Assembly (NCBI GenBank): GCA_964354495.1
Contig: CAYHAA010000001.1
Coordinates: forward strand, 60,001-92,000
DNA: 32,000 bases
From: an uncultured archaeon
Lineage (GTDB): Archaea; Asgardarchaeota; Thorarchaeia; Thorarchaeales; Thorarchaeaceae
Direction: 5' to 3'
Shown here: positions 1 to 32,000 of the stretch, in pieces
Position numbering within the stretch: the first letter of the stretch is position 1
How the letters are laid out: every line of letters starts with the position of its first letter
Made by a program: the position numbers and the translations under genes
Notes under the pieces: model-generated
Told to the model about the DNA's origin: nothing
The model's database searches: none
The model's input: only the letters and a program-made list of their open reading frames with translations

Positions 1-2
1 CC

Positions 3-905
3 AAGAGTAAGGACCGAACATTGGATGAACGTACAAGGAACTGGTACTCGGTCGTGGAGAAGGCATTGAAGGTGTTCGTCAATGCATCCTATGGTGTCAC
101 GGGCGCCAGACATTTCGAGCTCTTTTGCATGCCCGCTGCAGAAAGTACCACTGCCTTTGGGCGCGATGCCATTCAGCGAGCCAAGGCAAAGGCAGAGGAA
201 ATGGGAATCAGGGTGCTCTATGGTGACACAGACTCTGTCTTCCTGGACAATCCGACAAAGGAGCAACAGAAAGAATTGGTCCAGTGGTCGCGAAAAGCTC
301 TTGGAATAGACCTTGAAGTTGAGAAGACCTACAAGTATGTCGCGCTCTCAGATAGAAAGAAGAACTACATTGGTGTCTACACAGATGGGAAGGTGGAAGT
401 CAAGGGACTAAGTGGGAAGAAGCGGAACACACCAGACTATGCCCAGCAGGCATTTAGAGAGATGCTCGAAGTACTGAGTCGAGTTGATGATGCAGAGGGA
501 TTCGAAACAGCAAAGGCTGGAATACGTCAAATCGTGAATCGTGTCATCGATAGGCTTGAAGGGAAGGCTAAAGACTACACTCCTGAGGAACTGGCCTTCC
601 GAATTCAAATCACGAAGCGTCTGTCTGAGTATCCTACTGACATGCCGCACGTCAGAGCAGCAAAGATGCTGGTTGAGAAGACGAAAGATCCCAATAGAGT
701 GCTACCTGGGACAATCATTGAGTTCATCCGAATCAAAGGGCCAGGTGGTGTCCTTCCAGTTGAACTTGCCAAGCAAACGCCCTATTGGGTAGACAAAGAC
801 GTGTACATCGACATACTGAGGGGCGTCTTCGATCAAGTCTTAGACTCTTTAGGCCTTGACTTCAGCGAGTTTCTTGGTTTCACCACCCTAGACAAGTTTT
901 TCTAA
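3..905 (+). CDS. polB1: Family B DNA polymerase, B1 (Dpo1-like) type, C-terminal part; 5' end lies outside the window
   Basis: Frame is open from position 3. Motifs KALKVFVNASYG (B), VLYGDTDSVFLDNP (C) and KKNYIGVYTDGKVEVKG..KKRNTP closely follow the crenarchaeal Dpo1 pattern as I recall it. C-terminus TTLDKFF is PIP-box-like. Confidence 0.93.
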   Translation, partial: KSKDRTLDERTRNWYSVVEKALKVFVNASYGVTGARHFELFCMPAAESTTAFGRDAIQRAKAKAEEMGIRVLYGDTDSVFLDNPTKEQQKELVQWSRKALGIDLEVEKTYKYVALSDRKKNYIGVYTDGKVEVKGLSGKKRNTPDYAQQAFREMLEVLSRVDDAEGFETAKAGIRQIVNRVIDRLEGKAKDYTPEELAFRIQITKRLSEYPTDMPHVRAAKMLVEKTKDPNRVLPGTIIEFIRIKGPGGVLPVELAKQTPYWVDKDVYIDILRGVFDQVLDSLGLDFSEFLGFTTLDKFF

Positions 906-1014
906 CGACATAACAGTATGAGGGTCTGAATAAGAAATTCTTATAGCCGAAGTGTGATACACGCAAGGAGACCTAGAGCCTGACATACGATGCTTTCGAC
1001 GGGGTATTTGAAAT

Positions 1015-2049
1015 ATGAAACTGAATTACCGCGAGTTTTTCATGCAAAAAATGCTCATCATGTTCAAACCCGAAGACATTGAGATGTCAGCAAAGGACTT
1101 CATATCGACATACGCTTCTTACATGGAAGATGTCGGAATAGTCGGCAAGGGCCCTGATGGATATGCAATATACCCCAGCAAGACAGCACCGGTCAGAGAA
1201 CAGCATTTTCCATTCTTTGAGGAATGGGTGCGCCTTACGGATGCTTTGGACATCAATGCGGTTGTTGGGCTTGATATGTATACTGATGGATGGTTTGCCA
1301 GAGATCCGAAGTATCAGACCATGAATGATAGGGGGATAAAGATGGAACATCAGATCTGCCCCAATCGCCCGGAGTTCTGGCAGTACGGTGCTGAGATAGT
1401 GAAGGAGATCGGGTCATATCCAATCGATGAGATTCTTCTCTTTGGAGCGGGTTATATCAGAGATCAATTCTGCTTCTGCGACCGTTGTCGAAAGGAGTTT
1501 GCACCCATGGTCGATCAAGAGCCCAGTCGGCTCACATATCAGTATATCTCGGAGAATCCGGAACATCATGAGAAATGGCACAAGTTTCGGAGTGAAAAGG
1601 TGCATCAGGGTCTTGCCTATCTGAAGGATGCCGCTGTGGAGGCAGATGATGCGACTGGGAGAGAGAAACCTCTCAGGCTCTCAGTTGAAGTGCTCCTTGA
1701 TCCTGAAACAGGTCTCTCCGATGGTGCAAAGAACGAGTATGGCTATGATCACACTAGGATTGGGGAGATTACAAAGAATGTCTTGATTAATCTCTTCCCA
1801 TGGTCTCCTGTTATCCCCACCAAGGGGACCTCTGAGTACAGCGAGCTCGTAGAAGCGCTCTATTTTGTGAATGAGTTCACGAGGCGAGGAGGGAGAGCAT
1901 CTCTCTTCCGTTGGGGCGTAACGACCTTGGAACAGCTCCAAGAGCTCAAGGCATTGGGTAAGGATGTTGGAATTGACAGAATTGTAACGACGTTCCACTA
2001 CCCCTCTGACTATTCTCGTAGACGAGAGAGCGCGATTGGCAACTTCTAG
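1015..2049 (+). CDS. Putative glycoside-hydrolase-like TIM-barrel protein (GHL10/DUF187-like) with a CFCxxC motif
   Basis: Segment ICPNRPEFWQYGAEIVKEIGSYPIDEILLF...FCFCDRCRKEF follows the CP..PE.....DGI.LD...cyC..Cr..F pattern of GH-like barrels. True start may be ATG 1042 or 1051. Confidence 0.5.
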   Translation: MKLNYREFFMQKMLIMFKPEDIEMSAKDFISTYASYMEDVGIVGKGPDGYAIYPSKTAPVREQHFPFFEEWVRLTDALDINAVVGLDMYTDGWFARDPKYQTMNDRGIKMEHQICPNRPEFWQYGAEIVKEIGSYPIDEILLFGAGYIRDQFCFCDRCRKEFAPMVDQEPSRLTYQYISENPEHHEKWHKFRSEKVHQGLAYLKDAAVEADDATGREKPLRLSVEVLLDPETGLSDGAKNEYGYDHTRIGEITKNVLINLFPWSPVIPTKGTSEYSELVEALYFVNEFTRRGGRASLFRWGVTTLEQLQELKALGKDVGIDRIVTTFHYPSDYSRRRESAIGNF

Positions 2050-2061
2050 AGATGTGTCTCT

Positions 2062-2910
2062 TCATAGACGTGAGCCGCAGTATGGACATACTCTGCTACC
2101 AGCTCTGATATTTCTTCCACAGGAAAAACACAATGTCTGTTCCTGGTTCTCTTTTCGAGCATCGTCAAGGAACGGACTGAGTTCGCCCTGAGTGAAGAGA
2201 GCGCCAATCCCGTCAACAGATTCGTTTCGCTTTATGTTGCAGACACTGCGACTATGCTCATCTTCTGTTGGGACTGCTCCCTGTAGATCTGCATAGATAC
2301 CCCTGCTCTCTCTCTCCCGGTATTGCTGTGTGTTTCTATCATCTCGAGAATCTTGCCATGTCGTGCGTCTTCCATCGTAGCGATCTTCTTCTGGCACCAT
2401 TACTTTCTCTAGAGTCTCGAAATCATGTCTGTAGTCTTCCGAGCCGTACCCGGGATCAGTGGCAGGTCGATTGGCAATTCGGTCTCTAGGCGCCTGATTT
2501 GTCCATTGGGGGTCATCAGTTCCAATCCCTTTTGCTGTTTCAACATACTTGAAATGCTCGTTCTTTTTCAGGTCTTCGTACTCGTTGGGCGTCAGCCCCA
2601 TTATCTCTAGAGCTCTATCTCGTTCAGCACATCTCTTTGAGAGCGGGCAGCAATAGGCGAGGCTGCTATGACATAGAGCCGCCATTGCACGTTCCTGTCG
2701 AGACTTGAAAATGGGTGCAATCCTCTTGTTGCCCAGTACAATGGAGTCGCCAACAGCTCTCATCTCAGCGTAGCCACTCTGAGCAAGTGCCTCGATGAGT
2801 TCTTTCGCAGGGTATGTTCTTCCCTCAATAATCACGTTACCCTCAGTCTTGTCAAGTCTCACTGGTCTCTCAGTGACTTTGTTTCCGTCGTAAGTAGGAT
2901 ACGTTGTCAT
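2062..2910 (-). CDS. Hypothetical protein: N-terminal domain, single methanogenesis-marker-9-like Cys half-domain, charged linker, C-terminal zinc ribbon
   Basis: Contains LCHSSLAYCCPLSKRCAERDRALEIMGLTPNEYEDLKK and C-terminal CFSCGRNIRAGSRVCPYCG. ATG 2910 is preceded by GGTGG; GTG 2919 is an alternative start. Confidence 0.7.
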   Translation of the reverse strand: MTTYPTYDGNKVTERPVRLDKTEGNVIIEGRTYPAKELIEALAQSGYAEMRAVGDSIVLGNKRIAPIFKSRQERAMAALCHSSLAYCCPLSKRCAERDRALEIMGLTPNEYEDLKKNEHFKYVETAKGIGTDDPQWTNQAPRDRIANRPATDPGYGSEDYRHDFETLEKVMVPEEDRYDGRRTTWQDSRDDRNTQQYRERESRGIYADLQGAVPTEDEHSRSVCNIKRNESVDGIGALFTQGELSPFLDDARKENQEQTLCFSCGRNIRAGSRVCPYCGSRL

Positions 2911-3074
2911 GACCACCACTAGATGACCATTTTGCTGTCATACGAGCATTCTCTCTGAACAATACAATGGTATGTATTACCTCGGGTCGCATGAATAGGG
3001 GACACTTTAATATCTCAATGAGCTCTAGATTCGCATACAATGGGACCAATAGGTTTCATGGAGGTATCATAATC

Positions 3075-3446
3075 ATGGGCTGCAAAGCAGAAGGCGCTGC
3101 ACAAGGCTACACAGTCTTAGGCGGTATAGTACTTATCCTCTATTCACTACAGAGAATCATCAATAACATTAGCTCACCAGGACCCGGAACAGTCGAAGGT
3201 TTAATGCAGATAGTGTTGGGTTTTATGGTCATCATCCTTGTCGCATTAGCATTTGATGCATGCGGATTCACTCATTGGAAGCTTCACCGATCTGGGCTTC
3301 TCTTGGCACTTCTCGGTTTCGTGATCATTCTGATTGTGTCTTGGCCTGGAATCACACTTGACCCATTCGCTTGGCTGCAAAGTCTTGACACTCTTGCAGG
3401 CTTCATGATTCTACTGGGAGGCCTTCTTCTACTCGCACGATCCTGA
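3075..3446 (+). CDS. Small four-TM membrane protein of unknown function
   Basis: GGAGGT Shine-Dalgarno at 3060-3065 precedes ATG 3075. Four hydrophobic, Gly-containing segments. Confidence 0.8.
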   Translation: MGCKAEGAAQGYTVLGGIVLILYSLQRIINNISSPGPGTVEGLMQIVLGFMVIILVALAFDACGFTHWKLHRSGLLLALLGFVIILIVSWPGITLDPFAWLQSLDTLAGFMILLGGLLLLARS

Positions 3447-3529
3447 GGATAGAATTGTCTTTCCGGAATCGGTAATTAGATAATGGCGAGCATCTTCACT
3501 CGAACCAGCAATCAGAGGACAGTGTCACC

Positions 3530-4876
3530 ATGGACGAGAAACACATCAAGACTCTTCGATACCTGGGATTCAATATTCGTCGACAGGACTTGACAAATGA
3601 TTATTGGAAGAGGCGCGCTGCAGAGGCTCTGGCGCTCACTACTCAAGACAGAGATGTGTATGGCTGTCTTGACCACACCACAGGCGAAGGTCTGCGTGTC
3701 TTCGACGTAGAGGGCACGGAATACCTTGATGTCACAGGTGGAGTGGCTGTTCGTGCATTTGGACTTCGATACAAGCCATTCCTCGATTTTGAGGCCGGTT
3801 TGATTGATGTGGTCCATGAGCTTCCAGGACAGGATTTCGACGCGATTCCTCAGACGCTTCTTGCTGAACGTGTTGCTGCAATCACTCCTGGAAACCATAA
3901 GAAACGAGTAATGTTCACAACCTCCGGCGGACGGGCGGTCGAGGGATGTATGAAGTCTGCAATGGATCTATCTGGACGCAGAAGATTCGTTGCATTTCGA
4001 CCCGCATTCCATGGCCGAACAGGCTATGCTCTCTCTCTTACATCATCGAACTCAAAACACAAGTCGGGTTTTCCCCAGGGTGTAGATGTCATTCGTGTGC
4101 CCTACCCATACTGCTACAGGTGCCCCTACGGCACAAACGAGGAAGAATGTAGCATTGAGTGCGTTGAAGCCTTGAGATATGCCCTAGAGGTAGAGGGCAA
4201 TGACATTGCGGCTACAGTGATGGAGCCTCTCTGTGGCGAAGGCGGACTCATTGTTCCACCTGCCAAGGCAGTGAAGGGTATCTATGAGCTGAGCAAGGAA
4301 GTGGGAGCATATTTCATGTCAGATGAGGTACAGGCAGGCATGGGAAGAACAGGGAAGTGGTGCGCGATTGAGTACCATGGCGTGGTTCCGGACTATATCT
4401 CCATGGGCAAGGCAATAGGTGGTGGATATCCAATGGGCGCATCGATCGGTCCAGCTCCCATGTACACTGGCGGGTCTCGGCACTCTGAGACTTTCTCTGC
4501 AGAACCCAAGATGTCTCTCTTGGCGCTGTGGATTTTCAAGCACATGGAAGATGGCGATTTCCTGAGGAAGAACAAAGAGAACGGAGAGTACCTACTAAAA
4601 CGACTCGGTGAATTGAAGGACAAGCACGAAGTAGTCGGAGATGTTCGTGGCCTGGGTCTTATGATTGGCATCGAACTAGTGAAGGACAAGAAGACTCAAG
4701 AGAAGGCTCGGAAGCTACGCGATGCTGTTGTCAAGAATGCGGTTCAGAAACAGCACCTCTGGGTGCTTGGGGCGGGTCAGAATGTGATTCGTTTCACTCC
4801 CAGCTATACTATCACCAGAGAGAACATCGATGATGCTGTTGAAAGAGTCGACAAAGCAATCTCTGAGGAAATCTGA
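3530..4876 (+). CDS. Class III PLP aminotransferase (4-aminobutyrate/ornithine aminotransferase or amino-acid racemase family)
   Basis: Motifs YLDVTGGVAV, FRPAFHGRT, MEPLCGEGG, SDEVQAGMGRTG, GKAIGGG (PLP lysine) and DVRGLGLMIGIELV. Substrate cannot be assigned from sequence by eye. Confidence 0.93.
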   Translation: MDEKHIKTLRYLGFNIRRQDLTNDYWKRRAAEALALTTQDRDVYGCLDHTTGEGLRVFDVEGTEYLDVTGGVAVRAFGLRYKPFLDFEAGLIDVVHELPGQDFDAIPQTLLAERVAAITPGNHKKRVMFTTSGGRAVEGCMKSAMDLSGRRRFVAFRPAFHGRTGYALSLTSSNSKHKSGFPQGVDVIRVPYPYCYRCPYGTNEEECSIECVEALRYALEVEGNDIAATVMEPLCGEGGLIVPPAKAVKGIYELSKEVGAYFMSDEVQAGMGRTGKWCAIEYHGVVPDYISMGKAIGGGYPMGASIGPAPMYTGGSRHSETFSAEPKMSLLALWIFKHMEDGDFLRKNKENGEYLLKRLGELKDKHEVVGDVRGLGLMIGIELVKDKKTQEKARKLRDAVVKNAVQKQHLWVLGAGQNVIRFTPSYTITRENIDDAVERVDKAISEEI

Positions 4877-4893
4877 TTTTCGGAAGAGAAAAA

Positions 4894-4938
4894 GAGCAAT
4901 TGCTCAACACTGATCGAATATCAATCATATTGAGCAAT
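4894..4938. terminator. Inverted repeats between convergent genes, possible bidirectional terminator
   Basis: ATTGCTCAA (4899-4907) pairs with TTGAGCAAT (4930-4938). The perfect palindrome GAGCAATTGCTC lies at 4894-4905. Both sit in the 68-bp gap between convergent stops. Confidence 0.3.
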
Positions 4939-4944
4939 CATGGT

Positions 4945-5274
4945 CTATTTGATTAGTAGAAGTAGCGAGCCAATGATAACTAGGACACCACCCAAGCCGC
5001 TAGCGAACAGGTACATGAGAATACCCATGATGAGCACAATCAGCCACTTGTTCTTGAATTCAAGTGCCTTGATCTTAATCGCACCGCTGTTCACTAGGGC
5101 AATCAGTGAGAATATTATCCCTAGGATACCCGTTATCAAGCCTCCGAAACCGAAATTGGCGTATGGCAGGAATGCCAAGTAGGGTAGTCCAAGAACAGTC
5201 AGGATGCCCTCAATGAGTCCGACGATACCACCGATCAGTATCAGAATGTTTCCAATTTTGTGCAAATCTGACAT
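4945..5274 (-). CDS. Small four-TM membrane protein of unknown function
   Basis: GAGGAG Shine-Dalgarno upstream on the minus strand. Four Gly-rich hydrophobic helices with the same layout as 3075-3446. Confidence 0.82.
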   Translation of the reverse strand: MSDLHKIGNILILIGGIVGLIEGILTVLGLPYLAFLPYANFGFGGLITGILGIIFSLIALVNSGAIKIKALEFKNKWLIVLIMGILMYLFASGLGGVLVIIGSLLLLIK

Positions 5275-5635
5275 TTTGTTTTATCTCCTCTTATTCGAGA
5301 TTCACAAACAAGCCAACTGGATATCACCTTCAGGCAAGAAATCGTGATGCGAAACACCTTCACTAAGTAGTGTGAATTGGCGTTTTCTGTGCGTCAGAAT
5401 TTACATGCCATTGGGCAACACCCTGTTTGCTGCCGTTCAGAATCAACATATGCTTGAAGGGCGGTCCCATATAGGACTATCGATGGACCGTATTCCCCCA
5501 GAATCCTGATAATAATTGACTTTTTTTGGCACCGAGCATCTGCAATCGCTTCTCAGTCGAGAGTAGGAGGCGAGCTTATTATCTTCTAAGAGCGTCATTC
5601 CATAGAATAGATAAAGTAAGGAAGACTGTGCATCC

Positions 5636-6988
5636 TTGGTAGATTGCCTCTCCAATATAGAGTCAGCTGAAATTGCGCAAAAGTCCCAAAGACATCTGGA
5701 GTTCATCGGAGACATTGACCCAGATACCGTGATTCCTGATGGGTCAAGCATCCTTATTGTCAGTAAGGACCAATCCTATCTTACACATGGGATTCACAAA
5801 TTCCCTGCAAAGTTCTTTCCGGAACTCCCTCGATATTTGATACGCAGACTCTCCAATGAAGGCGATACAGTGCTGGATCCAATGTGTGGCAGTGGGACCG
5901 TCGTTCTTGAGGCAGTATTGAATAACCGAAGAGGAGTGGGAATTGATGTGGACTCAATTGCACGGCTTCTCACAAAGGTGAAGACCACTCCCATTCTTCC
6001 GAGTCTTCTCAGGAATGTGGCATCATGCCTCTCAACCAATATCCAATGCATGGACAAGAATGGTGAGTTCGATGACATTCTCCCCGAGTTCAATTACCGT
6101 GACAGCTGGTTTCGACCATCTGTGCTCAGGGAGCTAGCCATACTAAAGAAGTGCATCAACGAAGTCCCCAGACTGTGTGCTGGCATGAAGCAGGACTCGC
6201 TACATGATCTTCAGGATTTCTTGAGAGTTGTCCTGTCATCCATTATTCGTGACGTTTCGAATGCAGATCCACATTGCACCAGAACGGTGCTCAGAAAGAA
6301 AGTCATCAAGAACATAGCTCCGGGCGACACTATATCTAGGTTCCTCACAACGCTCTCAAAGCAGGTGGCTGCAATGGATGAGCTCTGGCGAGTCTACTCG
6401 TCCTCTGCAAATTGGGATATTCAGCTCCCCAAAGGTACAGCAATACATACGGGCTTAGATGCAGAAAGCATTGATCTGGCAGTGACATCGCCACCATACA
6501 TCAATGCTGTCGACTATCCGCGTACTCATCAATTAGAAATGTATTGGTTGGACATGCTTGACGAGGATGGCCCTCTCGCCAACGTGAAACGACGCTACAT
6601 TGGAACAGAAGCAGTTTACAAGACGGACTATCAGCGTCTTCGAGTCACCAATCTGAAAACACTTGATCCAATACTTGCACGGATATTCGGGACAGATCCA
6701 AGGCGATCCTATATCGTCCACAAGTTCTTTGAGGATATGGAGGTACAACTAGAAGAGACCATGAGAGTCTTGAAACCCGGAGGTCACTACTGCATTGCGA
6801 TTGGTAACAATCTCATTCGTGGCGTGCTAGTGAAGTCACACGAAATTCTCACAGAGATTGCAACCGAAAGGACAGGATTCCGGCTTGACAGAGTCTTCTT
6901 CTCCAAGTTAATCCGCCATTTCATCCGAATCCCTCGAAGAGAGAGAATGCTTGGTGAATGGATCATAATTCTTGAGAAGCCGCGATAG
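5636..6988 (+). CDS. Amino-DNA methyltransferase, alpha-order, probably N4-cytosine; no restriction endonuclease adjacent
   Basis: THGIHKFPAKFFP, SAM-binding motif I VLDPMCGSGT near the N-terminus, and catalytic motif IV AVTSPPY after a central variable region. The TTG start is uncertain. Confidence 0.88.
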   Translation: MVDCLSNIESAEIAQKSQRHLEFIGDIDPDTVIPDGSSILIVSKDQSYLTHGIHKFPAKFFPELPRYLIRRLSNEGDTVLDPMCGSGTVVLEAVLNNRRGVGIDVDSIARLLTKVKTTPILPSLLRNVASCLSTNIQCMDKNGEFDDILPEFNYRDSWFRPSVLRELAILKKCINEVPRLCAGMKQDSLHDLQDFLRVVLSSIIRDVSNADPHCTRTVLRKKVIKNIAPGDTISRFLTTLSKQVAAMDELWRVYSSSANWDIQLPKGTAIHTGLDAESIDLAVTSPPYINAVDYPRTHQLEMYWLDMLDEDGPLANVKRRYIGTEAVYKTDYQRLRVTNLKTLDPILARIFGTDPRRSYIVHKFFEDMEVQLEETMRVLKPGGHYCIAIGNNLIRGVLVKSHEILTEIATERTGFRLDRVFFSKLIRHFIRIPRRERMLGEWIIILEKPR

Positions 6989-7107
6989 TTCGTCAGGCTA
7001 TGCCAAGACTTATCAGCAGACAGGTGTTCAGAGTCACAAATCACAAGGAGGTACTGAAGTCATGGCAATAATCATTGGGTGGGATAACGTTTGCCAGACG
7101 CTCGTTC

Positions 7108-7320
7108 ATGTCTCTGCCTCCTTCTGCGAAATTTCTCTACGTGCTTCTTAAGAGCAGGCACCGGATGACCCGGCAGGACCTCATAAGCACGACATATCTG
7201 CCTCCCAGAACAGTCAACTATGGTCTCAGTCGACTGAAAGCCATTGGACTGATTCAAGAGGTGGAGCACACAGAGGATGCGCGGGAGCGGGTTTACGAGC
7301 TGGTGCAGACGCCCATGTAG
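7108..7320 (+). CDS. Small archaeal winged-HTH DNA-binding protein (MarR-like)
   Basis: LPPSAKFLY..L....MTRQDL...TYLPPRTVNYGLSRLKAIGLI......DARERVYEL matches a widespread ~70-aa archaeal wHTH pattern. TTG 7075 is an alternative start. Confidence 0.85.
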   Translation: MSLPPSAKFLYVLLKSRHRMTRQDLISTTYLPPRTVNYGLSRLKAIGLIQEVEHTEDARERVYELVQTPM

Positions 7321-7449
7321 TACAGACGAGAACCAGAAGGTGGTCTTGATATACGTCCAGACCATCTTCGACCTCTCGGATTGACTCGCTCCAAAAGCCT
7401 CTTAATCTGCAACGCTCCGGATGAAACCAATCAGACTGAGGCGTAACCT

Positions 7450-8808
7450 ATGGATTTCTACAAGAGAGCGGGCGTTGTCCCAATTGGCGGTGAACAGCGC
7501 ACCCACTTCAGTAATCAGATAACGCTGGAACTTGCAGGCACTAAAGTCATACTCATGGGATGGACCCACATCCTCCGAGACAAGGGGAAGATCAAGTTTC
7601 TGGTTCTTCGAGACGAGCATGGTACGGTGCAAGTTGCCATTCTCCAGAAGAAGGTCCCCGAGGAGGTCTTTGAGGTTGCCGGACAATTGAAACCCGAAAC
7701 CGTTGTTGCAGTTCATGGGGATGTCGTTGCCTCGCCGCAGGCCCCCAACGGAGTTGAGATAGTTCCGACAAGGGTACGCATCCTGAATACTGCTGACCGC
7801 CTTCCAATTGATATTGTTGAGGGGAAGGTAGACATTGACCTAGACACGCGCCTCAATCATCGTGTTCTAGATCTTCGTAAACCAACTATCAATGCGATTT
7901 TCAGAATCCAGCATAGCCTGGTTCGCTATGCCCGGGAGTATCTTGAGAAGAATGACTTTGTAGAGATTCATACCCCTAAGCTCGTCGCAGAAGCCACAGA
8001 GGGCGGAGCAAACCTATTCGAAGTCAAGTATTTCGAGAAAAAGGCATACCTTGCACAGAGCCCGCAGTTCTACAAACAGCTCATGCTTCTTGCTGGATTT
8101 GGTCGAGTCTTCGAAGTAGCACCTGTCTTCAGGGCTGAGAAGCATAATACTAGACGTCACGTCAATGAGTATACATCATTTGACTTTGAAATGGCTTGGA
8201 TTAGCGGAGTAGAAGATGTCATGAAGATGGAAGAGCGAATGCTCAACTACTCTTTCGAGAAGACAAGGAAAGCGGCTGCGCACGAGTTCGCACTACTTGG
8301 TATTGACCTCAAGATACCGCGAGTGCCCTTCAAGAGAGTGAAGTACGTCGATGCAATTGATCTTCTCAATAGTGCAGGAAAAGAACTTGCCATCAATGAC
8401 GACCTTGACCCCGAGTGTGAACAGCTGCTTGGACAGATTTTTCCAGAGAAATATGGCACGGATATGGTCTTCATCACTCACTACCCTCTGGAACTGAGAC
8501 CTGCCTATACGATGCCAAGTCTAACTGACGAAGGAATGACAGAGAGTTTTGACCTCACGTATAAGGGAATGGAGATCACGACAGGAGGTCAACGCATTCA
8601 CCTGTATGACCTTCTCATTGAGCGGTTCAAGGCAAAGGGATTCAATCCTCCGGACTTCAGTTTCTATCTGGATCCTTTCAACTACGGCGCTCCACCACAT
8701 GGTGGACTAGGCCTTGGAGTCGAGCGACTTACCATGCAGGTTCTGGGTATCGATAATATCCGTGAGGCAACACTTCTACCGCGTGACAGAGACAGACTCA
8801 CACCCTAG
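7450..8808 (+). CDS. aspS: Aspartyl-tRNA synthetase, archaeal non-discriminating (Asp/Asn) type
   Basis: OB-fold GWTHILRDKGKIKF, motif 2 FRAEKHNTRRHVNEY, motif 3 PPHGGLGLGVERL, and LAQSPQFYKQ. His in GWTH and Pro in QAPNG are the non-discriminating signatures (Trp and Lys in discriminating enzymes). Confidence 0.96.
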   Translation: MDFYKRAGVVPIGGEQRTHFSNQITLELAGTKVILMGWTHILRDKGKIKFLVLRDEHGTVQVAILQKKVPEEVFEVAGQLKPETVVAVHGDVVASPQAPNGVEIVPTRVRILNTADRLPIDIVEGKVDIDLDTRLNHRVLDLRKPTINAIFRIQHSLVRYAREYLEKNDFVEIHTPKLVAEATEGGANLFEVKYFEKKAYLAQSPQFYKQLMLLAGFGRVFEVAPVFRAEKHNTRRHVNEYTSFDFEMAWISGVEDVMKMEERMLNYSFEKTRKAAAHEFALLGIDLKIPRVPFKRVKYVDAIDLLNSAGKELAINDDLDPECEQLLGQIFPEKYGTDMVFITHYPLELRPAYTMPSLTDEGMTESFDLTYKGMEITTGGQRIHLYDLLIERFKAKGFNPPDFSFYLDPFNYGAPPHGGLGLGVERLTMQVLGIDNIREATLLPRDRDRLTP

Positions 8809-8904
8809 TAGTGGCGAGATAATACTCTCACTTAAAGCACGAGCAATTGAATGTGTCTTGTCAGCTTTGTGCGGACTTTCAGAATAGAGAAGGAACTATC
8901 ACCG

Positions 8905-9663
8905 ATGCAGGAGCGATTCGAAACAGAACTCTATGCCTCCATTGCCACGCTTGACCAGCTGAAGAAGCTGTATGACCTGGGCGCTGTTGATATTGGATCA
9001 TTCCAGAGAGAATCACAGGCACTCCTCCAGGAGGTACGGAGCAATATTGATAATCTGAAGCGAAGCGGATTGGATGTCGGAGGCTTCTTTGCAGGTGAAC
9101 GAATATCTGAGGTCTTTCCAGATGCTGCTGACCTTCTCAGGCTCCGCGAGGATGCATCCGCAAGATCCTATCAGGGAATGAATGCCGACCAGTACTATGA
9201 TTACATCGGCTTGGCAATACTTGACGTTGCTACTCAACACGCTTCGAAGGGACTAATGGGACTTGCAGAGCTCATTGTTGAGGTCGTGCGCCGTCTTCCT
9301 GAGATGAAATCTGTTACATACAATGACGTAATCGAGGCAGTCAACCGGGTGTCAGAGAATGGTCTAATTCCTGGTATTCGGACTCTTCGTGGAGGAGTGA
9401 AGGTCGTAGAGCTAAGGCCGCTTGAACTCGGCCGTGAGCAAGCTGATGTGGTCAACTTGGCAGCATCGAAAGGTCATGTTTCAGTTGAAGACGTGATGAT
9501 GCAGCTCAAATGGTCAGAAGACCATGCACGTCAAGTGCTTACAAGTCTCGTAGAGACCGGAATGGCAGTCGCAGATATCCGCTTCTCAACAGGTGGGAGG
9601 TATTATTTCCCTGGTCTTAGAGCACGAGATAAACCTGAAACGCCAAACCAAGGAGCTCACTGA
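8905..9663 (+). CDS. vps22: ESCRT-II Vps22/36 (EAP30) subunit with an N-terminal Vps28N-like ESCRT-I headpiece domain
   Basis: From 9187, DQYYDYIGLAILDV...GLMGLAEL...NDVIEAV...PLELGREQADVVNLAASKGHVSVEDVMMQLKWSEDHARQVLTSLVETGMA...YYFPGL tracks SNF8/Vps22 tandem winged helices. N-terminal ELYASIATLDQLKKLY..GAV..F....LL resembles Vps28. ATG 8905 is preferred over 8851. Confidence 0.9.
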   Translation: MQERFETELYASIATLDQLKKLYDLGAVDIGSFQRESQALLQEVRSNIDNLKRSGLDVGGFFAGERISEVFPDAADLLRLREDASARSYQGMNADQYYDYIGLAILDVATQHASKGLMGLAELIVEVVRRLPEMKSVTYNDVIEAVNRVSENGLIPGIRTLRGGVKVVELRPLELGREQADVVNLAASKGHVSVEDVMMQLKWSEDHARQVLTSLVETGMAVADIRFSTGGRYYFPGLRARDKPETPNQGAH

Positions 9664-10394
9664 GTCGATACCAAGACTGCGCCCTTCTTCCTATCAATCC
9701 ACTCAGCAAACCCTTTCTCTACCATCAGCGCCATAACAATATGAAGATCGTTTTCGGGAAGCTTTGCAAAGCCCTCCTTTGACTCCTGAATCACTATGGA
9801 TTTGACATCTAGTCTTAGCTTTCCAGTCTTCAGGGACCACTCATATATCAGGTCGGCCCAGTCCTCAAGAGGTCTCCAAAAGATTCTGAGTTGCCGTTTT
9901 CGCCTGTCACTCCACTCCGCCACCTCCTTATCGATGAGGGCCTCTGAGATCATCTTGAACGAGTCGACCTTGTTTCTCAGATCCTTGAAAGGAGGTTTAC
10001 TAATGAACGCAGCAAGGGATAGTACATGGATCTGTTTGAGTTCTGCCCATTGAAGCAGATAATCTGACCACTCCTCTGCCCACAGAATCCTATCCTCTTC
10101 TCTTGGAGGAACACCATACATCCATTCACTCTCCTCGGGGCTTCCCCAAGGGGGCATCAGAACGACTGGTGCGCTCTCAAGTCTCTCTACTTCCGTTTCG
10201 TCTGCGACAGCATCATTCTCGGAAACTACTTCAGTCGTTTCGGACTTCTCAACGATGACCTCGGGTGTGTGGATATCATCCTTTATTACAGGAGAGGTCT
10301 CTGCCTCCTGAACTGACCGAACCACCTCAGTGTCTTCTGGTTCTTCCTGGGCTTCTTCTCTTCGTTTCTCTTTCCTCTTCTCTCTCATGCCCAA
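9657..10394 (-). CDS. vps25: ESCRT-II Vps25 subunit with a long charged N-terminal extension
   Basis: AEWSDRRKRQLRIFWRPLEDWADLIYEWSLKTG matches Vps25 LEW.D.....IMWRRPEEWGKLIYQW. The C-terminal winged helix ends KGFAEWID. Confidence 0.9.
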   Translation of the reverse strand: MGMREKRKEKRREEAQEEPEDTEVVRSVQEAETSPVIKDDIHTPEVIVEKSETTEVVSENDAVADETEVERLESAPVVLMPPWGSPEESEWMYGVPPREEDRILWAEEWSDYLLQWAELKQIHVLSLAAFISKPPFKDLRNKVDSFKMISEALIDKEVAEWSDRRKRQLRIFWRPLEDWADLIYEWSLKTGKLRLDVKSIVIQESKEGFAKLPENDLHIVMALMVEKGFAEWIDRKKGAVLVSTQ

Positions 10395-10397
10395 TCT

Positions 10398-11627
10398 CTA
10401 CGAACCCTCCGCCCAGTCAATGTATCTCCTGACATCCTCTGGGGGAGTTGCAGGTCTGATGTTCTCGATGGCACTCAGGAAGTCTTCCCTTGAAACGGGT
10501 CGGATGTCCAAGATCTCTCTCTCGTCGTCCATTCTTCCAGTGCGCTGAAGGTCTCTGATTGGTTCCATCGCTGCTTCTCGGCAGACGATGCTTATGTCTC
10601 TACCACTGTACCCTTCAGTCAGGTCTGCCATCTCTTCATAATCAATAGTTGGAGAGACCTCGATGTCTTCCATATGGGTCTCAAAGATTGCTGTTCTTGC
10701 CTCTCTTCCGGGAAGTGGAACATGTATCTTCTTCTCGAATCTCGACCGAAGAGCAAAGTCTAGCTCCCACGGTAGATTCGTCGCTCCAATCAGAGTGATT
10801 CTGTCTTTTGGATCACTTCCAAGACCCTGAAGCTCTGTGAGTAGTTGGGTCTTGAGTCGCCGTTCTCCTCCTACATCATCTCCAGAGCGCGACACTCCGA
10901 TAGAGTCGAGTTCATCAATAAAGATGATTGCAGGCTGATTCTTCCTGGCCAGTTCAAAGAGGGTCATGACCAAGCGTTCCGACTCTCCCAACCACTTGCT
11001 GACGATGTTCGCAGCAGATACATTGAAGAAAGTCGCATTCACCTCTGATGCCACTGCTTTAGCAATGAGTGTCTTTCCACAGCCGGCTGGTCCATAGAAT
11101 AGGATTCCTCTCCAAGGCTGTCTTGCTTTGCCTTTGAATAGCTCCGGATGTTTCATTGGTGTGACTATTGCATCACTAATCGCCTGTTTTGCATCCTCGA
11201 GTCCTGCGACCTCAGACAGCTTGATCTTGGGCCGTTCAGAGATGATTGTGTCCGAGATCATCTCGCGCAGTCGTTTTCCATCCTCGTCCAGTTCTTGCTC
11301 AACTTTGGATGCCTGCTTGATTGGCGCAGGCTTGGCAGGCCCAAAATCTGCCTTTGGCGGTTCAGCAAGACCATCAACAGGTCCTGCCGATTTCTTCTTA
11401 ATGCCTGAGAGGAACCTGACTCTATCTACGCACTCTTGGGCGCGATTGAAGTAGTGTTTTCTTATGGTTGGAAGAGCAGCTGAGTTTGAGAGCTTTATCA
11501 GTATCTTGCTCGCCTTGAGATATTGTTGGCATGCCTCGTTCTTCATCCCTCTCTGATCGAGTTCTATAGCTCTGTCGAGCAGAGTCTTGAGACCCAGGTC
11601 CAATCTATCACTATCCGATCCGGCCAT
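10398..11627 (-). CDS. vps4: Vps4 AAA+ ATPase with an N-terminal MIT domain
   Basis: MIT helices (LDRAIELDQRG....A..QYLKAS), Walker A GPAGCGKT, pore loop SKWLGESER, Walker B IIFIDELD, and ATNLPWELD. Lies among ESCRT genes. Confidence 0.95.
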   Translation of the reverse strand: MAGSDSDRLDLGLKTLLDRAIELDQRGMKNEACQQYLKASKILIKLSNSAALPTIRKHYFNRAQECVDRVRFLSGIKKKSAGPVDGLAEPPKADFGPAKPAPIKQASKVEQELDEDGKRLREMISDTIISERPKIKLSEVAGLEDAKQAISDAIVTPMKHPELFKGKARQPWRGILFYGPAGCGKTLIAKAVASEVNATFFNVSAANIVSKWLGESERLVMTLFELARKNQPAIIFIDELDSIGVSRSGDDVGGERRLKTQLLTELQGLGSDPKDRITLIGATNLPWELDFALRSRFEKKIHVPLPGREARTAIFETHMEDIEVSPTIDYEEMADLTEGYSGRDISIVCREAAMEPIRDLQRTGRMDDEREILDIRPVSREDFLSAIENIRPATPPEDVRRYIDWAEGS

Positions 11628-11780
11628 GCGCGTTCATGTGTACAATGTGTGTAGGATGTTAAGACTTTCTGTGGCGTTTACACAACGATACACGAGAGCG
11701 CGTTCATGGGAGTAGGTAGCTGCGAAGGTTTAAACGAATAGTCCATCATCAATGATTCAAATTCTTGATTCAGGAGTAAG
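11628..11780. promoter_or_regulatory. Divergent promoter region shared by vps4 and ESCRT-III
   Basis: Plus strand has BRE/TATA-like CGAAGG-TTTAAAC at about 11723-11735 and SD AGGAG before GTG 11781. Minus strand has GAAAG-TCTTAAC at about 11669-11658. An 11-bp direct repeat GCGCGTTCATG occurs at 11628 and 11698. Confidence 0.55.
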
Positions 11781-12398
11781 GTGAAATCTTTGGCTTCAAT
11801 AAGAAAGGCATTTGCCTGGGGTAGGAAGAAACCAGATGTTGGCGAGATTTCCAGTCGTCTAAGAATCCTAAGTAAACAGCTTGCCCGACAGAGAAACAAA
11901 CTCGAGAAAGAGGAACAGGACACCCGCGCCAGAGCTGTACGTGCGAGGAAGGGCGGGCAGACGGATGCATATCGAACTTATGCTACCGAGATGATCCGCT
12001 TCAGACGCTACGCGCTCTCCGTCGACAAGTCACGACTTCAGATTCTAAAGATCCTTGCACACCTGAATCGTGCTCAGACATCGGCAAAGACCTCTCTAGC
12101 TCTTCAAGAAGTAGCGAAGATTCTTGGCATGCTGGGTGAATCTACAGACTCGACAAAAGTCGTCGCGAACGTTGACGAGATTGCTCGGCGCCTTGAAGAA
12201 TTCGAGATTGAAACGAACATATCCGATGAGGCTCTTGACTCCACTATGGAGATTTCGTCTGAAGATCTCACATCTGCAATGCAGGAGATTGACATAGAAG
12301 CGGGTCTTGCAGACGCTGCTGCGGCTAAGAAACCGCTTGGCGAGGTTGAGTCCCTAGAGGATGACATCAAGTCCTTAGAACGTGAGTTGGGGATGTAG
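11781..12398 (+). CDS. ESCRT-III subunit, Vps2/24/46 (CHMP1-3-like) class
   Basis: N-terminal amphipathic helix (SIRKAFAWGRKK), basic helical hairpin RLRILSKQLARQRNKLEKEE...ARKGG...YRTYATEMIR, acidic C-terminal half with MQEIDIEAGL (compare CHMP1 LQEMADEAGL), and a terminal amphipathic MIM1-like helix. Confidence 0.92.
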   Translation: MKSLASIRKAFAWGRKKPDVGEISSRLRILSKQLARQRNKLEKEEQDTRARAVRARKGGQTDAYRTYATEMIRFRRYALSVDKSRLQILKILAHLNRAQTSAKTSLALQEVAKILGMLGESTDSTKVVANVDEIARRLEEFEIETNISDEALDSTMEISSEDLTSAMQEIDIEAGLADAAAAKKPLGEVESLEDDIKSLERELGM

Positions 12399-12402
12399 AG
12401 TA

Positions 12403-14013
12403 TTACCAGAATTGCTCTCTGGACTCTCTCGAGAGTCGCTGAATCTCTCTTCTGTTGAGATAGGAATCTCTCATGAGATCTTTGTACCTTCGAATGAAGT
12501 CTTCTGTCACTAAGCGACCATCTCTCAACAAGTGTACGGTTTCTCGCATAGCTCCATAGATGGACTCCGAGCTTCTTTGAAGGGTATCAATAGATTCACT
12601 TGGTCTGTATTGCATGTTACCATTTTGGGGCTGGTTGCTCCGGCCGATTGTCCTCTCCAAATCCTTTCTGAAGTATTCCGGGGATGCATAACCTGTACCA
12701 TATGGAATCTCCCTTGGTTGAACCTGGGACGTGGACCAAGGTTGGGTTTGGTACCCAAGGTCAGGCCTGATTGCTGTGGCATCATCTTGTCTCTTGTTTG
12801 GTGATAGTAGTGAATAGACCATCCCCTCGATCTTTAGCCTCACATCGCTGATACTGACTTCTTCTTGCTCGATTTTGCGTACTCTCTGCATGTCAGTCTG
12901 GACATACCTATCGAATTTACGAGCAATCTCCACATAGTCTGGTAAGACCTTCTTTGTCTGGTCCGAACAAGATATTCTCACATCGCCCTGCTTGAGCTTC
13001 AGGACTAGCCTCTTTCGAAACCGCCCGTCCTCCTCTATCGACTTCAGATAAAGAAGGGGAAAATCGAAGATTGTCTCCATCTTTCTGCGGACTCTTCCAG
13101 TTTCAGCTAAGAATAGGAGTCTCTTATTGGTCAGGTACAGTGTTCCCAGGGCCTTGTCGTTCTTGAGGAAGTCACTTCCTGCTACTTTCACGTCTGGTAG
13201 GGCGCACACCGGGAGCTCTCCGACAGAGAGCTGGCAATGTTCGTAGAAGTTTGTGAAGTGATTCCTATAGTAGTCGAGACCATCCAATTGCCTCTTGACA
13301 TCCTTCAGGGTGATTCTGAGGGATTCGATTGCCTCGTCAACGTTTTGTTTGTAGTAGATCCCGAGTTCTGTGATTCTGTTGGTTATTCCCTCAATGAATG
13401 GAAATTGGGATACTCTCCAAAGAGCGTATTCGGTGAAGTTCTTGGTCTCCGCAGCCATCCTTCTGGCCACTATCTCTGCCTGACTTCCGATTCGGTTCTT
13501 GATTGCTGGCAGTTCTTCTTGGATTGCCTCTATCTTTTCTTCGAGCCACTTGTAATGGAGGAAATTCGCCATCCTGAGCGACACCAATAGACGCTTAGTG
13601 ACACTGAGTTTGTTGTTGAATTCGCGAAGCTTGGTATGTCCATACTGAATTGTCATGACAGCATGACGCATTTCAAGGGCCAGTGTCCTTCTCTTGTCCT
13701 CAAGGACAACGATCCGCACGGAGTGACATCTAGCGCAGATGTCGATAGTACGCTTACCCCTGGTGAGGTTCTCAGATTTGCACTCAGGGCAGCTCTCGAA
13801 TTTCTCTCCAGGGATTGGTTCTCCAAGAGAGTGGTGACAGTCTCCGCAGACATCGTACTCAGTGGTTCTGCTATCTAAACATTCTGAGCAAAGAGCTGCT
13901 CCACAGTCTTCGCACATATGGGTTGCCCTGTTCTTCTGGCAGGATCGACACAGTTCAGATGTTGCCTCTTCTGTCAACTGAGTACCTCCGGTGGTCACAT
14001 CTACTAGAGGCAT
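12403..14013 (-). CDS. ESCRT-I-like protein: multi-Zn finger, coiled coil, GRAM/GLUE-like PH domain, Pro/aromatic linker, steadiness box (Vps23 core)
   Basis: Six CxxC pairs in residues 22-96, heptad-rich helices, GTLYLTNKRLLFLA (GRAM/GLUE signature), and C-terminal LLRDGRLVTEDFIRRYKDLMRDSYLNR, which aligns with TSG101 ALRRGVIDLDVFLKHVRLLSRKQFQLR as recalled. Confidence 0.8.
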   Translation of the reverse strand: MPLVDVTTGGTQLTEEATSELCRSCQKNRATHMCEDCGAALCSECLDSRTTEYDVCGDCHHSLGEPIPGEKFESCPECKSENLTRGKRTIDICARCHSVRIVVLEDKRRTLALEMRHAVMTIQYGHTKLREFNNKLSVTKRLLVSLRMANFLHYKWLEEKIEAIQEELPAIKNRIGSQAEIVARRMAAETKNFTEYALWRVSQFPFIEGITNRITELGIYYKQNVDEAIESLRITLKDVKRQLDGLDYYRNHFTNFYEHCQLSVGELPVCALPDVKVAGSDFLKNDKALGTLYLTNKRLLFLAETGRVRRKMETIFDFPLLYLKSIEEDGRFRKRLVLKLKQGDVRISCSDQTKKVLPDYVEIARKFDRYVQTDMQRVRKIEQEEVSISDVRLKIEGMVYSLLSPNKRQDDATAIRPDLGYQTQPWSTSQVQPREIPYGTGYASPEYFRKDLERTIGRSNQPQNGNMQYRPSESIDTLQRSSESIYGAMRETVHLLRDGRLVTEDFIRRYKDLMRDSYLNRREIQRLSRESREQFW

Positions 14014-14142
14014 TACCTAAGAAAGACGTGTGTATTACTCAAGCAACATTCCCAATATCTCACGAGACTATGTAAACCGTTGTCCATGCCAGAGAAGTTA
14101 AAACACGCAGTGAAACGCTCAGACTGAGCAAAGGAGATACCT

Positions 14143-15528
14143 ATGGAAGATCTTGCGCGGATTGCCATTGAAACCGCCCTAAAAGCCGGTGCGCGATTTG
14201 CCGATGTGAGATTCGAGAACAGCGCAACAACAATCATAGAACTCAATGACGGTGTCTCCAAACAGTCATTATCATCCCGCCTCAAGGGCGCAGGGATGAG
14301 AGCATTCGTCGATGGTGCGTGGGCATTTGCCCAGACAACTGACCTGACCAGAGATGGTATGAGGTCTATTGGCAAGTCGGTTGCAAAGATGGCTCTCGCA
14401 ACCAGAGAGAAGACCACTGAACGATTTGAGATAGATGGTCCATCATTTCAAGACCGGCTTCATTACAACGCGAAGAAACCCTTCAGCAGTGTTTCCTTAG
14501 ATGAGAAGATGGCATTTGCCAAGATGATCGACGACCAGACACGGGACTATGACAAACGCATCTCTTCGACACGAACTGTCTATACAGACCTCTGGACTGA
14601 GCTCTATGTTGCCAATTCTCTCAGTACAAGTATCTATACCGAAAACGCGATTCCGCGTATCATCTCTGCTCCGACAGCCAAAGATGGCATAAACCGACAA
14701 AGTACATTCAAGTCGTTGAGTGTGCGAGGCGGATACGAAGTCATGAGTGCCAGCGAGGCGCAGAATATCGGGACCGCCGCTGGGAAGCTCGTGATTGACC
14801 TGCTATCTTCTGCGTCTGTCAAGGGCGGAGTCTATGACGTTGTGATGGATCCCATTCTGAATGGCGTGATGGTCCATGAAGCCTTTGGCCATGCTGTTGA
14901 GGCAGACAATTGGCCAGCACATGCGACTGTACTCGAAGACAGGATTGGAACCCAAGTCGGTCCAGAGAATCTGAGCATCACGGATGATCCCACTCTTGAA
15001 GGAATGCGAGGATCCTATGAATATGATTGGGAAGGGACAAGAGCAACAAGAAGACATCTTGTCACGAATGGCACTCTGACTGAGCTACTTCATAGCCTCG
15101 AGACCGCAACAAGACTCGACTTGAAGCCAAATGGTGCTGCAAGGAGCCAGTCGTTCATGCATGAGCCACTACCGAGGATGAGCAACACCTACATGGAAAC
15201 TGGAGACTGGCAGGTCGATGAACTCATCCAAGACACAAAGAACGGCATTATTCTCTGTAGTCCCAACTATGGGTACACACAGTCTGCAAAAGGGCAATTC
15301 ACGTTTCAAGCGAGTTACGGCTATGTGATTGAGAATGGTGAGAAAGGCCAGATGGTCAGAGACGTGTCCCTTGCAGGTAACATCTTGGAAGTGCTTGCCA
15401 AAGTCGATGCGATTTGCAAAGACTTCCTGCTTGATGCAGGAACGTGCAGCAAGGGAGGTCAGGCGGTACCGACAATGGCTGGCGGGCCTCACGCAAGAAT
15501 CAGGAAAGTGCCCGTAGGAGGCATGTAG
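14143..15528 (+). CDS. tldD: TldD metalloprotease subunit
   Basis: HEAFGH zinc motif, DDPT....GSYEYDWEG, PLPRMSNTY, and TCSKGGQAVP. SD AAGGAG upstream. Confidence 0.93.
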   Translation: MEDLARIAIETALKAGARFADVRFENSATTIIELNDGVSKQSLSSRLKGAGMRAFVDGAWAFAQTTDLTRDGMRSIGKSVAKMALATREKTTERFEIDGPSFQDRLHYNAKKPFSSVSLDEKMAFAKMIDDQTRDYDKRISSTRTVYTDLWTELYVANSLSTSIYTENAIPRIISAPTAKDGINRQSTFKSLSVRGGYEVMSASEAQNIGTAAGKLVIDLLSSASVKGGVYDVVMDPILNGVMVHEAFGHAVEADNWPAHATVLEDRIGTQVGPENLSITDDPTLEGMRGSYEYDWEGTRATRRHLVTNGTLTELLHSLETATRLDLKPNGAARSQSFMHEPLPRMSNTYMETGDWQVDELIQDTKNGIILCSPNYGYTQSAKGQFTFQASYGYVIENGEKGQMVRDVSLAGNILEVLAKVDAICKDFLLDAGTCSKGGQAVPTMAGGPHARIRKVPVGGM

Positions 15529-16878
15529 ATGCTCAGCTCTCTGCTTACGATTGGTGAAAAGGCAATCAGGCTTGCTGAAAGAATGGGAGCCAACCAAGCT
15601 GAAGCATATCTGGCTCAGAGCAGATCTTTCGAAATTGCTGCTGAGAACAACGCAATCAAAAGCGCAAGCGAAACGAGAGATGCTGGCATAGGGATTCGGA
15701 CAATTGTCGGCAAGAAGGTAGGTTTTGCCTATGTCACAACGCTCAATGATTCAGACATTGAAGAGGCAGTTACCAACTCAATGAGCCTCGCAAGGGCATC
15801 TATCGCTGATCCTGATTTTGTTACTCTTCCGAATTCGGAGTCATCCTACCATTCGGCGAGAGGCATATTCGATAGGGAACTCGACGAACTCACTTCAGAG
15901 GGGACTGCAGATCTCCTAATTCGAGCAATTCATGCATGCAAGGGGTCGCTCGATAAATGGAACCATGCGATTGAGGCAGCAGTGCAGAGTTCCTCAAGCG
16001 TGAATGCAATCGTAAACTCTCTTGGCATACTCAAGAGTGAGCGGAAAACATCCATCTCTATCTATACATACCCCATCATCAAGGATGGTAAGGATCAGAC
16101 TGCAAGTTATGAATTTCAGGTCTCTCGAAGGTTGAATGAGATTGACCCTGAATGGGTTGGTACGAATGCTGCAGAACTTGTTAGAGGATTCTTACGACCC
16201 AAGACAATCGATGGTGGAGAGATGCCTGTTTTGTTTGCTCCGCTCGGAGCGAGTGCCATCCTTGGGCGTGGATTCGCTGATGCAGTGAATGCTGATGAGG
16301 TCCAAATGGGCAGATCTTACATTGCAGATGCATTAGGCGAGTGCATCGCATCTGAAAAGCTAGAGATAGTTGATGATGGATTGCTACCAAGTGGGATTGG
16401 CACACGATCGTTCGATGCAGAAGGATTCCCATCGCAGCGGACGCCAGTCATCAAAGATGGTGTCCTCAAGAGCCTCCTTCACAACTCCTACACAGCCAAC
16501 AAAGAGAATGTAGATAACACTGGCAATGCCAGCAGACCTTCCTACTCAGGACTGCCAGGCATCTCTACGACCAACTTCGTCGTGTCCCCAGGGAAGGGTG
16601 ACCTCAACGAACTCATTACAGAGCTTGATGAGGGCGTCGTCTGCAGGAACACTGGCGATAGTCCTAACCTGACTACTGGCGACCTCAGTGCTATGATTAG
16701 TGAGGGCTACTATGTCAAGAATGGTGAGATTCAGCACTCACTCAAGAACACTCTAATCGGAATCAACATGCGTGATCTCTTGAAGAGGATAAGCCATGTT
16801 GGAAATGACAGTCGAACGACATTTTCGATGGTCACACCTTCTATCGTTATCGAAAGTGCAAGCATCACGTCAGGATGA
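15529..16878 (+). CDS. pmbA: PmbA/TldE partner subunit
   Basis: Directly abuts tldD. GIGIRTIVGKKVGFAY, RSFDAEGFPSQRT and LHNSYTA are present; the HExxxH motif is absent. Confidence 0.92.
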   Translation: MLSSLLTIGEKAIRLAERMGANQAEAYLAQSRSFEIAAENNAIKSASETRDAGIGIRTIVGKKVGFAYVTTLNDSDIEEAVTNSMSLARASIADPDFVTLPNSESSYHSARGIFDRELDELTSEGTADLLIRAIHACKGSLDKWNHAIEAAVQSSSSVNAIVNSLGILKSERKTSISIYTYPIIKDGKDQTASYEFQVSRRLNEIDPEWVGTNAAELVRGFLRPKTIDGGEMPVLFAPLGASAILGRGFADAVNADEVQMGRSYIADALGECIASEKLEIVDDGLLPSGIGTRSFDAEGFPSQRTPVIKDGVLKSLLHNSYTANKENVDNTGNASRPSYSGLPGISTTNFVVSPGKGDLNELITELDEGVVCRNTGDSPNLTTGDLSAMISEGYYVKNGEIQHSLKNTLIGINMRDLLKRISHVGNDSRTTFSMVTPSIVIESASITSG

Positions 16879-16879
16879 A

Positions 16880-18790
16880 TCACATACGTTCTACTATCGG
16901 AATGCCCAAGAGATTAAGACAGTTGGTCATGGTGGTCATGAATGCCTTGACAAGGGCAAGCCTGGCCTCTTTGATTTCTGGTTCTGCTTTGAGCACCGGA
17001 CATGAATCATAGAACTTGCTGAACAGGGTGGCAAGCCCATACCCATAGCTAGTGAGTCTGTTGGAGGCGAAACTTGTTCCCCAGACATCCTTCTTCAACG
17101 ACCTTGCAACGTCGAGTACCTCTTCTGGGAACTTCGAGATTGCCTTCACCAATTCAAACTCAGCATCAGAGGTGAGAGCGCGAAAGTCACGTTCTTCCAT
17201 CCGCCCCGTCTCTGCCTTCTCCATGATTCTGTATGCTCTCGCCAGCGAGTACTGAAGATAGGGTGCTGCATCTCCTTGGAAATCTAGCACCTCGTCCCAA
17301 CGAAAGGTGATCTTCCTGTCTGGTGAAGCATTGAGCATGAAGTAACGTATTGCACCCACAGCAACCTGATTAGCAGTCTTCTCTCTCAGTTCTGTGTCTT
17401 CATCTGGATTGCGCTTGTTGACTTCCATCTGCGCCAACTCTGTCATCTTGTTCAAGACATCGTCTGTTGAGTAGCCAATCCATGTGCCCTGCCTTCCCGA
17501 GAAGTCCTCTCCCTCTAGTCCCACAAACTCGTATGCTATATGGTGTGAATTTTCGCTCTCCTTCTTGTATCCCATGAGGTCTAGAATAGTGTACACCATC
17601 TTCTGAGGATGCGCTTGTCTCGATGCGATTACATTAAGCACGATGTCGAATTTGCCAAGCTTTACTCTCCTCCCTTTTAGCGAGGTTCTAAGAAGGTCAA
17701 CATTGTTAGGCTGTTTTTCGAATAGCGAGTAGCGGAAAGGATCTTCGATAATTCCGAACTTCCAAAGCTGCAGTGCGACGTCTGCTCCAGTATAGGTTCT
17801 CGTACCGTCAGAGCGGAATAGGATCTTGTAAGGCTCATTCATGTCCCTGAACTCATCAACCACAGAGAGGTCTGCAACAATGCATCCAGCTTTGTCTCCA
17901 TCCTCGAGTTTCATGATATTCTTGCTTTGCACTATCATTTCTCGGGCTTGATCCAGCAGCCCACTGTGGGCTATTGCGCTCTCCCATACTAGGTAGTCAT
18001 GGAAGATGCCTAGTCTATAAGACGTCTCATACTGTGCCTTCACGCATCTCTCTACCATTACTCCACTGAGTCTGGCATCATCAGTCTTGAGATTCTCAAG
18101 ATCTCTTGATATCTCTCTGACTTCCTTCTCTACATCCTCAGAGGATTCAAAGGCTTTCTGGACCTCTACATAGAGATGTCCTAGATAGTGATCATACTTG
18201 TCTTTGACGTCTTGATTGCCTACCTTCTTCAATTTCCAGAGAAGTTGAGCGATTTGCAGCCCCAGGTCATTGATATAATCAAGGCGCACAACATCATAGC
18301 CGACACACTCGAGGATATTAGAGAGCGTATCGCCCAAGACCGCATTTCTGGTGTGCCCTATATGCCAGGGTTTTGATGGATTTACAGCAGGAAATTCAAT
18401 CAGAGCTCTCTTGCCATCAAACTCGGCACTCTTTCCATAGTCGTCGCCACTTTCAGAAACTGACGCAATTGTCGTTTTGGAGAAGGCTCCTCTATTGAGA
18501 AGGATATTGATGTAGGGCCCCTTTGCTTCCACTGATTTGACAAGAGTTTCATCACTGACAAGCTCTCTCAATCTGGGAAGCAGATCCGCAGCAATCGCTG
18601 CAGGATTCTTCTTTCGCTCCTTCGCGAGAGCAAATGCAATTGTGGATGCCACGTCTCCAAGAGTGGGGTCAGGAGGAATCTCGATAGAGCTGTTGACGAC
18701 CTCGGGATCTGCAGCTGATGCCTTAGAGAGAATGCTCACTACTACCTGTTTCGCATGATCCCATGGATTCATTTCCTTTCTCCTGCTCAT
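16880..18790 (-). CDS. argS: Arginyl-tRNA synthetase
   Basis: EFPAVNPSKPWHIGHTRN (HIGH), FSGRQG, GDAAPYLQYSLARA, and a DALR anticodon domain ending LGIPIVERM. Confidence 0.96.
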   Translation of the reverse strand: MSRRKEMNPWDHAKQVVVSILSKASAADPEVVNSSIEIPPDPTLGDVASTIAFALAKERKKNPAAIAADLLPRLRELVSDETLVKSVEAKGPYINILLNRGAFSKTTIASVSESGDDYGKSAEFDGKRALIEFPAVNPSKPWHIGHTRNAVLGDTLSNILECVGYDVVRLDYINDLGLQIAQLLWKLKKVGNQDVKDKYDHYLGHLYVEVQKAFESSEDVEKEVREISRDLENLKTDDARLSGVMVERCVKAQYETSYRLGIFHDYLVWESAIAHSGLLDQAREMIVQSKNIMKLEDGDKAGCIVADLSVVDEFRDMNEPYKILFRSDGTRTYTGADVALQLWKFGIIEDPFRYSLFEKQPNNVDLLRTSLKGRRVKLGKFDIVLNVIASRQAHPQKMVYTILDLMGYKKESENSHHIAYEFVGLEGEDFSGRQGTWIGYSTDDVLNKMTELAQMEVNKRNPDEDTELREKTANQVAVGAIRYFMLNASPDRKITFRWDEVLDFQGDAAPYLQYSLARAYRIMEKAETGRMEERDFRALTSDAEFELVKAISKFPEEVLDVARSLKKDVWGTSFASNRLTSYGYGLATLFSKFYDSCPVLKAEPEIKEARLALVKAFMTTMTNCLNLLGIPIVERM

Positions 18791-19177
18791 GGTAGTTCTC
18801 TTCTCTGATGTTCCACTCTCATCTGTTTGTCTTCATAAAGCAAGCGCATGAGCAGAACTGGAACTACTGCTTTTCGGTTTGGCTCGTGAGTTACAAGTCT
18901 GATGCTCGAAACCAACCAACATCATTGTTCTGATGAATGCTTTCAATATTCCAAGTGACATGGAAACGCATGATTCTTGATATATATAACAATTCGTTTG
19001 ATAAAAGTGCAAAGGGTTTATAATCATTTGTTATCTGCGCAATGCTACTCGTCCTCTCCAAGGACAGTAGTCCATAGCCGTGCCCTAAGTAGTTCCTCAT
19101 GCGCCTGAGGGATTACATGCATACGAAACATTGATAGCTCGAACCGCAGGGTCATCATTTGGTGAGCCTGTAGGGAG

Positions 19178-20140
19178 ATGATTGGACTGGCCAGTAAACA
19201 AACTAGGACAAAACAAACCAAGGAGAATATTGGTGCGGCCAGCTACTGTTGTTCAGCTTGTTCTTGTATTGAAGTCTACATAGACCACACTCGTGGCGAG
19301 GTCATCTGCAGCAATTGCGGACTCGTTCTATCTGACCACTCAATCGATGTGGGCCCAGAGTGGCGTGCCTTTACAGCTGACGAGCAGAACTCTCGACAGC
19401 GTGTAGGAGGTCCGACAGACTGGAGCAAATTCGATCAAGGCCTTACCACCATAATTGGTCATCAGAATGTCGACGCATCAGGAAGAAAGTTGTCTTCTAC
19501 TCGTAGAGCGCAGATACATCGCCTCCGCAAGTGGCAGATACGCACCAAGGTACACTCCTCAGACAAACGCAATCTAGCAGTCGCTATGACCGAACTCCAT
19601 AGGATAAGCTCCCAATTGAGTATCCCGTACTCGATTCGGGAGACTGCTGCTGTAATCTACAGAAAGGCTCTTCGCAAGAGACTGACTCGGGGTCGTACTA
19701 TTCTCGGGATGATAGCAGCCTCTCTATATCTAGCATGTCGAGTACATCAAGTTCCTCGTCCGCTGGAGGAGGTCTGTGATCAGATACATATCACTCGCAA
19801 GGAACTGAGTCTCTGCGTTCGTCTGATCATTCGCCATCTAAACCTGAAAATACCATTCAGTAATCCAATCGAGTTTGTGCATCGATTCGGGACCGAACTG
19901 GATCTTCCAGGGGAAGCTAAGAAGAAGGCGATTGACATCTTGAACCTTGCAAGGGAGCAACGACTCACCATCGGGAAGGATCCCAAGGGAATGGCTGCTG
20001 CAGCAATATACGTTGCGAGCATACTCACAGGTGCACGCAGAACACAACTGGAGATTGCACGGACTGCTAGGGTCACCGAGGTGACAGTCCGGAACCGCTA
20101 CAAGGAAATGGTAGAGAAGCTAGGCATATCAACAACATGA
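19178..20140 (+). CDS. tfb: Transcription initiation factor IIB (TFB)
   Basis: Zn ribbon (CSAC...GEVICSNCG), GPEWRAF, two cyclin repeats, and C-terminal RTQLEIA...VTEVTVRNRYKE. Confidence 0.96.
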   Translation: MIGLASKQTRTKQTKENIGAASYCCSACSCIEVYIDHTRGEVICSNCGLVLSDHSIDVGPEWRAFTADEQNSRQRVGGPTDWSKFDQGLTTIIGHQNVDASGRKLSSTRRAQIHRLRKWQIRTKVHSSDKRNLAVAMTELHRISSQLSIPYSIRETAAVIYRKALRKRLTRGRTILGMIAASLYLACRVHQVPRPLEEVCDQIHITRKELSLCVRLIIRHLNLKIPFSNPIEFVHRFGTELDLPGEAKKKAIDILNLAREQRLTIGKDPKGMAAAAIYVASILTGARRTQLEIARTARVTEVTVRNRYKEMVEKLGISTT

Positions 20141-20258
20141 ATGAAGGGGCAGGACGCAAGTCTTGCCTTCTCTTCTAGGTACTTCTTCTGCTGTATGCCT
20201 CTCGTCACATATAACCTTATCATATTCCATTTCAACAATACTTCCAAGAGATGATGCT

Positions 20259-21095
20259 ATGTCCAGCAAGAAGTCCATTCTAGGAGTCTGGGTGATTGAG
20301 CGAGGCAGTGGCAGGAATATTGTTGCCAGGGCCTATTCCGATGCCGTCAAACTAGATATGGATTTGATAGCTCCCTTTCTCTCTGCAACCCACACCTTCA
20401 TCGATAAGGCATCCAACGAGACCCTCAAGACAATTGACACGGAGACCAACCGGTATGTCTGGGAGGCGAACGACCATCTTTTGTTTGTCATGGTCGTGAG
20501 TAAAGCTGCTCGACTTGGACACATGCGCTTCATGCTGGAGTATGCCCTGAAGGAGTTCATGACAAACGTTGTGCCACCCGGTAGTGATGTCGCTACCTTG
20601 CTAAAGAACTGGCCTGGGACTCGCAATACCTTCAAGGACTTCGGCGATTTCATCGATGAGCTTGTCACTCAATATGAAGAAACGGACGAAAGCCTGGTTG
20701 CCGGCAAATCAATGGACTGCCTTGAGGTCTACAGTCATCTCTTCAGAGGCATCATGCAAGTAAAGACTACGAAAGCCAAGAAAAGCCAGATAGTTGCCAA
20801 GATGACCGAACACACTGAACACCTTCTCAGTCGATTTCCCTTCCTCAGCTCTACGCCTATTGATACTGCAGGTATCGAGGTCCTTCAGATTGATGTCTAT
20901 GATGTGTCCTATCAGCATCTGAGGGATGCCTTGGAAGAGCTCCTGCGATTGCTAGGAAAAGTGACGCAGGAAGCAGTCACACCCAAGGAGTATCGAAACA
21001 TGGTCTTTGATCATGTCATGCCATATGTCAAGGGGGACATCCAGAGACTGGAAACCTACGCTATCCTTGATGATGTCGTTCGCTACCTATTCTGA
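20259..21095 (+). CDS. Longin-domain protein with a C-terminal helical domain
   Basis: ILGVWVIERGSGRNIVARAY...DLIAPFLSATHTF...LKTIDTE..RYVW....LLFVMVV....L......F...W.G....F..F...IDEL fits the beta-beta-alpha-beta-beta-beta-alpha-alpha longin layout. ATG 20259 is preferred. Confidence 0.7.
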   Translation: MSSKKSILGVWVIERGSGRNIVARAYSDAVKLDMDLIAPFLSATHTFIDKASNETLKTIDTETNRYVWEANDHLLFVMVVSKAARLGHMRFMLEYALKEFMTNVVPPGSDVATLLKNWPGTRNTFKDFGDFIDELVTQYEETDESLVAGKSMDCLEVYSHLFRGIMQVKTTKAKKSQIVAKMTEHTEHLLSRFPFLSSTPIDTAGIEVLQIDVYDVSYQHLRDALEELLRLLGKVTQEAVTPKEYRNMVFDHVMPYVKGDIQRLETYAILDDVVRYLF

Positions 21096-22436
21096 TTACT
21101 TCGTCAGTGCAATGAGTGCACGTTGAACAAACTGCCCCCTCTTGCGCTCTGGAAGAAGGTCTCTATCGGGATTGATTCGCAGTCTCTTGTCTCCCTCGCT
21201 TCTACTCTGAATCATCCCTGCAGGGAGTAGCTTATAGGCTTCAAATCCTGTCCCTTTGAGCATCTCTCTGACATCTATCGAAGTTGTACCCTCCTCTGTG
21301 ACAATGACAGGAATGGTCATGGCAACCCGGCCTTCTGGATGCAATATCTCTCCTGCCTGGTTGAGCACTGTACGATACAACTCCGTCAGTTCTCTCACGC
21401 TGGCCTCTGCATCACGTTTCTTAGGCTGCTTGGAGTAGATTGGCCCCAGGCTTGGCTCGAAGGCGATCGCATCAACTTGTTTCCTTACGAGCTTTGAGAG
21501 TTCTCTAGCGTCTCCTCGAATCACTTCAAAATCCACTCGCTGCCCGGCGTCTTTTCCAAACCAGATTAGGTTCGATTTTGTGCCTTGGACTTGGTTACTC
21601 TCAATATCTATACCAATGACCTTCATTCCAAGCATGGCAGCTTCCATGAGAAGTGTGCCTGTTCCGCAGAACGGATCAAGTACAGTATCGCCTGGTCTTG
21701 CTCCTGCCAGATTCAGAAGAGTCCTGCAGATCTTTGGACTAGTGCTTATCTCAGATGATATGTACGGCCGCGACTCATCGCGATACTGCTGGAGAACAGA
21801 GTCGTAGACCACAAGCGTTCTAGCAAAGTACAAGTACTTTGCAGTGAACGCCGCAAGAATCTCGCTGTTTGGGGGAATGAGAAGATTGTTCTCAGCAATT
21901 GACTTTGGCCAGAGAGCAAGGTTCACCCGCTCGGTCACTCGCTTGTCTGGTTTGTCATACGCGAAATAATCGACCTTTCTTGCTCCTTTCTCGATCAGGG
22001 CATTCTTGATTTGTTCATCCATCGTTCGCGTGAATCTTCTATACTGTATGGCAGACCTGCCATCGAACTCAGGATATGTGCTTATACCAAACTTGATCTT
22101 CTTGGCCCTCGGATTCTGCCATACCCTGGTGAGCCATGGCATCTTTATGAGTTCATCACGGTCTTCCTTTGTGAGTTTGCCATCAACGGGAAACGCTTTC
22201 CTAACGACATCAATGTCGTATCTATAGAGTACTCGACCAATCTTGTAGCACCCTCCGAGTGATCCTTGGATATCGACAATCTGGTTGGTGTCTAGTTTCT
22301 CCTTTATGTCTAGGATAGCAATGTTTCTTGAGTGGTCTACGAGTGTAGCTCCGAGTCCTCTATCCTGTACGTGCACCAGGAGTTCTGCTATGCTGAGCAA
22401 CCAGTTCGAGCCCAGTACGAAAGCATATTCATTCAT
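21096..22436 (-). CDS. Trm11/TrmG10-like SAM-dependent tRNA methyltransferase
   Basis: STSPKICRTLLNL, TVLDPFCGTGTLLMEA, GIDI, GDAREL and DAIAFEPSLGP. ATG 22436 overlaps the endonuclease IV stop codon (ATGA). Confidence 0.8.
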   Translation of the reverse strand: MNEYAFVLGSNWLLSIAELLVHVQDRGLGATLVDHSRNIAILDIKEKLDTNQIVDIQGSLGGCYKIGRVLYRYDIDVVRKAFPVDGKLTKEDRDELIKMPWLTRVWQNPRAKKIKFGISTYPEFDGRSAIQYRRFTRTMDEQIKNALIEKGARKVDYFAYDKPDKRVTERVNLALWPKSIAENNLLIPPNSEILAAFTAKYLYFARTLVVYDSVLQQYRDESRPYISSEISTSPKICRTLLNLAGARPGDTVLDPFCGTGTLLMEAAMLGMKVIGIDIESNQVQGTKSNLIWFGKDAGQRVDFEVIRGDARELSKLVRKQVDAIAFEPSLGPIYSKQPKKRDAEASVRELTELYRTVLNQAGEILHPEGRVAMTIPVIVTEEGTTSIDVREMLKGTGFEAYKLLPAGMIQSRSEGDKRLRINPDRDLLPERKRGQFVQRALIALTK

Positions 22437-23287
22437 CTCTTTCCCATCTCTATCTGTTCGAATAAGAACTTGGCAAACAAAGCTCCTTGAAGAGGATTTG
22501 GTGATTCGCATATGAAAGTAGGCTTGTAACCAAGCTCATAGACAATCTCCATCAGTGGGTGGAGGTCAGGACCCCACTCTTCCCCACACTGCTGATGGGA
22601 TACCTCGCCCTTTTCAGTGAAGGTGATTCCACTAATGTGAAAGTGCATATTGTCCACAAACAGACTGCCAAGTTCTCTCTCAAATTGCGTTAGAATCTCC
22701 AGATAACTCTCTCTATCGTTTATCTTGCCCTGACTTCGTGCGTATAGGTGCGCCCAGTCAATCGTAGGAATGCACCCTTCCACATCATGACAGAGTGCTA
22801 TAATCTGGTCGACTGAACCGTACATCACTATCTTGCCGGCTATCTCGGGCGCCAGAAATGTTCCTCTACCCCATTGTCCAGCTTCTTCCCAGACACTTCT
22901 CAAGGCATCTCTCACGACAATATGCGCCTCTGTGTGGCTCATGCCTCCCTGAGTGCCAGGATGGAAGACAATTCGTCCAACGTTCATGAGCGGTGAGAAC
23001 CTGAGAGCATTGACTAGCCGTCGTCTAGACCTCTCGCGTATTTTGGGGTCTTTGGATGCGAGATTGATATAGTATGCTTCGTGCATACTCATCATGATTC
23101 CACTCTTTTTGGCAAGGTCACCGATCTGTTTTGCCTTGCGTTCTGATGCCTGCAATCCGTGGACTGCTGCATATTCCAAGGCGGTTGCTCCTGCATCTAT
23201 AAGTATCTCGAAGACTCTCTTCAGGCTGCCCCGAGCGGTGTCGGGATAGCCAGCAGGTCCAAAGAGGGCTTTTTGCAGGACAATCAC
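22433..23287 (-). CDS. nfo: Endonuclease IV (AP endonuclease, TIM barrel)
   Basis: FGPAG, MHEAYYINLAS, VFHPG, PEIAGK, IDWAHLYAR, MHFHISGI, GEVSH and ICESP. GTG 23287 has a GGAGA SD and overlaps the upstream stop. Confidence 0.88.
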   Translation of the reverse strand: MIVLQKALFGPAGYPDTARGSLKRVFEILIDAGATALEYAAVHGLQASERKAKQIGDLAKKSGIMMSMHEAYYINLASKDPKIRERSRRRLVNALRFSPLMNVGRIVFHPGTQGGMSHTEAHIVVRDALRSVWEEAGQWGRGTFLAPEIAGKIVMYGSVDQIIALCHDVEGCIPTIDWAHLYARSQGKINDRESYLEILTQFERELGSLFVDNMHFHISGITFTEKGEVSHQQCGEEWGPDLHPLMEIVYELGYKPTFICESPNPLQGALFAKFLFEQIEMGKR

Positions 23288-23793
23288 ATCTCCAGTGAGA
23301 ACTCCCATTTGCAGTATGCATCATCCGGATGGTCGTCTGGGGGACAAAAGATGCATCTGGTCCTAATACGGGGATCAATTGTTCTCGCGAAGTAGCTATA
23401 CTCGACCTCGCCTACCTGCCTGCATGGGAAATCCAGTAGTCCCTTCCTGTTTCTTGCAGTCTGCACACGGCATGCGTTCATTGTGAAGTGAAGTGTGTTC
23501 TCATCAATCCGTTCAGTGGATTGGTCATTCAGTACTGCATAGACACGGTACCCAAGAGCCTTTTCAAGTGATTTCAGGCCTCCATCCGGATCTATTTGAA
23601 ACTCCTTCATGATTCGAGTCGCCTCAATGGGTGAAAACACCTTCCATGCCTCCTTGTCCATCTCCATGGCAACATCTATTCCGTACTTCTTCTCAAGAGC
23701 AAGGAAATAGGCACCGTCCATTGCCTGCCAAGCCTTTGCATATGTGTCAATCAACTTGAGCAGTTGGTCCTTCGGCAAATTTCGAATCATCAT
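23284..23793 (-). CDS. DUF6125-like Cys-rich protein (V4R/ATC-hydrolase-like fold predicted)
   Basis: AWQAMDGAYFLALEKKYG, CRVQTARNRKGL.DFPC and FARTIDPRIRTRCIFCPPD.HP...YCKWEF. SD AGGAGAGG precedes ATG 23793. Confidence 0.75.
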   Translation of the reverse strand: MMIRNLPKDQLLKLIDTYAKAWQAMDGAYFLALEKKYGIDVAMEMDKEAWKVFSPIEATRIMKEFQIDPDGGLKSLEKALGYRVYAVLNDQSTERIDENTLHFTMNACRVQTARNRKGLLDFPCRQVGEVEYSYFARTIDPRIRTRCIFCPPDDHPDDAYCKWEFSLEM

Positions 23794-23901
23794 GAGTCCT
23801 CTCCTTTCTTGACTCAAGGCCAGAATATCAGTGATTTGGTCTTCACACAACTGCCCACAAGTCTTTAATCTGCACTATCGTCAGTCAGTCATACATGCTG
23901 G

Positions 23902-24852
23902 ATGGAGAATGCGATGACAGAAACTGAACAACCCCGCGGAATTGACCTTGGCGCCTTTGTGTCAATTATTCGACCGCAGAACTGCATCATTGGCGGACTC
24001 ACTGTCATTGCCGGGATTGCTGTAGCATATAGTACACAATGGGGAAACATGGGCCCTGGGCTTTCCTCTCTGATATACCTATTCATCTATGGATACATTA
24101 CGTATTTTGTCGTGGCAGCTGGAGGTAATGTAGTAAACGACATCTACGATATAGAGGTCGACAAGATCAACAGGCCTCACAGAGCACTACCCAGTGGCCG
24201 ACTTACTGTTCGACAGGCGTGGAGATTTGTAGCTCTGCTCAGTATTCTTGGCGTTGTCTTTGCATGGCTGCCCGGTCGACCTGTCAGTGCGCTCATCGTA
24301 TTCTGTTTCGAAATCATTGGATATGTCTATGCCGCCAAAGTGAAGGCTCTGGGAATAGCAGGCAACTTTATGGTAGCATTCTCGTTCGCCTTTGGTGTCA
24401 TCTACGGAGCCGTTGCATATGCCGAGGTACTTGGGACGCTCACCATCAATCCAATTCCAATTCCAGCATGGCTGTTCTTCTTCACCGCATTCCTGGTTCT
24501 GCAGGCTCGGGAGACCATCAAGGGAGCAGAGGATGTCGAAGGCGATGAACTTCGTAATGTGCGGACAATAGCTAGAATCTATGGCTACTGGCCTGCTGCC
24601 GTTGTAGCAGGTGCGCTCAATTTCCTTGGGGTGCTCAGTTATACACTCATCTGGATGTGGGGATATGCAGACATGGCCCTCTGGCCGCTGTTGCTTTTGG
24701 GTGATGGTCTCATTCTGGCCGCAGGAATCCTGCCGTTGACCGGTCCTGAGAATAGAAAGCGGTTGATGATTGCCAGCACCCTCGACAAAGTTGGGGCACT
24801 CGTTGGTCTGATTGCCTTTGTAATCATACCACTCTTTGTGATCTATCTCTGA
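23902..24852 (+). CDS. Digeranylgeranylglyceryl phosphate synthase (UbiA family; archaeal ether lipid synthesis)
   Basis: IIRPQNCI, GGNVVNDIYDIEVDKINRPHRALPSG and ARETIKGAEDVEGD, with multiple TM helices. Confidence 0.9.
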   Translation: MENAMTETEQPRGIDLGAFVSIIRPQNCIIGGLTVIAGIAVAYSTQWGNMGPGLSSLIYLFIYGYITYFVVAAGGNVVNDIYDIEVDKINRPHRALPSGRLTVRQAWRFVALLSILGVVFAWLPGRPVSALIVFCFEIIGYVYAAKVKALGIAGNFMVAFSFAFGVIYGAVAYAEVLGTLTINPIPIPAWLFFFTAFLVLQARETIKGAEDVEGDELRNVRTIARIYGYWPAAVVAGALNFLGVLSYTLIWMWGYADMALWPLLLLGDGLILAAGILPLTGPENRKRLMIASTLDKVGALVGLIAFVIIPLFVIYL

Positions 24853-24856
24853 GCTC

Positions 24857-25696
24857 CTAGTGTACCTGCCAAAATGTCCATCCCAAGACGATCGTGCAGA
24901 TAATGGCAACAACGACTGCCCATTTGGTTGAAGTATTGTGGGCCTCTCGAATGCCAAAGATAAGCAGAAAGCCCGTCCAGACCATTGCTCCTGTCGTCAT
25001 CACGTCGATCATCAGCCAGACAGTCAAACCATATGCCCAAGTCACGAGACTCTGTGCAATTGCTGAAATAGAAGATGGGTTGCTGAGATCTACAAGAGTC
25101 GGATATGACGGAACCAGAATGAAGATGATGAGAACCCCCAAGAGGCGAACGAGAACGACTGGTAATATGCTGTATCCTACAATCGATAATGTCTTCATCC
25201 TTCCTCCCGCGCCACCAGTCAACTTGAATGTGAAATGAGCAAAGGCTGTCCCAATGATGAGATAGATAATGCCCAGCATTATCCCGGGCATCATTCCGAC
25301 TAAGGCTGCTAAACCAAATGATAACCCGCTTTGACTGAGCAGGACACTGACCTCTGCAGTTTCACCAGAAGTCACATTCAAGACGACCAGGGTATTGACC
25401 TTGGAAGATAATCCTAGGAATAGTCCCATCATGACAACTGCATTCATTATGATTATGATGAACGGTCCTGCTGCGTCTGGTCTCTGACCAATGTCACGGT
25501 ATGTTGCAGATGGCCTTCGCAGGACGCCCCAGAGCCGTTCTCGAATACTCATGAAACGAATTTCCTTCCGTTCTGGCCGTTTCAACAGAGGAAGGAGTCT
25601 TTCTACTGACTCTTCGGCAATATTCTCTCTGCAAACTGGGCATACCGTAGCATCAGCTGGAACTGGACTATCACAGAACTCACAGCGTCGTACCAT
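24857..25696 (-). CDS. Zinc-ribbon plus Yip1-domain membrane protein
   Basis: N-terminal CEFC..PVPADATVCPVC, then LWGVLRRPSATYRDI (Yip1 N-motif), five TM segments, TLSIVGYSILP and LLIFGIREAH. Confidence 0.8.
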   Translation of the reverse strand: MVRRCEFCDSPVPADATVCPVCRENIAEESVERLLPLLKRPERKEIRFMSIRERLWGVLRRPSATYRDIGQRPDAAGPFIIIIMNAVVMMGLFLGLSSKVNTLVVLNVTSGETAEVSVLLSQSGLSFGLAALVGMMPGIMLGIIYLIIGTAFAHFTFKLTGGAGGRMKTLSIVGYSILPVVLVRLLGVLIIFILVPSYPTLVDLSNPSSISAIAQSLVTWAYGLTVWLMIDVMTTGAMVWTGFLLIFGIREAHNTSTKWAVVVAIICTIVLGWTFWQVH

Positions 25697-25789
25697 GACC
25701 CAGACACCATCACCAAGAGGGTTATCTCTGACCCTGAATACTGCCTCTGTCTATTTAAGCGAATGCCGGTTGTTCTATACCTATTCTAT

Positions 25790-26440
25790 CTACCACATTT
25801 TGAAATACTTGAACAATCCCGTTGCGTGTACAATGATAAACGGAATCACGGCATCCCAGAAGCTCTGAAACGTATTCAGTATTATTACGAATGTGAGAAT
25901 GAAGCTCAATTCCCAAGAGGGAACAAATATGGACGCATAGACGAGATTGATAGGTATCATCAATGCCATGCGAACAAGAAACGCTATCGCCATGAGTGTT
26001 GCATAAAACCTTCGTTTGGACAGCGCCTCTCCTCCTATCTCCTTCCTGAATCGATGGACACCGTACCATGGAATCGCCATCATTGGTAATGTAGCCACCA
26101 GTTTGAATATCGGCCCAAACGGAGCAAACGGATCAAAGGGGAACAAGGCCACTGCACCTGCTACTAGGCTGATTGCACCAACTAACGGCCCTCCTATCAC
26201 AAACGATACCATCCAGAACAAAGAGACATGGTCGAAAAGTGCTATACCCCATCCCGCCATTCGAGCTATGAATCCTACCGACGGTGCCACAGCTACGGAC
26301 AATGACGCCAGCACAGCTCCGACAGCGATTCTCTTCGTACGTTCACTGGTTTCTACAGATTTTGTGAGTTCGAGTTCGGAATCTGCTGCTGACTTCTCCT
26401 CACCAGTATCTGAGAACTTATCGACTTTGGCATCTACCAT
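25790..26440 (-). CDS. ECF transporter S-component-like membrane protein
   Basis: TKRIAVGAVLASLS, DHVSLFWMVSFVIGGPLVG and about six TM helices. ATG 26440 is preferred, with a TATA-like tract at about 26463-26473. Confidence 0.7.
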   Translation of the reverse strand: MVDAKVDKFSDTGEEKSAADSELELTKSVETSERTKRIAVGAVLASLSVAVAPSVGFIARMAGWGIALFDHVSLFWMVSFVIGGPLVGAISLVAGAVALFPFDPFAPFGPIFKLVATLPMMAIPWYGVHRFRKEIGGEALSKRRFYATLMAIAFLVRMALMIPINLVYASIFVPSWELSFILTFVIILNTFQSFWDAVIPFIIVHATGLFKYFKMW

Positions 26441-26510
26441 GGGCCTCTGACTTGATACCCTCTTTATTAATATACCCATTCTCATTTAACTACTCAATGA
26501 TGAGTGACTA

Positions 26511-27047
26511 TTAGGTCGTGTCACTAAGCAGTCGCTCTGCCCTTCCTACAAAGTCTTCAGAGCTCGCTGATTGAAACTTGGGACGATTGAGCATCTGTAG
26601 CAGTTTTCGCGTGGGCTCAAGCCAGTCCGGGTTGATTCTCCACTCTGCCCAATCGATGCCAGATGTGAGTGATGTCCTACTGATGATGAGTCTCGATGAT
26701 ACGAGCTCGTTGAGACCAGTGAGAATTGTTCCAATAGTGACTGCTCCAACAATGGCTCTCTCCTGCCTGGCTGCTCTGAGCAAATCCGCTGTGGTGACCC
26801 ACGATCCGTCCTCAACTAGGACTTTGAGAACTCTCGACCTGACGGGGTCCGCCTCTATCGCCCCCTTCAAGGGCGCAAGATTGACTGGTTGAATGCGCCT
26901 TTCAGTAATCTCCCTTCGTGTCCACAGGTCATCTTCCCGGTCGTCCCGATATGAATTGAATTCCAATTGAGGTGCACCATCTGGGAGATGAATCAAGACC
27001 TTTTGAACCAAAGTATTATCACGGTCGTCTGTGCACGGTCTTTGCAC
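26511..27047 (-). CDS. Hypothetical protein with a probable C-terminal winged-helix fold
   Basis: DPVRSRVLKVL....WVTTADLL.......VTIGTIL..L......LI......EWRINP. Start codon is uncertain. Confidence 0.6.
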   Translation of the reverse strand: MQRPCTDDRDNTLVQKVLIHLPDGAPQLEFNSYRDDREDDLWTRREITERRIQPVNLAPLKGAIEADPVRSRVLKVLVEDGSWVTTADLLRAARQERAIVGAVTIGTILTGLNELVSSRLIISRTSLTSGIDWAEWRINPDWLEPTRKLLQMLNRPKFQSASSEDFVGRAERLLSDTT

Positions 27048-27083
27048 AACCCTTATCTTACGATATTCCCTATTCGAACCACA

Positions 27084-27458
27084 ATGAACGCGCTGAATCC
27101 TTTGGTTGGTCTCTTTCAGAAGAGCTTTGAAAGGCCTTCAGATCTCCTCTGTTGTGCATTTGGGCTCAGGAACAGTGAACTCAATGTATATTTCTCACTA
27201 ATACCCGGGCCCAAGACAGTTGAGCAGATTGCAGAGAGGATTGGAAAGGACAGAAGTTCTGTCCAGAGAGTCCTGAATCGACTCCACTCCAGGGGACTTG
27301 CAGAGCGCAAATCGCACCGAATAGAACGTGGGGGTTATTTCTTCGAATATACTGCAATATCCGCAGACGCAGTCAGAGAACAGATTCTTGCGCGACTGGA
27401 AGACTGGTACAAGGCAACCAGAAGGTTCTTGTTGGAGAGTTGGACGCAGACGCTCTAG
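27084..27458 (+). CDS. COG3355/Lrs14-like archaeal winged-HTH regulator
   Basis: DLLCCAFGL...ELNVYFSL....TVEQIAERIGKDRSSVQRVLNRL...GLAER.....GGYFFEY......L..W. Confidence 0.85.
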   Translation: MNALNPLVGLFQKSFERPSDLLCCAFGLRNSELNVYFSLIPGPKTVEQIAERIGKDRSSVQRVLNRLHSRGLAERKSHRIERGGYFFEYTAISADAVREQILARLEDWYKATRRFLLESWTQTL

Positions 27459-27485
27459 TCAATCCGGAAATTGAGGAGAGAGTCC

Positions 27486-28046
27486 ATGACCTTCTTACCT
27501 ATTAGAAGAAACACAGTTGCACTCACGACCCTAGCTGTCATTGCAGCTCTTGGCATTGTTGTTCGATATACAATCCAGATACCTGTGATACCCAGTGCAG
27601 TTGTTCTGACGCCTGGTTTCATGTTCTCGCTCTTAGGAGGCATTGTCGGTGGACTGCCGGGAGGCATTACAGTCGGAGCAATAGTCGGAGCATCTGGGGC
27701 ACTATCTGGTTCAGAAGTACCACTTCTCCCTATGTTCGGGAATATCTGCCTTGGTATCGGATCTGGCTATGCCATCTATTTCGCCAGGCGTGATAGCATG
27801 AGATACTACTCATTTGTACTACTGGGCGGCGGAATCATCGGTGGTTTCATCCCGACCATGACTGTTTTCTCGTCACTTGTGGATCCCCTTGTCGTCAATC
27901 TGGTGGCGGCAACAATCGACATGATTCAGGCTTTCCTTTGGGCTGCCACGGCTCTTATTGTTGAGAAGAAGATTATCCGTCCCATTGTGGGAACTTACAT
28001 CTACTCTGAAACAAAGACTGAGGAATTAGACAGAAAAGAGGCGTAA
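27486..28046 (+). CDS. ECF transporter S-component-like membrane protein
   Basis: GAGGAG SD. LAVIAALGIVVR..IQIP, LLGGIVGG..GG..VG and about six TM helices. Confidence 0.75.
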   Translation: MTFLPIRRNTVALTTLAVIAALGIVVRYTIQIPVIPSAVVLTPGFMFSLLGGIVGGLPGGITVGAIVGASGALSGSEVPLLPMFGNICLGIGSGYAIYFARRDSMRYYSFVLLGGGIIGGFIPTMTVFSSLVDPLVVNLVAATIDMIQAFLWAATALIVEKKIIRPIVGTYIYSETKTEELDRKEA

Positions 28047-28052
28047 TTCAAT

Positions 28053-28718
28053 ATGACTGGAGCACCCAAAACACGCAAGACTGTGGGAATAGACATACGC
28101 AAGGATCTTTTCGGTGCAAATGACGATGCTGCTGCACTGAACAAGAAGAAGTTCAGAGAACATGGGCTGATTGTATTCGACGTAATGGGCTCGGTCGGGA
28201 CCGGGAAGACTCAGCTAATAGAGGCTATCTGTGAGCGTCTGCGTGGGAAACGTCGAATCTTGATGGTGGCCGGAGACCTTGCAACCACTATTGATGCAGA
28301 TCGGGTCGCCTCTCACATGATTGACACAGTCCAAATCAATACTGGAACTGCCTGCCATCTTGATGCAAGAATGATCCGCGTTGCTCTCGATGATGTTGAC
28401 CTCTCAAAATACGATGTTGTGTTCATTGAGAATGTTGGCAATCTGATTTGTCCAGCAGGTTACTCTCTCGGTGCTGACAAGAAGATAGTCGTTGTTAGCG
28501 TAACTGAGGGGCCTTACATGGTGAGAAAGCATCCTCTCACTATCAAGAGAGCAGACATAGTTGTCATCAACAAGATTGACCTAGCTGACATTCTGGAGTT
28601 CGATATCGACGCACTTGTAAGGGATATTCGCGAAGTAGATGCTGATTTGCCGGTATTCAGAGTGAGTTCGAAAACAGGGGACGGTGTCGATAAACTCCTA
28701 AAGGCTCTAGGTTTCTAG
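28053..28718 (+). CDS. hypB: Hydrogenase nickel-incorporation GTPase HypB
   Basis: GSVGTGKT, DADRV, QINTGTACHLDA (metal-binding CH), ENVGNLICP and NKIDL. Confidence 0.95.
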   Translation: MTGAPKTRKTVGIDIRKDLFGANDDAAALNKKKFREHGLIVFDVMGSVGTGKTQLIEAICERLRGKRRILMVAGDLATTIDADRVASHMIDTVQINTGTACHLDARMIRVALDDVDLSKYDVVFIENVGNLICPAGYSLGADKKIVVVSVTEGPYMVRKHPLTIKRADIVVINKIDLADILEFDIDALVRDIREVDADLPVFRVSSKTGDGVDKLLKALGF

Positions 28719-29389
28719 GACGCGCAGAGTCTATCCAAGGCTGCTTTGACTCCTTGTATGTGGCCCGCCCCGAGCACCACCACAATATTGCCCTTCACGT
28801 CATTAAGGATGAAGTGGAGTGCCTTAGCAACATACAAGTCCCTCTCCTCGATCAAGACTCTGGTGAGACCCGGAAATTCAGTCTGGAACTGCTTCATAAT
28901 ATCCTCAACAGCGCCCTCCTCCTTGAGCATATCTAGCATATGCGAGGCTCCACCGCCTTTGATGTCCTTTGTTGCGTCTGGCAAGATATTTGTCAGTCCA
29001 TAGAGCTCGCTAAGCGGAACTTTCATCATTGCCTGAATCGTTGCTTGCATCGGTCTGTCGACCAGTGCAATCTTCGCTCCGACAGCACGACCTTCTTCAA
29101 TGGCTGCAAGCATCTCATCTCCAATATTCGAGCCGGTCATCTCTCCAAGACTCTTCTCCAAGACTGCCAGTTGTTGCATCAGGTCTTGAGCGCTGTTTCC
29201 TGTCATATGAGAAAGGTCGCTCGTCTGGGCATCAGGAGGATTGACGAGTTGCTGATATCGATCGCGGTCGAGCTCGACTGCTACGACTTCAGGTTTAGTA
29301 TTGCGAACAACCTGTCGTGCATGCTCAACGCTCTCCAAATCCGTGTGAATCACGGAGACGAAGACGATTCGATTTATGTCAGCGACCAC
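28715..29389 (-). CDS. TraB/PrgY/GumN (TIKI-related) domain protein
   Basis: VIHTD..S, PEVVAVELDRDR, GDEMLAAIEEG..VGAKIALVDR, LIEERD and VVVLGAGH. Confidence 0.88.
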   Translation of the reverse strand: MVADINRIVFVSVIHTDLESVEHARQVVRNTKPEVVAVELDRDRYQQLVNPPDAQTSDLSHMTGNSAQDLMQQLAVLEKSLGEMTGSNIGDEMLAAIEEGRAVGAKIALVDRPMQATIQAMMKVPLSELYGLTNILPDATKDIKGGGASHMLDMLKEEGAVEDIMKQFQTEFPGLTRVLIEERDLYVAKALHFILNDVKGNIVVVLGAGHIQGVKAALDRLCAS

Positions 29390-29456
29390 AACGAGTCACG
29401 CTCACAAAATGACGTGCCTACCATCATTTGTTTCTTTTGTAACAGCCACAAATATG

Positions 29457-29468
29457 GTAAACGTTTAC
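29457..29468. promoter_or_regulatory. Perfect 12-bp palindrome GTAAACGTTTAC, candidate operator
   Basis: Lies in the divergent gap between the TraB gene and a wHTH gene. A 9-bp copy (AACGTTTAC) occurs at 31155-31163. Confidence 0.3.
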
Positions 29469-29579
29469 TCCTTTCCACTTGTACCAAGAGGCTTCAGGGG
29501 CTTCAATAGCTGAGGATAAGCTTTTTCACGGACCAAGCGTTTACCACATCTACACGAACCTGCGTGTAGGAGCGAAAGC

Positions 29580-29924
29580 ATGGTACTTGATCTTGATGTT
29601 GCCTTTGTGAAACTTGCTAATCCACGAATGAGTGCTGGTCTAATGGTTCTACATAGCCTTCTGAACAGTCTGAAAGGCGATCCTGTCGAGCCCAGAGAAG
29701 TCCGAAAGACGGTCGACCAGCTTGTGAATGAGCGAAAAGTCTCGAAACAGTCCATAACGAATGCTGCACGGAGACTAGAGGAGGCAAACATAATCGACCG
29801 AAAGGAGAACAAGTATGTGGTCAACTATGGCTATCTCGTTTCTCTCTTGTTGAACACTATGCTCGAGCTCAATGAGCGGATCATCGGATTAGAAGAAGAG
29901 TTGGAATCCATCAAGTCCGCGTAG
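29580..29924 (+). CDS. Small winged-HTH protein with a C-terminal coiled coil
   Basis: VSKQSITNAARRLEEANIIDRKENKYVV followed by heptads LNERIIGLEEELESIK. AGGAG SD upstream. Confidence 0.75.
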   Translation: MVLDLDVAFVKLANPRMSAGLMVLHSLLNSLKGDPVEPREVRKTVDQLVNERKVSKQSITNAARRLEEANIIDRKENKYVVNYGYLVSLLLNTMLELNERIIGLEEELESIKSA

Positions 29925-29932
29925 CAGTCATT

Positions 29933-31111
29933 CTATTCCGCAGGTATCGTCGTAGCCGCCTCATCGAGATCGTTCAGAAACGCGTTGAGAGCCCCCTCAG
30001 TCACATGTGGCATCACGATAAGTCTCAGAGTTGGAGGTATTGGAGACGTAGATACACTCCAACCTTTGGTTTCTAATCTGAGCACTAGTTTGTCCAATGC
30101 CACTTCCTTACTCCTGATTCCAATGATATTCATGACGGGCTCTATTGCAGTCCTCAGCAAAGGATTATTGTTGATACGGTCTCCTGCAATGCGTGTCCTT
30201 CTCATGCATTCTTTCACTATTTCTCGGTACCCTTCCCTGCCAAGATTCTTCATAACAGCCCAGATTGCCAAAATGGATGCCGCGGGTCTGGTCCCGAGGA
30301 TGGTGGCTTGTCTTGAACTTGCCCCCTGCAGGTATGGCACCTTCCGGGTAATGGCTTTTAGAAGCCGCTGCTCCCTGAAGATGATGCACCCTGCAGGAAT
30401 TGGTGCAAGACCCATTTTATGCGGATCAGAACTGATGCTTGTGACTCCTTTCACTTTGAAATCGAACTCGAAATCTGATTCATGAATGTCTTTGAGAAAC
30501 GGCAAGACGAACGCTCCAAAGGCAGCATCAACATGAAGTGGGAGTCCGTGGTCGTGCGCAATTCTGCCTAATTCATCGATAGGATCCACTTGTCCGAGGT
30601 ATGTCGTACCCGCAGTACAGAATATCCCGACTGTATTCTTTGTGATCTTGGACTCTATTGCCCTCGGTATTGCACGATACTCCTTGTCGACAGATGTCTT
30701 GGTCAACTTGACTCCGAGTAACCACGCGGCCTTGTCCACTGAGGAGTGGATGGTTCTGGGTGCTAAGATCTCTGGTCTGGTTGTCCTCTTCGATGACTCC
30801 CTAGCGGCTAGCATTGCTAGTACATTCGATTCTGTCCCCCCTGAGGCCGTCGTGCCAAAGGGTGTATTCAAATTGAGAAGGTCTCCAATCATCGCAATGA
30901 CCTCCTGTTCCACTTTTGCACAGCCCTTGAAAGTATGCATGCGACCAGCATTCTTCTCGAGTGTCCTGGAAAAGACCTCTGCACCAAGACTATGGGGTGT
31001 TGTTGACATGGATGCAACAGGACGTCCTGTCTCATATGTGGCATCATCTGCCAGAAGGGTGTCAAGGCTCTCCAGAACCTTGTCCCTGTCCATTCCCTGT
31101 TCTTCGAACAT
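29933..31111 (-). CDS. mfnA: Group II PLP decarboxylase, MfnA type (tyrosine/aspartate decarboxylase)
   Basis: SGGTESN, AGTTYLGQVDPI, LHVDAAFG, SDPHKMGLAPIPAG and LRLIVMPHV. Confidence 0.88.
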   Translation of the reverse strand: MFEEQGMDRDKVLESLDTLLADDATYETGRPVASMSTTPHSLGAEVFSRTLEKNAGRMHTFKGCAKVEQEVIAMIGDLLNLNTPFGTTASGGTESNVLAMLAARESSKRTTRPEILAPRTIHSSVDKAAWLLGVKLTKTSVDKEYRAIPRAIESKITKNTVGIFCTAGTTYLGQVDPIDELGRIAHDHGLPLHVDAAFGAFVLPFLKDIHESDFEFDFKVKGVTSISSDPHKMGLAPIPAGCIIFREQRLLKAITRKVPYLQGASSRQATILGTRPAASILAIWAVMKNLGREGYREIVKECMRRTRIAGDRINNNPLLRTAIEPVMNIIGIRSKEVALDKLVLRLETKGWSVSTSPIPPTLRLIVMPHVTEGALNAFLNDLDEAATTIPAE

Positions 31112-31232
31112 TGCATCTGCTCCAGATTGGCGAGGCCGGTTTCTTGCAGCGTATAACGTTTACGTATTAAGAAAGTAGTGGTTTGTGTTCATCTTGGGCT
31201 GCGCTTCTAACGCCAAGAAGCAGTCCTGAATC

Positions 31233-32000
31233 TCATTCTTGTCGAGTGCTGAGTCTGCCCACAGCCTCTTTTATCGAATCTAATGCTTCATCGATGGTTT
31301 CCATTGATGTGGCGTAAGAGAACCGCAAGTATCCTTCCCCTCCTGCTCCGAATGCAGTGCCAGGCAGGCATGATACCCCTGCATCATGAAGAAGATAGTG
31401 TGCCATCTTCTTGGACGACATGTGTGTCTTCGTTATGTTTGGCCAGGCATAAAACGCACCTTGAGGTATCTGGCAAGTAATGCCGGGGATTCTGTTCAAT
31501 CCTTCTACGATTCTGTCGCGTCGCTTTCGGAAGACATTAACCATCTCAATTTGGTCTTCTTGAAGTCCCTTGAGGGCAGCGACGCCAGCTCTTTGAATGA
31601 ACTCTGAGGTGCATGTGAATGCGTTAATAATCAGTGTCTCAAGTTTTTCAACGAAAGACCTAGGTCCTATCAGATATCCCAACCTCCAACCTGTCATGGA
31701 ATAGGACTTGGAAAATCCATCCAGTAGGATTGTTCTCTCCTCTGCCTTGTCATAGGACGCCGGTGAGTGAAAATCGCTATCATAGACAAACTTCGAGTAG
31801 ATCTCATCTGACAGAATGAAACAGTCATACTCCTCAGCGATTTTAACGATATCCTCCAATCCCCGTTTTGTCATCACGCTGCCAGTGGGATTGTGAGGCG
31901 AATTCAGTATGATTAGCTTTGTTTTGGAGGAGATTCTATCCGCGATATCTCCAGAGTCCATTTGAAACCCATTCTCCTCTTTGAGTTGAATCGGAATGGA
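31233..32000 (-). CDS. Class I/II PLP aminotransferase (aspartate aminotransferase-like), C-terminal part; 5' end lies outside the window
   Basis: Frame is open to 32000 (SIPIQLKEENGFQMD). NSPHNPTG, SDEIY, GFSKSYSMTGWRLG, GAFY and YLRFSYA. Confidence 0.93.
   Translation of the reverse strand, partial: SIPIQLKEENGFQMDSGDIADRISSKTKLIILNSPHNPTGSVMTKRGLEDIVKIAEEYDCFILSDEIYSKFVYDSDFHSPASYDKAEERTILLDGFSKSYSMTGWRLGYLIGPRSFVEKLETLIINAFTCTSEFIQRAGVAALKGLQEDQIEMVNVFRKRRDRIVEGLNRIPGITCQIPQGAFYAWPNITKTHMSSKKMAHYLLHDAGVSCLPGTAFGAGGEGYLRFSYATSMETIDEALDSIKEAVGRLSTRQE

Follow-up and report, generated by a model that had tools for sequence, protein, structure and literature searches.

A Thorarchaeal ESCRT cluster with a Vps28N-Vps22 fusion and a steadiness-box adaptor that are predicted to pair through their helical hairpins in a genome without detectable ubiquitin

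We analysed a window of 32,000 nucleotides from a Thorarchaeote with a 97.7%-complete genome, and conclude that it carries the canonical ESCRT cluster of Thorarchaeota, a conserved set of five genes for membrane remodelling that encode a Vps28N-Vps22 fusion, Vps25, Vps4, an ESCRT-III protein of the Vps2/24/46 type and a protein with a zinc-ribbon, coiled-coil, PH and steadiness-box (SB) architecture. We consider it probable that, taken as a whole, the locus encodes an ESCRT system without ubiquitin in which the fusion and the SB adaptor are paired through their hairpins. The five contiguous genes had been proposed in a sequence-only reading of this DNA; their coordinates and orientations were confirmed in the window, and the products of four of them were matched by Pfam:

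8905..9663, + strand: Vps28N-Vps22 fusion gene, 252 aa (Pfam EAP30; longest ORF from 8851)
9657..10394, - strand: Vps25 (ESCRT-II; Pfam ESCRT-II, tblastn synteny)
10398..11627, - strand: Vps4 AAA ATPase, MIT + AAA + Vps4_C (Pfam; co-directional with vps25)
11628..11780, no strand: intergenic region between the divergent vps4 and ESCRT-III genes (from the gene coordinates)
11781..12398, + strand: ESCRT-III, Vps2/24/46 class ('ESCRT-IIIA'; Pfam Snf7, PDB profile matches)
12403..14013, - strand: Znr_CC_PH_SB protein, 536 aa, candidate ESCRT-I-like adaptor (AF2 model, orthology)

The order of the five genes was kept in 53 of the 54 Thorarchaeal species loci that had enough flanking sequence for the tblastn synteny survey. 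The neighbours of the cluster are housekeeping genes (Asp/Asn-tRNA synthetase, two TldD/PmbA proteins, Arg-tRNA synthetase and TFB), and no ubiquitin-system gene was found among the flanking genes, as had been stated in the earlier reading. The divergent spacer at 11628..11780 presumably contains the promoters of vps4 and the ESCRT-III gene.

A cluster of identical gene content and order has been described in Thorarchaeota AB_25, another species of this family, as ThorAB25_08990-09030 (Hatano et al. 2022, Nat Commun, PMC9192718; cited throughout from a part of the paper). Our survey recovered this AB_25 locus (L042) in full, its five genes showing 68-85% identity. The AB_25 proteins were assayed by two-hybrid in that study, which also noted that Thorarchaeota are without ubiquitin; in the part available, the orthologue of the 536-aa protein is labelled just 'SB' and the fusion just 'Vps22', and there is no discussion of the Vps22 N-terminus as a Vps28N domain. 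An SB-fused Vps22 (cog.002769) and the Znr_CC_PH_SB family (cog.011556), the latter as a likely part of ESCRT-I, were subsequently reported (Makarova et al. 2024, mBio, PMC10936438); the domain architectures of these two asCOGs are identical to those of our fusion and of the 536-aa protein, whose family is cog.011556. The genes and both unusual domain architectures are therefore already in the literature, as is the lack of ubiquitin, and the locus is not new. Our additions are a specific predicted hairpin-hairpin interface and a clade-wide survey, together with the assignment, by profile similarity, of the SB on Vps22 (cog.002769) to the Vps28-N type. The available portion of Makarova 2024 gives no specific pairing or interface, and neither the interface nor a coupling of the fusion with gene loss is spelled out in what we had of the two accounts of the cluster.

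The fusion protein belongs to the EAP30 family (Pfam EAP30, E 9.8e-13, 48.8 bits, cut-off 26.8). Its start at 8905, as placed in the sequence-only reading, corresponds to Met19 of the longest ORF; most homologues begin at the same Met and are likewise 252 aa long. The AF2 model (pLDDT 75) has a two-domain pattern, and its best Foldseek matches in the PDB are the human and yeast ESCRT-II Vps22 chains 2zme_A, 3cuq_A and 1u5t_A. Upstream of EAP30 lies the domain that had been read as Vps28N:

8905..9165, + strand: Vps28 N-terminal-type helical hairpin domain, aa 1-87 of the fusion (PDB and Asgard profile matches)

AF2 places its helices at 2-24 and 30-53. When the profile of this N-terminus was compared with the PDB, the top four matches were yeast Vps28 N-domains (E 0.07-0.16). 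Among 301 surveyed Asgard genomes, the same profile retrieved full-length Vps28 from other families with E 1e-9 to 1e-19, with one matching ORF per genome in most of these families; all six sampled matches outside Thorarchaea were full-length VPS28 by Pfam. Pfam VPS28 gave no match on the Thorarchaeal fusion protein itself, and in a sister-family orthologue (273 aa) EAP30 and VPS28 were both above their Pfam cut-offs. By these profile comparisons, we conclude that the N-terminus of Vps22 is a genuine Vps28 N-domain. The fusion as a full Vps28 was rejected, as EAP30 follows directly after the hairpin and the C-terminal four-helix domain is absent, leaving the N-domain only.

The 536-aa protein, an orthologue of ThorAB25_08990 via locus L042, gave only weak zinc-ribbon, GLUE and bPH matches in Pfam, and its AF2 model (pLDDT 85.4) resolves four modules:

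13705..13956, - strand: zinc module, aa 20-103, the first part B-box-like (12 conserved Cys)
13255..13704, - strand: three long helices, aa 104-253, coiled-coil or stalk-like (AF2)
12919..13212, - strand: PH-like domain of the GLUE/GRAM subclass, aa 268-365 (Foldseek)
12409..12591, - strand: C-terminal steadiness-box hairpin, aa 475-535 (profile against PDB, AF2)

The zinc, PH-like and SB domains had each been proposed from the sequence, and each stood up. The zinc module has 12 cysteines (C22, C25, C34, C37, C42, C45, C56, C59, C75, C78, C93 and C96), which do not vary among the Thorarchaeal homologues and show at least 90% conservation across the wider family; their number would suffice for three Cys4-type zinc sites, and in the relative P0266 zf-B_box was over its cut-off. 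The module stands at the N-terminus, where no UEV is present. The stalk helices (104-148, 156-189 and 201-253) were modelled with pLDDT above 90. In domain-level Foldseek searches, the PH domain resembled the GLUE domains of EAP45/Vps36, 2hth_B and 2dx5_A (TM by target 0.59 and 0.66), and further matches were the yeast Vps36 PH domain 2cay, the MTMR2 PH-GRAM domain (rmsd 3.2-3.8 A) and Lam6; relatives of the protein match GRAM, bPH_3 and Vps36 GLUE in Pfam. A disordered linker (aa 409-471) precedes the SB, whose helices span 475-497 and 503-535. The SB profile matched yeast Vps23 (2p22_A, E 0.003; 2f66_A, 0.01; 2caz_A, 0.03) and TSG101 (6vme_B, 0.68), identifying the tail as a hairpin of the Vps23/TSG101 type; Pfam Vps23_core had no match on the single 536-aa sequence, nor at its gene in the genome-wide search. 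Membership in the Znr_CC_PH_SB order (three zinc ribbons, coiled coil, PH, C-terminal SB) thus follows from module evidence and orthology, and not from an asCOG-model score. No winged helices were found in the protein by Pfam or AF2, which separates it from a one-chain GLUE + EAP30 protein such as Vps36. Only in the relative P0272 is the Zn-PH module fused directly to EAP30 winged helices, giving Vps36-like modules in one chain; a Snf7 gene adjoins it.

The remaining three products are also ESCRT components. Vps25 is a member of its family (Pfam ESCRT-II, E 2.7e-14, 54.0 bits, cut-off 27) and carries ~85 additional aa of acidic, low-complexity sequence at its N-terminus; the ATG at 10388 is its likely start, judging from the equivalent Met that begins the orthologue ThorAB25_09020. 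Vps4 combines an MIT domain (E 1.4e-4, 22.3 bits, under the 30-bit cut-off) with one AAA cassette (Pfam AAA, E 4e-39, 134.5 bits; AAA_lid_3 also matched) and the Vps4 C-terminal helix (Vps4_C, 21.6 bits, cut-off 21.3); NCBIfam CdvC matched with E 1.8e-78, which is below its equivalog cut-off. The ESCRT-III protein (Pfam Snf7, E 6.3e-10, 39.4 bits, cut-off 27.3) is the orthologue of ThorAB25_09000, there labelled 'ESCRT3A', and its best PDB matches were CHMP1B (2e-8), CHMP2A (1e-6) and CHMP3. This refines the earlier, unspecified assignment to the Vps2/24/46 class; the contig also has a gene for the Vps20/32/60 type, at a distance of ~290 kb. In published Asgard two-hybrid assays, it is the Vps20/32/60 type, ESCRT-IIIB, that Vps25 binds (Hatano 2022).

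The central proposal of the sequence-only reading, that the SB pairs with the Vps28N hairpin, was supported in silico. The predicted complex of the two hairpins reached an ipSAE of 0.81, compared with 0.01 for the best of three controls, and at least 95% of the contacts were common to three prediction runs (partner pLDDT 70). In an approximate calibration, for which own alignments were used, 58 of 80 solved complexes and 2 of 110 mismatched pairs attained the ipSAE mark. The score is the model's own confidence, and all evidence reported here is computational; since the structure of the ESCRT-I core has been solved, the model may in part have remembered this fold, or the score may express likeness to it and not real affinity. 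The predicted interface comprises aa 3-40 of the fusion and aa 493-522 of the 536-aa protein. Across the 54 Thorarchaeal species, conservation was higher at the interface positions than elsewhere in the respective hairpin (mean entropy 0.60 vs 1.02, p 0.027, in one and 0.86 vs 1.65, p 0.004, in the other), although this could be just the hydrophobic face of each hairpin. Together with a published two-hybrid interaction between Vps22 and a Lokiarchaeal SB protein (Hatano 2022), these predictions suggest that the SB docks on the Vps28N hairpin of the fusion in the way that Vps23 docks on Vps28 in the eukaryotic ESCRT-I headpiece.

An alternative is that the hairpin mainly drives homodimerisation of Vps22 in place of the missing Vps36, with the 536-aa protein entering otherwise, e.g. 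via ESCRT-III, Vps25 or self-association of its own hairpin. The genome encodes a single EAP30 protein above the Pfam cut-off, Thor Vps22 self-interacts in two-hybrid assays, and Loki and Thor ESCRT-I/II parts reach ESCRT-III bypassing Vps25 (Hatano 2022), all of which would fit. However, Lokiarchaeal and Heimdallarchaeal Vps22 homodimerise without a Vps28N domain in the same published assays, the heterotypic pair far outscored its controls, and the two roles are not mutually exclusive. We therefore regard this alternative as unlikely.

Genome-wide searches gave no ubiquitin (best E 0.23), no E2 (UQ_con), no UEV above the cut-off (best E 0.56), no full Vps28 or Vps23 core, and no Vps28 C-domain with an Asgard Vps28 C-domain profile (best E 0.17). 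A complete Vps28 and UEV-Vps23 serving the locus from elsewhere, which would have spoken against the sequence-only reading, were thus not found, and the genome lacks the ubiquitin, E2 and UEV genes of a eukaryote-type ubiquitin-ESCRT pathway. Among the sampled Asgard genomes, ubiquitin was present in 0/76 of the same family, 0/1 of the sister family and 196/223 of other families outside the order. As neither the genome nor its sampled family has a eukaryote-type ubiquitin system, recruitment should not be able to depend on ubiquitin.

Elsewhere in the genome, one ThiF-type E1-like gene (E 3.9e-66) and five ThiS/MoaD-type small proteins were above cut-off, and given these genes a non-ubiquitin modifier is conceivable. 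A ThiS/MoaD/SAMP-type protein activated by the single ThiF-type enzyme might mark cargo, and the zinc/PH module of the 536-aa protein would read the mark; the closest fold match of its PH domain, the mammalian Vps36 GLUE, binds ubiquitin according to the entry titles of 2hth and 2dx5. But 11 of 14 control prokaryotes also gave ThiF and ThiS matches above cut-off, and in those organisms such genes commonly belong to sulfur carriers; neither lies near the locus, and no link to E2, UEV or JAB was seen, so that we find this explanation improbable.

The likeness to the eukaryotic ESCRT-I headpiece (Vps23/Vps28/Vps37; 2f66, 2caz, 2p22) consists in Vps23-type and Vps28-type hairpins lying side by side, here by prediction. 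Unlike eukaryotic ESCRT-I, the Thorarchaeal system is without UEV, Vps37, Mvb12 and the Vps28 C-terminal domain, its Vps28N hairpin sits on the ESCRT-II subunit Vps22, and two hairpins are predicted where the eukaryotic headpiece has three. That the SB joins further unrecognised hairpin proteins encoded elsewhere into a three-hairpin, eukaryote-like headpiece, making the locus alone incomplete, is the least probable alternative: many SB-bearing multidomain proteins occur in Asgard (Makarova 2024), but profiles of both hairpins found no paralogue in the genome, the sole candidate tested (L013:5329-5925) had no similarity, and an extra hairpin could come from the two Vps28N hairpins of a Vps22 dimer.

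In the preferred reading, of a ubiquitin-free system paired through its hairpins, the adaptor hairpin would pack against the Vps28N hairpin on Vps22, and because the latter sits in the Vps22 chain, a peptide bond would replace the eukaryotic step in which the Vps28 C-terminal domain binds Vps36. The PH and zinc module would position the complex at membranes or non-ubiquitylated cargo, Vps25 would nucleate ESCRT-III via the distantly encoded Vps20/32/60-type subunit, the Vps2/24/46-type subunit of the cluster would polymerise along with it, and remodelling of the polymer would fall to Vps4. If assembled, the pair would combine two winged helices with zinc modules and a GLUE-like PH domain, and would therefore be an architectural equivalent of Vps36/EAP45 (GLUE, zinc fingers and two winged helices), from which it differs in having its modules on two polypeptides, zinc sites that precede the PH domain and are not inserted into it, and no ubiquitin.

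For a broader proposal, which concerns Thorarchaeia, we see about equal grounds for and against: the Znr_CC_PH_SB protein and the Vps28N-Vps22 fusion would make up an ESCRT-I/II hybrid of two chains that resembles Vps36 and directly reads membranes or non-ubiquitin cargo, and the fusion would have arisen together with the loss of ubiquitin, UEV and the Vps28 C-domain across the clade. If this is true, what remains in these organisms is a naturally minimised upstream ESCRT module.

The gene map drawn from the sequence alone proved correct: the five ESCRT genes occupy the positions assigned to them in this genome (3.30 Mb in 51 contigs, 97.7% complete). The Vps22 start at 8905 was upheld as well, since its homologues are mostly 252 aa long.

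ESCRT cluster and flanking genes (window positions, strand where noted)
7450-8808: Asp/Asn-tRNA synthetase gene, flanking the cluster on the Vps22 side
8905-9663 (+): EAP30/Vps22, start supported by homologue length
9657-10394 (-): Vps25, cluster member
10398-11627 (-): Vps4, cluster member
11781-12398 (+): Snf7/ESCRT-III of the Vps2/24/46 class
12403-14013 (-): 536-aa protein (the adaptor), single-sequence matches weak
14143-16878: two TldD/PmbA genes, flanking the cluster on the adaptor side

Single-sequence Pfam and NCBIfam scans of the window proteins recognised neither Vps28N nor the steadiness box (SB) nor the PH domain; family profiles and fold searches were required. Two genes upstream of the cluster, a 450-aa ORF (window 5636-6988(+)) aligns with the C-terminal portion of the profile for N6/N4 DNA methylases (E 1.1e-17). 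The ORFs of 344 and 310 aa at 1015-2049(+) and 20163-21095(+) matched no Pfam family at E ≤ 0.001.

The sequence-only reading took the Vps22 gene product for a fusion with a Vps28 N-domain, and this was borne out. The four best PDB matches of a profile built from residues 1-90 of 16 orthologues were yeast Vps28 N-domains (E 0.07-0.16). In a survey of 301 Asgard genomes, the same profile found one ORF of ~250-280 aa in 69 of the 76 genomes of the own family, Thorarchaeaceae, and one ORF of ~205-235 aa or ~470-490 aa in most other Asgard families (E 1e-9 to 1e-19); the sampled non-Thorarchaeal matches were full-length VPS28 by Pfam in 6/6 cases. The 273-aa orthologue from the sister family scored above the Pfam cut-offs of both EAP30 and VPS28. 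In the AF2 model of the fusion protein, a two-helix hairpin (residues 2-24 and 30-53) is joined by a linker of low confidence to two winged helices, and the structures that match it best are the Vps22 chains of ESCRT-II from human and yeast. Thus, the SB on Thorarchaeal Vps22 is of the Vps28-N type. The Vps28 C-domain is absent from the fusion protein and from the whole genome, as searched with Pfam and an Asgard-derived profile. A proposed Vps28-CTD-like orphan was rejected: Pfam VPS28 gave no support, nor did the Asgard Vps28-CTD profile, whose best E in the genome was 0.17 (C6:137860-138474). Genome-wide, weak EAP30 matches at C4:177155, C6:85179 and C1:403272 all fell below the cut-off.

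The AF2 model of the 536-aa protein (pLDDT 85.4) falls into five parts: a zinc module, in which 12 Cys are conserved, is followed by three long helices and a PH-like sandwich, and a disordered linker then leads to a C-terminal hairpin. At the domain level, the best structure matches of the PH domain were EAP45/Vps36 GLUE, the yeast Vps36 PH and the MTMR2 PH-GRAM domain, and relatives matched Pfam GRAM, bPH_3 and Vps36 GLUE. The C-terminal profile hit the steadiness box of yeast Vps23 (E 0.003-0.03); its match to TSG101 was weak. An exhaustive search showed the family to be small (88 representatives), with a C-terminal SB-like hairpin retained by most of its distant members. In one relative from a metagenome contig, P0272 (L093:1641-3446, 601 aa), a single chain carries a zinc finger resembling a B-box, a PH domain of GLUE-like type and the winged helices of EAP30, and its gene neighbours a Snf7 gene; this architecture is Vps36-like, in an archaeon. 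By this natural fusion, which places the zinc-PH module directly before EAP30, the two modules are linked in function.

The proposal that the SB of the adaptor pairs with the Vps28N hairpin of Vps22 is supported by complex prediction. For the Vps28N hairpin (alignment A3) and the SB tail (alignment A4), the median ipSAE of three runs was 0.81 versus 0.01 for the best of three controls, the runs having at least 95% of contacts in common and a partner pLDDT of 70. Among solved complexes, 58 of 80 attained the ipSAE pass mark, as did 2 of 110 mismatched pairs; these counts apply roughly here, given the self-made alignments used. On Vps22 the predicted interface covers residues 3-40 and on the 536-aa protein residues 493-522; in both, conservation peaks in these stretches. 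The interface residues are nearly invariant, the invariant ones including Vps22 aa 11-19 and R497, G499, F506 and Y510 of the 536-aa protein, and in each hairpin entropy is lower at interface positions than elsewhere (p 0.027 and p 0.004, 54 Thorarchaeal species). The pass may reflect likeness to the ESCRT-I core, since the structure of that core is solved, and the conservation could merely mark the hydrophobic face of each hairpin. As hhalign of the Vps28N profile against the SB profile gave a probability of only 11%, a common origin of the two hairpins is not shown.

Among species-representative genomes, 71 loci contained the 536-aa gene, mostly under a Thorarchaeota label. Of these, 54 have 3.7 kb or more of downstream sequence, and 53 of the 54 keep the order adaptor, ESCRT-III, Vps4, Vps25, Vps28N-Vps22. 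The sole exception, L060 (CP070658.1, chromosome of Thorarchaeota isolate bin8, 9573-17569), has the adaptor and ESCRT-III genes without the subsequent vps4-vps25-vps22, and a 1087-aa ORF in their place. A Vps20/32/60-type ESCRT-III orphan gene (C1:361313-361798, locus L010:1411-2121; Snf7 E 1.9e-18), orthologous to ThorAB25_07240 'ESCRT3B', lies ~290 kb from the cluster; according to Hatano et al. 2022, Vps25 binds this subunit. The same contig carries a second trafficking-like locus, L013 (G000:C1:392000-407000), with genes at 5329-5925(-), 6014-6859(-), 6875-7726(-), 7723-8829(-) and 9371-11719(+). Its products include a GTPase of the Arf family (Arf E 2.6e-19), extended by 120 aa at its N-terminus, as well as zinc-finger and winged-helix proteins; one further product, of 782 aa, has a weakly EAP30-like end (E 0.034). 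A candidate SB-like tail on the 198-aa product of L013:5329-5925 was rejected, having no similarity to the SB profile in hhalign.

The lack of ubiquitin and UEV at the locus extends to the whole genome, where Pfam searches found no ubiquitin (best E 0.23), E2, UEV (best E 0.56), VPS28 or Vps23 core (best E 0.54). In the 301 Asgard genomes, ubiquitin was above the cut-off in 0/76 genomes of the own family, 0/1 of the sister family and 196/223 of other families. Use of a non-ubiquitin tag is conceivable but unlikely: the genome has a single E1-like gene of the ThiF type and five genes for small beta-grasp proteins of the ThiS/MoaD type (C1:280039-280737, C7:94644-94907, C21:22762-23019, C32:2547-2774, C1:590257-590481 and C26:19650-19880), which might act in sulfur transfer as carriers or be modifiers of the SAMP-like kind. 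However, none lies near the ESCRT locus, and such genes also occur in 11 of 14 control prokaryotes.

The possible novelty raised in the sequence-only reading did not withstand comparison with the literature, in which the locus, its unusual architectures and ubiquitin independence are already published. The two-hybrid set of Hatano et al. 2022 (PMC9192718) includes ThorAB25_08990 'SB', 09000 'ESCRT3A', 09010 Vps4, 09020 Vps25 and 09030 Vps22, from the genome of locus L042 in our synteny survey; the text reports self-interaction of Thor Vps22, binding of ESCRT-IIIB by Vps25 and of Vps22 by a Lokiarchaeal SB protein, and a seeming lack of ubiquitin in Thorarchaeota. Makarova et al. 2024 (PMC10936438) list SB fused to Vps22 as cog.002769 and Znr_CC_PH_SB as cog.011556, the latter as a probable part of ESCRT-I whose PH domain binds membranes, and a 2023 preprint describes Loki- and Thorarchaeia as lacking UEV-Vps23. 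We found no statement of a specific SB-Vps28N pairing in Thorarchaeota in the published text, where the Thor two-hybrid matrix appears as a figure only.

To summarize, the sequence-only observation was borne out, and computation supports its interpretation. New here are the Vps28-N type of the Vps22 SB, the clade-wide counts and an interface prediction that passes and whose contact residues are conserved. The value is mainly confirmatory: the window is tied to published genes and a testable interface is added, with no new kind of system. With its predicted, mutable hairpin interface, the five-protein set would lend itself well to reconstitution in vitro as a minimal system, in which the ligands of the zinc module and of the GLUE/GRAM-like PH domain could be tested directly. 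Thorarchaeota are the only well-sampled Asgard lineage that has ESCRT-I/II-like components yet lacks ubiquitin, and they show how ESCRT can be recruited in the absence of the signal, ubiquitin, by which the eukaryotic pathway is defined.

Follow-up and report, generated by a model that had tools for sequence, protein, structure and literature searches.

The window analysed here is a stretch of 32,000 nucleotides from a Thorarchaeaceae archaeon (GCA_964354495.1, contig CAYHAA010000001.1, positions 60,001 to 92,000). It carries an ESCRT locus whose features are collected in Table 1. One of the genes encodes a protein, P0001, that begins with the N-terminal domain of Vps28 and continues, after a linker, with the winged helices of Vps22. 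An alternative longer open reading frame starting at 8851 would add 18 residues that are unconserved, and the methionine at 8905 is the start in most homologues. The gene for a Vps25-like subunit is convergent with the fusion gene and overlaps its 3' end; its orthologue ThorAB25_09020 is labelled Vps25 in the relevant part of the supplementary data of Hatano et al. (Nat Commun 2022, PMC9192718). A further gene encodes a protein of 536 aa that matches the Znr_PH_CC_SB architecture (cog.011556) as outlined in passages of Makarova et al. (mBio 2024, PMC11188069), and whose orthologue ThorAB25_08990 is labelled 'SB' in the corresponding data of Hatano et al. (PMC9192718). This gene is in conserved synteny with the fusion gene, five genes away as counted by locus tags.

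Table 1. Features of the thorarchaeial ESCRT locus; positions are those of the window.
Feature	Position	Strand	Evidence
Whole gene, Vps28N-Vps22 fusion protein P0001	8905..9663	+	ORF and translation; 252 aa plus stop
Vps28 N-terminal (ESCRT-I headpiece) domain, residues 1-84	8905..9156	+	hhalign, HMM, PDB profile, AF2, Foldseek, VIA
Flexible linker, residues 85-93	9157..9183	+	low confidence in both AF2 models (pLDDT below 50)
EAP30/Vps22 core, two winged-helix domains, residues 94-238	9184..9618	+	PF04157, phmmer to SNF8, AF2
Disordered C-terminal tail, residues 239-252	9619..9660	+	pLDDT below 50; not conserved
Vps25-like ESCRT-II subunit, acidic N-terminal extension	9657..10394	-	PF05871 E 2.7e-14
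Vps4 AAA ATPase (MIT + AAA + Vps4_C)	10398..11627	-	Pfam AAA 4e-39; MIT, Vps4_C below or near cut-off
ESCRT-III (Snf7 family) subunit	11781..12398	+	PF03357 E 6.3e-10
Zn-ribbon/coiled-coil/PH-like/steadiness-box protein, 536 aa, proposed docking partner	12403..14013	-	weak DZR, bPH_3, Vps36 GLUE Pfam hints
Predicted interface, C-terminal steadiness-box hairpin of the partner, residues about 493-522	12448..12537	-	complex model

The fusion gene finds a match in 85 of the 86 species genomes of the window's family and in 16 of its 16 genera. In about 77 of the 86 genomes, single-contig genomes included, this is one uninterrupted match from residue 1 to about 245, and more than 120 clusters of full-length homologous proteins were found, almost all from Thorarchaeota where named. 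The fusion architecture is fixed across the thorarchaeial family of the window. That the in-frame join is an artefact of assembly or gene calling, made from a small Vps28-like gene and a truncated Vps22 gene, was also considered, the first-pass annotation having named an assembly artefact as a refuting outcome. In its favour are the assembly of the source genome in 51 contigs and the adjacency of vps28 and vps22 in other lineages, where a sequencing error could merge them; it is refuted, and has practically no probability left, since the same unbroken frame is present in these independent species genomes from 16 genera and in the protein clusters, which derive from NCBI, JGI, ENA and Logan with contigs of up to 3.1 Mb, and since P0001 has about 250 aa versus the ~470 aa expected for read-through of two full genes.

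A Vps28 headpiece domain on a Vps22 body

The body of P0001 is that of Vps22. Pfam EAP30 (PF04157) matches residues 88-224 (E 8.5e-13, 49 bits versus a cut-off of 26.8 bits), phmmer aligns residues 94-238 with human SNF8/Vps22 (3cuq_A, 2zme_A; E 2e-15) and the secondary structure of the AF2 model has two helix/strand winged-helix units in this core. These data establish the in-frame fusion to Vps22-type EAP30 winged helices proposed in the first-pass annotation, and the ranges of the Pfam and SNF8 matches agree with the start at 9187 that was given for them. Two winged-helix domains are also what canonical Vps22/SNF8/EAP30 (PF04157; 3CUQ, 2ZME) has in common with P0001, and those of P0001 share about 30-38% identity with other Asgard Vps22. 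The matches in the PDB are to Vps22 only, not to Vps36, and the gene adjoins that of Vps25, as for canonical Vps22. The difference lies in front of the first winged helix. There, canonical Vps22 has a basic H0 helix and a helical domain, whereas P0001 has the N-domain of Vps28; indeed, the PF04157 match begins at profile position 82 of 219 and the canonical helical domain before WH1 is missing. P0001 is, then, an ESCRT-II subunit of the Vps22 type with a Vps28 headpiece N-domain in place of the canonical helical domain, connected by a linker of about 10 residues. The linker columns are poorly conserved in our alignment A1, segments of low pLDDT span residues 83-95 and 81-88 in the two AF2 models, and, going by the pTM of 0.42 for full-length P0001, the domains are in no fixed position relative to each other.

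The N-domain is built from a hairpin of two helices (residues 2-24 and 30-53) followed by short helices in residues 58-84. An hhalign comparison with 20 bona fide Asgard Vps28, all of them ORFs above the Pfam VPS28 cut-off, gave a probability of 99.3% (E 2.9e-20, 81 columns, 31% identity). Pairwise BLASTP against the same set gave 30-38% identity with E-values down to 1.8e-14, and an HMM of Asgard Vps28 matches residues 5-85 (E 7e-19). When a profile of 48 Thor N-termini was run against the PDB, the best four matches were N-domains of yeast Vps28 (E 0.005); human VPS28 was found with E 0.85. The fold is in line with this. The AF2 model of the N-domain has a pLDDT of 86 (about 95 across residues 1-80), its top 12 Foldseek matches are all Vps28-N (TM 0.71, rmsd 2.6, 81 columns), and VIA, run against 48,161 chains, gave two Vps28-N chains, one with Z 11.5 and an rmsd of 2.2, the other with Z 9.2 and an rmsd of 2.1 (78 aligned in each case); no other of these chains had a Z of at least 8. 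Both the helical hairpin and the helical segment that follows it superpose on solved Vps28-N. Residues 1-84 are therefore a true Vps28 N-terminal headpiece domain, the likeness being far above chance. The first-pass annotation had assigned positions 8905-9186 (residues 1-94 of the ORF) to a Vps28-N-like hairpin of about 80 residues by eye; sequence profiles and fold comparison, Foldseek included, both lead to Vps28.

With eukaryotic and Asgard Vps28 (PF03997; 2F6M, 2CAZ, 2P22, 6VME), P0001 has in common the motif ELYa.IATLd.l...y..G.id...Y.RQ, the fold (Z 11.5 and 9.2) and, as far as modelling can tell, the predicted packing on a Vps23-type hairpin. It differs in that the ESCRT-II-binding C-terminal four-helix bundle is replaced by the winged helices of Vps22, and in a score below that required by Pfam: the gathering cut-off of PF03997 (24.5 bits) is reached neither by the whole protein nor by its N-terminus alone, and hmmscan of residues 1-95 alone against Pfam returned nothing at E<=10. 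Sub-threshold PF03997 matches were seen for orthologue N-termini in ~20 sister genomes (E 0.001-0.05, 14-19 bits, from profile position 2 to 60..80). HMMER with the Pfam VPS28 and Vps23_core models is too insensitive for this domain.

The N-terminal ~90 residues could also be a diverged native helical domain of Vps22/Vps36, with a likeness to Vps28 that is generic to helical hairpins. Length and position match the helical domain of SNF8 (residue 94 of P0001 is paired with residue 93 of SNF8 in the alignment), many helical hairpins reach VIA Z 7-8 against the N-domain model, and Hatano et al., in their modelling of Heimdall Vps22, placed its N-terminal helical part on Vps22 (PMC9192718). However, hhalign gave a probability of only 0.5% for the Thor N-termini versus eukaryotic or canonical Asgard Vps22 N-termini, whereas the positive control, eukaryotic versus other-Asgard Vps22 N-termini, reached 97% (E 4e-11) and the comparison with Vps28-N the 99.3% (E 2.9e-20) given above. 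Moreover, there is no Vps22 chain in the top 50 fold matches, whose top ranks are filled by Vps28. At the level of sequence profiles the two hhalign comparisons refute a native Vps22 domain, which we regard as very improbable. An assignment as a Vps23/Vps37 steadiness box was rejected as well: Vps23 aligns over only 52-56 residues and ranks below Vps28, its chains (VIA Z 7.4-7.5, Foldseek ranks 22-33) are within the range of generic hairpins, and a six-frame search of the own genome with PF09454 (Vps23_core) gave no match on the fusion gene.

Vps28 in the family and the origin of the fusion

The first-pass annotation had also stated that the C-terminal bundle of Vps28 is absent from P0001, and this is correct: the hhalign match covers template columns 48-128 of 248 only, i.e. 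the N-domain, and residues 94-238 are EAP30. A six-frame search of the own genome (97.7% complete) with PF03997 gave no match at E<=1, and across the family the same profile found only the N-termini of the fusion proteins and a protein of ~410 aa; the C-terminal domain of Vps28 was not found. By this one profile, applied to MAGs, no separate Vps28 or Vps28 C-terminal domain is detected in the family, and a very divergent or separate copy may have escaped it. The ~410-aa thorarchaeial protein (own copy G000:C1:268769-270001) was a candidate, since rejected, for a diverged Vps28 of full length. It matches PF03997 over profile positions 10-186 with E 1e-5 to 0.03, just above the cut-off in one genome. 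In the hhalign comparison with Asgard Vps28 it had a probability of 0.3%, the Asgard Vps28 HMM gave at most 5 bits with a high bias and no Vps28 is among its matches in the PDB. It belongs to a family that is widespread in Bathyarchaeota and Methanobacteriota, and its nearest Atlas clusters are hypothetical proteins.

In other Asgard lineages, vps28 is located directly upstream of vps22 on the same strand, the two genes abutting or having a 4-nt overlap (L014: ORFs 1435-2103 and 2100-2852; L011: ORFs 1474-2280 and 727-1473), and the Vps22 encoded next to vps28 carries the canonical N-terminal domain. Judged from this gene order, and not from a reconstructed intermediate, the fusion most likely originated when an in-frame deletion took out the C-terminal bundle of Vps28 and the helical domain of Vps22 together. 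Outside the window's family the fusion is present in P0130 (Ranarchaeia) and P0134 (an Odinarchaeia MAG); with P0134 as query, 400 Asgard species genomes gave matches in the winged-helix region only and no more full-length fusions outside the family. In a tree of 35 N-domains the Thor fusions form one group (92/89) and P0130 and P0134 are placed with different free Vps28 clades. This tree at most hints at independent fusion origins in the Odin- and Ranarchaeia lineages, since both proteins have very long branches and the alignment has about 95 columns.

A candidate covalent bridge from ESCRT-I to ESCRT-II

The most conserved C-terminal block of the proposed partner is a FIRRY..L.R motif, and its steadiness box gave weak profile matches to that of yeast Vps23 (E 0.14-0.5). 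A model of the Vps28-N domain in complex with the C-terminus of the partner, made with two hairpins where the eukaryotic headpiece has three, had an ipSAE of 0.77 (median of three runs), compared to 0.00 for the best of 3 controls. At least 95% of the contacts are shared by the three runs, the pLDDT of the partner is at least 75 and the modelled interface is made of residues that are invariant or near-invariant in both alignments. Of 80 solved complexes 58 pass the ipSAE mark applied, as do 2 of 110 mismatched pairs, counts that are only roughly valid here because we used our own alignments. Since the pair resembles the solved Vps23-C:Vps28-N complexes (2F6M, 2CAZ, 2P22, 6VME), the pass is possibly a matter of model memory. 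The model supports docking of the N-domain on the steadiness-box hairpin of the partner, and it may reflect likeness only and not binding.

In eukaryotes, the C-terminal four-helix domain of Vps28 bridges ESCRT-I to ESCRT-II. In the thorarchaeial protein this bridge would be replaced by a covalent link, and the fusion probably joins ESCRT-I and ESCRT-II directly. The conserved first helix (ELYASIATLDQLKKLYD) of Vps28-N would pack on the C-terminal steadiness-box hairpin of the neighbour, as Vps28-N does on Vps23. A membrane- and cargo-binding Vps23-like subunit would then be tethered straight to Vps22-Vps25, which recruits ESCRT-III and Vps4, both encoded in the same locus. Because Thorarchaeota are reported to have neither ubiquitin (as stated in passages of PMC9192718) nor UEV-Vps23 (10.1101/2023.07.25.550441), the pathway would be ubiquitin-independent. 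Taken as a whole, a Vps28N-Vps22 fusion that arose by deletion and serves as a covalent bridge docking on the partner's steadiness box is the best explanation, and we consider it likely.

Compatible with this is the assumption that Vps28-N is mainly a module for homo-oligomerisation and that the steadiness box of the neighbour is not its docking site. According to the interaction data of Hatano et al. (PMC9192718), Thor Vps22 shows self-interaction in Y2H, and the tested ThorAB25_09030 carries the N-domain. The missing canonical helical domain is thought to promote pairing of Vps22 with Vps36, as discussed in a section of PMC11188069, and hairpins of this kind can self-associate, Odin Vps23 being described as a homodimer in a 2:1 complex with Vps28 (PMC9192718). 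On the other hand, the heteromeric model, with 0.77 versus 0.00 for the controls, uses the most conserved surface, and a gene for an SB protein is conserved at a distance of five genes. In addition, homodimerisation of Heimdall Vps22 resides partly in the winged-helix region (residues 160-167, as given in PMC9192718), so that self-interaction does not need the N-domain. A mainly oligomerising role is unlikely, if one with a real chance. As to a partner within ESCRT-II, a 782-aa EAP30 paralogue is encoded elsewhere in the own genome and could take this place instead of a second Vps22. Two other EAP30 matches there, L003 (a 128-aa ORF) and L004 (the C-terminal winged helix of an MCM helicase), are not ESCRT-II.

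The covalent bridge could be carried further to a hard-wired, ubiquitin-independent ESCRT-I/II in which a Vps23-like subunit, bearing the PH and Zn-ribbon modules for lipid/cargo binding, would be clamped via its steadiness box to the Vps28-N borne by Vps22. As Vps22 self-associates, each ESCRT-II would have two headpiece sites and might build a lattice by cross-linking or polymerising the upstream subunits; the fusion would have arisen by deletion across an ancestral vps28-vps22 pair, possibly independently in Odin- and Ranarchaeia. This extended reading is speculative, and we would not expect it to hold in full.

Known Vps22 proteins and significance

The fusion architecture as such is already known. 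Passages of Makarova et al. (mBio 2024, PMC10936438 / PMC11188069) describe an Asgard Vps22 ('Vps22#', cog.002769) that is 'fused to an SB'. P0001 corresponds to it by architecture, with two winged helices behind an N-terminal hairpin of the steadiness-box type, and by a locus with Vps25, Vps4, ESCRT-III and Znr_PH_CC_SB. In these passages the domain is called only 'SB', whereas that of P0001 is specifically Vps28-N, which is longer and, with the part that follows the hairpin, has 81 residues. Going beyond that text are the replacement of the canonical helical domain of Vps22 by the N-domain and a family in which no separate Vps28 is detected. The 'Vps22' assayed by Hatano et al. (Nat Commun 2022, PMC9192718), ThorAB25_09030, is evidently an orthologue: its N-terminus follows the A1 consensus and it belongs to the same locus of five genes (08990 SB, 09000 ESCRT-IIIA, 09020 Vps25, 09030 Vps22, as labelled there). 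In the main text and in part of the supplements of that paper (PMC9192718) it is referred to simply as Vps22, and a Vps28-like N-domain is unmentioned. Because the architecture has been published, the value of the present analysis is in confirmation and refinement and not in discovery; added are the specific identity as Vps28-N, the apparent loss of a separate Vps28 and the likely origin.

To our knowledge, Asgard archaea are without Vps36 and its GLUE domain. For Odinarchaeota, Hatano et al. refer, in the part concerned, to undetermined factors that bridge ESCRT-I and ESCRT-II (PMC9192718). For one lineage, the thorarchaeial protein would answer this question naturally, with a peptide bond as the bridge. 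The annotation of these proteins calls for caution, since the sole Vps28-like domain in these genomes is that of the thorarchaeial "Vps22", and presence or absence of "Vps28" in comparative tables hinges on whether matches are counted at the level of domains. The Heimdallarchaeial UEV-Vps23-Vps28 fusion (HeimAB125_14070) likewise makes one polypeptide out of ESCRT subunits that eukaryotes have as separate proteins; that fusion is confined to ESCRT-I and retains Vps28 in full, whereas P0001 crosses from ESCRT-I to ESCRT-II and has discarded the C-terminal domain of Vps28. The system is compact and should be easily expressed, as a domain of ~85 residues and a hairpin of ~80 residues suffice to test whether the interface of Vps28-N and steadiness box is older than eukaryotes.

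The N-terminal domain and the Vps22 part

The first-pass annotation had proposed that the 252-aa protein P0001 carries a Vps28-N-like ESCRT-I hairpin (8905-9186) fused in frame to Vps22/36. This observation is confirmed and its interpretation is supported by sequence profiles and by predicted structure. The N-termini of 48 members of the thorarchaeial family were aligned (A1); they have a near-invariant ELYASIATLDQLKK.YD.G motif in common. Among all PDB sequences, the best four matches to the A1 profile were the yeast Vps28 N-domains 2F6M_B, 2P22_B, 2F66_B and 2CAZ_B (E about 0.005), and human VPS28 (6VME_E) was found at E 0.85. As Asgard reference we used 20 ORFs above the Pfam VPS28 cut-off that were matched over the whole profile length. 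Hhalign aligned the thorarchaeial N-domain to this set with a probability of 99.3% (E 2.9e-20, 81 columns, 31% identity), pairwise BLASTP gave 30-38% identity, and an HMM built from the set matched residues 5-85 of P0001 with E 7e-19 and no bias. The Pfam VPS28 model (PF03997) had no match on P0001 itself; it matched, at profile positions 2-60..80, the first 60-80 residues of orthologous ORFs of 252-274 aa in about 20 sister genomes (E 0.001-0.05).

The AlphaFold2 model obtained from A1 is confident for residues 1-80 (pLDDT about 95), with helices at 2-24 and 30-53 followed by short helices to 84. In Foldseek against the PDB, Vps28 N-domains filled the top 12 places (TM 0.71, rmsd 2.6, 81 columns). 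Among 48,161 representative chains searched with VIA-align, the best match was human VPS28 (Z 11.5, rmsd 2.2) and the next yeast Vps28 (Z 9.2, rmsd 2.1), each with 78 aligned residues, and only these two reached Z >= 8. The steadiness boxes of Vps23 were also retrieved, at Z about 7.5, but over a hairpin of 52-56 residues only and within the range of generic hairpins. Since Vps28 N-domains match the full ~78-81 residues, the N-domain is a longer, Vps28-type headpiece domain and not a bare steadiness box. The main rival, a derived Vps22 helical domain, obtained an hhalign probability of 0.5% against eukaryotic or canonical Asgard Vps22 N-termini, which match each other in the same test (97%, E 4e-11).

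The C-terminal two thirds are Vps22, and the winged helices are of the EAP30 type, as first annotated. Pfam EAP30 matched residues 88-224 with 49 bits (cut-off 26.8), and human SNF8/Vps22 was the only match among PDB sequences (residues 94-238, E 2e-15). The EAP30 match covers only positions 82-218 of the 219 in the profile, and residue 94 of P0001 pairs with residue 93 of SNF8; thus, the ~93 N-terminal residues stand where Vps22 has its helical domain but do not match that domain. A full-length model, in which the N-domain and both winged helices are each confident, residues ~81-93 are of low confidence and pTM is 0.42, fits two modules joined by a flexible linker.

Distribution and possible origin of the fusion

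The fusion is real and fixed in the family. A match to P0001 was present in 85 of the 86 species genomes and in all 16 genera, and in about 77 of the 86 it ran from residue 1 to about 245 as a single, stop-free and unbroken match. Full-length homologues in more than 120 clusters, on contigs of up to 3.1 Mb, have the same length and N-terminus. An assembly artefact, the alternative raised at first pass, is thereby excluded. The window is part of a thorarchaeial (Asgard) chromosome, and the named homologues are nearly all from Candidatus Thorarchaeota MAGs. A start at 8851 would add 18 codons; these residues are unconserved, and the methionine at 8905 is the start in most homologues.

Most other Asgard families have a strong full-length Vps28 (264/400 genomes above the PF03997 cut-off). 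A PF03997 search of the genome under study (97.7% complete) found nothing, and the A1 profile retrieved the P0001 gene only. The C-terminal bundle of Vps28, noted as missing at first pass, was found neither in P0001 nor in the family with these queries. Besides the N-termini of the fusion, PF03997 matched in the family only a conserved, helical and coiled-coil-rich protein of ~410 aa (own copy L044:1504-2736 = G000:C1:268769-270001, outside the window). These matches span nearly the whole profile and are sub-threshold, with one exception. They were treated as false positives: hhalign gave 0.3%, the HMM of Asgard Vps28 did not exceed 5 bits and showed high bias, and the nearest Atlas clusters are hypothetical proteins of Bathyarchaeota and Methanobacteriota. 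This protein is likely to give rise to false "Vps28" calls in Thorarchaeota.

In many other Asgard families, the Vps22 match is directly preceded, on the same strand, by a Vps28 match. One such locus (L014) has a 4-nt overlap between the two ORFs (1435-2103 and 2100-2852), and in another (L011, minus strand) they abut (1474-2280 and 727-1473); this arrangement implies translational coupling. The Vps22 proteins beside these vps28 genes have the canonical helical domain (E 2e-28 with the Asgard profile, 4e-7 with the eukaryotic one) and not the thorarchaeial type of N-domain. An in-frame deletion that removed the 3' half of vps28 together with ~90 codons at the start of vps22 would give exactly the thorarchaeial protein. 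Fusions of Vps28-N and EAP30 with a longer linker also occur in MAGs named Ranarchaeia (P0130, 315 aa) and Odinarchaeia (P0134, 299 aa). In a small N-domain tree the two join separate clades of free Vps28; as both branches are long, this only hints at independent fusion.

The fusion architecture is already known. Makarova et al. 2024 describe Asgard Vps22 (cog.002769) as fused to a steadiness box and mark it in their locus figure as Asgard-specific Vps22 (PMC11188069), and Hatano et al. (2022) synthesised and tested an orthologue as "Vps22" (PMC9192718). The novelty is therefore low. Among the searchable papers we did not find the identification of the fused domain as specifically Vps28-N, the replacement (not addition) of the canonical Vps22 helical domain, a family without another Vps28, or the vps28-vps22 gene pair as a simple route to the fusion; we regard these as refinements of the published observation.

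The ESCRT locus and a candidate docking partner

The P0001 gene is part of a compact ESCRT locus, followed by tandem metallopeptidase paralogues and, farther on, two trafficking-flavoured genes.

Genes of the ESCRT locus and other features in the window
Feature	Position	Strand	Remark
Vps28-N/Vps22 fusion gene (P0001)	8905-9663	+	252-aa product, ORF translation
Vps25-like gene, convergent with the fusion gene	9657-10394	-	PF05871 E 2.7e-14
Vps4	10398-11627	-	
ESCRT-III, Snf7 family	11781-12398	+	
536-aa protein	12403-14013	-	several CxxC Zn-ribbon pairs, coiled coil, PH/GRAM-like segment, conserved C-terminal hairpin
TldD/PmbA metallopeptidase paralogues, tandem	14143-15528 and 15529-16878	+	adjoining the ESCRT locus
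Weak longin-domain match	20163-21095	+	Fuz_longin_1 E 0.003
Yip1-domain membrane protein, N-terminal zinc ribbon	24857-25696	-	PF04893 E 6.6e-21

The locus is the one given as ThorAB25_08990-09030 by Hatano et al. (2022, supplementary data), and the 536-aa protein corresponds to ThorAB25_08990 "SB" and to the published family Znr_PH_CC_SB, which Makarova et al. class as a likely ESCRT-I component (PMC11188069). Its PH/GRAM-like segment shows faint hints of Vps36 GLUE and bPH_3. In the Vps25-like protein, the ESCRT-II domain is preceded by an N-terminal extension of ~105 residues that is highly acidic and probably disordered, and the 3' ends of the Vps25-like gene and the P0001 gene overlap by 7 nt. 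A 134-aa ORF (14013-14417, minus strand) overlapping the first TldD/PmbA gene is probably no real gene.

In eukaryotes, Vps28-N packs with hairpins of Vps23 and Vps37 into the ESCRT-I headpiece, and the C-terminal domain of Vps28 reaches Vps36 of ESCRT-II, as summarised in PMC11188069. For a headpiece domain carried on Vps22, the C-terminal hairpin of the 536-aa protein would be the obvious candidate partner. Its profile is weakly similar to the steadiness box of yeast Vps23 (E 0.14-0.5), aligned at the very C terminus. Complex prediction of A1 with the last 82 residues of the partner (A2) gave a median ipSAE of 0.77 in three runs; of three controls, the best scored 0.00. The mark applied was passed by 58/80 solved complexes and 2/110 mismatched pairs, counts that are only rough because our own alignments were used. 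Contact agreement was at least 95% and partner pLDDT at least 75. In the modelled interface, the N-domain contributes residues 3-40, in helix 1 and the beginning of helix 2, and the partner segment contributes its residues 39-68, which correspond to about 493-522 in the full-length protein; these are the most conserved residues in both alignments. Vps23-C:Vps28-N complexes have already been solved, so the pass may reflect memory of these structures; what it shows is a headpiece-like pair, a likeness rather than binding.

If the two do bind, the fusion would directly connect a Vps23-like subunit with PH and Zn-ribbon parts to Vps22-Vps25 and, through these, to ESCRT-III and Vps4. Both ubiquitin (PMC9192718) and UEV-Vps23 (10.1101/2023.07.25.550441) are reported to be missing from Thorarchaeota. 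Such hard-wired docking by the fusion protein is plausible, yet unproven, and the mechanism is easy to test.

Two hairpins per ESCRT-II, as suggested at first pass, would depend on homodimerisation of the fusion protein. According to Hatano et al., thorarchaeial Vps22 interacts with itself in yeast two-hybrid assays (PMC9192718); the construct included the Vps28-type N-domain, so either module could account for the interaction. A ~780-aa protein with a paralogous EAP30 double winged helix at the C terminus is also encoded in nearly every genome of the family. The copy in the genome under study (782 aa, L056:571-2919 = G000:C1:401370-403718, outside the window) has a coiled coil and unknown domains ahead of the EAP30 part, and its C-terminal ~150 residues are 34% identical to residues 104-241 of P0001 (E 1.7e-15). 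This paralogue could be a Vps36-like partner, and the heterodimer would then carry a single Vps28-N.
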